In this document: in pieces, positions 1 through 8,282 of the stretch
Layout of the letters: every line of letters starts with the position of its first letter
How positions within the stretch are numbered: position 1 is the stretch's first letter
From: a virus
Taxonomy: Duplodnaviria; Heunggongvirae; Uroviricota; Caudoviricetes
Virus record (IMG/VR): IMGVR_UViG_2724678985_000018
DNA length: 8,282 nt
Strand: one strand, 5' to 3'
Program-made: the position numbers and the translations under genes
Notes under the pieces: model-generated
Databases searched by the model: none
Told to the model about the DNA's origin: nothing
Seen by the model: the letters and a program-made list of their open reading frames with translations, nothing else

Positions 1-26
1 GTAAGCGTAAACTGACCGCCGTATGT
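1..26. repeat. IS66 left terminal inverted repeat (IRL)
   Basis: GTAAGCG terminus, the conserved IS66-family end. Pairs imperfectly with the reverse complement of 2505-2532. Exact inner boundary is uncertain. Confidence 0.8.
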
Positions 27-85
27 AGCCATCAGACGAGAATTGGTAACTTAGACGCCCATCTGATATAGACGGACATCTAAGT

Positions 86-511
86 ATGGAATTACAGGAC
101 TGGCGAAAAGAACCTCGTAAAAACTATTCGAATGAATTCAAACTTCGTATGGTGGAACTGGCATCACAACCTGGAGCTTGTGTTGCACAGATTGCACGTG
201 AAAATGGCGTCAATGATAATGTTATTTTCAAATGGCTCAGGCTCTGGCAGAACGAAGGGCGTGTTTCGCGGCGTCTTCCGGTAACGACCTCTTCTGACAC
301 TGGCGTTGAATTATTACCTGTAGAAATAACGCCGGATGAGCAGAAAGAACCTGTGGCGGCCATTGCGCCGTCTTTATCCACTTCCACTCAGACCAGAGTC
401 AGTGCCAGTTCCTGCAAGGTGGAATTCCGTCACGGTAACATGACGCTGGAAAATCCATCGCCAGAGCTGCTCACGGTGTTGATCCGTGAACTGACCGGGA
501 GGGGAAGATGA
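86..511 (+). CDS. tnpA: IS66-family accessory protein OrfA (helix-turn-helix)
   Basis: 141 aa. N-terminal NYSNEFKLRMVELASQPGACVAQIARENGVNDNVIFKWL is the typical IS66 Orf1 helix-turn-helix segment. Stop overlaps the orfB start (ATGA). Confidence 0.85.
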   Translation: MELQDWRKEPRKNYSNEFKLRMVELASQPGACVAQIARENGVNDNVIFKWLRLWQNEGRVSRRLPVTTSSDTGVELLPVEITPDEQKEPVAAIAPSLSTSTQTRVSASSCKVEFRHGNMTLENPSPELLTVLIRELTGRGR

Positions 512-858
512 TCTCACTCCCATCAGGTACCCGTATCTGGCTCGTTGCCGGCGTTACCGATATGCGTAAATCCTTCAACGGACTGGGAGAACAGGTACAA
601 CATGTGCTGAATGATAATCCCTTCTCCGGTCACCTGTTTATCTTCCGTGGCCGACGGGGTGACACCGTCAAAATTCTTTGGGCTGATGCTGATGGTCTGT
701 GCCTGTTCACCAAACGCCTGGAGGAAGGCCAGTTTATCTGGCCTGCGGTACGTGACGGCAAGGTATCCATTACCCGCTCGCAACTGGCAATGCTCCTCGA
801 TAAGCTGGACTGGCGTCAGCCAAAAACATCCAGCCGTAACTCACTGACAATGTTGTAA
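508..858 (+). CDS. tnpB: IS66-family accessory protein OrfB (TnpB of IS66; unrelated to the IS200/IS605 RNA-guided TnpB)
   Basis: 116 aa starting MISLPSGTRIWLVAGVTDMRKSFNGLGEQV...HLFIFRGRRGDTVKILWADADGLCLFTKRLEEGQFIWP, the highly conserved IS66 Orf2 signature. Start is coupled to the orfA stop. Confidence 0.92.
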   Translation: MISLPSGTRIWLVAGVTDMRKSFNGLGEQVQHVLNDNPFSGHLFIFRGRRGDTVKILWADADGLCLFTKRLEEGQFIWPAVRDGKVSITRSQLAMLLDKLDWRQPKTSSRNSLTML

Positions 859-888
859 AAAACTCCTGACCGCATTATAAAAACGGTC

Positions 889-2502
889 ATGAGTCAGAAA
901 TACCTCATTCGCATCGCAGAGCTGGAAAGGTTGCTCTCTGAGCAGGCTGAAGCCCTCCGTCAGAAAGACCAGCAACTGAGTCTGGTTGAAGAGACGGAAG
1001 CCTTCCTGCGCTCTGCACTGACACGTGCCGAAGAAAAGATCGAAGAAGATGAACGGGAAATAGAACATCTGCGGGCTCAGATAGAAAAACTGCGCCGGAT
1101 GCTGTTCGGTACCCGTTCTGAAAAACTGCGTCGTGAAGTTGAACTGGCTGAGGCTCTGCTGAAACAACGTGAACAGGACAGCGATCGTTACAGTGGGCGG
1201 GAAGACGATCCTCAGGTTCCCCGCCAGTTGCGACAGTCGCGCCATCGTCGTCCGTTACCGGCACACCTTCCCCGTGAAATACACCGCCTGGAGCCAGAAG
1301 AAAGCTGTTGCCCGGAGTGTGGCGGTGAGCTGGATTATCTGGGAGAAGTCAGCGCTGAACAGCTGGAACTGGTGAGCAGTGCCCTGAAAGTGATCCGCAC
1401 AGAACGGGTAAAAAAAGCCTGTACAAAATGTGACTGTATTGTTGAAGCACCGGCGCCGTCCCGCCCGATAGAGCGTGGTATCGCGGGCCCCGGATTACTT
1501 GCCCGCGTGTTAACGGGAAAATACTGCGAACATCTGCCACTGTATCGTCAGAGTGAAATCTTTGCCCGCCAGGGTGTCGAACTGAGCCGGGCCTTACTCT
1601 CCAACTGGGTTGACGCGTGCTGCCAGTTAATGACACCGGTGAATGATGCCCTGTACCGTTATGTGATGAATACCCGCAAGCTTCACACTGACGACACACC
1701 GGTAAAGGTACTGGCACCGGGCCTGAAAAAGACGAAAACAGGGCGCATCTGGACGTATGTCCGGGATGATCGCAATGCGGGTTCGTCATCTCCTCCGGCG
1801 GTCTGGTTCGCGTACTCATCGAACCGGCAGGGGAAACACCCGGAGCAACACCTCCGCCCCTTCCGGGGTATCCTGCAGGCGGATGCGTTCACAGGTTATG
1901 ACAGGCTGTTCAGTGCAGAACGTGAAGGTAGTGCGCTGACAGAAGTTGCGTGCTGGGCTCATGCCCGGAGAAAAATCCACGATGTATACATCAGCAGCAA
2001 AAGTGCGACGGCAGAAGAAGCCCTGAAGCGAATCAGTGAACTGTACGCCATCGAGGATGAAATACGGGGATTACCAGAATCAGAGCGTCTTGCAGCCAGG
2101 CAGCAGCGAAGCAAAGCGTTACTGACGTCGCTGCATGAATGGATGGTGGAGAAGAATGGCACGCTGTCGAAAAAATCCAGACTGGGCGAAGCGTTCAGCT
2201 ATGTACTGAATCAGTGGGACGCCCTCTGTTATTACAGTGATGACGGTCTGGCGGAGGTGGACAATAACACAGCGGAAAGAGCGCTTCGTGCAGTCTGTCT
2301 CGGAAAGAAAAATTACGTGTTCTTCGGTAGCGATCACGGCGGCGAGCGTGGAGCACTGCTGTACGGGCTGAGCGGCACCTGCCGTCTGAACGGTATCGAT
2401 CCGGAAGCGTATCTGCGCCATATTCTGAGCGTACTGCCGGAATGGCCCTCCAACCGTGTTGACGAACTCCTGCCATGGAACGTAGTACTCACCAATAAAT
2501 AA
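889..2502 (+). CDS. tnpC: IS66-family transposase (TnpC; DDE type with N-terminal coiled coil and zinc-finger-like CxxC...CxxC)
   Basis: 537 aa. N-terminal heptad-rich region (LERLLSEQAEALRQKDQQL...IEHLRAQIEKLRRMLFG), then CPECGGEL...CTKCDC, then a large catalytic region. Size and architecture match IS66 transposases. Confidence 0.92.
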   Translation: MSQKYLIRIAELERLLSEQAEALRQKDQQLSLVEETEAFLRSALTRAEEKIEEDEREIEHLRAQIEKLRRMLFGTRSEKLRREVELAEALLKQREQDSDRYSGREDDPQVPRQLRQSRHRRPLPAHLPREIHRLEPEESCCPECGGELDYLGEVSAEQLELVSSALKVIRTERVKKACTKCDCIVEAPAPSRPIERGIAGPGLLARVLTGKYCEHLPLYRQSEIFARQGVELSRALLSNWVDACCQLMTPVNDALYRYVMNTRKLHTDDTPVKVLAPGLKKTKTGRIWTYVRDDRNAGSSSPPAVWFAYSSNRQGKHPEQHLRPFRGILQADAFTGYDRLFSAEREGSALTEVACWAHARRKIHDVYISSKSATAEEALKRISELYAIEDEIRGLPESERLAARQQRSKALLTSLHEWMVEKNGTLSKKSRLGEAFSYVLNQWDALCYYSDDGLAEVDNNTAERALRAVCLGKKNYVFFGSDHGGERGALLYGLSGTCRLNGIDPEAYLRHILSVLPEWPSNRVDELLPWNVVLTNK

Positions 2503-2504
2503 GC

Positions 2505-2532
2505 GTCAATACGGTGCTCCGTTGACGCTTAC
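2505..2532. repeat. IS66 right terminal inverted repeat (IRR), with an internal 9-bp hairpin
   Basis: Ends ...CGCTTAC at 2532, the reverse complement of the left-end GTAAGCG. AAGCGTCAA (2501-2509) and TTGACGCTT (2522-2530) are reverse complements of each other. Confidence 0.8.
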
Positions 2533-2670
2533 AAACATCGTGACGTTCCTTTGGGTGGGTGAGCCAACGCCCGGGAGCGATCTGCCCACAGAGAAAGTCA
2601 CACTGACCACTCCGTAAGCTCACCCCCGAAAGGCTCTGTGGTTGATATGCGCCGGGCGTGGCGCAGATAC

Positions 2671-2694
2671 AAAAAAGGCCCGCCGAAGCGAGCC
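2671..2694 (-). terminator. Rho-independent terminator downstream of the tRNA cluster
   Basis: Minus strand reads GGCTCGC-TTCG-GCGGGCC followed by TTTTTT. 7-bp GC-rich stem with one mismatch, tetraloop, U-tract. Lies 13 nt past the 3' end of the last tRNA. Confidence 0.6.
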
Positions 2695-2707
2695 TGGAAA
2701 ATAAGTG

Positions 2708-2784
2708 TGGCGCGTTGTAGTGGAGTCTAACCACTGACCGATTGCTTAGAAGGCAATTGCTCTGTCCGACTGAGCTAACAACGC
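2708..2784 (-). tRNA. tRNA-Arg (anticodon TCT)
   Basis: Manual cloverleaf from the reverse complement: GCGTTGT-TA-GCTC-AGTCGGACA-GAGC-A-ATTGC-CTTCTAA-GCAAT-CGGTC-AGTGG-TTAGACT-CCACT-ACAACGC-G-CCA. All four stems pair perfectly, CCA is encoded. The T-loop TTAGACT is non-canonical. Confidence 0.75.
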
Positions 2785-2797
2785 ATGATGCTGATAA

Positions 2798-2874
2798 TGG
2801 ACCGCCATCGGGGACTTGAACCCCGCGCAGCCAGCTTCGAAGGCTGGCGCTCTGTCCCGATGAGCTAATAGCGG
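2798..2874 (-). tRNA. tRNA-Arg (anticodon TCG), atypical acceptor end
   Basis: Manual cloverleaf: CCGCTAT-TA-GCTC-ATCGGGACA-GAGC-G-CCAGC-CTTCGAA-GCTGG-CTGCG-CGGGG-TTCAAGT-CCCCG-ATGGCGG-T-CCA. Canonical T-loop and perfect D, anticodon and T stems. Acceptor stem starts C1-G72 with a T at the discriminator position, both unusual. Confidence 0.6.
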
Positions 2875-2883
2875 TATGTAATA

Positions 2884-2959
2884 TGGTGGCCCTTGCTGGA
2901 TTTGAACCAGCGACCTGGCGATTATGAGTCGCTCGCTCTCACCACTGAGCTAAAGGACC
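2884..2959 (-). tRNA. tRNA with CAT anticodon, most likely tRNA-Ile2 (lysidine type) rather than Met
   Basis: Manual cloverleaf: GGTCCTT-TA-GCTC-AGTGGTGA-GAGC-G-AGCGA-CTCATAA-TCGCC-AGGTC-GCTGG-TTCAAAT-CCAGC-AAGGGCC-A-CCA. Closely resembles the E. coli ileX/ileY tRNA as I recall it, differing in acceptor and anticodon stems. One A-C mismatch at the base of the anticodon stem. Confidence 0.75.
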
Positions 2960-2987
2960 GAGCCAAAAAATAATAATCAGATGAAAA

Positions 2988-3701
2988 TCAATAATCAAGC
3001 CCTTGCCTGGATACATATCTGTCTGGCGGGAAGCCATAATAGCGGTGAAATACAGAAATAAAGTAGGACCTGCTTGAATAACCGCATTTTTCTGCTATAG
3101 CCTGTCCATATCCATGCCGGGAACATAACATATTTACAGCAACACGCATCCGCTCTTCCAGCAACAAGCGACTGAACATGCCCCCTTCATTTTTCAGTTT
3201 TGTCTTTAACAAACTCTCACTCATATGCAACTGTAGAGCAATCGCACCAAGCGTCCAGCTTGCTGATATATCTGTCTGAATTATCGCCCTGACTTTGGCA
3301 CTTATGCTGGATAAACATCCACTTAAAAACAATGACATCCGTTCATCTGTTTCAAACAGAGACAGGCAGGCCATCATAAGAAACATATCCGTGACCTCTC
3401 CGGAAAATCCCTGGCTGGTAATTAAAGCCGCAGCCAACGCAGGATTGTTGGGTTCCAGCAACAGGTAAAGCGGAATGTCAGTCAGACGAGTCCTCGTCAG
3501 CTTATGCTGACTTTCCAGATATTGACTTACGACGGATTCGCTTATATCGACAATTTTAACTTTGCCATAATGCATAAGGAAAAGCTCCCTGATGCATTTG
3601 GTGGCCAGAACGACTGAGCCTGGCTTAAGTGACAACGTATCCTTTTCAAGAAAAATATTAATTGGGGAGCAAACCATGATAACTGAACAGACAACAGCCA
3701 T
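2988..3701 (-). CDS. AraC/XylS-family transcriptional regulator (C-terminal double helix-turn-helix, N-terminal domain without a recognisable cupin)
   Basis: 237 aa. C-terminal WTLGAIALQLHMSESLLKTKLKNEGGMFSRLLLEERMRVAVNMLCSRHGYGQAIAEKCGYSSRSYFISVFHRYYGFPPDRY is a textbook AraC helix-turn-helix domain. Locus is visibly AT-rich compared with its flanks. True start may be the second Met (ATG at 3677). Confidence 0.8.
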   Translation of the reverse strand: MAVVCSVIMVCSPINIFLEKDTLSLKPGSVVLATKCIRELFLMHYGKVKIVDISESVVSQYLESQHKLTRTRLTDIPLYLLLEPNNPALAAALITSQGFSGEVTDMFLMMACLSLFETDERMSLFLSGCLSSISAKVRAIIQTDISASWTLGAIALQLHMSESLLKTKLKNEGGMFSRLLLEERMRVAVNMLCSRHGYGQAIAEKCGYSSRSYFISVFHRYYGFPPDRYVSRQGLDY

Positions 3702-3736
3702 TATAATTTTACTTTCATTAGCAATTGGTTAGCTCA

Positions 3737-3767
3737 ATTATAGCCCCAAAAGGTAAATTATCATCAA
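3737..3767 (-). promoter_or_regulatory. Candidate sigma70 promoter for the AraC-family gene
   Basis: Minus strand TTGATG (-35), 19-bp spacer, TATAAT (-10), about 35 nt upstream of the ATG at 3701. Spacer is longer than optimal. Confidence 0.3.
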
Positions 3768-3821
3768 CACATAAGCAAAGGACTGACAGGTGTCGCCCCC
3801 CCACCAGCCGCCCATTCACCA

Positions 3822-3849
3822 CAAATAAAAAGCCTTCAGGACTGAAGGC
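3822..3849 (-). terminator. Rho-independent terminator overlapping the 3' end of the 65-aa ORF
   Basis: Minus strand GCCTTCA-GTCC-TGAAGGC (perfect 7-bp stem) followed by TTTTTATTTG. The TGA stop of the upstream ORF lies inside the hairpin. Confidence 0.6.
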
Positions 3850-4033
3850 GTCTGTAACAACCGCACTGATAGTCTGCCAGACCCGCCATAACAAGCTGGG
3901 TCAGTATTAACTGGCAGCGTTCGCGTGAAAGGTAAGTATTCTGCGCAATCTCCCCGACTGTCGCCGGTTCGGTAACGCTTAATTCATTAAACACCACTCT
4001 GGCGGTTTCTGTCATATCCTGCTGTTTTAGCAT
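3836..4033 (-). CDS. Small hypothetical protein (65 aa), possible small DNA-binding protein
   Basis: MLKQQDMTETARVVFNELSVTEPATVGEIAQNTYLSRERCQLILTQLVMAGLADYQCGCYRRLQS. Co-directional with phage genes, followed immediately by a terminator. A weak AGGGAA lies about 9 nt upstream of the ATG. The ELSVTEPATVGEIAQ...LSRERCQLIL stretch suggests a helix-turn-helix or winged helix but I could not place it in a family. Confidence 0.45.
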   Translation of the reverse strand: MLKQQDMTETARVVFNELSVTEPATVGEIAQNTYLSRERCQLILTQLVMAGLADYQCGCYRRLQS

Positions 4034-4155
4034 GTCTTTTTTCCCTTTTGGTTAACGTGACATACCAATAACTCTTGTCCAAAAAGCCAGCAAGCAGAAA
4101 GACCGGTATTCGCAACCACCAGCGCATTTAACGCCCCGTGCCGTTTTTCAGTCAT

Positions 4156-4177
4156 AAAAAAACCCGCAAAAAGCGGG
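4156..4177 (-). terminator. Rho-independent terminator about 80 nt downstream of the Q-like gene (tR'-like position)
   Basis: Minus strand CCCGC-TTTTT-GCGGG followed by TTTTTTT (the + strand shows a 7-A run at 4156-4162). Sits between the Q-like gene and the downstream cargo, where lambdoid phages place the terminator that Q-modified polymerase reads through. Confidence 0.6.
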
Positions 4178-4256
4178 CTCTTTCAAATGTCCATGTCTGC
4201 TATTCGCCTCGCGGTACAGCTTTGCGAAGCGTACCGGAATTGAAGCAGTTTTTACG

Positions 4257-4823
4257 TCAAAAAGCAATAACTTTTTTATCTATACCAAAAGCCATAACCA
4301 TTGGTTTGTACAAAATAAATTCTGCCACCTTTAGCCAATGCTCAATGCGTCTTTCACAGGTTCTTAAACTCCATTCCGGATGTGCATCATTCAGCAGTTC
4401 AGCCATTTTGCGCTTAGTCATCCCCCGCCCCACATAACGCTGACTCAGAACATTGAGCAGCCCGGGATAACCTGCCAGTACTTCACCAATAACCCTGTCG
4501 ATTATTAACGCCTCTGAATCGGTACAATGTGCCAGCCAGCTTTTTTGATTGCCGTTGATCATATCCCGCAAAAAAGCCTCAAGTTCAGGTTTGTCCAGAC
4601 CCGCTTTTTTCATCCTCCGGAGCGCCTCGTTAATTGCCGTTTTTGTCAGCTTTTTAGAGGTCAGTAATTGGTTGAACATATTTCCCGTCTTACCGTCGCC
4701 AATATACGACCAACGCCCCCACATACGCAGTTTCCCCTGGATCCAGACACTTTCCAGCGTTTTCAGGCGTAAATGCTCACCGCTTTTGCCTGTAATTTCC
4801 GGGTATATCATATTTATGCTCAC
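4257..4823 (-). CDS. Putative late-gene antitermination protein (Q-like)
   Basis: 188 aa. Directly downstream of rusA with a 4-nt GTGA start/stop overlap, followed by an intrinsic terminator and then tRNAs and cargo. The segment LRMWGRWSYIGDGKTGNMFNQLLTSKKLTK resembles the WGAW...F.GL.TSK N-terminal segment I recall from phage 82/DLP12-type Q proteins. Annotated start is GTG at 4823; an alternative ATG is at 4811. Call rests mainly on synteny. Confidence 0.5.
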   Translation of the reverse strand: MSINMIYPEITGKSGEHLRLKTLESVWIQGKLRMWGRWSYIGDGKTGNMFNQLLTSKKLTKTAINEALRRMKKAGLDKPELEAFLRDMINGNQKSWLAHCTDSEALIIDRVIGEVLAGYPGLLNVLSQRYVGRGMTKRKMAELLNDAHPEWSLRTCERRIEHWLKVAEFILYKPMVMAFGIDKKVIAF

Positions 4824-5179
4824 TCACTTTCAATTTTGTAAATCTTCACGCCCAGCCGCCCACCAGAAACGAGCTGGCCGCGCACAATATTGATTTCATC
4901 AAACTGCTCGTCGTCTATGAGAAGTCCGGCATGCGTCAGCGCATCCAGTGGTGCTTTCAGGATATTGTCCAGGTCACGACGGCGCTTATCCGGTGGCTCT
5001 GCAATAATCTTTATCGCCAGCCTTCCGGACAGGTTTAATTTCAGCCGCTGCTGGCGAACAATAAGTGCCACATCCCGGCGATAACGCTCACCGGCTTTTG
5101 ATACAAAATATGTGCTGCCACGACGTCGCCAGTAGGTGTTCACCGTCGGCGGGTAAGGCAAAACAAACTCTATACGCAT
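4820..5179 (-). CDS. rusA: Holliday-junction resolvase RusA (crossover junction endodeoxyribonuclease)
   Basis: 119 aa with LPYPPTVNTYW...YRRDVA...PPDKRRRDLDNILKAPLDALTHAGLLIDDEQ...GGRLGVKI, matching the RusA pattern including the catalytic D-rich motifs. AAGAGG ribosome-binding site 7 nt upstream of the ATG. Confidence 0.88.
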   Translation of the reverse strand: MRIEFVLPYPPTVNTYWRRRGSTYFVSKAGERYRRDVALIVRQQRLKLNLSGRLAIKIIAEPPDKRRRDLDNILKAPLDALTHAGLLIDDEQFDEINIVRGQLVSGGRLGVKIYKIESE

Positions 5180-5191
5180 CAGTAACCTCTT

Positions 5192-6295
5192 TTACCCGAG
5201 CACGCCGGTTGCAAAGGCGTGATCAAGAAAACGAAAAATTAAATCAACCTGGGAACCATGCTTTTCTTCGAACGCCAGCGGATCCGCATGAAGCTCGTTG
5301 TGATGCTCCCGACACAGCGGTAGCGTGAAAATATCGTGGGATTTTGTTCCCATTCCGCCCTGACCATGACCAATCAGATGATGAGGATCGTCCGCTGGCT
5401 TACCACAACACGCACACGGCTGTGTCTTTACCCAGCGTGTGTATTTCTCATTTACCCAGCGGCGACGTTTAGGTCGTTTCATGAAGGATTCCGGAGACTC
5501 CGGATCAACGGCAATGCTGACCACCGTCTTTTCCTGTGGTGGGTTCTGTTGCTGGTGGGTGTGAGGCGGTAGCGCAATATTTTTTGTGCGCTGCTTCAGT
5601 ATGCTGGTGGCGGTCTGTTCTCCCGGTATGATGTCGCTTTCACGGTATACGGAGCGGATTTTTTCCGCCGGTAATCCCAGAGAGCGACGCGATACTGCCT
5701 CAGGTAATGCGTCCACCACCTGATTGCAGACTGCCCACCAGGATAATTCAGCCAGCGATAATTCCCGCTCCTGCGTGCCATTCATTACATGGCGTATGAC
5801 GTCAATCATCCAGGCTGTCAGATTTTGTTGAGTAAGTTGCTCAAGTGATTCGGAGGTCTGGTCGCGCAGCTGGTTGTCGCAGTGCCAGCACAACACCATT
5901 GCGCCAGCACCGTAACTGTGAATAACGGTTTCGCTGTGATGATAATCGCCGTGTGGCCACTGGCAGGATTTCACGTGACGTAATAACCAGTCAGACAGTG
6001 CACCAGCGCCGCCAGCTGCACGAATCACCCGCTCATCGCTGAAAAATGGCAGCAGTGATTTATCTTCCGCCAGCGGCTGGCGAACAGCAGGAACCGCTCC
6101 AGATGGCAGCGCCCGCATGTTTTTCGGTTCCGGCTCCACCAGCACCCTGCCGCGATGAAAAACTGGCAATGATTCACGACCGGGCTTAAGGACCACCAGC
6201 CCGAGTTCCGGAACCAGAACAGGTCGAAGTAATACCCGCACATTACCTCCAGACGCGCTGACGGTAGCAGGCATGTGTCCGTGGCAGATGTGCAC
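5192..6295 (-). CDS. DUF968-family phage protein with C-terminal HNH-like motif (YdfU-like)
   Basis: 367 aa from a GTG start. C-terminus CACCGKPADDPHHLIGHGQGGMGTKSHDIFTLPLCREHHNELHADPLAFEEKHGSQ is the Cys/His-rich signature I associate with Qin-prophage YdfU-type proteins. No Shine-Dalgarno before either the GTG (6295) or the first ATG (6274). The 5' end overlaps the preceding 90-aa ORF. Confidence 0.7.
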   Translation of the reverse strand: MHICHGHMPATVSASGGNVRVLLRPVLVPELGLVVLKPGRESLPVFHRGRVLVEPEPKNMRALPSGAVPAVRQPLAEDKSLLPFFSDERVIRAAGGAGALSDWLLRHVKSCQWPHGDYHHSETVIHSYGAGAMVLCWHCDNQLRDQTSESLEQLTQQNLTAWMIDVIRHVMNGTQERELSLAELSWWAVCNQVVDALPEAVSRRSLGLPAEKIRSVYRESDIIPGEQTATSILKQRTKNIALPPHTHQQQNPPQEKTVVSIAVDPESPESFMKRPKRRRWVNEKYTRWVKTQPCACCGKPADDPHHLIGHGQGGMGTKSHDIFTLPLCREHHNELHADPLAFEEKHGSQVDLIFRFLDHAFATGVLG

Positions 6296-6515
6296 GAACA
6301 GGAAGATATACAGAAACGGTCCAGGTCAGACGATCAGCGTTCAGACTCCGCTCCACACGGACACCGCGACGCAGATACGCCTCTTGAAGCATATCTGCCT
6401 CATCGATCGTACAGAACAGATAGTGAAACCAGCCATACTGAGGCGCACGAAAACGCCTCCCCTGCTTAATTTCCGGGTCGGCTTCAGAATTGTGGGATTT
6501 TATGTGTTGTGTCAT
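6243..6515 (-). CDS. Hypothetical protein (90 aa), overlapping the DUF968 gene start in a different frame
   Basis: MTQHIKSHNSEADPEIKQGRRFRAPQYGWFHYLFCTIDEADMLQEAYLRRGV... with a GGAG ribosome-binding site 6 nt upstream of the ATG and a candidate promoter upstream. May be an independent small gene or the frameshifted N-terminus of the downstream ORF. Confidence 0.45.
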   Translation of the reverse strand: MTQHIKSHNSEADPEIKQGRRFRAPQYGWFHYLFCTIDEADMLQEAYLRRGVRVERSLNADRLTWTVSVYLPVRAHLPRTHACYRQRVWR

Positions 6516-6564
6516 CGGATTCTCCGGTGACAGCAGGTGTCAGTTGTTCAGGCTGACTGCGCGA

Positions 6565-6593
6565 ATTGTAAGGCAATACGCCGGAATGTACAA
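6565..6593 (-). promoter_or_regulatory. Candidate sigma70 promoter for the 90-aa ORF / DUF968 operon
   Basis: Minus strand TTGTAC (-35), 17-bp spacer, TACAAT (-10), about 45 nt upstream of the ATG at 6515. Confidence 0.35.
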
Positions 6594-6618
6594 ACAGAAA
6601 ACCCGTCAGTAAGACGGG
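6590..6618 (-). terminator. Rho-independent terminator downstream of the YgiW-like gene
   Basis: Minus strand CCCGTC-TTACT-GACGGG followed by TTTTCTGTTTGT, beginning 19 nt after the TAA stop at 6637-6639. Confidence 0.6.
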
Positions 6619-6636
6619 CTTAACAAGCAGGGGCGG

Positions 6637-6981
6637 TTACTTTAATAATTTCAGTGCCTTTACATCAACTTCAACACTGCTCAGGTCTTTATCAATTTCA
6701 CCCTCAATTCTTACTTTGTCTTTCGGAGAAACATTCTGCCCGGCCCATACGCTGTCATCAATATCCGTGACAATTGTCCCGCTATTGTCACGAAACTCAT
6801 AACGTTCATCACCCACTTTTTTAACGATGCTCCCTTCAAGGATAACCCATGCATCATCCTTCAGTTCTTTTGCCTGCGCTACTGTTGAACGCTCTGCTTC
6901 TGGCCCCTGGAAACCACCCTGCTGTGCAAAAGCGCCAAAAGACACACCGGAAATAAGTGCTGCAATCAATACCTTTTTCAT
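6637..6981 (-). CDS. YgiW/YdeI-family (BOF, DUF388) periplasmic OB-fold protein with signal peptide
   Basis: 114 aa. N-terminal MKKVLIAALISGVSFGAFA looks like a signal peptide. The mature region (QQGGFQGP...DDAWVILEGSIVKKVGDERYEFRDNSGTIVTDIDDSVWAGQNVSPKDKVRIEGEIDKD...VEVDVK) follows the YgiW/YdeI pattern. AAAGAGGA ribosome-binding site upstream. Confidence 0.75.
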   Translation of the reverse strand: MKKVLIAALISGVSFGAFAQQGGFQGPEAERSTVAQAKELKDDAWVILEGSIVKKVGDERYEFRDNSGTIVTDIDDSVWAGQNVSPKDKVRIEGEIDKDLSSVEVDVKALKLLK

Positions 6982-7059
6982 TCATAGTCCTCTTTCAGAG
7001 ATGAACATTCAAACAGCATTTTCAGTATGGTAAAGCGCGGGTGCGTTGAGGATGCCTGA

Positions 7060-7100
7060 CACATCAGAGGTGGCGGGAGATTACTCCCCCGCCTGGTCTC
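7060..7100 (-). other. GC-rich stem-loop at the 3' end of the hok transcript
   Basis: Minus strand GGCGGGGGAG-TAAT-CTCCCGCC starting 8 nt after the hok stop. Not followed by a clean U-tract. Analogous in position to the 3' hairpin of plasmid R1 hok mRNA as I recall it. Confidence 0.4.
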
Positions 7101-7256
7101 TTACTTCTCAGATTCGTAGTCTACGAAGACAGCGACCTCCGTCTGACCGGTTCGGATTCGCACCTCGCAGAGGTCTTTCCTCGTTACCAGTGCCGTCACT
7201 ATGACGGTTAAACAGATGACGATCAGGGCGATTAACATCGCCTTTTGCTGCTTCAT
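7101..7256 (-). CDS. hok: Hok/Gef-family type I toxin (membrane peptide, 51 aa)
   Basis: MKQQKAMLIALIVICLTVIVTALVTRKDLCEVRIRTGQTEVAVFVDYESEK is near-identical to E. coli HokD/RelF-type sequences as I recall them. GGAG ribosome-binding site upstream. The six-frame track extends this frame to an upstream ATG at 7313 (70 aa), but the conserved Hok start is the internal Met. Confidence 0.9.
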   Translation of the reverse strand: MKQQKAMLIALIVICLTVIVTALVTRKDLCEVRIRTGQTEVAVFVDYESEK

Positions 7257-7440
7257 AGCCTGCTTCTCCTTGCCTTTCGGCACGTAAGAGGCTAACCTAC
7301 ATGTGTTCAGCATGGATTGAGCCTCAGATTAATGTTAAGCGTCTTGCAGGACGCGTAATGTTAACTGGGGCTTTTCTCTATCTGCCGTTGGTGTTCATGC
7401 CCGAGGCAGATAGCCTCAAGCACCCGCTGCAATTCTACTT
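7257..7440 (-). promoter_or_regulatory. hok mRNA leader (expected to contain the mok start region and the Sok antisense-RNA target; sok would be encoded on the + strand here)
   Basis: Minus strand contains GCTTGAGGCTATCTGCCTC and TAGCCTCTTACGTGCCGAAAGGCAAGGAGAAGCAGGCTATG, which resemble the 5' end and the region just upstream of the start codon of plasmid R1 hok mRNA as I recall them. Candidate -10 TAGAAT just upstream of the presumed 5' end. Exact sok coordinates not determined. Confidence 0.45.
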
Positions 7441-7546
7441 AACTATCCTTTTCCCGCAAACCGTTTTTATCCCCAGCGGCAAATCGAATACTCCACCAGC
7501 GCCACCGCCATCGCAATTCCTACCGTTGTGAATGCTTCAGGCCAGG

Positions 7547-8188
7547 TCATTGATTCACCTCCTGCGGCGGTTCTGGTAGCGACATCCAGTGGGTTGCTTG
7601 CCTAAGATCATTACCCGGACTAACTGCTATACCTCCGCGCCGGAACGTGCCTCCGAGATAGCGTGCGGAATATATTAATGGCCCAGCCTCGCTATCGATA
7701 TTCATCGAAATAAGCACGTTCTGGCTCTTTTCAGGCATTCGCTCAGTACAGCTTATCCAGCCATCCAGAGTTATCGGAGATCTGGTTGACGTTTCCGAGA
7801 TTTCCCGAAAATTGTTGGTTGACGAATTCTTATTTTCCCGAAAGTTTCCGGCCTGAAGCATGGCGACGCGGCAGGCGTTCCAGCCATCAGCATATGTTTT
7901 AGTTACACCGTCGAGATGGCAGGTAAGCAAATCCATTTCATCAGGCACTACCATTGCTATCGGCTCTGCTTCCAGTGATGCCAGCGCGATACGAAACACA
8001 TTAGCCAGCAGGCTGTCTGAAGACTTGTTATCGTGCGCCGAGTCGCTCAGGAAGCCTGTGATGTATGATTTAATCTCCGCGCGTTCTCTGGTAATAGTGC
8101 TCATATCAGTTTGAACCGCCCAGGGTGTCCTGGAGAGTGTTTTATCTGTGAAATCAGGCTGCCAGATCATCGTTTCCGATGGAAGCAT
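7547..8188 (-). CDS. Phage protein with C-terminal DUF551-like domain
   Basis: 213 aa. C-terminus WISCTERMPEKSQNVLISMNIDSEAGPLIYSARYLGGTFRRGGIAVSPGNDLRQATHWMSLPEPP fits the DUF551 pattern (W...LP...HWM.LPEPP) as I recall it. Contains an internal repeat NFRENKNSSTNNFREISE. No clear Shine-Dalgarno before the first ATG; the start could be Met-7. Confidence 0.5.
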   Translation of the reverse strand: MLPSETMIWQPDFTDKTLSRTPWAVQTDMSTITRERAEIKSYITGFLSDSAHDNKSSDSLLANVFRIALASLEAEPIAMVVPDEMDLLTCHLDGVTKTYADGWNACRVAMLQAGNFRENKNSSTNNFREISETSTRSPITLDGWISCTERMPEKSQNVLISMNIDSEAGPLIYSARYLGGTFRRGGIAVSPGNDLRQATHWMSLPEPPQEVNQ

Positions 8189-8282
8189 AATAAGCTTTTT
8201 CTGCTTATGCCGGAGGAGTATGGCCCAGCCTTCACAGCAATCGTTGATTGTTATACCAATCCACCCACGTTAGTATGGCCAG

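Follow-up and report, generated by a model that had tools for sequence, protein, structure and literature searches.

An IS66-family insertion sequence lies in prophage DNA directly downstream of a ribosome-binding site and an ATG, which raises the question of which gene these signals belonged to and what the insertion did to it. We addressed this question with the whole stretch of 8,282 nucleotides in which the junction was noticed (hereafter the window), with matching bacterial chromosomes that extend beyond it, and with relatives in which the site is uninterrupted.

The IS66-family element and its right junction

The left part of the window is a complete insertion sequence, made up as follows:

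Positions 1..2532, plus strand: complete IS66-family insertion sequence of 2,532 bp, with an ISEc47-family transposase according to PGAP
Positions 86-511, plus strand: tnpA (Pfam HTH_Tnp_1)
Positions 508-858, plus strand: tnpB (Pfam TnpB_IS66, 1.1e-36)
Positions 889-2502, plus strand: IS66 DDE transposase of 537 aa (Pfam DDE_Tnp_IS66, 5.4e-97; NCBIfam transpos_IS66)
Positions ~1-24 and ~2509-2532: left and right terminal inverted repeats (IRL and IRR)

The transposase scores 447 bits against NCBIfam transpos_IS66 (cutoff 180) and additionally contains the Pfam domains zf-IS66, LZ_Tnp_IS66, and DDE_Tnp_IS66_C. Upstream of it lie tnpA and tnpB, whose reading frames overlap by 4 nt. The two terminal repeats are imperfect, with 20 of 24 positions identical, and both open with GTAAGCGT. 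Terminal inverted repeats beginning GTAAGCG are a trait of the IS66 family in ISfinder descriptions, and 8-bp target duplications are textbook for its members. All four features by which we tested membership in the family are present here, namely the DDE transposase, the tnpA/tnpB pair, the inverted repeats, and the 8-bp duplication described below. The tnpA-tnpB-tnpC layout, the GTAAGCG ends, and the 8-bp duplication are shared with ISEc8/ISEc47-like elements of EHEC, from which this element is no different in mechanism; the landing site across a start codon is its only particular feature. Stx2a phages with IS elements between stx and nanS-p have been described, and an ISEc8-like (IS66-family) element is among these (PMC10462455).

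At the right end of the element, the following features are found:

Positions 2551..2547, minus strand: AAGGA, the native Shine-Dalgarno sequence of a TerB-family gene, now orphaned, with an 8-nt spacer to the ATG
Positions 2538..2536 and 2535..2533, minus strand: orphan ATG and the following TTT; the last base of the element is 2532
Positions 2533..2540, minus strand: promoter-proximal copy of the target duplication, CGATGTTT, with the second copy immediately left of position 1
Positions 2506..2538, minus strand: chimeric 10-codon ORF, MFVSVNGAPY*, opened by the orphan start

Just past the right end of the element the plus strand of the window reads AAACATCGTGACGTTCCTTTGG, and the minus strand reads CCAAAGGAACGTCACG-ATG-TTT before it enters the element at GTAAGCG. 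Over positions 2560..2495 the minus strand is ACCCACCCAAAGGAACGTCACGATGTTT followed across the junction by GTAAGCGTCAACGGAGCACCGTATTGACGCTTATTTAT, so that AAGGA-ACGTCACG-ATG-TTT runs into the right inverted repeat. A preliminary description, made from the window alone, had pointed to a ribosome-binding site and start codon with only two codons left before the element, and its positions and reading on the minus strand are confirmed. The orphan AAGGA is properly spaced and forms a duplex of -5.6 kcal/mol with the anti-Shine-Dalgarno sequence. Codons 1-2 of MFVSVNGAPY* belong to the TerB-family gene, while codons 3-10 and the stop (2508..2506) are supplied by the right inverted repeat. When the segment from -35 to +35 is folded, the orphan start gives -17.2 kcal/mol versus -10.0 for the native context. 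The right end of the element also has a hairpin of its own at window positions 2500-2531, a 10-bp inverted repeat (TAAGCGTCAA / TTGACGCTTA) with a 12-nt loop, which overlaps the stop codon of the transposase. On the late strand of the phage, codons 3-10 of the orphan mini-ORF are folded into it.

The target duplication and the gene whose start it spans

Window positions 1-8112 are 100% identical to many chromosomes of EHEC O111:H8/H-/NM, including E2863 and the reference strain 11128. We used E2863 (locus L001, in which a position equals 9001 minus the window position) to read past position 1, and strain UTAK-23 (locus L002) as an uninterrupted relative. Past the left end of the element, E2863 continues with CGATGTTTGGAATCTTCAAAAAG..., and the 8-bp sequence CGATGTTT (AAACATCG on the plus strand of the window) is found on both flanks, at L001 6461-6468 and 9001-9008. 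The IS-free L002 has a single copy and reads ...AAAGGAACGTCACGATGTTTGGAATCTTC... at this site. After removal in silico of the element and one duplication copy, L001 aligns colinearly with L002; the 5 mismatches over 900 bp all lie away from the junction. The target duplication that had been predicted beside the left repeat is thus present in the matching O111 genomes, and joining the two flanks, as the preliminary description had proposed, regains an uninterrupted 143-codon ORF colinear with IS-free relatives.

The gene immediately left of position 1 is this 143-codon ORF (L001 9003-9434), which PGAP annotates as "tellurite resistance TerB family protein" WP_000466957.1. L002 carries the same accession starting at the same ATG, and the site that relatives were to show as coding or non-coding is annotated in them as the start of a TerB-family protein. 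The IS-adjacent ORF and its uninterrupted counterpart encode identical proteins and match at 430 of 432 nt. The 8-bp duplication covers -2 to +6 of the gene, so that ATG-TTT is present twice. The proposal that the element had inserted just inside the 5' end of a cargo gene, with the rest of the gene beyond the window, holds in that the insertion lies two codons in and the remainder does lie outside; the gene is not truncated, as the ORF was regenerated.

Several observations bear on whether this ATG is a true start. The TerB-like protein matches Pfam TerB (PF05099) with 60.2 bits (cutoff 24.4) over residues 26-138, and PHROG 632 ("tellurite resistance", moron category) at 1.7e-69 over 1-143 of the 143-position profile. 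A tblastn search of 50,697 phage records returned 130 homologues, all with at least 80% query coverage, and in most of the matches listed, including those to P1-like phages, D6, jumbo Erwinia phages, and Evi, the alignment begins at residue 1. Identities are ~42% to P1-like TciA, ~68% to the jumbo Erwinia phages, and 100% to phage Evi. In a DNA alignment of relatives that are 86-99% identical, the AAAGGAA-N-ATG block is kept in four intact sequences, and one decayed remnant has AAAGA for the Shine-Dalgarno sequence and ATA for the start. The profile matches, the alignments from residue 1, and the conserved Shine-Dalgarno sequence and ATG indicate that the orphan signals are the true, conserved start of the TerB-family gene.

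The next gene encodes a 55-aa hydrophobic DUF3927/TciB-like protein (PHROG 1470, TciB-like). Its GTG start overlaps the stop of the TerB-like gene by 4 nt as GTGA (L001 9431-9434), which suggests translational coupling of the two. A TerB-domain gene followed by a small hydrophobic TciB-like/DUF3927 gene is also the arrangement of tciA-tciB in phage P1, while here the pair lies in the late operon of a lambdoid prophage and is presumably Q-dependent. In P1, tciA and tciB behaved as nonessential accessory genes in a CRISPRi screen, and their label (tellurite/colicin resistance, inhibition of cell division) is a putative function (PMC10695390). A role of the TerB-like gene in tellurite or colicin resistance or in cell division is likewise putative and derives from the annotation label only. 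PADLOC defense models gave a single sub-threshold match (E = 0.0035) among the TerB-like, DUF3927, and AraC-like proteins of this prophage, and a defense-system assignment for them is unsupported.

Two simpler readings of the junction can be weighed at this point. Since the window ends at the left end of the element, simple truncation, with two codons left in place and a distal part reduced to a startless pseudogene fragment, is the natural reading of the window alone. The duplication copy past the left end restores an in-frame ATG-TTT, however, and the distal ORF has all 143 codons and the same accession as in IS-free genomes; this refutes the reading, and we give it almost no credence. Equally little weight falls on the idea that the signals are a chance motif in noncoding DNA or that two IS copies recombined to form the junction. 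AAGGA-N8-ATG is admittedly short, and the O111 genomes hold several copies of the IS66-family element, at 4-7 places per genome. Against a chance motif stands a conserved gene start found in 1,094 genomes, and inter-IS recombination is refuted by the identical 8-bp repeats and the flanks colinear with IS-free relatives, from which we conclude that the insertion is a simple transposition event.

The late-operon slot between the tRNA genes and the lysis cassette

Toward the right, the phage DNA next to the element contains the following features:

Positions 2695..2676 with a T-run to 2670, minus strand: G+C-rich hairpin resembling an intrinsic terminator (L001 6306-6325 plus TTTTTT)
Positions 2708..2959, minus strand: three tRNA genes (CAT, Arg-TCG, Arg-TCT), in the order ileZ-argN-argO of 933W
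Positions 4257..4811 (PGAP coordinates), minus strand: Q-like late antiterminator of the DUF1133 type (PHROG 753, "anti-termination protein Q-like", 1.2e-80)

The prophage gene order is Q-like (DUF1133), a small ORF, an AraC/YdeO-like regulator, tRNA-Ile/Arg/Arg, the terminator, and the element, followed by the TerB-like gene, DUF3927, an SASA/nanS-p-like esterase, holin, lysozyme, head and tail genes, and nleC. The orphan ATG had been placed about 140 nt past the tRNA-cluster terminator, and we measure about 133-138 nt. A comparison with 933W (Q, pR', ileZ-argN-argO, terminator, stx2AB, a nanS-p/yjhS homologue, S) shows a shared gene order: the tRNAs are 93% identical, the terminator directly follows the last tRNA, and an esterase and a holin lie downstream. 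The hairpin after the tRNAs corresponds to the "terminator upstream of the stx genes" in the 933W annotation. In 933W, stx2A begins 54 nt past this terminator, while here the TerB-like gene and DUF3927 take the place of stx; a Psr-like AraC regulator additionally stands between Q and the tRNAs, and the Q protein is of the DUF1133 type. In the isolated phage Evi, Q and S likewise flank a TerB-like and DUF3927 pair, identical to the one here. A position between the tRNAs/terminator and the esterase/lysis cassette is found in L001, L002, and L005 when these are compared with 933W and Evi. The suggestion that this is the slot in which related lambdoid phages carry stx or other cargo is therefore borne out, with stx2AB occupying it in 933W.

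The Q-like gene is the presumed source of an antiterminated transcript that would run through the tRNAs, the terminator, the element, and the TerB-like gene. A consensus scan found no promoter between the tRNA terminator and the ATG, which fits transcription within a Q-antiterminated late operon, and we infer that the TerB-like pair is transcribed in this way. The alternative of the TerB-like gene as an independently transcribed moron was rejected for want of a promoter-like site in this interval. Just upstream of the CAT tRNA, at L001 6003-6031, there is a promoter-like TTGATT-17-TATTAT in the position of the putative pT of the 933W annotation. The CAT tRNA itself (2884-2959, minus strand) is called "Met" by ARAGORN and tRNA-Ile (ileZ) by PGAP and the 933W annotation; ileZ-type CAT tRNAs read AUA after modification of the anticodon.

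When the whole window was compared with Rfam at E <= 0.1, no match fell in or near positions 2495-2700. The matches were the three tRNAs, sok, and a sub-threshold Plastid-ycf2 (32.2 versus a gathering cutoff of 65.7 bits) over a tRNA on the opposite strand. The sections consulted of the 2026 HnrS paper give no sequence or position that would place the HnrS sRNA in the spacer between terminator and ATG. The sok antitoxin RNA (7251-7425, minus strand; 113.5 bits, E = 6e-26) adjoins a Hok/Gef-family gene, and from sequence similarity the two are assigned to a hok/sok type I toxin-antitoxin module in the early region of the prophage.

The regulator between the Q-like gene and the tRNAs (2988-3701, minus strand) is a 237-aa AraC-family protein. 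The full length of the protein matches PHROG 1450, and its best NCBIfam similarities, to YdeO and GadX, are below cutoff. It is reminiscent of PsrA/PsrB, the secretion regulators that O157 prophages encode and that are found in effector- and Pch-carrying prophages. Besides nleC, this prophage carries a PerC-family gene.

Predicted expression of the displaced gene and distribution in O111

As judged from its sequence, the insertion took away the ribosome-binding site and the direct upstream transcription link of the TerB-like gene and no coding sequence. The new 5' leader of the distal ORF is the left end of the element, ...TACGGCGGTCAGTTTACGCTTACCG-ATG, with ..GGCGGTCAGTTTACGCTTACCG directly before the ATG. 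The only anti-Shine-Dalgarno complement in this leader is GGCGG at 17 nt from the ATG, too distant to function, versus the native AAGGA at 8 nt, and a search for anti-Shine-Dalgarno duplexes found no replacement at 5-13 nt. The TerB-like protein has no internal Met, and the ORF list contains no upstream ORF placed for translational coupling to the distal ATG. Since there is no Shine-Dalgarno sequence at 5-10 nt, no internal Met, and no coupling ORF, we infer that translation of the IS-adjacent copy should be strongly reduced. Expression of the DUF3927/TciB-like gene would probably fall too, via the likely translational coupling. Counting against such a reduction, initiation independent of a Shine-Dalgarno sequence gives low to moderate levels in E. 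coli.

We consider it very probable that this locus records an IS66 insertion spanning a start codon, which left the ORF intact, lowered its translation, is clonal, and struck a redundant gene. The observed junctions give the structure, and the effect on expression is predicted from the signals described above. The sequence shows the steps of the insertion itself. In a lambda-like prophage of EHEC O111 that carries NleC, an IS66-family element entered the cargo slot of the late operon at a staggered 8-bp target, CGATGTTT, in a TerB-family (P1 TciA-like) gene, and the target was duplicated on repair. One copy has stayed behind the native Shine-Dalgarno sequence, opening a 10-codon dead-end ORF that terminates in the right repeat of the element, and the other, after the left end, provides ATG-TTT to the remaining 141 codons and thereby the full 143-codon ORF. 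Transcription would reach the TerB-like gene only by Q-antiterminated read-through of the 2.5-kb element in antisense. The event was probably one insertion, neutral or nearly so, that has been passed on by clonal descent within O111, with intact paralogues in other prophages of the same genomes making a loss redundant.

A different outcome would be that the element rewires the gene, with an outward promoter or a Shine-Dalgarno-independent start in its left end driving the TerB-family/TciB-like pair, perhaps in lysogens and not solely in lytic growth. All 44 genomes that contain the whole of a 660-bp query retain the ORF and its ATG unchanged, the new start folds with little more stability than the native one (-12.4 versus -10.0 kcal/mol), and the element has one weak promoter-like match on the correct strand (9/12, L001 8361-8390). 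Such preservation would be expected in a recent clone regardless, however, no Shine-Dalgarno sequence lies 5-13 nt from the ATG, and the promoter-like match is the only one on this strand, scores low, and lies ~610 nt upstream of the terB-like ATG. The 5 promoter-like matches found are within the 2.6 +/- 1.6 expected by chance, and the scan, a crude consensus search that an outward promoter at the IS end might escape, found none on the correct strand near the left end. We regard rewiring as unlikely. Its stronger form, in which the left end serves as a portable leader or promoter that frees the TerB-like/TciB-like pair from Q control and perhaps permits weak Shine-Dalgarno-independent expression in lysogens, is more improbable still, and our analysis turned up no evidence in its favor. 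Were it true, a lytic-phase moron would have become a lysogenic-conversion gene in the O111 clone, and start-spanning target duplications would be a recurring route by which IS elements swap expression signals and leave coding sequence untouched.

Of 5,426 complete E. coli genomes, 46 contain the right junction and 44 the left. Wherever a listed match has a serotype label, it reads O111 (H8, H-, NM, and in one case H2), which argues for one event and clonal inheritance. The 660-bp query, comprising the IS end, the TerB-like gene, and DUF3927, is 100% identical, with no sign of decay, in the 44 genomes containing all of it; absence of decay is uninformative in a young clone and is no support for inactivation either. 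Among the 44 full-length left junctions, no O111 assembly lacks CGATGTTT or the TerB-family gene left of the element. The uninterrupted site occurs in 1,094 of the 5,426 genomes, in which its copy number has a median of 2 and a maximum of 8. Some O111 strains, for example 2013C-4361 and 2010C-3053, have the interrupted copy together with a 100%-identical uninterrupted copy elsewhere, so any loss of function would be redundant in the same genome.

This is an ordinary IS insertion that departs in nothing from known kinds and is already in public genomes, the locus having been public in O111 since strain 11128 was sequenced. Its biological weight is small, as a nonessential accessory gene with intact paralogues in the same genome was hit. 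It does expose a blind spot of annotation for genes deprived of their ribosome-binding site alone: since the ORF regained a start codon from the target duplication, PGAP treats it as intact and gives it the accession of the uninterrupted copies, with no pseudogene flag, and presence/absence or pangenome analyses count as functional a copy that probably has no ribosome-binding site. Lying ahead of the lysis and morphogenesis genes in the late operon, the element could also affect the inducibility of this NleC-carrying prophage.

Two further observations concern the matching genomes. In NZ_CP077562.1 (O111:H8 strain 9662) the right junction is present and the left-junction query matches only from position 45 of 660, the outer part of the IS left end being altered or interrupted; this genome probably accounts for one of the two by which the junction counts, 46 and 44, differ. 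The last 170 bases of the window (8113-8282) diverge from all O111 genomes that otherwise match at 100%, and the arrangement at 8000-8282 is found nowhere in the complete-genome collection with at least 80% coverage. At ~93% identity, these bases match the end of IS1203-family (IS3) elements, and the source strain seems to carry a further insertion of the IS3 family at the boundary of its DUF4014 and DUF551 genes.

Follow-up and report, generated by a model that had tools for sequence, protein, structure and literature searches.

Does a compact set of three tRNA genes in a viral sequence provide phage-adapted decoders of rare codons, or are its members partly degenerate copies? The original prediction for this locus allowed both answers. 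We analysed the locus within the window, by which we mean the whole 8282-base stretch of DNA, and within the prophage family to which it belongs.

Three tRNA genes on the minus strand of the window

ARAGORN called exactly three tRNA genes in the window. Each lies on the minus strand and has an encoded CCA end. The first is an ileZ-type tRNA-Ile2 gene of 76 nt with anticodon CAU (2884..2959), the second an argN-type tRNA-Arg gene of 77 nt with anticodon UCG (2798..2874) and the third an argO-type tRNA-Arg gene of 77 nt with anticodon UCU (2708..2784). ileZ and argN are separated by 9 nt (2875-2883), argN and argO by 13 nt (2785-2797). The Rfam tRNA model also called all three genes, and these calls were supplemented by the RefSeq name tRNA-Ile for the first gene and by a position table for the two Arg genes. 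The anticodons (CAT, TCG and TCT), boundaries and gaps are exactly those of the original prediction, which gave no strand. Comparison of predictors had been proposed as a check on it; ARAGORN and Rfam left every anticodon and boundary unchanged and made zero pseudogene calls. An ORF of 81 aa that overlaps argO on the minus strand (2489-2734) has no Pfam match and was treated as spurious.

We considered it very improbable that the calls are false positives or that the anticodons are wrongly assigned, the CAT tRNA being, for example, an elongator tRNA-Met. ARAGORN, which goes by nothing but the anticodon, does assign the CAT tRNA to Met, and minimum-free-energy folding of single sequences recovered the cloverleaf for argN only (one of the three tRNAs), with weak z-scores. 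Single-sequence energy folding, however, often misses the cloverleaves of tRNAs, and the folding was given no weight in either direction. With the gathering score at 29, the Rfam tRNA covariance model gave ileZ, argN and argO 69.4, 56.0 and 66.7 bits (E-values of 6e-14, 3e-10 and 3e-13, respectively), which places all three calls far above chance, and many genomes contain annotated genes of identical sequence. Alignment of the CAT tRNA with K-12 ileX, metT and metU gave 88.2% identity to ileX, with which it has in common positions 28-42 of the anticodon arm and the acceptor pairs C4-G69 and C5-G68, whereas the elongator tRNAs encoded by metT and metU differ from it throughout the acceptor and anticodon stems. 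C4-G69 and C5-G68 are determinants for TilS. On its ileX-like body and its RefSeq name, tRNA-Ile, we therefore assign the CAT tRNA to the Ile2 type and not to Met.

The array matches a known unit of lambdoid prophages

The original prediction had likened the locus to the ileZ-argN-argO arrays of Stx phages, and the likeness is close. The array is 93.4% identical to that of phage 933W over an alignment of 304 nt, with an identical anticodon set, gene order, strand relative to the late genes, 9-nt and 13-nt spacers and downstream terminator. The GenBank record of 933W (AF125520) annotates the three genes with the codons AUA, CGN and AGA, together with a putative tRNA promoter, pT, and flanking terminators. 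In addition, the window region is 100% identical to many E. coli O111 chromosomes, such as that of strain 11128 (NC_013364.1), and on this identical sequence RefSeq annotates tRNA-Ile, tRNA-Arg and tRNA-Arg without a pseudogene flag. By homology and anatomy, the array is a copy of the ileZ-argN-argO unit of lambdoid (Stx-type) Escherichia/Shigella prophages. It was already known, being annotated in the 933W record and, as the exact sequence, in RefSeq. Full-text literature searches on ileZ, argN, argO, 933W and Stx-phage tRNAs found nothing usable, so prior knowledge of the array rests on the AF125520 annotation.

Differences from 933W are spread unequally over the three genes. There is a single one in ileZ (C3U, giving U3·G70) and there are three in argN (C5U, giving U5·G68; G57A; and U63C). 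argO has six, the window carrying U16, A37, G50, A56, C59 and C64; position 37 is G and position 56 is C in 933W. The region is very common: of 5426 complete E. coli genomes, 3066 have a match, with as many as 13 places in a single genome. A search of 185,579 species-representative genomes for the exact 3' half of ileZ found it in Escherichia and Shigella only, plus two metagenome bins.

The array lies on the late strand of a defective prophage

The host prophage is lambda-like, about 49 kb long, adjoins a tRNA-Ser gene and carries the effector gene nleC. Its integrase is truncated and its exonuclease gene, exo, is split by IS1203; the prophage is defective. Read along the phage strand, the tRNA genes are preceded by the genes for RusA, a DUF1133 protein, a 65-codon ORF and an AraC-type (YdeO/GadX-like) regulator. 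Behind the tRNA terminator follow an IS66-family element, a TerB-family gene, a DUF3927 gene and a nanS-type esterase gene and, further downstream, the holin, lysozyme and Rz genes and then the terminase and structural genes. The phage genes from the Q-like DUF1133 gene to the holin, lysozyme and terminase genes are all on the tRNA strand, in agreement with the predicted co-orientation of the tRNAs with late transcription. The DUF1133 protein has a weak Phage_antitermQ match, and sister prophages have an 'antiterminator Q family' gene in the same slot; this supports the view that the DUF1133 protein is a Q analogue and that the tRNAs lie in a promoter-proximal part of the late operon. The array site lies past the Q antiterminator module and ahead of the lysis genes.

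The surroundings differ from those in 933W on both sides. The upstream neighbour in 933W is Q with its late promoter, whereas here it is the AraC-type regulator; downstream, the stx genes of 933W are absent. In the uninterrupted state the TerB-family gene comes next, but here the IS66 element intervenes. This element of 2.5 kb occupies window positions 1-2532, has inverted repeats at 1-24 and 2509-2532 and, as judged from uninterrupted relatives, sits immediately behind the ATGTTT start of the TerB-family gene. The insertion is 144 nt past the hairpin of the tRNA terminator, between the tRNAs and the late genes.

The truncated integrase, the split exo and the nearby IS66 element favour another reading of the locus, in which the array, or at least its argO gene, is a functionless relic drifting in a defective prophage and redundant with other arrays and with host argU, ileX and argX. 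We regard this as less likely than not. It gains from a comparison with the closest sister prophage (L131), relative to which the window has one derived substitution in each tRNA: C3U in ileZ, C5U in argN and C56A in argO. The stems argue against it, since 21 of 21 stem pairs are intact in each of the three tRNAs and both stem changes in the window, ileZ C3U and argN C5U, are C-to-U transitions that keep a G·U pair.

The unit is closed by an intrinsic terminator, as the original prediction had proposed. A terminator scan placed it 3' of argO on the minus strand, at 2668..2695, where a stem-loop, AGGCTCGC-TTCG-GCGGGCCT, is followed by TTTTTTG. The hairpin itself (2695-2676) has eight pairs, six of them G-C, a 4-nt loop and the T-run tail TTTTTGTATC, and the terminator folds with -15.6 kcal/mol (z = -2.5). 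The hairpin aligns with the terminator annotated 3' of argO in 933W and is identical in five sister prophages. At the other end, TTGATT and TATTAT, separated by 17 nt, form a candidate sigma-70 promoter of the tRNA unit at 2970..2998 on the minus strand, with a -10 element that ends 11 nt before ileZ. Its 9 of 12 matches in the promoter scan are not above the expectation from shuffled sequence. The putative pT promoter of 933W has the equal relative position, and a TTATTAT element is conserved in the alignment.

The CAU gene is nearly invariant and the UCG gene is eroding

Variation of the array was followed in two samples. The first (about 115 arrays from viral contigs) was picked by an argO pattern and under-reported argO variation; the sampling was therefore redone with ileZ as the anchor, which gave 168 arrays. 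ileZ proved near-invariant, with 98 of 115 copies in the first sample identical, which argues against an array that merely drifts. The U3·G70 wobble of the window copy (base 2957) is specific to its lineage: 933W and the sister prophages have C3-G70, and the C3 allele scores 72.5 bits in Rfam compared to 69.4 bits here. Of the invariant tRNA core (U8, A14, G18, G19, A21, U33, G53, U54, U55, C56, A58 and C61), ileZ and argN have every member.

A position-by-position check of argN agreed with the original prediction of a TCG anticodon, a C1-G72 acceptor pair and a T at the discriminator position. The tRNA also has A20 and an unusual U15·G48 tertiary pair, and every stem is paired, with a U5·G68 wobble (base 2870). 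C1-G72 and U73 are present in 933W argN and are kept by nearly all of 36 distinct argN alleles from 120 viral contigs; a few visibly decayed alleles lack the first acceptor pairs. U15·G48, too, is shared by 933W argN and nearly all sampled alleles. These features are thus a property of the family and mark nothing special or degenerate in the window copy.

Erosion is nevertheless evident in other copies of the gene. In the first sample of about 115 arrays, argN was fully paired in 54, had one to six stem mismatches in another 39 and was too damaged for an ARAGORN call in 19. In the ileZ-anchored sample, 99 of the 168 arrays gave calls for the whole CAU-UCG-UCU trio, and another 39 gave CAU and UCU calls but none for argN. 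A large share of the prophages thus have an eroding argN, and this family-wide decay adds to the case for a relic; the window copy is one of the intact ones and has no stem mismatch. E. coli tRNA-Arg identity is set by A20, C35, U36 or G36, and a purine at position 73. argN has A20, C35 and G36 but U73, while position 73 is A or G in every host Arg tRNA compared; argO has all four elements (A20, C35, U36 and G73). A20 and C35 are also present in each of these host tRNAs. The decay in many relatives calls the need for argN into question. K-12 has no Arg tRNA with a UCG anticodon, and identity of argN to argQ and argX is as low as 57-60%. As a side observation, A-1 of argN could pair with U73 to give an acceptor stem of eight pairs, and U-1 of argO could likewise pair with G73; the chance rate of such a pair is about one third.

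The UCU gene carries a low-frequency A56 allele

The T-loop of argO was predicted to be non-canonical (TTAGACT, without C56), and the position check agreed. The loop reads UUAGACU, the CCA end is present, and A56 (base 2728) is the sole departure from the invariant tRNA core. C56 ranks with the best-conserved nucleotides of tRNAs, and its pairing with G19 keeps the elbow together (PMC7912444; PMC10424219). In argO, G19 is unchanged, so that no second change makes up for the lost G19-C56 tertiary pair. This abolition of a universally conserved tertiary pair would be expected of a relic, and of the two alternatives in the original prediction it places argO with the partly degenerate copies. In Rfam, the A56 allele scored 66.7 bits compared to 68.9 bits for a sister C56 allele. 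This penalty of just 2.2 bits, which speaks against a relic, also means that gene predictors would not flag A56.

Two other loci place the origin of the change. An argO allele identical to that of the window apart from C56 was found in the viral sample (L071), and L131 has the same allele with C56 and is otherwise 98.9% identical over 361 nt. A56 is thus a recent, single derived C56A change on an otherwise intact canonical allele. Among the argO T-loop motifs of the ileZ-anchored sample, GGTTCGAAT was found 121 times, GGTTCGACT 10 times, GGTCCGAAT (U55C) three times and the A56 form once. In the 5426 complete E. coli genomes, the A56 allele was present in 77, at 77 places, one each, compared to 530 genomes and 782 places for the same allele with C56 and 2150 genomes and 3938 places for the major allele. 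A56 thus occurs in about 1.4% of the complete genomes (77/5426) and about 1.6% of detectable copies. The argO C56A change, a low-frequency natural variant, is the only copy-specific point in the array of the window.

At least four mosaic prophage backgrounds contain the A56 allele, otherwise undamaged, so that it is not limited to one clone. The backgrounds vary in the type of Q, have either an AraC-like or a DNA methyltransferase gene upstream and contain an argN that is either intact or has lost 12 nt of its anticodon arm, while every one of them contains one identical block consisting of the spacer, argO, the terminator and the TerB leader. Such spread of an otherwise undamaged allele argues against a drifting relic. 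It is also compatible with a further reading, in which argO with A56 may be a functional tRNA with an altered elbow, kept for the sake of factors that read G19-C56, and in which, more broadly, the array may be an anti-defence reserve of tRNAs; we give this very little credence. Candidate factors named for such an altered elbow are processing enzymes, the ribosomal L1 stalk or E site and an elbow-recognising nuclease.

The T-stem of argO shows that its pairing was once under selection: pair 50-64 is G-C in the window and C-G in 933W, a compensatory double change. Together with the near-invariance of ileZ, we take this swap as evidence of selection on the unit. Copies elsewhere in the family show U55C, truncation or fusion of argO, which again fits a relic. 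In L165 and similar loci with a truncated argO, no integrase or mobile-element ORF was found beside the breakpoint, and these copies look like simple deletions.

Whether other argO copies might cover for the altered one was judged from place counts in two strains that have an identical copy of the region. E2863 and E2855 have three and five places, respectively, that match the canonical argO allele. The altered copy is therefore redundant in these genomes, which is in keeping with a relic and equally suggests that A56 is tolerated. The host argU tRNA of K-12 has an anticodon loop identical to that of argO and has A20, A37 and G73 in common with it; the two are 69% identical, and argO lacks C56. 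The simplest explanation of A56 is a mutation that is tolerated and probably hypomorphic.

Codon usage and the proposed role of the array

The original prediction had proposed a check of the late genes of the phage for enrichment of ATA, AGA and CGA codons. Codon usage of annotated CDS was compared between 26 late genes, 15 early/nin genes and 21 flanking host genes, the last a small baseline of 5221 codons. CGG was enriched 3.1-fold over the host in the late genes (p = 9e-10) and 3.1-fold in the early genes (p = 2e-6), and AGG was enriched 2.4-fold (p = 0.04) and 6.4-fold (p = 5e-6), respectively. ATA was enriched in the early genes (2.2-fold, p = 0.002) but not in the late genes, and neither AGA nor CGA differed significantly in either set. 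The data therefore do not support the predicted enrichment of ATA, AGA and CGA in late genes. They lend partial support to a modest codon-supply role, above all for the UCG tRNA reading CGG. ATA and AGG are most frequent in the AraC-like gene that adjoins the tRNAs. The argument from codon demand stays modest, since the late structural genes are without ATA, AGA or CGA enrichment and not one of the five rare codons occurs in the major capsid gene.

Our preferred reading, to which we assign a probability of about 80%, is that the array forms a tRNA unit of the late strand, processed by the host, which tops up scarce host tRNAs, with ileZ and argN intact and argO probably weakened. What the array is, how it is built, its homology, its allele history and its codon statistics are direct observations; its expression, modification, charging and decoding benefit are inferred, as follows. 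The genes would be transcribed on the phage late strand, probably from a weak promoter of their own plus Q-dependent read-through from the late promoter, and the transcript would stop at the hairpin terminator of the array. Host enzymes would process it to tRNAs whose CCA ends are encoded in the genes. Host TilS is expected to convert the ileZ product to a lysidine-34 tRNA that reads AUA, the argN product would read CGA and CGG, and the argO product would read AGA and, more weakly, AGG. The three tRNAs would thereby top up the scarcest host tRNAs for those phage and cargo genes that use the codons above the host level. In the window copy, ileZ and argN are structurally intact with one extra G·U wobble each, and argO is probably a weakened allele through the loss of its elbow pair. 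A benefit to the phage is doubtful for this particular copy, since the prophage is defective in its integrase, in exo (IS1203) and through the IS66 insertion.

Counter-defence as an alternative to codon supply

The moderate evidence for codon demand leaves room for the alternative that the tRNAs serve mainly in counter-defence, as nuclease-resistant replacements for host tRNAs cut by anticodon nucleases or OLD-type defences. We think this unlikely for the array of the window, although it has a real precedent. Phage tRNAs can rescue cells from tRNA-cleaving defences; the tRNA-Thr(UGU) of the lambdoid phage 21 gives protection from P2-OLD, and the substrates of OLD include Arg tRNAs (PMC12445682). 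A general counter-defence hypothesis for phage tRNAs, colicin D included, has also been put forward (PMC10264068). Phage 21 resembles the present prophage in being a temperate lambdoid phage with a small tRNA set, and related prophages carry arrays of ileZ, Lys(UUU), Thr(UGU) and Gly(UCC) at the same locus. Other counter-defence phage tRNAs are tRNA-Lys against PARIS and tRNA-Tyr against retron Eco7. The array of the window is without a Thr, Lys or Tyr tRNA, whereas the related prophages have Thr(UGU) after ileZ.

ileZ has an A27·C43 mismatch where K-12 ileX has G27·U43, which shortens the anticodon stem relative to ileX, a point in favour of counter-defence. In contrast, ileZ and argO have exactly the anticodon loops of their host counterparts, ileX and argU. 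A check of the array for evasion of P2-OLD or for anticodon-loop evasion was negative for the window copy. To our knowledge, no nuclease specifically targets tRNA-Ile2 or tRNA-Arg(UCU), and we know of no rescue activity of Ile2 or Arg tRNAs. Furthermore, argN has a paired CAG/CTG motif (28-30/40-42) and A37, which are published determinants of susceptibility to P2-OLD, not of resistance (PMC12445682). Topping up of scarce host tRNAs remains our preferred reading of the array.

Significance

The discovery value of the array as such is small, as both the 933W array and the exact sequence in RefSeq were already annotated. What the comparison adds is that the three genes of one prophage tRNA unit evolve unlike one another, ileZ being almost frozen, argO mostly conserved and argN eroding, and that about 1.4% of complete E. 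coli genomes have an argO allele without the near-universal C56. This allele could serve as a natural in vivo test of the importance of the G19-C56 elbow pair. The contrast among the three genes could help to choose between codon supply and counter-defence as the role of tRNAs in temperate phages.

Conservation of ileZ and erosion of argN

Across the related prophages (viral contigs L003-L122 and L133-L194; for example L013, L006 and L137), ileZ is almost frozen and argN is eroding. At least 36 argN alleles were found, many of them with mismatched stems (A·C or A·A) or with deletions in the anticodon arm, and the middle tRNA could not be called in 39 of the 168 arrays. In the ileZ gene of the window (2884-2959), the uppermost pair of the anticodon stem is an A27·C43 mismatch, whereas the host tRNA-Ile2 gene, ileX, has G27·U43 at these positions. 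The A27·C43 mismatch is common to phage 933W and nearly all copies and is therefore a fixed feature of the family. The argO gene of 933W (L002 3180-3256) was found to carry G37 in the anticodon loop, CUUCUGA, a minority allele: of about 116 copies sampled, 6 have it. The argO gene of the window has A37, as do most copies and the host argU.

Several variant arrays were also detected. An alternative array at the same locus, seen in L153, L133, L149, L157 and about 10 further loci, consists of ileZ followed by an argN-derived 'Lys(TTT)' gene, Thr(TGT) and Gly(TCC). A recent study showed that a lambdoid tRNA-Thr(UGU), that of phage 21, rescues phage from P2-OLD (PMC12445682). In two contigs (L152 and L140), the 5' half of argN is fused to the 3' half of argO, with the junction at the CCTTC that the two genes share in the anticodon loop. 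In three others (L165, L139 and L164), argO ends just past the anticodon loop, and no mobile-element ORF was found near this truncation. The anticodon itself is changed in L016 and L073, where the argN body carries TCT or GCG.

Genes surrounding the array

An AraC-type regulator of 237 aa is encoded on the minus strand at 2988-3701, and its end lies 29 nt ahead of ileZ. Its similarity to YdeO and GadX spans the whole protein, yet it scores under the family cut-offs. Among the genes examined, it has the highest density of ATA and AGG codons (21 per 1000 each), and in other prophages its slot is taken by a DNA methyltransferase. The DUF1133 protein, encoded at 4257-4823 on the minus strand, is probably the late antiterminator of the window's prophage: it has a weak match to Pfam Phage_antitermQ (33 bits against a cut-off of 26), and its position is held by an annotated antiterminator Q gene in the sister prophages. 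The early region of the prophage contains a hok/sok toxin-antitoxin locus (7101-7425, minus strand), in which sok was matched by Rfam with 113.5 bits at 7251-7425 and an ORF of the Hok/Gef family is annotated by RefSeq at about 7101-7256.

An IS66-family insertion and the state of the prophage

A complete, ISEc47-like IS66-family element with tnpA, tnpB and transposase genes on the plus strand occupies 1-2532, bounded by inverted repeats at 1-24 and 2509-2532, so that its left end is the exact start of the window. The insertion point immediately follows ATGTTT, the start of a TerB-family gene, and the element stands between the Q/tRNA region and the lysis and structural genes. The sister prophages lack this element. 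In sister prophages, past the site of the IS and outside the window, the sRNA STnc100 was matched by Rfam (L132 4063-4318, L130 4066-4243 and L131 4063-4235). In one of them AgvB (anti-GcvB) was also matched, just 3' of the TerB and DUF3927 genes, and L132 has further isrK and C4 antisense RNA matches upstream.

The window's prophage (L128 and L129; NC_013364.1, 2,536,000-2,585,330) has a type III effector gene, nleC, at its distal end. Its integrase is truncated and its exonuclease gene is interrupted by IS1203, and the prophage is therefore probably not inducible.

What the first reader, a model, noticed from the sequence alone, without database searches (positions are those of the whole stretch)
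2988..4033. AT-rich regulator cargo (AraC-family gene plus small ORF) between the Q terminator and the phage tRNAs
A two-gene insert sits in the late-operon leader: a 65-aa ORF with its own terminator, then an AraC/XylS-family regulator with its own candidate promoter. The regulator has a canonical helix-turn-helix domain, an N-terminal domain I cannot classify, and visibly lower GC than neighbouring phage genes. Prophage-borne AraC-like regulators in pathogenic E. coli (Psr/PatE class) are known to rewire host acid-resistance and secretion regulons. This one would be expressed both from its own promoter in the lysogen and by Q-dependent readthrough on induction.
Basis: partly seen in the sequence, partly recalled or inferred. 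Interest (0 to 1): 0.6.

Follow-up and report, generated by a model that had tools for sequence, protein, structure and literature searches.

The report
Known prophage regulator PsrB, O111 copy
The AraC-type gene is the E. coli O111 copy of psrB, an already characterised prophage regulator that switches on host acid-resistance genes and dampens type III secretion; the small gene next to it is not part of the insert but an uncharacterised, widely conserved backbone gene of lambda-like prophages.

Summary
The window is a lambdoid prophage of E. coli O111:H- 11128 (100% identity). The 237-aa AraC-like protein (2988-3701, minus strand) is 235/237 identical to the protein of EDL933 O-island 57. Published z2104 (psrB) primers map exactly inside the gene, and z2100-z2102 primers map to the neighbouring genes at the published spacing. 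It is therefore the PsrB ortholog, a characterised activator of gadE/hdeA that indirectly represses LEE secretion. The gene occurs in 726 of 5426 complete E. coli genomes, usually twice.

Two points need correcting. First, this is not a two-gene insert. The 65-aa winged-helix ORF is in 2142 of 5426 genomes and in Salmonella, Klebsiella and Citrobacter prophages. There it always sits just after Q, followed by psrB, a DNA methyltransferase or nothing. Only about 815 bp (about 3790-2975: promoter-like site plus psrB) is swappable cargo. Second, "AT-rich" is weak: psrB is 43.8% GC, Q is 45.1% and the small ORF is 50.0%.

The terminators and the candidate promoter are confirmed as sequence features; expression routes remain inferred. 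Verdict: already known, low interest. The only open item is the uncharacterised small wHTH gene (phrog_331).

The parts
4257..4823 (-). Q-like late antiterminator gene (188 aa; DUF1133 / Phage_antitermQ; z2102 equivalent)
   Evidence: Pfam PF06576 E=3.7e-105 and PF06530 E=6e-8. phrog_753 'anti-termination protein Q-like' E=1.2e-80. The published z2102 primers map at 4519-4538 and 4621-4641.
4156..4180 (-). Intrinsic terminator downstream of Q (tR'-like): GAGCCCGC-TTTTT-GCGGG + T7
   Evidence: Fold -19.1 kcal/mol, z=-3.45, 0 of 200 shuffles as stable; coordinates. The consensus scan did not list it.
4034..4155 (-). Conserved leader upstream of the small ORF; part of the shared backbone module behind different Q types
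   Evidence: Homology with the Stx2k phage starts at 4130 and with the ST131 prophage at 4167; alignment.
3836..4033 (-). 65-aa stand-alone winged-helix protein gene (phrog_331, function unknown; z2103 by position). A backbone gene, not cargo.
   Evidence: phrog_331 E=2.1e-37. The Pfam TrmB hit is sub-threshold at 18.3 bits against a 25.6 cut-off. AF2 pLDDT 83.6 with H-H-H-wing topology. TM about 0.75 to wHTH domains. 78-100% identical homologs in several genera. Present in 2142 of 5426 E. coli genomes. Synonymous changes predominate.
3822..3849 (-). Terminator-like hairpin GCCTTCAGTCCTGAAGGC + TTTTTATTT overlapping the small ORF's stop codon
   Evidence: 7 pairs, 4 G-C. The stem GCCTTC/GAAGGC is invariant in six loci while the loop varies. 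The fold on its own is not exceptional (z=-1.35).
2975..3790 (-). psrB cargo cassette (about 815 bp): upstream spacer with the promoter-like site, the psrB CDS and about 13-20 bp of 3' sequence. It occupies a slot that holds other cargo in related prophages.
   Evidence: Junctions from multi-locus alignments. Backbone is shared down to about 3795-3790 and again from about 2975-2965; BLAST breakpoints. Alternative contents of the slot: an N6/N4 DNA methyltransferase or nothing.
3737..3764 (-). Candidate sigma-70 promoter of psrB: ATGATA-16 nt-TATAAT
   Evidence: 10 of 12 consensus matches. The -10 hexamer is invariant in four psr loci. Not statistically distinguished from chance on its own (3 sites found, 3.7 expected in shuffles).
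2988..3701 (-). psrB ortholog: 237-aa AraC/XylS-family regulator of the YdeO/GadX/PatE-like subgroup
   Evidence: 235/237 identical to EDL933_RS10010 in OI-57. z2104 primers map at 3284-3303 and 3422-3441, giving a 158-bp amplicon as published. Pfam HTH_AraC/HTH_18. Full-length YdeO-like alignment. DNA-binding domain closest to GadX 3mkl, E=7e-19.
2884..2959 (-). Phage tRNA with anticodon CAU. ARAGORN calls it tRNA-Met; RefSeq annotates it as tRNA-Ile (ileZ-type).
2798..2874 (-). Phage tRNA-Arg (UCG)
2708..2784 (-). Phage tRNA-Arg (UCU)
2676..2695 (-). Terminator-like hairpin after the tRNA cluster (AGGCTCGC-TTCG-GCGGGCCT + T6)
   Evidence: 8 pairs, 6 G-C; fold z=-2.48.
1..2532 (+). IS66-family element (tnpA, tnpB and the transposase) inserted between the tRNA cluster and the downstream TerB-like late-region gene. 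It is context, not part of the psrB module.
   Evidence: Pfam IS66 domains. RefSeq names it 'IS66-like element ISEc47 family transposase'. Terminal repeats GTAAGCG... and an 8-bp target duplication CGATGTTT, seen as AAACATCG at 2533-2540 on the + strand.

Best explanation
The AraC-type gene is the O111 ortholog of psrB (z2104). PsrB is a prophage-encoded regulator of the YdeO/GadX/PatE-like branch of the AraC/XylS family. According to published work on the EDL933 protein, which differs from this one at 2 of 237 residues, PsrB binds the gadE and hdeA promoter regions. It raises GadE and YhiF, and with them glutamate-dependent acid resistance. Through GadE/YhiF it indirectly lowers LEE type III secretion.

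Anatomically, psrB is a single-gene cargo cassette of about 815 bp that carries its own promoter-like element. The cassette sits in a swappable slot of the lambdoid late-operon leader. Upstream of the slot are the Q gene, the post-Q terminator, and a conserved 65-aa winged-helix gene with its terminator. Downstream is the ileZ-argN-argO-type tRNA cluster. The 65-aa gene belongs to the phage backbone, not to the cassette.

Shown here: identity, anatomy, slot structure and distribution. Taken from the literature: target genes and phenotypes. Inferred: psrB is transcribed from its own promoter in the lysogen, additionally by Q-modified polymerase after induction, and its transcript probably runs on into the tRNAs, because no convincing terminator separates them.
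For: Identity. The window is 100% identical to E. coli O111:H- 11128. The protein is 235/237 identical to EDL933_RS10010 in OI-57. Primers published for z2100, z2101, z2102 and z2104 all match exactly, in order, and the z2100-to-z2104 spacing of 2597 bp in EDL933 equals the published coordinates. z2104 = psrB according to two reviews.

Family. The protein is 37% identical over its full length to PatE/ECs_0287 (E=3e-54). It is 90.8% identical to the second O157 allele, matching the published 90% between PsrA and PsrB. The best NCBIfam hit is a full-length alignment to YdeO, followed by GadX. The DNA-binding domain is closest to the GadX structure 3mkl.

Function, from the literature. PsrB binds hdeA (-132 to -45) and gadE, enhances survival at pH 2.5-3.5 and passage through the mouse stomach, and PsrA/PsrB repress T3S through GadE and YhiF. 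The same prophage carries a PerC/Pch-family regulator, as reported for psr loci.

Cassette. psrB is in 726 genomes against 2142 for the small ORF. The slot holds alternative cargo or is empty elsewhere. The junctions are mapped.

Selection. The syn/nonsyn codon counts of 26/20 over 160/551 sites give dN/dS of about 0.2 against the Stx2k-phage allele.

Read-through inference. In the Stx2k phage genome phiSTEC1575 the same module lies between Q and stx2k. stx genes are co-transcribed with the late genes on induction (abstract of PMC8065619).
Against: No experiment was done on the O111 allele. Its two substitutions relative to EDL933 PsrB (H196Y and I203V in the EDL933 direction) lie in or next to the second HTH. 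Both window residues also occur in other family members.

The primary papers (Tree 2011, Yang 2015, Bender 2012) could not be read, so the functional statements rest on reviews.

The promoter is only a consensus match. PR' itself was not located. An IS66-family element interrupts the late region just downstream of the tRNAs, and nothing here shows that this prophage is still inducible. Q-dependent expression in this strain is therefore uncertain.
Confidence: 0.9

Rival explanations
1. The 65-aa wHTH gene and the AraC gene form one functional two-gene module, a regulator pair or operon acquired together.
For: They are adjacent and co-oriented in all four psr-bearing loci examined: O111, EDL933 OI-57, the Stx2k phage and O157 Z852. 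Both are predicted DNA-binding proteins.
Against: The small ORF occurs in 2142 genomes against 726 for psrB. It has the same position with a methyltransferase or nothing downstream in E. coli, Salmonella and Klebsiella. A conserved terminator hairpin and a promoter-like site separate the two genes. The homology breakpoint falls between them. In O157 Z852 the small ORF is frameshifted while the psr gene is intact. PatE has no such neighbour.
Confidence: 0.05
2. The regulator acts mainly on the phage itself rather than on a host regulon. It might, for example, tune late transcription, expression of the adjacent tRNAs, or expression of downstream toxin and effector genes.
For: It sits in the late leader immediately upstream of the tRNAs, and in phiSTEC1575-Stx2k directly upstream of stx2k. 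No convincing terminator separates it from the tRNAs. psr loci are linked to Pch/PerC regulators on the same prophages.
Against: Published data assign PsrA/PsrB direct host targets (gadE, hdeA) and host phenotypes. The closest chromosomal relatives, YdeO and GadX, are gadE regulators. Most lambdoid prophages with the same backbone lack psr altogether, so it is dispensable for phage functions.
Confidence: 0.04
3. The gene is an inert remnant in a decaying, IS-disrupted prophage, with no current function in O111.
For: An IS66-family element is inserted 143 bp downstream of the tRNA terminator. The locus holds frameshifted late genes. The tRNA-Arg(UCG) copy is degenerate in the EDL933 homolog.
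Against: The ORF is intact and identical in many O111 and related genomes; 590 records carry a copy at 99% identity or more. Divergence between alleles is biased towards synonymous changes. The near-identical EDL933 protein is active when expressed.
Confidence: 0.01

Closest known systems
PsrB (z2104, O-island 57 / CP-933O, E. coli O157:H7 EDL933)
   Same: 99.2% amino-acid identity (235/237). The gene order is the same: DUF551, hok, ygiW, DUF968, rusA, Q(DUF1133), 65-aa ORF, psrB, tRNAs, TerB, DUF3927, esterase, lysis genes, PerC. Several flanking proteins are identical.
   Different: Two conservative substitutions (H196 and I203 here, Y and V in EDL933). All three tRNAs are intact in O111, but only two are annotated in EDL933. 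An IS66-family element lies between the tRNAs and TerB in O111 only.
PsrA (z1789), taken here to be the second O157 allele WP_000261909.1
   Same: 90.8% identity and the same slot (small wHTH ORF, then psr, then tRNA-Ile/Arg/Arg) on a lambdoid prophage with a PerC/Pch gene.
   Different: It lies behind a different Q type, with an extra CPBP protease gene, and the small ORF is frameshifted in strain Z852. I could not confirm that this allele is z1789. The OI-50 prophage of resequenced EDL933 and Sakai Sp6 hold no psr gene.
PatE (z0321 / ECs_0287, prophage CP-933H / Sp1)
   Same: Full-length homolog at 37% identity (E=3e-54), covering both the N-terminal domain and the dual HTH. It is reported to activate the same acid-resistance genes through the same hdeA promoter region.
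   Different: It is a paralog, not an ortholog. It sits elsewhere in the prophage, near the invertase and tail-fibre remnant at the prophage end, with no 65-aa ORF or tRNAs nearby.
YdeO, GadX/GadW and AppY (AraC-type regulators of gadE in E. coli K-12)
   Same: The best NCBIfam alignment is full-length to YdeO, followed by GadX. The DNA-binding domain is closest to the GadX structure 3mkl. All converge on gadE and the AR2 system.
   Different: Scores are far below the equivalog cut-offs (108 vs 348 bits for YdeO, 87 vs 500 for GadX). These regulators are chromosomal, or DLP12-borne for AppY, and respond to other inputs.
Rns / CsvR / ToxT (virulence AraC regulators with fatty-acid-binding N-terminal domains)
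   Same: Sequence hits cover the linker plus the DNA-binding domain (E about 5e-16). They are the top full-length Foldseek matches.
   Different: The structural support is weak: model pLDDT 62.9, TM about 0.28, rmsd 16-18 Å. No evidence for a ligand pocket was obtained.
Phage 'morons' (Hendrix-type extra genes in lambdoid late regions, such as lambda bor/lom, or stx in Stx phages)
   Same: It is a presence/absence insert between conserved flanks in related prophages. It has its own promoter-like element, a host-directed function and a somewhat lower GC.
   Different: No convincing terminator of its own lies between psrB and the tRNAs. The GC deviation is modest and shared by the neighbouring Q gene.

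Membership tests
Psr (PsrA/PsrB prophage-encoded secretion regulators) | Sequence identity with the z2104 (PsrB) gene product of EDL933 OI-57 | tested here: met
   235/237 identical to EDL933_RS10010. The z2104 primers match exactly with the published 158-bp amplicon, and the z2100-z2102 primers match the neighbouring genes at the published spacing.
Psr (PsrA/PsrB prophage-encoded secretion regulators) | Encoded on a lambdoid prophage that also carries a Pch/PerC-family regulator and effector loci | tested here: met
   The gene sits in lambdoid prophage context, and a PerC-family gene lies in the same prophage. The same holds in EDL933 OI-57 and O157 Z852. Linkage to effector genes was not examined in O111.
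Psr (PsrA/PsrB prophage-encoded secretion regulators) | Activates gadE/yhiF/hdeA and thereby represses LEE type III secretion and raises acid resistance | not testable with these tools
   Known only from the literature on the EDL933 proteins. It needs genetics or biochemistry in O111.
AraC/XylS family | C-terminal region of about 100 aa with two helix-turn-helix motifs | tested here: met
   PF00165 at 50.3 bits (cut-off 26.6) in two stretches, and PF12833 at 39.8 bits (cut-off 33.6) over residues 155-230. Aligns with the GadX DNA-binding-domain structure 3mkl, E=7e-19.
PatE (z0321) ortholog | High identity to ECs_0287/z0321 and location in CP-933H/Sp1 | tested here: not met
   Only 37% identity and a different prophage position. 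It is a paralog within the same subfamily.
YdeO (NCBIfam NF007407 equivalog) | Score at or above the curated cut-off of 348 bits | tested here: not met
   108 bits, although the alignment is full-length, 1-229 against 1-230 of 253. It is related but not an equivalog.
GadX (NCBIfam NF007432 equivalog) | Score at or above the curated cut-off of 500 bits | tested here: not met
   87.3 bits, covering the C-terminal half only.
Phage moron | Present or absent between conserved flanking sequences in related phages | tested here: met
   The same backbone carries psrB, an N6/N4 methyltransferase or nothing in the slot.
Phage moron | Own promoter, active in the lysogen | tested here: inconclusive
   A 10/12 consensus match at 3764-3737 lies inside the cassette and is conserved among psr loci. 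There are no transcript data, and the scan as a whole is not enriched over shuffles.
Phage moron | Own terminator downstream of the gene | tested here: not met
   The only candidate is a weak 5-bp hairpin at 3009-2996 without a proper T-run. tRNA-Ile starts 29 nt after the stop codon. The next good terminator is at 2695-2676, after the tRNAs.
Phage moron | Base composition distinct from neighbouring phage genes | tested here: inconclusive
   psrB is 43.8% GC against 50.3% for the rest of the phage part, but the adjacent Q gene is 45.1% and ygiW 43.8%.
TrmB family (PF01978), for the 65-aa ORF | Score at or above the Pfam gathering threshold (25.6 bits) | tested here: not met
   18.3 bits, E=0.002, and no NCBIfam hit. 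The fold is a generic winged helix, TM about 0.75 to Rrf2/IclR/MarR/DeoR-type DNA-binding domains with Foldseek E of 0.009 or worse. It is best filed as phrog_331, function unknown.

The most novel reading that the evidence does not exclude
The part that is not yet understood is the 65-aa stand-alone winged-helix protein (phrog_331), not psrB. It is the first gene after the Q-controlled terminator. Its recognition helix is invariant from Escherichia to Klebsiella and Buttiauxella. It is kept behind at least four unrelated Q types, and it marks the upstream edge of a cargo-swap slot (psrB, N6/N4 DNA methyltransferase, or empty). It could be an uncharacterised late-operon regulator. For example, it might control the cargo promoter next to it, much as a C-protein controls an adjacent methyltransferase. 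Alternatively it might modulate late transcription or lysis timing.
Probability: 0.15. Interest if true: 0.4.

Novelty: already known. Interest (0 to 1): 0.12.

Why it matters
PsrB-type regulators show how prophages rewire core host regulons, here acid resistance against type III secretion, in EHEC. This matters for gastric passage and ruminant colonisation. That is established biology for O157:H7.

Finding a 99%-identical copy in O111:H- only extends a known gene to another EHEC serogroup, as expected. The gene is in 13% of complete E. coli genomes.

The modest added value is anatomical. psrB is one of several alternative cargos in a defined slot behind a conserved small wHTH gene. In at least one Stx2k phage genome it lies on the Q-to-stx transcription path.

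Tried and rejected
1. Looking for PsrA (z1789) in OI-50. I fetched Sakai Sp6 and the resequenced EDL933 CP-933N. Neither holds an AraC-type gene (tblastn). The 171-aa hypothetical protein near the integrase is unrelated. A PsrA-like allele (90.8% identical) turned up in another O157 prophage. The OI-50 assignment in the literature could not be reconciled with the current assemblies.

2. Primary papers (Tree 2011, PMC7099609; Yang 2015, PMC4288888; Bender 2012, PMC3416394) and the old EDL933 record NC_002655.2 are not held. Naming was secured instead through the published z2104 primers.

3. Cluster look-ups gave no informative names, only 'helix-turn-helix domain-containing protein'.

4. Structure of the N-terminal domain. 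The AF2 model from an 11-sequence alignment was poor (pLDDT 62.9, pTM 0.40). Foldseek ranked full-length Rns, CsvR and ToxT first, but at TM about 0.28, so I make no claim about the fold or a ligand pocket. The sequence-level link to YdeO and PatE is firmer.

5. The 65-aa protein matched only generic wHTH domains, so no specific family could be assigned.

6. Rfam found no RNA family in the leader other than the tRNAs.

7. The consensus scan found no PR'-like promoter between Q and the terminator. PR' remains unlocated.

8. The idea of a strongly AT-rich foreign island was rejected on per-gene GC.
Full report
**1. What the window is.** The 8282-bp window is 100% identical to the chromosome of E. 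coli O111:H- strain 11128 and many related EHEC genomes. RefSeq annotation of that locus and my own ORF, Pfam and tRNA calls agree. The minus strand carries the early-right to late junction of a lambdoid prophage:
- DUF551 (7547-8188)
- hok/sok (7101-7425; Rfam sok at 113 bits)
- a YgiW/BOF stress protein (6637-6981)
- DUF968 (5192-6295)
- RusA (4820-5179)
- a Q-like antiterminator of the DUF1133/Phage_antitermQ type (4257-4823; phrog_753)
- the finding's two ORFs
- three tRNA genes (2708-2959)

The plus strand of window 1-2532 is an IS66-family element.

**2. Checking the observation.**
- A strong intrinsic terminator follows Q at 4180-4156 (-19.1 kcal/mol, z=-3.45).
- The 65-aa ORF (3836-4033) ends in a hairpin plus T-run at 3849-3832. 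The stem is invariant in six loci while the loop varies.
- A promoter-like site, ATGATA-16-TATAAT (10 of 12 matches), lies at 3764-3737, upstream of the AraC start codon at 3701. Its -10 hexamer is invariant in the four psr-bearing loci compared. The scan as a whole is not enriched over shuffled sequence, so this stays a candidate.
- The 237-aa ORF has AraC-type HTH domains above Pfam thresholds.

The compositional claim is weak. psrB is 43.8% GC and its upstream spacer 41.0%, against 50.3% for the rest of the phage part. But the neighbouring Q gene is 45.1%, ygiW is 43.8% and the small ORF is 50.0%.

**3. Identity of the regulator.** The resequenced EDL933 genome carries the same gene order in O-island 57 (CP-933O), and several proteins share WP accessions with the O111 locus. 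Its AraC-like protein EDL933_RS10010 is 235/237 identical to the window protein, and the small ORF is 64/65 identical.

The primary Psr papers are not held, so I tied the gene name to the sequence another way. A typing paper lists primers designed on EDL933 AE005174 for OI-57 ORFs (PMC4763077).
- The z2104 pair matches exactly inside the AraC gene in both the window (3284-3303 and 3422-3441) and EDL933, giving the published 158-bp amplicon.
- The z2100, z2101 and z2102 pairs hit DUF968, rusA and Q respectively.
- The z2100-to-z2104 distance in EDL933 (2597 bp) equals the published coordinates.

Two reviews state that z2104 is psrB. The window gene is therefore the O111 ortholog of psrB.

**4. 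The wider family.**
- The protein is 37% identical over its full length to PatE (ECs_0287/z0321; E=3e-54).
- It is 91.6% identical to a copy in the complete phage genome phiSTEC1575-Stx2k.
- It is 90.8% identical to a second O157 allele (strain Z852). That figure matches the published 90% identity between PsrA and PsrB.
- The family appears confined to E. coli and Shigella in a 5.8-billion-protein search.
- psrB-like DNA is in 726 of 5426 complete E. coli genomes, with a median of two copies per genome.
- Divergence between alleles favours synonymous change (26 synonymous and 20 non-synonymous codons over about 160 and 551 sites).

**5. The 'unclassifiable' N-terminal domain.** Pfam has no model for it. 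NCBIfam aligns the whole protein (residues 1-229) to YdeO (108 bits, below the 348-bit equivalog cut-off), with GadX next. PatE aligns from residue 1. PDB sequence search puts the DNA-binding domain closest to GadX (3mkl, E=7e-19), then Rns, CsvR and ToxT.

An AlphaFold model from the shallow family alignment was poor (pLDDT 62.9). Foldseek ranked full-length Rns, CsvR and ToxT first, but with TM about 0.28. I take this only as consistent with a two-domain regulator of that general class. It works like, and is related to, the chromosomal gadE activators YdeO and GadX, but it is not an equivalog of either.

**6. How it most likely works.** From the literature on the near-identical EDL933 protein (review PMC10877973):
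- PsrB binds the hdeA promoter region (-132 to -45) and the gadE promoter.
- It raises GadE and YhiF and so the AR2 acid-resistance system.
- It improves survival at pH 2.5-3.5 and during passage through the mouse stomach.
- PsrA and PsrB lower LEE type III secretion indirectly through GadE and YhiF.

The two residues that differ in O111 (H196 and I203) also occur in other family members, so I infer the same activity. That step is inference, not shown here.

**7. The main correction: it is not a two-gene insert.** The 65-aa ORF is in 2142 of 5426 complete genomes, about three times as many as psrB. Homologs 78-100% identical, with an invariant recognition helix, occur in Shigella, Salmonella, Klebsiella, Citrobacter, Buttiauxella and Scandinavium. 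The gene that follows it varies:

| Locus | Q type | After the small ORF |
|---|---|---|
| ST131 prophage | another Q type | DNA methyltransferase, then tRNAs |
| E. coli M16807 | DUF1133 | DUF3927 directly (slot empty) |
| Salmonella prophages | DUF1133 | N6/N4 methyltransferase, then lysis genes |
| Klebsiella prophages | Q21-type | N6/N4 methyltransferase or nothing, then lysis genes |

Base-level alignments place the shared backbone down to about 3795-3790 and again from about 2975-2965. The cargo is therefore about 815 bp: the promoter-like spacer plus psrB. It sits in a slot bounded by the small ORF's terminator and tRNA-Ile. The PsrA-type allele occupies the same slot behind yet another Q type, and there the small ORF is frameshifted.

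The small protein is a confident stand-alone winged helix (pLDDT 83.6) with only generic structural matches. It belongs to phrog_331, function unknown.

**8. Expression routes (inferred).** The cassette carries its own promoter-like element. Deletion phenotypes reported in uninduced O157 imply expression in the lysogen. No convincing terminator lies between psrB's stop codon and tRNA-Ile, 29 nt downstream. Transcripts may therefore continue through the tRNAs to the terminator at 2695-2676.

In phiSTEC1575-Stx2k the order is Q, small ORF, psr, tRNAs, stx2k. stx genes are co-transcribed with the late genes on induction (abstract of PMC8065619). Q-modified polymerase must therefore cross psr in that phage.

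In the O111 prophage, an IS66-family element with an 8-bp target duplication that includes the TerB start codon lies just beyond the tRNAs. Nothing here shows that this prophage is still inducible. PR' itself was not located.

**9. Verdict.** It is the already characterised psrB in an expected genomic setting, so the novelty rating is 'already known' and interest is low. The anatomical refinement (single-gene cargo in a swap slot, with the small wHTH gene as backbone) and the uncharacterised phrog_331 protein are the only points that go beyond the literature I could access.

Noticed in passing
window 1-2540 (and L001:6340-6440 for the left junction): A complete IS66-family element (RefSeq: ISEc47 family), with terminal repeats starting GTAAGCG, is inserted on the opposite strand. 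It lies between the tRNA terminator and the TerB-like gene. The 8-bp target duplication CGATGTTT contains the TerB ATG, so TerB keeps its ORF but loses its native ribosome-binding site and upstream sequence. The window begins exactly at the IS end. EDL933 OI-57 lacks this insertion.
   Followed up: partly
L003 (Sakai Sp6) and L005 (EDL933 CP-933N / OI-50): Reviews place psrA (z1789) on OI-50. However, neither Sakai Sp6 nor the resequenced EDL933 CP-933N contains any psr-like sequence (annotation and tblastn). In both, Q is followed directly by a TerB pseudogene. EDL933 nevertheless has two psr copies genome-wide. Either the original assembly placed z1789 in the wrong prophage, or the O-island numbering is used loosely.
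   Followed up: partly
L007:3850-4899; L010:3843-4895; L013:3844-4893: In E. coli ST131, Salmonella and Klebsiella prophages, the slot that holds psrB in EHEC holds an N6/N4 DNA methyltransferase of about 350 aa. It follows directly after the conserved 63-65-aa wHTH gene. This arrangement resembles a controller protein next to an orphan methyltransferase.
   Followed up: no
window 6637-6981 (-): A YgiW/BOF-family periplasmic stress-protein gene sits between hok and DUF968. It has the lowest GC3 in the window (37%; 43.8% GC overall) and may be another moron-like cargo gene. The identical protein (WP_000756596.1) is in EDL933 OI-57.
   Followed up: no
window 7101-7425 (-): A hok/mok/sok type I toxin-antitoxin locus: Pfam HOK_GEF E=1e-22, and Rfam sok at 113.5 bits over the full-length model.
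   Followed up: no
L006:31092-31191, compared with window 2798-2874: The middle tRNA (Arg-UCG) is intact in O111 and in the Stx2k phage but degenerate in EDL933 OI-57, where only tRNA-Ile and one tRNA-Arg are annotated.
   Followed up: no
window 2884-2959 (-): ARAGORN calls this tRNA Met (anticodon CAT), whereas RefSeq annotates it as tRNA-Ile, the ileZ-type lysidine-modified tRNA typical of Stx-phage tRNA clusters. The identity was not tested here.
   Followed up: no
window 3796-3803 (-) and alignment A4 columns 78-90: A G-run just before the left cassette junction varies in length and sequence between loci (GGGGG--GG, GGGGG-GGG, GGGTGTTAG). It may be a recombination or slippage hotspot at the edge of the slot.
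   Followed up: no
L009:6667-6863: In O157:H7 strain Z852 the small wHTH ORF upstream of the PsrA-type gene is annotated as frameshifted while the psr gene is intact. This is further evidence that the two genes do not depend on each other.
   Followed up: no

Follow-up and report, generated by a model that had tools for sequence, protein, structure and literature searches.

The DUF1133-family gene described here probably encodes a late-gene antiterminator, with its cognate regulatory cassette lying directly after the gene and partly within its last codons. Our comparisons support a locus that acts as the late-gene switch, of the Q21 type, of a lambda-like prophage of E. coli O111, and they support DUF1133 as a so far uncharacterized, distant relative of the phage 21 Q antiterminator.

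Organization of the locus

In the window (the whole 8,282-nt stretch of DNA that was analyzed), the early-right genes lie on a single strand in the order DUF968, rusA, and, last, the DUF1133 gene, with lysis genes downstream. The original prediction had regarded the protein as Q-like mostly from synteny, with rusA, this gene, a terminator, and tRNA genes following one another. That order holds, but a 65-aa HTH gene (3836-4033) and an AraC-like gene (2988-3701) separate the tRNA genes (2708-2959) from the terminator. Judged by sequence and conservation, the layout is that of gene, promoter, -10-like pause element, intrinsic terminator, and late genes, with the following elements.

4257..4811, minus strand: DUF1133-family gene, 184 aa from ATG 4811; predicted Q21-superfamily late-gene antiterminator
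4272..4277, minus strand: A6 tract, UP-element-like, upstream of the -35 by about 5 bp; shared by 90% or more of 97 unique sequences
4262..4267, minus strand: TTGCTT, predicted -35 of a late (pR'-type) promoter, inside the gene's last codons
4245..4261, minus strand: 17-nt spacer TTTGACGTAAAAACTGC; its upstream half (about 4261-4252) is the predicted Q-binding element
4239..4244, minus strand: TTCAAT, predicted -10, with TGc upstream (extended -10, 4247-4239); in at least 90% of sequences
4228..4233, minus strand: TACGCT, a -10-like TAnGCT, proposed sigma-dependent pause element at the transcript start
4203..4233, minus strand: conserved leader TAcGCTTCGCAAAGCTGTAcCGCGAGGCGAA, at least 90% conserved
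4156..4232, minus strand: predicted short terminated transcript, about 74-77 nt (relatives 72-79 nt, mode 77)
4156..4183, minus strand: intrinsic terminator (tR'-type), 12-bp hairpin and T7

The maximal open reading frame on the minus strand runs from a GTG at 4823 to 4257 (188 aa). Since RefSeq and all homologues start at the ATG at 4811, with an invariant MIYP N-terminus, the 184-aa frame (4257-4811) is more likely than 4257-4823. The stop codon is the TGA at 4259-4257.

Relationship of the DUF1133 protein to Q21

Homology now points to a Q-like protein beyond the argument from synteny. The Q21 references were Pfam PF06530, the PDB entries 6P18, 6P19, 6P1A, and 6JNX, and phage 21 record OL657228. 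In a Pfam search, the protein matches PF06576 (DUF1133) with E=4e-105, and among the profiles of phage antiterminator families it also matches PF06530 (Phage_antitermQ) over residues 73-167, scoring 33.1 bits (cut-off 26; E=6e-8); both domains occur in 120 out of 120 homologues among the matches listed. The reverse test, Q21 on the DUF1133 model, gives 22.0 bits, slightly below the cut-off of 23.1. Neither the Q82 (PF06323) nor the lambda Q (PF03589) model matches the protein at E<=0.01. The best PHROG match is PHROG 753, "anti-termination protein Q-like."

Searches against the PDB lead to the same protein. Single-sequence phmmer finds Q21 in two colinear stretches (E=1e-3), and a profile built from 28 DUF1133 proteins matches Q21 alone (E=4.7e-5); in hhalign the alignment with Q21 has a probability of 94% and E=1.4e-7 over 137 columns, covering Q21 residues 6-155. 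Among 1.84 billion representatives searched, P0206 (E=1.7e-4), a Q21-like protein, is the sole full-length match beyond the family that was checked. Foldseek returns Q21 structures as its top 11 PDB matches (E of 4e-4 to 4e-3, probability 1.00, TM 0.5-0.67), followed by a first other match at E=1.6; the AF2 model behind this search has a mean pLDDT of 58, is confident only at residues 100-175 (68-94), and came from an input alignment that contained one Q21-like sequence. An earlier AF2 model from 28 close homologues (pLDDT 55.6) was set aside.

Identity to Q21 is about 18-26%: Foldseek alignments give 18-20%, and hhalign gives 26%. The homology includes an N-terminal helix, WxxGxLxxWGxW, and a C-terminal LYxPMxxAF, which in Q21 contacts polymerase; the predicted DNA-recognition helix is TCERRIEHWLKV (aa 151-162). 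We also find two departures. Every DUF1133 protein aligned lacks about 13 residues of the long B1-B2 loop of the HT[loop]H (Q21 residues 105-121); the gap falls where a Q21-like sequence has ATAKPRKMCGRGG, and the helices on both sides are present. In Q21, this loop makes contact with the minor groove and with the second protomer. The counterpart of the "torus"-forming segment is about 30 residues longer than in Q21, about twice the length. These comparisons support the DUF1133 protein as a distant Q21 antiterminator homologue, a divergent member of the phage 21/933W Q superfamily, whose mechanism may differ in detail from that of Q21 because of the loop gap and the longer torus segment.

Pfam and RefSeq still label DUF1133 as of "unknown function." In the literature searched, its sole mention names it a Q antiterminator by HHpred and places DUF1133-type genes at the Q position in 13 Stx phages (PMC8136144); a search of the same literature for a transcript, transcription start site, or activity of any DUF1133 protein found nothing.

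Terminator and predicted short RNA

The strong terminator originally placed at 4156-4177, some 80 nt from the Q-like stop at 4257, was confirmed. Its core hairpin (CCCGC at 4177-4173, a TTTTT loop, GCGGG at 4167-4163) lies 79 nt from the gene stop; the hairpin at 4179-4163 is followed on the minus strand by the T7 run at 4162-4156, and the stem can be extended to 12 bp (4183-4157). For the 77 nt from 4232 to 4156, the folding energy is -29.3 kcal/mol (z = -4.1), a stability that none of 200 shuffles reached. The consensus scanner missed this terminator solely because the G-U/A-U extension of the stem consumes the T-run. A canonical terminator is present in 206 of the 214 cassette copies, at the same distance and with at least six different stem sequences.

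Among relatives, the roughly 20 nt directly after the conserved leader are variable. Within the leader of the predicted RNA, CGCUUCGC (4231-4224) pairs with GCGAGGCG (4212-4205). This stem is plausible, but we looked for compensatory changes in the relatives and saw none: The variants CACGAGGCG, GCGAGGCT, and GCGTGGCG are uncompensated, so the pairing has no covariation support. A different hairpin, GGTACGCTTCGCAAAGCTGTACC (4235-4213), obtained from a fold of the whole intergenic region, was rejected since it straddles the predicted start and the common TAAGCT variant breaks one of its pairs without compensation.

Covariance-model scores rule out membership of the short RNA in the isrK or isrJ families. 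Rfam isrK (RF01394) gives 19.8 bits at 4157-4230 against a gathering score of 50, in an alignment that is mostly terminator, whereas genuine isrK in two related loci (L008 and L220) scores 67-81 bits. Rfam isrJ (RF01393, gathering score 37) has no match at E<=10 within 4100-4330; Gifsy-1 IsrJ scores 100 bits on this model. The anti-sRNAs of Tree 2014 and the PasA/PasC sRNAs were likewise rejected, as they occupy other places among the late genes and differ in how they are conserved. A full-text literature search for the RNA or DNA sequence of the cassette gave no match.

Promoter-like elements and their conservation

A promoter scan of the sequence alone found eight promoter-like sites, where 7.7 are expected, and none at the cassette. 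The scan makes no call here because the predicted -10, TTCAAT, has no A at position 2, where that base is nearly invariant, and because only three of six positions in the -35 match the consensus. The evidence for a promoter is comparative, the single sequence not rising above chance. It comes from about 200 related loci, comprising 214 cassette copies and 98 unique 190-nt fragments, of which 97 were aligned.

In the 97 aligned sequences, the A-tract, TTG, AAACTGC, TTCAAT, and TAnGCTTCGCAAAGCTGTAnCGCGAGGCGAA are at least 90% conserved, and the 17-nt spacing is fixed. The TTG of the -35, found in at least 90% of the aligned unique sequences, is present in every variant listed, and the variants TTGCTT, TTGATT, TTGCAA, TTGTAT, and TTGCAT all lie exactly 17 nt from TTCAAT, coding or not. 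The A6 tract is also conserved at loci where it is non-coding, and the cassette is retained 100 nt past the stop (L093), just past the stop (L098 and L099), and in another frame (L003). Both TTGACG and the stop codon fall in the upstream half of the spacer (about 4261-4252); AAACTGC, the downstream half, does not vary, and the TG of the extended -10 comes from it.

The original prediction had offered TTGACG, which does overlap the stop on the minus strand (4260-4255 against TGA at 4259-4257), as a possible -35, while finding no convincing -10 for it. Such a -10 is indeed missing, the hexamers at 16-18 bp being TCCGGT, CCGGTA, and CGGTAC. TTGACG lies 10 nt from the conserved TTCAAT, and it is not conserved as a hexamer, relatives carrying TTTACG, TTAGCC, or TGAGCC there. 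We therefore reject it as the -35 in favor of the predicted TTGCTT at 4267-4262. The accompanying expectation that the promoter overlaps the end of the gene agrees with the predicted elements, of which the A-tract and -35 fall in the last codons, with the stop inside the spacer.

At the pause-like element, relatives carry TAAGCT, TACGCT, or TATGCT, and position 3 alone varies. The predicted +1 is A4232, with G4234 possible; if A4232 is correct, TACGCT spans -1 to +5, 3 nt further upstream than its phage 21 counterpart.

The cassette is closely linked to DUF1133. A DUF1133 gene lies upstream in 208 of the 214 copies, within 150 nt in 190 and at 0.8-1.9 kb in 18. The latter mostly have gaps of about 0.82-0.94 kb, which consist of an isrK/C4/antirepressor cassette inserted between the DUF1133 gene and the module. 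Three copies have too little upstream sequence to judge, and for three we found no DUF1133 match upstream: Two of these stand behind the antirepressor gene of the inserted cassette (one with only 717 nt of upstream sequence), and one follows a truncated DUF1133 gene.

Covariation of the spacer with the predicted recognition helix

The upstream half of the spacer changes with the variant of the recognition helix, also across the 0.9-kb insertion. The helix/spacer pairs are TCE[KR]RI with [TG]ACG, TCRNRI with (A)GCCA, TCCSRV with GCACA, TCESRI with GCGCG, and TCRRR with GAGCC or GATCA. Because this stretch covaries with the predicted recognition helix, the TTGACG-containing half of the spacer is probably the Q-binding site. 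TCRRRV, the variant nearest the Q21 helix, carries AATGAGCC, a 7/8 match to the Q21 QBEd, AATGAGCA; this variant class thus has a single Q21-like half-site. In the spacer of the window, we looked for a direct repeat like the two 8-bp QBE subsites of Q21 and found none. Shared descent can also yield helix/spacer covariation, since the two sequences are mostly 30-100 nt apart, and only the cases separated by the inserted cassette weaken this objection.

Combining these observations, we tentatively entertain a further possibility, which we regard as less likely than not: DUF1133 would stand apart as its own Q subfamily, loading at one short binding site, helix and site having co-diversified into at least seven classes of natural orthogonal antiterminator/promoter pairs, and the unusually conserved leader (+1 to +30) would serve some separate function. 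The classes may be TCE[KR]R/ACG, TCRNR/GCCA, TCKNR/GCCCA, TCCSR/GCACA, TCESR/GCGCG, TCRRRV/GAGCC, and TCRRRI/GATCA. If so, they would keep co-resident prophages from cross-activating each other's late genes, and the leader could be either an RNA-level part of the loading signal or a trans-acting sRNA, in the second case one that about a third of E. coli strains produce constitutively.

Comparison with known late-gene switches

The annotation of phage 21 (OL657228) places the Q stop, 7 nt, the -35, QBE, -10, TSS, SDPE, and terminator all within 91 nt, with tRNA genes directly after the terminator. With 91 nt from the Q stop to the end of tR', a compact module is ordinary in the Q21 family; the arrangement is no peculiarity of this locus but the normal phage 21 layout, and in itself no surprise. 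Phage 21 and the window have in common a Q gene (in the window a predicted one) that is last in the early-right operon, a known or predicted -35 that overlaps the Q stop or lies within a few nucleotides of it, and tRNA genes downstream. The 17-nt spacer holds the QBE in phage 21 and the predicted binding site in the window. A -10-like TA(A/C)GCT stands at the annotated or predicted transcript start of both, the phage 21 SDPE beginning with TAAGCT at +2 and the window having TACGCT. The distance from stop to terminator end is 91 nt in phage 21 and 101 nt in the window, and phage 21 has a short RNA of about 50 nt, compared with a predicted one of about 75 nt, with a conserved 5' stem, in the window. 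Unlike phage 21, the window has a predicted TTCAAT -10 with an upstream TG, an A-tract upstream of the -35, and a spacer with no visible two-subsite direct repeat.

Lambda (Q, pR', and 6S RNA) and phage 82 Q follow the same logic of a sigma-dependent pause close to the promoter, Q loading, and read-through of tR', although lambda Q (PF03589) and phage 82 Q (PF06323) belong to protein families unrelated to DUF1133. The short RNA from lambda pR' is 194 nt.

In 933W-type Stx phages, a constitutive pR' lies after Q; its transcript stops at tR' and builds up in lysogens as the sRNA StxS (PMC7547250, Sy et al. 2020). The Stx-phage Q933W locus resembles the window in having tRNAs and morons downstream. 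The pR'-to-tR' distance is 258 nt in the 933W type, StxS being an RNase E product, whereas the unit in the window is about 75 nt, with no sequence similarity.

IsrJ of Salmonella Gifsy-1, a terminated RNA of 74 nt, has a promoter of its own (RF01393; IsrJ/IsrK: PMC2330248, PMC4825925). Like the predicted RNA of the window, it occupies this position relative to Q and the lysis genes, and it follows an isrK/C4/antirepressor cassette, which some DUF1133 loci also carry, as Gifsy-1 does, between gene and module. The Q of Gifsy-1 (AntQ, STM2617) belongs to the Q82 family PF06323, unrelated to DUF1133, and behind the same inserted cassette it is followed by a different short RNA, IsrJ. We read the isrK/C4/orf45/antirepressor unit as an insertion found behind both Q types. 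The DUF1133 protein is not Salmonella AntQ (Hershko-Shalev 2016): STM2617 is PF06323, and BLASTP finds no similarity. The AntQ idea arose from a 75%-identical Salmonella DUF1133 gene that is followed by isrK.

Proposed mechanism and alternatives

In the mechanism that we propose, sigma-70 RNA polymerase would start at a constitutive promoter (A-tract at 4277-4272, TTGCTT at 4267-4262, TGc-TTCAAT at 4247-4239), with +1 near 4232, and without the protein would stop at the terminator (4183-4156), yielding an RNA of about 75 nt. Protein made by the early operon would bind the upstream half of the spacer (about 4261-4252, with TTGACG), meet polymerase held by sigma at TACGCT (4233-4228), and load onto it. 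The modified polymerase would pass the terminator and go on to transcribe the genes for the 65-aa HTH and AraC-like proteins, the tRNAs, and lysis and morphogenesis.

The protein could alternatively be a sigma-region-4-like activator of a weak late promoter, recruiting polymerase through the spacer and -35 with no antitermination, the terminator merely shaping the short RNA or attenuating basal transcription. The promoter is weak on paper (TTGCTT/TTCAAT, no A at -11), whereas known pR' promoters are constitutive; the protein has no Q21 loop and a different torus-forming segment, and its confidently modelled part is the HTH-containing C-terminal half. However, 206 of 214 copies retain a strong terminator, with many different stem sequences, at a constant distance of 72-79 nt from the start, and an activator alone could not pass it. 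The homology to Q21 is full-length, including both WxxGxLxxWGxW and the polymerase-contacting LYxPMxxAF, and the -10-like TAnGCT stands at the transcript start as in phage 21. We consider such an activator unlikely.

Similarly improbable is a cassette that is mainly a stand-alone gene for a trans-acting sRNA (Hfq- or ProQ-type), hitch-hiking beside DUF1133 and only secondarily linked to antitermination. The predicted RNA has a classic sRNA shape (z = -4.1), in which a 5' stem-loop is followed by 20 nt of single-stranded, A/U-rich sequence and by a terminator that carries a U-tail; its conservation from +1 to +30 exceeds what a pause site alone needs, and trans functions of pR'-type short RNAs have precedents in StxS and IsrJ (PMC7547250, PMC2330248). 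Yet the linkage to DUF1133 is near-complete (208 of the 214 copies examined), the covariation of spacer and helix is unexpected for an independent sRNA gene, and no single-stranded region is conserved like a seed, the single-stranded part being the variable one. An sRNA function is in any case compatible with late-gene antitermination, as StxS is both.

Least probable is that there is no promoter, the terminator ending the early-right operon and the conserved block being a 3'-UTR element (a processed sRNA or an mRNA stabilizer): The consensus match is weak and the block always lies downstream of a same-strand gene, but the A-tract, TTG, and TGnTTCAAT stand at exact promoter spacing upstream of the RNA-like part, the block stays associated with DUF1133 even where insertion of the cassette has left it behind an antirepressor gene, the phage would have no late promoter between Q and the lysis genes, and IsrJ, which takes this position in Gifsy-1, is expressed on a plasmid from a promoter of its own (PMC2330248).

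Distribution and significance

In Stx phages, the Q type together with pR' and tR' sets the amount of toxin made on induction. Naming a third Q21-like type, with its predicted promoter, pause element, binding site, and terminator, would provide targets for typing and reporter assays, and our analysis leads us to expect in lysogens an abundant prophage RNA of 75 nt that has as yet no name. Of 5,426 complete E. coli genomes, 1,818 carry the cassette, with at most five copies in any one of them and roughly 2,700 copies in all; an O157 strain has a 98.5%-identical one. The carriers of the cassette include O157, O111, and O121 STEC as well as some Stx phages.

Gene order and prophage setting

The window locus is quite likely a Q21-superfamily antiterminator gene with its own pR'-pause-terminator cassette, a functional reading that draws on homology, geometry, and comparative conservation. 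It is a new, uncharacterized example of a well-known type of switch, and would gain in significance if its helix/spacer pairs mark specificity classes or its conserved leader is functional.

A lambdoid prophage found in strain 11128 of E. coli O111:H-, and in many O111 relatives, is identical to the window (NC_013364 2568745-2571445 corresponds to window 2600-5300). The relevant genes all lie on the minus strand, in the order below; TerB, sialate esterase, holin, lysozyme, and terminase follow beyond the window on the downstream side.

Gene order in the window, with the inserted element last
First, minus: DUF551 protein
7101-7425, minus: hok/sok-type toxin-antitoxin module (sok RNA and Hok/Gef ORF)
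6637-6981, minus: BOF/YgiW-family OB-fold periplasmic protein (PF04076, E = 2e-33)
Next in order, minus: small ORF
5192-6295, minus: DUF968/HNH
4820-5179, minus: RusA
4257-4811/4823, minus: DUF1133 gene, followed by the terminator
3836-4033, minus: TrmB-like HTH (winged-helix) gene, 65 aa (PHROG 331)
2988-3701, minus: AraC-family (AraC/YdeO-like) regulator, 237 aa, closest to YdeO/GadX
2708-2959, minus: tRNA-Ile(CAU)/Arg/Arg
86-2502, plus: inserted IS66-family element (ISEc47-like in RefSeq)

Kinship of the DUF1133 protein to Q21

The true start codon is probably ATG 4811 (184 aa), since RefSeq uses it and all homologs start MIYP. The protein matches DUF1133 (PF06576, E = 4e-105), and the Q identity proposed by the original prediction is borne out by Phage_antitermQ (PF06530; 33.1 bits, curated cut-off 26), the Q21/Q933W family (Yin, Kaelber and Ebright, bioRxiv 10.1101/651190). 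Its best PHROG match is "anti-termination protein Q-like", NCBIfam has no model for it, and a few homologs are named "late gene regulator" or "antiterminator" in databases. Among PDB sequences, only the phage 21 Q protein matches significantly: the single sequence gives E = 1e-3 over two colinear stretches, a 28-member profile E = 4.7e-5, and hhalign with that profile 94% probability (E = 1.4e-7, Q21 residues 6-155 of 162). A second AlphaFold model has a mean pLDDT of 58 (68-94 over residues ~100-175); its top Foldseek matches are eleven Q21 chains (E 4e-4 to 4e-3, TM 0.5-0.67), with no other match under E = 1.6. HMMER, run exhaustively against 1.84 billion cluster representatives, returned just 91 matches (about five full-length clusters plus fragments), and the family is therefore narrow; the sole full-length match outside it, among those checked, is a Q21-like protein (E = 1.7e-4).

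Q21 binds DNA via an HT[loop]H motif; its H1-H2-H3 linker region builds a "torus" that constricts the channel through which RNA exits, and its C-terminal residues contact polymerase (bioRxiv 10.1101/651190). In our alignment the two proteins share an N-terminal WxxGxLxxWGxW helix, a C-(T/N)-D motif, a TC(R/E)R.. recognition helix, and a C-terminal LYxPMxxAF. However, DUF1133 is missing ~13 residues of a Q21 loop (105-121) and has ~30 additional residues in the torus-forming segment, so that it is predicted to be a divergent member of the Q21 superfamily rather than a Q21 ortholog. Homology to the experimentally studied AntQ was ruled out: Gifsy-1 Q (STM2617) belongs to the unrelated Q82 family (PF06323). 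Our literature search turned up no experiments on DUF1133 proteins or the cassette RNA.

A conserved promoter-like cassette

Loci were gathered by protein similarity, by exact protein look-up for divergent variants, and by the DNA pattern of the conserved block, this last search running on viral contigs independently of the protein. Conserved at ≥90% across 98 unique 190-nt fragments (97 aligned) is the pattern aAAAAA-4 nt-TTG...-(17-nt spacer ending AAACTGC)-TTCAAT-5 nt-TA.GCTTCGCAAAGCTGTA.CGCGAGGCGAA. It is followed by ~20 variable nucleotides and then, at the same distance, by terminator stems of at least six different sequences.

Predicted cassette elements in the window (all minus strand)
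4277-4272: A-tract
4267-4262: -35, TTGCTT
4261-4245: spacer
4247-4245: TGc
4244-4239: -10, TTCAAT
4233-4228: TACGCT
4232: predicted +1 (A)

The promoter-like part overlaps the last codons of the gene in the window and in L097 (an E. coli contig), and does so with a changed reading frame in L003, L006, and L007, whose stop TGA falls within the -35 TTGATT; in L098 and L099 it begins 30 nt beyond the stop, and in L093 100 nt beyond. It is thus kept regardless of coding status, which shows selection on the DNA and not on the protein C-terminus. In the TAnGCT element the third position alone varies (C, A, or T), and the commonest form, TAAGCT, also opens the pause element of phage 21. This variation breaks a pair in a hairpin folded from the intergenic region, arguing for DNA recognition (a -10-like element), not an RNA stem. 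The promoter has weak points: the -10 lacks A at position 2 and the -35 matches at 3/6 positions. A single-sequence promoter scanner did not call it in the window.

Every element of the original prediction was found in place: the Q-like stop (TGA, 4259-4257) with a minus-strand TTGACG across it (4260-4255), and, 79 nt from the stop (~80 had been proposed), the hairpin of a strong intrinsic terminator with core CCCGC(4177-4173)-TTTTT-GCGGG(4167-4163) and T7 (4162-4156). This confirms the observation and supports the interpretation. No convincing -10 follows TTGACG at 16-18 nt, the hexamers there being TCCGGT, CCGGTA, and CGGTAC. Any late promoter had been expected to lie in or over the gene end; overlap of -35 and stop codon stands, but the predicted -35 is TTGCTT, and TTGACG more likely belongs to the binding site. 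The terminator hairpin has 12 bp in the ViennaRNA fold, and the 77-nt stretch 4232-4156 has a folding z of -4.1 against shuffles. A consensus terminator scanner did not list the terminator at 4183-4156, because the stem is extended by A-U/G-U pairs into the T-run.

The compactness remarked on is likewise present, but it is the norm for the family: the distance between the Q stop and the end of the terminator is 91 nt in phage 21 versus 101 nt in the window.

Phage 21 layout (curated genome OL657228, locus L092 positions)
1533: Q stop
1540-1545: -35, TTGACA
1548-1563: Q-binding element (QBE; ATTGAGCA AATGAGCA), filling the spacer
1563-1568: -10
1575: transcription start
1576-1582: pause element TAAGCTG
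1624: terminator end
1625: first tRNA

Recognition helix and spacer

DUF1133 proteins vary most in the segment aligned with the Q21 recognition helix, the cassette promoter varies only in the upstream half of its spacer, and the two change together.

Helix segments and upstream spacer halves
TCERRIE(H/D/N)WL: TTTGACG(T/C)A
TCEKRIA(N/H)WL: T(T/C)TTACG(C/T)(A/G)
TCESRIDVWL: TTTTGCGCGC
TCRNRI(D/G)xWL: TTTTAGCCA(T/C) or TTTTGCCAA(C/T); five protein contexts, adjacent and cassette-separated
TCKNRIDQWL: TTTTGCCCAC
TCCSRVDV(W/R)L: TTTTGCACA(C/T); always cassette-separated
TCRRRIDQWL: ACTGATCAAT
TCRRRV(D/E)QWL: AATGAGCCAC

The helix nearest Q21's TCRREVDEIL is TCRRRV(D/E)QWL, whose spacer matches Q21 QBEd (AATGAGCA) at 7/8 positions and at nearly the same spot. 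Much of the pattern could be due to physical proximity and shared descent. It is reasonable, if not conclusive, to regard the upstream spacer half as the predicted Q-binding element, at ~4261-4252 in the window, TTGACG included. The lack of a direct repeat in the spacer fits the absence of the loop that gives the protomer-protomer contact in Q21.

Linkage of cassette and DUF1133 gene

Among 214 cassette copies in fetched loci, a DUF1133 gene ends ≤150 nt upstream in 190 and lies 0.8-1.9 kb upstream in 18; three have too little upstream sequence, and three have no DUF1133 match upstream (an antirepressor (cassette) gene in two, with 717 nt upstream available for one, and a truncated DUF1133 gene in the other). 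The distant pairs examined have an inserted unit in between (L008), made up of isrK, a P1-type C4 antisense RNA with a1/b1 targets, a 45-codon ORF, and an ORF6N antirepressor.

Inserted isrK/C4/ORF6N unit
L008 3575-4378; L220 (Salmonella Gifsy-1) 33513-34329; also L073, L119, L135, and others

The Q gene ahead of the unit comes from two unrelated families, DUF1133 in prophages of E. coli, Shigella, and Salmonella and Q82 (STM2617) in Gifsy-1, so the published isrK/AnrP circuit looks like a P1 c4/ant-type immunity module at the Q/pR' junction. In Gifsy-1 the short RNA after the unit is IsrJ (L220 33406-33480, minus; RF01393, 100 bits), not a DUF1133-type cassette. The type of short-RNA cassette thus follows the type of Q even across the insertion, as a cognate loading site predicts. 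By position, IsrJ represents the pR'-tR' transcript of the late switch in Gifsy-1, a switch of Q82 type; we did not find this description in the literature examined. It starts a few nucleotides past a TTGCAA-17-TATATT promoter that immediately follows the antirepressor gene, and it runs to a terminator. The unit, placed between Q gene and pR'-type cassette, is a mobile one.

Of 5,426 complete E. coli genomes, 1,818 have the cassette, with 2,671 sites in all. In L097, two identical DUF1133 genes stand 1.4 kb apart (44-604 and 1400-1960), each with a cassette; the first copy is shortened by an assembly gap (N).

The predicted short RNA

With +1 set at the seventh nucleotide after TTCAAT, predicted cassette RNAs of relatives are 72-79 nt long (mode 77). 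From A4232, the RNA would have an 8-bp 5' stem (CGCUUCGC/GCGAGGCG) with an 11-nt loop, ~20 single-stranded nucleotides, and the terminator. It belongs to no family in an Rfam search, and the few stem changes among relatives are all uncompensated. Conservation from +1 to +30 may reflect either extra DNA/RNA contacts during loading or a trans-acting function, for which pR'-type short RNAs offer precedents in StxS (PMC7547250) and IsrJ (PMC2330248).

Other features of the prophage

The TrmB-like gene directly follows the DUF1133-locus terminator and has a terminator-like site at 3849-3832. With its leader (from 4167 downstream) it also occurs in Stx phages behind other genes (phiP27 L23; a DNA methylase in Stx2a phages), which places a mosaic boundary inside the terminator. 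The AraC-family gene, a moron, sits between the predicted late promoter and the tRNA cluster; its YdeO/GadX scores (acid-resistance regulators) are well under those models' cut-offs, and the best sigma-70-like site of the window (10/12 matches, 3764-3737) lies just upstream. The BOF/YgiW-family gene is a stress-tolerance-type moron of the early-right region; the N-terminus of its product resembles a signal peptide, and the gene has a terminator-like site of its own (6621-6599). In the hok/sok module, sok RNA (RF01794, 113 bits) is at 7251-7425 and the 70-aa Hok/Gef ORF at 7101-7313.

The IS66-family insertion (tnpA 86-511, tnpB 508-858, transposase 889-2502), along with IS1203 and exonuclease pseudogenes in the early region, indicates that the prophage is probably defective. 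The IS66-family element lies just downstream of the tRNA cluster, oriented against the late operon, and a read-through transcript bound for the lysis genes would need to cross it.

Follow-up and report, generated by a model that had tools for sequence, protein, structure and literature searches.

A YgiW-family gene at the terminator of a prophage hok/sok locus: context, relatives and probable route of expression

The hok/sok-BOF cassette

The window (the whole stretch of viral DNA analysed here, 8,282 nt in length) carries on its minus strand a block made up of sok/hok, an open reading frame (ORF) of the BOF family and a terminator. The block, at 7565..6590, is homologous to the right end of phage 933W (97.1% identity over 976 nt), and the homology ends at both edges of the cassette. 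The BOF ORF, of 114 aa, lies at 6981..6637, with the signal peptide codons at 6981-6925, the mature part at 6924-6640 and the stop codon at 6639-6637. On the same strand, hok is found upstream of it and a 90-aa ORF, DUF968, RusA and a Q-type antiterminator downstream, which bears out the position between hok and the nin and recombination genes given in an earlier note on this DNA; in the O111:H- strain 11128, the equivalent block comes after cro/replication-type genes and thus in a nin-type region. The interval that the earlier note had assigned to the unit, 6565-6981, is right except for its start at 6565, which is about 25 nt beyond the end of the terminator T-tract. The linkage with hok/sok was seen at every locus examined: the sok/hok-BOF block was present in 47/47 IMG/VR loci, in two downstream contexts and several upstream ones. 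At a permissive threshold, the Rfam search of the window returned nothing beyond sok, three tRNAs and noise below the threshold, and none of these overlaps 6565-6981.

A putative hok promoter, read from the sequence and under the threshold of our consensus scan, lies at 7460..7432 (minus strand), with the -35 element TTTGCG at 7460-7455, a 17-nt spacer and the -10 element TAGAAT at 7437-7432; it would start transcription near G7425, in keeping with the Rfam hok/sok model, whose position 1 falls at 7425. The hok mRNA leader with the sok target region follows at 7425..7251 (minus; RF01794, 113.5 bits, gathering 59, E 6e-26), and the sok antisense gene is placed on the plus strand at ~7305-7375 by homology to the sokW annotation in 933W. 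The mok ORF (7313..7101, minus) contains hok (7256..7101, 51 aa), with matches to Pfam HOK_GEF (E 1e-22) and the MokW-like PHROG 251, and RefSeq annotates a Hok/Gef family protein at the position of hok. The 3' region of the hok mRNA, at 7100..7029 (minus), has a hairpin, GGCGGGGGAGTAATCTCCCGCC, at 7092-7071 and a fold-back element, CCTCAACGCACCC, at 7051-7039, the latter complementary, as read from the sequence, to the 5' end of the mRNA, GGGTGCTTGAGG. [quoted passage not shown] The 933W/Sp5 allele of hok/sok is functional, and uninduced Sp5 lysogens contain hokW mRNA, which has been described as a discrete "full-length" species on a 6% gel, its size not being stated in the text (PMC8621323).

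Identity, export and relatives of the BOF protein

The family matches of the ORF at 6981..6637 are far above chance: Pfam BOF (PF04076) at E 1.9e-33 and 115.1 bits (cut-off 25.8), covering positions 10-102 of the 103 in the profile; NCBIfam NF033674 at 136.8 bits (cut-off 35); TIGR00156 at 112.3 bits (cut-off 108.15); and PHROG 1230 over the full length of the ORF (1-114/114). The E. coli YgiW structure 1NNX matches the ORF at E 3.5e-29 and is also the best PDB match of its AlphaFold model (TM 0.91, 53% identity), with other OB folds ranking behind it; the model has five strands in an OB-fold beta-barrel, with a core pLDDT of 94-98. By these matches, the ORF is identified as a genuine, conserved BOF (YgiW/YdeI) gene, as the earlier note had proposed, and the homology to a structural or lysis protein that would have spoken against the proposal was not what we found, the best homology being to BOF/YgiW. 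In sequence alignment, the protein is 49% identical to K-12 YgiW and 34% to K-12 YdeI, and in a neighbour-joining tree, the prophage alleles form a clade of their own on the YgiW side. The YdeI equivalog model NF007471 gave 64.8 bits, under its cut-off of 179, and the protein is thus not a YdeI/OmdA equivalog. The ORF is under purifying selection, with a dN/dS of 0.04 against the 933W allele and of 0.21 against an 83% identical allele, and is intact in the three alleles compared.

The N-terminus reads MKK, VLIAALISGVSFG and AFA, followed by QQGGF, and has the n, h and c regions and the AXA cleavage motif of a signal peptide; the mean Kyte-Doolittle hydropathy of the VLIAALISGVSFG segment is 2.23. 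The earlier note had called the protein secreted, and this motif and hydrophobic core uphold the claim. Aligned with crystallised YgiW, the predicted cleavage site coincides with the N-terminus of its mature form and leaves a protein of 95 aa, with a pI of 4.6 and a mass of ~10.5 kDa; the predicted product is a Sec-exported, acidic, periplasmic OB-fold protein. Published secretome work assigned a SignalP "SPI" to the 933W allele (Z1498 = UniRef A0A4P8BAV1, 99% identical; Z1498 was equated with the prophage BOF gene via the common UniRef identifier) and detected it by mass spectrometry in EDL933 supernatants. The same supernatants also contained 933W structural/virion proteins and Stx2, and the BOF signal may therefore reflect a spontaneously induced subpopulation and not the repressed lysogen. 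This detection is the one sign of expression that we found for the gene, which the earlier note had put forward as a candidate for lysogenic conversion.

The prophage gene is already known. An identical protein is in RefSeq as WP_000756596.1, named a NirD/YgiW/YdeI family stress tolerance protein, and the 933W record of 1999 describes L0136 as "similar to hypothetical YgiW and YdeI proteins." L0136 (= EDL933 Z1498, Sakai Sp5 ECs_1244, VT2-Sakai H0152) is the same gene, with a 99-100% identical protein, the same hok/sok ahead and the same terminator behind; in 933W-like Stx phages, however, the cassette adjoins attR, past the tail genes, whereas the window has it in the nin region of another lambdoid prophage. 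Our search of the literature on ygiW in prophages and Shiga-toxin phages and on 933W L0136 found no functional study of a prophage BOF, and the search by locus tag (ECs1244 and others) found the secretome paper only.

The chromosomal relatives are better characterised. YgiW and its Salmonella counterpart VisP are periplasmic stress and virulence proteins (PMC5053249) and share the BOF fold, the signal peptide and the QGGF motif with the window protein. YgiW has 130 aa, however, and the window protein, shorter by 16 residues and without the duplicated QGGF linker, may differ from it in partner specificity; K-12 ygiW is also divergent from qseBC, whereas the neighbours of the window gene are hok and prophage genes, with no qseBC synteny. 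YdeI/OmdA of E. coli and Salmonella, a periplasmic protein of the same Pfam family and TIGR00156 subfamily, is linked to polymyxin resistance through porins (PMC6370654) but is set apart by the lower identity and the equivalog score given above. The best mechanistic model is SipA (VCA0732) of Vibrio cholerae, likened here by description: a periplasmic BOF protein that binds antimicrobial peptides and interacts with OmpA, and whose peroxide and cadmium tolerance E. coli ygiW cross-complements (PMC6370654). It differs in that its gene is on the chromosome and is under the control of a two-component system that induces it.

Other prophages, in four genera, have also acquired related BOF genes independently. 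At the tail-fibre ends of lambdoid prophages of E. coli (P0047), Cronobacter (P0020), Salmonella (P0029) and Citrobacter (P0022), we found genes for proteins of 127-130 aa, 53-57% identical to the window protein and placed on the branch sister to its clade; they stand behind tail-fibre genes and adjoin host DNA, with no linkage to hok. The idea that this sister clade is exclusively prophage-borne was ruled out, as it includes the chromosomal P0016 (Pantoea) and P0015 as well as P0010, which adjoins IS fragments.

The BOF insertion and the signals around it

The origin of the arrangement can be read from loci that lack the BOF gene. In the hokD loci of K-12, ST95-32 and E2348/69, a terminator, AACCCGCTTCGGCGGGTT with a run of T, stands immediately behind the fold-back element, and ST95-32 and E2348/69 have the arrangement DUF968, small ORF and hokD with BOF absent. 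Between these BOF-less sites and the window, homology is lost at 7029 and restarts at 6605; by pairwise alignment with the sites of ST95-32 and E2348/69, 423 nt (7028..6606, minus) stand in place of the 8 nt, CGCTTCGG, that sit at the tip of the hairpin in the hokD terminator. The unit comprises a 34-nt leader, the ribosome-binding site, the ORF and the 5' arm of a new terminator, while the 3' arm and the T-tract, from 6605 downward, come from the terminator of hok. Some 4,700 E. coli genomes have hokD-type loci that match the stretch at 7100-7029 with 92-96% identity, and in every case the homology ends at 7029. The composition of 7028-6590 is deviant, with 43.7% GC (GC3 37.4%) vs 50-54% (GC3 50-54%) in the flanking genes. 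Given the empty site in related prophages and this base composition, the BOF unit is horizontally acquired cargo, inserted at the apex of a hokD-type terminator; the suggestion of cargo in the earlier note fits well with both. K-12 Qin was dropped as a further empty site, as the 90-aa ORF downstream has no similarity to K-12 Rem.

The ribosome-binding site and the terminator directly behind the gene, both described in the earlier note, are also found. The former, a strong site with AAGAGGA at 6994-6988 (minus), was read from the sequence 6 nt ahead of the BOF ATG and is conserved throughout the aligned alleles, the 83% one among them. The latter, AAGCCCGTC-TTACT-GACGGGTTT with a T-rich tail, was found by terminator scan and folding at 6621..6599 (minus; T-tract to ~6590), beginning 15 nt beyond the stop codon; it is the sole terminator-like site that the scan gave on the minus strand at 6100-7700. 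Folded from the stop codon to the end of the T-tract (51 nt), the region gives -14.3 kcal/mol; its core stem and loop, CCCGTC-TTACT-GACGGG, are the same in 15/15 distinct alleles, the 16 nt between stop codon and stem being variable.

The unit's own promoter is another matter. A scan that required at least 9/12 matches and A at -11 found no consensus promoter upstream of the BOF ORF, and scans of three sister prophage BOF loci gave nothing exceeding the shuffled expectation. By eye, an element can be made out at the junction, with TTTACC at 7034-7029, a 16-nt spacer and an extended -10-like TGtTTGAAT at 7015-7007, and with T instead of A at the key second position (-11) of the -10. With no consensus promoter, a hybrid terminator that owes its 3' half to hok and a constant linkage to hok/sok, the BOF gene is probably not the self-contained unit that the earlier note had made of it.

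The regulatory box of most relatives is likewise missing. The QseB/PmrA-type box, a direct repeat of CTTAA-N6-CTTAA (PMC5053249), is found upstream of 27/32 other BOF genes checked, K-12 ygiW among them, and the tail-fibre-end prophage genes have kept it as TTAAG-N6-TTAAG, 62-64 nt ahead of the start codon. It is absent in all three hok-linked BOF alleles and, with one mismatch tolerated, across the whole window. A PhoP box was also considered and dropped, the matches having two mismatches and inconsistent positions.

Expression, function and the association with haemolytic uraemic syndrome

The explanation that we favour, at a probability of about 0.55, is that of an exported BOF cargo seated in the hok terminator, expressed by read-through from the hok promoter and having a YgiW-like periplasmic role. 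The hok/sok genes make up one cassette of ~1 kb with the BOF ORF and its rebuilt terminator, located in the nin region or, in 933W-like Stx phages, next to attR. With no terminator between hok and BOF, no credible BOF promoter and no QseB/PmrA box, read-through from the weak constitutive hok promoter is the most likely source of BOF transcripts, and co-transcription with hok the likeliest route of expression; translation would start from the gene's own ribosome-binding site, and during induction, antiterminated early phage transcription would also cover the gene. The periplasm of the lysogen would thus contain the protein regardless of stress signalling, and there, by homology, it would act like YgiW/VisP, YdeI/OmdA and SipA. 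The homologues bind cationic antimicrobial peptides or envelope components, interact with porins and raise the tolerance to antimicrobial peptides, peroxide and cadmium (PMC5053249, PMC6370654), and by analogy, we suggest a role for the prophage protein in envelope stress and antimicrobial-peptide tolerance. Our search for transcript data on the prophage BOF gene found none, and the discrete full-length hokW mRNA could mean that most transcripts end before BOF by a mechanism invisible to the scans.

The same function could also be served independently of hok, if the 34-nt leader from the junction to the ribosome-binding site holds a weak constitutive promoter, partly created by the junction. 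Lambda-type morons typically come with a promoter and a terminator of their own, and the BOF unit resembles bor and lom in being a small, envelope-directed insert of deviant composition, placed between genes that adjoin each other in related phages and with a terminator behind; it also has its own ribosome-binding site, and the hybrid element at the junction can be read as such a promoter. We still hold this possibility to be rather unlikely: the element was missed by the consensus scan (9/12 matches, A at -11), its -10 has the wrong base at the key position, it is not retained in the 83% allele, the stretch being the least conserved part of the cassette, and the 3' half of the terminator belongs to hok. 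The unit also differs from bor and lom in lacking a demonstrable promoter and in being placed inside an accessory hok/sok unit rather than between core genes.

Another distinction concerns who benefits. The protein could serve the phage instead of the stress tolerance of the host, either through superinfection exclusion, by binding porins or other outer-membrane proteins from the periplasmic side and so keeping competing phages from adsorbing or delivering their DNA, or by modulating, together with Hok, envelope damage and the timing of lysis during induction. The homologues do interact with OmpF, OmpD and OmpA (PMC6370654), HokW aids phage release upon induction (PMC8621323), the linkage to hok/sok is strict at all loci examined, and the other prophage BOF genes adjoin tail-fibre and lom genes at prophage ends, frequent sites of exclusion and surface-modifying genes. 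We nevertheless regard a phage-serving role as quite improbable: a single insertion event accounts for the link to hok, the alleles being 97-100% identical, and the tail-end BOFs have no such link; an exclusion phenotype is known for no BOF protein, and none of the PADLOC models matches BOF, Hok, the 90-aa ORF or DUF551. At the other extreme, the gene could contribute nothing measurable and have hitch-hiked as a neutral passenger with the selected hok/sok and the successful Stx phages. The near-identity of most copies indicates a recent spread, the literature search revealed no published phenotype for any prophage BOF, and linkage to Stx2a phages can explain the clinical association discussed below. 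A gene without function would hardly be expected to show the purifying selection seen here, however, nor to keep its ribosome-binding site and an invariant terminator stem; with the independent captures in four genera and the detection of the protein by mass spectrometry, we consider neutrality very unlikely.

If read-through from hok is the correct explanation, a stress protein that is normally induced by QseBC/PmrAB would have become constitutive in STEC lysogens, driven by a toxin-antitoxin promoter; seated in the hok terminator and deprived of its QseB/PmrA box, a phage cargo would have been rewired from stress-induced to toxin-antitoxin-driven expression. At long odds, the insertion may also have created a bicistronic toxin-BOF mRNA, with constitutive BOF expression, an altered activation of hok or both as the outcome. 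As the activation of hok mRNA needs a 3'-end processing that removes the fold-back element, a 3' extension of ~430 nt would alter it, and the activation of the toxin and the production of BOF would be functionally coupled.

The prophage BOF gene is found in ~10% of complete E. coli genomes, the matches listed being of the major STEC serogroups, and resides on the Stx2a and Stx1 phages themselves; a strain may have up to four copies. A case-control genome-wide association study (GWAS) of 2025 found "ygiW_2" and a mokC-like gene to be associated with haemolytic uraemic syndrome (HUS), with no mention of their being neighbours in a prophage (PMC11950266). The annotations suggest that these gene groups are the BOF gene of the window type and its mok. 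If both belong to one 1-kb cassette of Stx phages, linkage is the simplest reading of the HUS signal; if, on the other hand, constitutive BOF does raise the tolerance to host antimicrobial peptides or oxidants, the association would reflect more than the linkage to Stx2a phages.

A BOF-family protein with a predicted signal peptide

The product of the 114-aa ORF at 6981..6637 (-) is unambiguously a member of the bacterial OB-fold (BOF) family. It is recognised by Pfam PF04076 (115 bits, cut-off 25.8), NCBIfam NF033674 (136.8, cut-off 35) and TIGR00156 (112.3, cut-off 108.15), and PHROG 1230 aligns to it over the full length. The sole solved relative found by sequence, E. coli YgiW (1NNX; E 3.5e-29), is also the top PDB match (TM 0.91, 53% identity) of an AlphaFold model that took 42 homologues as input and forms a barrel of five strands (pLDDT 94-98). 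Identity is 49% to YgiW and 34% to YdeI of K-12; the protein is 16 residues shorter than both because the duplicated QGGF linker is missing, and fails the YdeI equivalog model (64.8 bits vs 179). Its N-terminus, MKK / VLIAALISGVSFG / AFA followed by QQGGF, is predicted to be a textbook Sec signal peptide, and the predicted cleavage site aligns with the first residues of crystallised mature YgiW. On the (-) strand, the ATG has a strong ribosome-binding site 6 nt 5' of it (AAGAGGA), and an intrinsic terminator (6621..6599) follows 15 nt 3' of the stop codon. The earlier note had described a secreted YgiW/YdeI-family protein with its own ribosome-binding site and a terminator directly behind it, and these matches and signals bear it out.

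The gene is real, rightly identified and present in public annotation already. RefSeq labels the identical protein, WP_000756596.1, a "NirD/YgiW/YdeI family stress tolerance protein"; the phage 933W record AF125520 describes L0136, which is 99% identical, as [quoted passage not shown]; and in Sakai the copy in Sp5 is ECs_1244. Of 5,426 complete E. coli genomes, 550 have the gene, some in as many as four copies, and the carriers among the matches listed are STEC serotypes; every one of the 45 close matches in the phage collection was a Stx-converting or 933W-like phage. Across the complete E. coli genomes the copies number 662, of which five are on plasmid-labelled records. One 63,329-bp "plasmid" of O157:H7 PNUSAE146744 (NZ_CP133131.1; BOF copy at 44173-44568) is as large as a Stx phage genome, and may represent phage DNA in circular form that was assembled on its own.

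Insertion into the hok terminator

Transcribed towards the BOF gene is hok (7256..7101 (-)), contained in mok (7313..7101 (-)). Window 7029-7425 has 92-96% identity to the hokD-type loci of ~4,700 E. coli genomes, and among the matches listed this homology never extends past 7029. In K-12, ST95-32 and E2348/69, the intrinsic terminator AACCCGCTTCGGCGGGTT and a T-run come straight after the hok fold-back element; ST95-32 and E2348/69 also have the window's downstream neighbours, a small ORF and then DUF968, and BOF is absent. Pairwise alignment places window 7028-6606 (423 nt) in place of 8 nt at the apex of the hok terminator hairpin, with homology picking up at 6605 (CGGGTTTT...) and running on into the next gene. 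The insert consists of a 34-nt leader, the ribosome-binding site, the BOF ORF and a new 5' arm (CCCGTC), which pairs with the retained 3' arm and so rebuilds the terminator. All 15 distinct alleles share the same core stem and loop, and the 16 nt 5' of the stem vary. Insert and retained arm together (7028-6590) have 43.7% GC and a GC3 of 37%, against 50-54% in the neighbours. The features of the insert and its deviant GC are marks of acquired cargo, and they place the BOF ORF within the hok transcription unit. The 90-aa ORF downstream (6243-6515) is the positional homologue of the small ORF at 27-305 in the ST95-32 and E2348/69 loci (PHROG 1212, function unknown; 35% identity, E 8e-18); the flanking DUF968 and hok are far better conserved in these strains than this ORF.

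The window shares 976 nt with 933W at 97% identity (6590-7565), from just 5' of the hok promoter to the final terminator T, and the homology ends abruptly at both edges. In all 47 IMG/VR loci with the gene, where the contig is long enough, hok/sok stands at a constant distance 5' of BOF; downstream there are two contexts, the 90-aa ORF/DUF968 or 933W L0135, while upstream contexts vary and the two sides are found in mixed pairings. The mobile unit is therefore hok/sok, BOF and the terminator, rather than BOF by itself.

In a neighbour-joining tree, the hok-linked alleles form a separate clade, whose sister is a group of 127-130-aa proteins apart from the K-12 YgiW clade. We inspected the genomic context of seven sister-group members: four are at the tail-fibre end of lambdoid prophages, adjoining host DNA, in E. 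coli, Cronobacter, Salmonella and Citrobacter, two are chromosomal and one lies beside IS fragments. The four prophage contexts make BOF genes a recurrent prophage cargo in Enterobacteriaceae. The tail-end genes (loci L076, L078, L080, L084 and L086; gene at ~5001-5393) encode proteins of 127-130 aa with 53-57% identity and are the final prophage gene, after J, lom and the tail-fibre genes.

Transcription and translation signals

QseB binds a CTTAA-N6-CTTAA site that fits the PmrA consensus (PMC5053249). Its reverse complement, the direct repeat TTAAG-N6-TTAAG, precedes 27 of the 32 other BOF genes that we checked: K-12 ygiW, a chromosomal gene of Pantoea, 20 of 23 loci from other species and all five tail-end prophage loci examined (one protein at two loci), where it stands 62-64 nt before each start codon. 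The background rate is 0.6% of shuffled sequences. All three hok-linked alleles are without the repeat, and the window has no match anywhere, even at one mismatch. The box suggests that the tail-end genes are prophage cargo wired to a host two-component system, and the hok-linked BOF is one particular rewired instance of BOF genes carried by prophages.

A promoter scan 5' of the BOF ORF found none, and the same scan gave a single terminator on the (-) strand. An element is readable at the insertion junction (TTTACC, 16-nt spacer, TGtTTGAAT) and could provide a weak promoter of the gene's own; its -10 is missing the crucial second-position A, and a diverged allele, the "83% allele", does not keep it; no part of the cassette has diverged further there than this stretch. 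We consider such a promoter less likely than transcription from hok. The putative hok promoter (TTTGCG-17-TAGAAT (-), read from the sequence) would start transcription at G7425, position 1 of the Rfam model, and mRNA of hokW, the hok of 933W and Sp5, has been found in uninduced Sp5 lysogens (PMC8621323). The most economical reading, we infer, is that the BOF gene lost its stress-responsive promoter and would now be transcribed via read-through from the hok promoter. When the hok-BOF spacer, 6982-7072 (-), is folded to minimum free energy, the AGAGG of the BOF ribosome-binding site pairs with CCUCU at 7070-7066, just past the hok terminal hairpin; BOF translation might depend on how the hok mRNA folds at its 3' end.

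Independent evidence of the protein being made comes from a 2026 secretome study, in which Z1498 was detected in EDL933 culture supernatants and reported to have a SignalP type-I signal peptide (PMC12962677); the UniProt entry of Z1498, A0A4P8BAV1, represents the exact 933W allele in UniRef. Spontaneous induction may explain the detection, since the same supernatants also held 933W virion proteins and Stx2 (PMC12962677).

Candidate function, disease association and prophage neighbours

YgiW protects E. coli from peroxide, cadmium and acid, and Salmonella VisP, an inhibitor of LpxO that binds peptidoglycan sugars, confers cationic-peptide resistance (PMC5053249). YdeI-OmpD and YgiW-OmpF interactions have been reported, and V. 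cholerae SipA, which E. coli ygiW cross-complements, binds antimicrobial peptides directly and interacts with OmpA (PMC6370654). All these characterised relatives are periplasmic, and a like role is therefore expected for the prophage protein: by analogy, a small periplasmic binder of cationic peptides or envelope components that would work with an outer-membrane protein. We found no published experiments on the prophage copies, and lysogenic conversion is a reasonable hypothesis. That the gene instead serves the phage, by exclusion or lysis modulation, appears improbable to us; that it is a neutral passenger seems more improbable still. From the 933W allele it differs by seven synonymous changes and one non-synonymous change (dN/dS 0.04), and from the 83% allele by dS 0.37 and dN 0.079 (dN/dS 0.21); the ORF is intact in all three alleles compared, and the ribosome-binding site is retained in those aligned.

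An Irish STEC case-control GWAS jointly tied "ygiW_2" and the mokC-like "group_5720" to haemolytic uraemic syndrome (HUS; adjusted odds ratio ~5.4-5.5), treated them as separate, possibly interacting genes, and also listed "ydfU_1" and "ybcQ_1" (PMC11950266). By their annotations, the first two would be the cassette's two ORFs; DUF968/YdfU and Q-type genes are cassette neighbours in nin regions. As the cassette is present on 933W-like Stx2a phages, the association is most simply explained by linkage to the toxin phage, and a contribution of the BOF gene itself is possible. What is new here is the anatomy: a BOF unit inserted in the terminator of hok, a hok-linked gene that has lost the QseB/PmrA box, and a cassette at two prophage positions.

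The window matches a lambdoid prophage of E. coli O111:H- strain 11128 over 8,112 nt at 100% identity, as it does many other O111 strains, and the hok-BOF region is identical also in O157:H7, O26, O103, O121 and O145 genomes. The (-) strand order is DUF551, sok/hok, BOF, the 90-aa ORF, DUF968 (YdfU-like), RusA, a DUF1133/Q-type antiterminator, a 65-aa ORF (3836-4033), an AraC-family regulator and three tRNAs. The nin region, where the gene had been placed, is a fair label because cro-like and replication genes precede this block in strain 11128. A weak match to isrK, an Hfq-binding sRNA family, directly 3' of the Q gene (4157-4230 (-); 19.8 bits, gathering score 50) is probably noise. The 237-aa regulator (2988-3701 (-)), just downstream of the Q gene, is nearest to YdeO (108 bits, cut-off 348) and GadX (87 bits), both regulators of acid resistance, with scores so low that it is an orthologue of neither; in O157:H7, YdeO/GadX-like regulators encoded by prophages (Psr, PatE) have been described. 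ARAGORN reads the tRNAs (2708-2959 (-)) as Arg(tct), Arg(tcg) and Met(cat); the third is tRNA-Ile in RefSeq, the usual reading of a CAT anticodon once modified to read AUA. Past the tRNAs, the region is broken by an IS66-family, ISEc47-like element (1-2520; tnpA 86-511, tnpB 508-858, tnpC 889-2502), inserted, by comparison with O157 strain PV15-279, between the prophage tRNA genes and a TerB-family gene, and the last 171 nt of the window (8112-8282) are the terminus of an IS1203/IS629-type element.

Follow-up and report, generated by a model that had tools for sequence, protein, structure and literature searches.

The window analysed here, the whole 8,282-nt stretch of DNA, carries an intact hokW/mokW/sokW type I toxin-antitoxin module of a lambdoid prophage that follows the standard hok/sok control scheme, a reading to which we give a probability of roughly 0.9. 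Two nested ORFs homologous to known Hok and Mok proteins, a covarying tac-fbi pairing, and a Sok RNA with its own promoter on the opposite strand were located (Table 1). The module is intact, unremarkable within its family, and already known: in GenBank, the entries for 933W and VT2-Sakai annotate the locus together with its in-frame mok and its Sok. An in-frame mok is what this clade normally has, and it affects nothing but the Mok product, which becomes a Hok extended by 19 residues at the N-terminus in place of an unrelated peptide.

Hok toxin and leader of the module

The ORF list contains a 51-codon Hok ORF (MKQQKAML...YESEK) on the minus strand, which encodes a protein identical to HokW of 933W. 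The longer, 70-aa product of the same frame matches the full-length Pfam profile HOK_GEF (PF01848) with its residues 25-66 (E 1e-22; 79.8 bits against a cut-off of 22). The leader, from 7425 to 7251 on the minus strand, matches the Rfam model RF01794 over model positions 1-157 of 157, with 113.5 bits (gathering score 59) and an E-value of 6e-26. The full-model Rfam match and the HOK_GEF domain bear out the proposal of the first-pass annotation that this is a hok/sok-type type I toxin-antitoxin locus. Its further proposal, that the leader is homologous to that of R1 hok, is upheld by the RF01794 match and by the blocks that the window and an R1-type leader have in common in alignment A3. These blocks are the 5' end GG(G/C)(T)GCTTGAGGC, the block AGCCTCTTAC, and the block AAGGAGAAG. 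The span first given for the locus, 7060-7440, does lie over the module, but it is too narrow, as the fbi element (7052-7039) and the hok promoter, which reaches to about 7459, fall outside it.

Table 1. Features of the hokW/mokW/sokW module and their positions in the window
Feature	Position	Strand	Description and evidence
Putative hok/mok promoter	7432..7459	-	-35 TTGCGG (7459-7454), 16-nt spacer, -10 TAGAAT (7437-7432); read from the sequence
hok (mokW/hokW) mRNA, about 390 nt	7036..7425	-	5' end G7425 is the start of the RF01794 match; 3' end approximate, after fbi
tac element	7414..7425	-	5'-terminal GGGUGCUUGAGG; MFE partners 7039-7051, P(unpaired) = 0.00
mok Shine-Dalgarno	7322..7325	-	GAGG; paired in a conserved hairpin of the Rfam model; clade entropy 0.03 bits
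mokW ORF	7101..7313	-	70 codons, in frame with hokW, stop in common; ORF list; annotated in AF125520.1 and AP000422.1
hok Shine-Dalgarno	7266..7271	-	AAGGAG; CAAGGAGAA invariant in 92/92 aligned loci, owed in part to the search pattern that collected them
hokW ORF	7101..7256	-	51 codons, membrane toxin; Pfam; protein identical to 933W HokW
3' stem-loop	7072..7093	-	GGCGGGGGAG-UAAU-CUCCCGCC, just past the hok stop; nine MFE pairs; conserved in A3
fbi (fold-back inhibition) element	7039..7052	-	UCCUCAACGCACCC; pairs with 7425-7414; about 50-60 nt past the stop codon
Sok promoter	7270..7298	+	-35 TTGCCT (7270-7275), 17-nt spacer, -10 TAACCT (7293-7298); inside mok codons 6-15
sokW RNA, about 71-75 nt	7305..~7375-7379	+	+1 is G7305; sokW misc_RNA of 933W/VT2-Sakai maps to 7305-7375
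sokW 5' tail	7305..7318	+	14 nt, single-stranded
sokW hairpin	7319..7373	+	long, imperfect
sokW U-run	7372..7379	+	UUUUCUCU

Prophage context and closest relatives

The window covers the nin/Q region of a lambdoid prophage. Along the minus strand, the gene order is DUF551, a 27-aa hydrophobic ORF, the hok locus, YgiW/BOF, DUF968, RusA, the Q antiterminator, an AraC-family regulator, three tRNAs, and an IS66-family element. A total of 45 complete E. coli genomes, O111 strains included, contain a single match covering at least 80% of the window. In the O111 strains among these genomes, the element after the tRNA cluster is annotated as ISEc47 (IS66-like).

A 411-nt query from the locus shares 99.0% identity with 933W and VT2-Sakai (Sp5), and 100% identity with prophage copies in several E. 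coli chromosomes. The records of 933W (AF125520.1) and VT2-Sakai (AP000422.1) annotate a 213-nt mokW and a 156-nt hokW, together with a 71-nt sokW misc_RNA on the opposite strand. Both Hok and Mok are identical to those of the window, and the in-frame mok, the Sok promoter, the Sok start and the Sok tail are the same. The neighbours are also shared, with the DUF551 gene upstream and the YgiW/BOF gene downstream. Only two bases of the mRNA differ, neither of them in a known element. The first, at 7348, falls within the Sok hairpin, in its apical loop; the second (about 7092-7094, G versus A) lies at the base of the 3' hairpin and adds one base pair. Two more differences lie in the hok promoter region. 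While 933W and Sp5 are Stx2 phages, the host of the window is a different lambdoid prophage, and there is no stx gene in the window. The RefSeq entry for an identical chromosomal copy gives only a 'Hok/Gef family protein', with mok and sok dropped; coordinates of all elements are now supplied in Table 1.

The upstream in-frame start codon

The first-pass annotation had noted an ATG at 7313 that opens a 70-codon frame through hok, and the ORF list agrees. The 70-aa ORF at 7313..7101 (minus strand) consists of MLNTCRLASYVPKGKEKQA followed by MKQQKAML...YESEK, with the hok ATG 19 codons downstream in the same frame. The upstream ATG lies 57 nt before the hok AUG, behind GAGG, and frame -1 of the window leader has no start codon. 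The ORF thus has its own Shine-Dalgarno sequence and a start upstream of hok, and its reading frame spans hok from start to stop. Judged by sequence, the ATG at 7313 is a real and functional-looking start codon and not a novel one, and what had been described as an N-terminally extended Hok corresponds to the annotated MokW.

The same arrangement is seen in K-12 mokC/hokC (gef). There, mokC is in frame with hokC and has its stop in common, and its ATG is at -57, giving 69 codons versus 70 in the window. K-12 HokC shares 80% amino acid identity with the window Hok. Frame -1 is closed early in K-12 hokC, whereas it is open across hok in the window.

As the reference for the hok/mok/sok locus (parB) of plasmid R1, the IncF sequence of pAPEC-O2-R (L010) was used, and not R1's own record. 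The sequence that we take to be the R1 hok mRNA is found with 100% identity, over 332 nt, in many IncF plasmids, and R1 Mok is presumably of 70 codons, which supports the 'R1-type' label of L010. Upstream of hok, L010 offers a single start, an ATG at -58; the Mok read from it lies in frame -1, has 70 codons, and terminates 4 nt short of the hok stop. In the window, by contrast, the ATG is at -57 and in frame; the window belongs to the mokC/mokW geometry, not to the R1 geometry. The R1-type locus and the window are alike in the order and spacing of tac, the mok Shine-Dalgarno and ATG, the Sok promoter block AGCCTCTTAC, the hok Shine-Dalgarno and ATG, the 3' hairpin, and fbi. The -35 and -10 of the R1-type Sok are at positions homologous to those of the window. 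The R1-type Hok is only 41% identical to that of the window, and its tac/fbi reads GGCGC/GCGCC versus GGGUGC/GCACCC in the window.

Reading frames of mok across hok loci

A survey of hok loci was performed with sequences from IMG/VR and from a DNA pattern scan of one genome per species. All were filtered with a Hok HMM, which removed the many chance matches of the pattern scan in unrelated phyla. Among the 89 distinct leader-plus-hok sequences that were classified, mok is in frame in 55 (mostly with the ATG at -57; 19 in the species-diverse subset), in frame -1 in 21 (ATG at -58 and, in most cases, an end 4-7 nt short of the hok stop; 14 in the subset), limited to 19-20 codons with a stop overlapping the hok AUG (AUGA) in 6 (3 in the subset), and lacking an ATG in 7 (5 in the subset); these sequences are related and their sampling is biased, so that the counts describe the sample and not frequencies. 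A mok ATG 4-12 nt after GAGG, at -56 to -60 (at -51 in two loci), was found in 82/89 distinct loci. The position of the mok ATG is conserved, its frame relative to hok is not, and the in-frame arrangement is common.

Individual loci illustrate this variation. Most other E. coli have full-length hokD-type loci with mok in frame, as in UM146 and CB6837. On an IncFII plasmid, locus L005 encodes a Hok protein identical to that of R1, and a single-nucleotide difference puts its mok in frame. K-12 mokB is annotated out of frame, and the K-12 mokA pseudogene shares its stop with hokA and is in frame. The statement of the first-pass annotation that mok is classically out of frame is therefore right for the R1-type sequence, and for K-12 mokB as annotated, but it is not a family rule.

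Functionless chance was considered as an origin of the upstream ATG. Short upstream in-frame ATGs are common, and mok varies in its frame relative to hok, as noted above. Conservation of the start itself, however, effectively refutes this explanation. The GAGG-ATG position is kept in 82 of the 89 loci, the entropy of the ATG is 0.16 bits between hypervariable patches of about 0.95 bits, and Sok covers exactly the mok start site. The suggestion that the in-frame ATG is coincidental, or a sign of a different translational control, is not supported in view of the annotated mokW, the K-12 mokC geometry and the conserved mok position. Nor is an unusual organisation supported, since the in-frame arrangement is the commonest in the sample and R1 differs by one nucleotide of spacing. 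Alignment and survey did not reveal a frame-shifted mok with an unconserved upstream ATG at this locus; the ATG is conserved.

The 70-aa extended Hok might also be the main or only translated toxin, with the internal hok AUG unused as a separate start. Since mok is in frame with hok, every ribosome starting at 7313 makes the whole Hok domain. In the functional study of the Sp5 copy, which shares 99% identity with the window (Takada et al., 2021; PMC8621323), the HokW-3FLAG western blot would pick up either product, and the text does not give the number of bands. We regard this alternative as improbable on several grounds. A separate AAGGAG Shine-Dalgarno sequence precedes the hok AUG; it is invariant in the 92 aligned loci, with the qualification on the search pattern given in Table 1. 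Four very close relatives with the same Hok (L029, L058, L071, and L080) have mok either in frame -1 or ending on the hok AUG, an arrangement that requires internal initiation of Hok in these loci. Furthermore, expression of nothing but the 51-codon hokW ORF, from pBAD24, is toxic (PMC8621323), and K-12 mokC/hokC are annotated with the same in-frame geometry.

Of the 55 in-frame loci, 39, the window among them, retain a frame -1 that runs open through hok for 49-51 codons, which fits recent or repeated frame switching. Within the clade of hokW-, hokD- and hokC-like loci, variation is concentrated in two patches around the mok AUG, at 7321-7314 (0.93 bits) and 7310-7299 (0.99 bits). Elsewhere the clade entropy is at most 0.28 bits, with 0.24 in the hok CDS and 0.16 at the mok ATG itself. 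The Sok 5' tail is directed at these hypervariable patches, with 24 different targets in 62 clade loci, and the indels that switch the frame fall in the patches flanking the mok AUG.

It is possible, though we hold it somewhat doubtful, that the mok frame is labile, with the in-frame fusion, the long frame -1 form and the 19-20-codon AUGA form interconverting between near-identical loci, and that the patch bound by the Sok tail diversifies against cross-talk of co-resident copies. If this is true, in-frame loci, that of the window included, would make a 70-aa Mok-Hok fusion, and the Mok peptide would be irrelevant, with only the passage of ribosomes mattering. The pattern of frame switching may not yet have been described systematically, because a 2026 preprint on Hok diversity left Mok out of its analysis, calling its identification "not trivial". 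As the survey shows, an out-of-frame mok holds for R1 and should not be taken as a rule for the family.

The hok mRNA and its fold-back structure

The -10 of the putative hok promoter is invariant in a five-sequence alignment of hokW/hokD loci (A2) and lies 7 nt upstream of the start of the Rfam match. The promoter was not called by the consensus scanner because its -35 is weak. The 3' end of the mRNA, near 7036, was placed by analogy with what we take to be the R1 mRNA; the YgiW-like gene follows at 6981. Neither a scan of 6950-7560 nor the alignment detected a terminator for the hok mRNA. In most hokD-type loci a AACCCGCTTCGGCGGGTTTT hairpin follows fbi, whereas the window and 933W are without it.

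The fold of 7425..7030 has an MFE of -162.6 kcal/mol (z = -7.1), and none of 100 shuffled sequences was as stable. In an alignment of 92 distinct loci, the 12-bp helix between tac and fbi is paired at 90.7%, versus 30-55% in slid controls. Compensatory changes support this helix, with U-A replaced by C-G in 17 sequences and G-C replaced by A-U in 9. The hairpin that sequesters the mok Shine-Dalgarno sequence is paired at 76.7% in the same alignment, versus 35-53% in controls. When the 3' end was truncated in silico, P(unpaired) changed from 0.08 to 0.36 at the mok AUG, from 0.25 to 0.22 at the mok Shine-Dalgarno, and from 0.67 to 0.45 at the hok Shine-Dalgarno. This model agrees only partly with the activation scheme of R1, as the mok AUG is freed but the mok Shine-Dalgarno is not, and the hok Shine-Dalgarno becomes less accessible.

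Sok antisense RNA and its promoter

The elements of Sok were placed by homology and with the help of published primers. The Sok +1 corresponds to nucleotide 9 of mok, the same position as that of sokC relative to mokC, and the predicted fold of the RNA is stable (-31.5 kcal/mol; z = -5.2). Sok covers the Shine-Dalgarno (7325-7322) and AUG (7313-7311) of mok but not the Shine-Dalgarno (7271-7266) or AUG (7256) of hok, and its control of Hok must therefore be indirect. The first-pass annotation correctly put Sok on the plus strand, but its range of 7260-7360 does not hold, as the RNA runs from 7305 to about 7375-7379 and only its promoter lies at 7270-7298. The promoter and terminator could not be placed at that stage because consensus scanning finds none in the region. 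A promoter and terminator scan of 6950-7560 on both strands returned no calls, and the Sok and hok promoters are both below its threshold.

The oligonucleotides of the Sp5 study (PMC8621323) map exactly to the window, except for one with 1 mismatch. The northern probe YO-592, which maps to 7334..7305, detects sokW RNA in Sp5 lysogens (PMC8621323). The primer for the promoter-less mutant, YO-421, changes TAACCTA to GAGCCGG at 7293-7299 of the plus strand, which is the predicted Sok -10, and its four substitutions are all synonymous in the mokW frame. In the sokW promoter mutant, antitoxin activity is lost, and growth is partly restored by sokW in trans (PMC8621323).

A 76-aa ORF at 7301-7531 of the plus strand was rejected as a gene. 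It overlaps the hok leader on the strand that encodes Sok, and in the R1-type leader, too, an ORF of this kind carries the annotation 'hypothetical protein' on the antisense strand.

Intactness of the locus relative to K-12 loci

Several chromosomal hok loci of K-12 are interrupted or rearranged. The Hok of hokD (relF), in the Qin prophage, has 47 of 51 residues identical to those of the window, and DNA identity of about 94% begins 14 nt before the hok ATG and continues downstream. The whole leader of this locus (tac, mok, and sok) is lost, and relBE lies upstream instead. In K-12 hokC, IS186 is located 20 nt past the stop, and the fbi region is lost.

The window locus could be a decayed and inactive copy of this kind. 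K-12 hokC, hokA and hokE are flanked by IS186 or IS150, K-12 hokD is without a leader, and the window itself carries an IS66-family element, though 4.5 kb distant. Such decay is nevertheless very improbable here. Both promoters, tac, the Shine-Dalgarno and ATG of mok and of hok, fbi, and the Sok hairpin are all uninterrupted, and the two mRNA differences from the functional Sp5 copy both lie outside known elements. The locus is thus best read as an intact module.

Function of the Sp5 copy and proposed control

Functional data come from the Sp5 copy. Sok transcribed from its own promoter protects against the toxin, with partial dependence on RNase III and Hfq (PMC8621323). Induction by mitomycin C or heat is followed by the loss of Sok and a build-up of HokW in the inner membrane (PMC8621323). 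Shorter hokW RNAs are visible on northern blots (PMC8621323). The name mokW does not occur in this report (PMC8621323).

Based on these elements, the module would work as follows. The weak promoter is expected to produce a stable mRNA of about 390 nt with the nested in-frame mokW (ATG 7313) and hokW (ATG 7256). In the full-length RNA, tac would pair with fbi to give a closed form that, by analogy with R1, is poorly translated. The plus-strand promoter within mok codons 6-15 would supply an unstable Sok, whose tail and hairpin are complementary to the mok Shine-Dalgarno and AUG. Sok would then act on Hok indirectly, by blocking mok translation and triggering cleavage by RNase III. As in R1, translation of mok and hok is presumed to be coupled, and activation would come about by 3' processing that removes fbi. 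Once Sok is lost, ribosomes may start at mok and cross the hok start region, so that Hok is made and inserted into the inner membrane.

In the Stx2 phage, hokW-sokW is reported to speed lysis and roughly double phage release, and deletion of the locus halves release (PMC8621323). Given this effect, intact copies in other STEC prophages may bear on phage spread.

Variation around the mok start codon

Two hypervariable patches, one on either side of the conserved mok AUG, were identified in alignment A3, which contains 92 distinct hok loci. Their variability is approximately 0.95 bits, compared with at most 0.28 bits in the rest of the locus. These patches lie in the same place as the region targeted by the 5' tail of Sok; a set of 62 closely related loci contains 24 distinct targets of this tail. 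In E. coli genomes that have any match, the number of matching places has a median of 2 and a maximum of 9. The patches flanking the mok AUG may be a specificity determinant that separates co-resident hok/sok copies.

Arrangement of mok relative to hok

Six distinct loci have a short mok of just 19 to 20 codons, whose stop codon overlaps the hok start codon (AUGA). The mok ATG is located at position -56 in four of them (L058, L059, L080, and L197) and at -59 in the other two (L103 and L110). Stop-start overlaps are an arrangement typical of termination-reinitiation, and the AUGA overlap is a third mok-hok coupling geometry, besides the in-frame and frame -1 arrangements. The IncF plasmid loci L005 (pMTY1886_IncFII) and L010 (pAPEC-O2-R) share one and the same R1-type Hok protein, but the patch that follows the mok ATG reads TCTGACAACATC in L005 and TCTAGTCCACATC in L010. 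Owing to this difference, mok shares the hok frame in one plasmid and is read in frame -1 in the second.

Frame -1 relative to hok is open for 49 codons over the hok coding sequence in the window, with no start codon in this open stretch, and is likewise open across hok in 39 of the 55 in-frame loci. The open frame is consistent with a mok frame that has switched recently or repeatedly, with shared ancestry as an alternative source.

Some loci have altered leaders in A3. L047, L110, L174, L197, and L158 have unrelated sequence instead of the 5' portion of the leader (tac, the 5' end of the hok mRNA, and the region upstream of it), and in L030, L163, L144, and L181 the mok ATG has become ACG, ATA, or a different non-start codon. 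Both sets are probably decayed copies, as in K-12.

Transcript end and database annotation

Most hokD-type prophage loci (L011/L012 and most of A3) carry a AACCCGCTTCGGCGGGTTTT terminator hairpin directly after the 3' fold-back element fbi, whereas this hairpin is missing from the window (7000-7040, minus strand) and from Stx2 phage 933W. No terminator was detectable in the window between hokW and the YgiW-like gene (ATG at 6981), and the hokW transcript may read through.

In current RefSeq/PGAP annotation, the identical chromosomal copy (L003; NZ_AP018808.1, 8195-8350) and other RefSeq records carry only a "Hok/Gef family protein", with neither mok nor sok annotated. In contrast, both are annotated in the older GenBank records of phages 933W and VT2-Sakai. 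In some phage records, the gene goes by "RelF inactive antibacterial toxin protein".

Prophage neighborhood

The tRNA trio in the window resembles the ileZ-argN-argO cluster of Stx phages, in which the CAT tRNA is likely of the Ile2 type. The IS66-family element, annotated as ISEc47 in matching genomes, directly follows the tRNA cluster in the orientation opposite to the prophage genes, at roughly the site of stx in Stx phages.

Features located in the window
Feature	Position	Strand	Description
IS66-family element	86-2502	+	HTH_Tnp_1 orf, TnpB_IS66 orf, 537-aa DDE_Tnp_IS66 transposase
Three tRNA genes	2708-2959	-	Met-CAT, Arg-TCG, Arg-TCT; downstream of Q antiterminator
AraC-family regulator	2988-3701	-	237 aa; between Q and tRNAs
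Q antiterminator	4823-4257		Upstream of tRNA cluster
Open frame -1	7257-7108	-	Over hok coding sequence
Hypervariable patches	7299-7321	-	Either side of mok AUG
27-codon ORF	7467-7550	-	MTWPEAFTTVGIAMAVALVEYSICRWG; hydrophobic peptide; just upstream of hok promoter

The ATG of the 27-codon ORF overlaps the stop codon of the DUF551 gene (ATGA). This ORF may encode a small membrane protein, or else be spurious.
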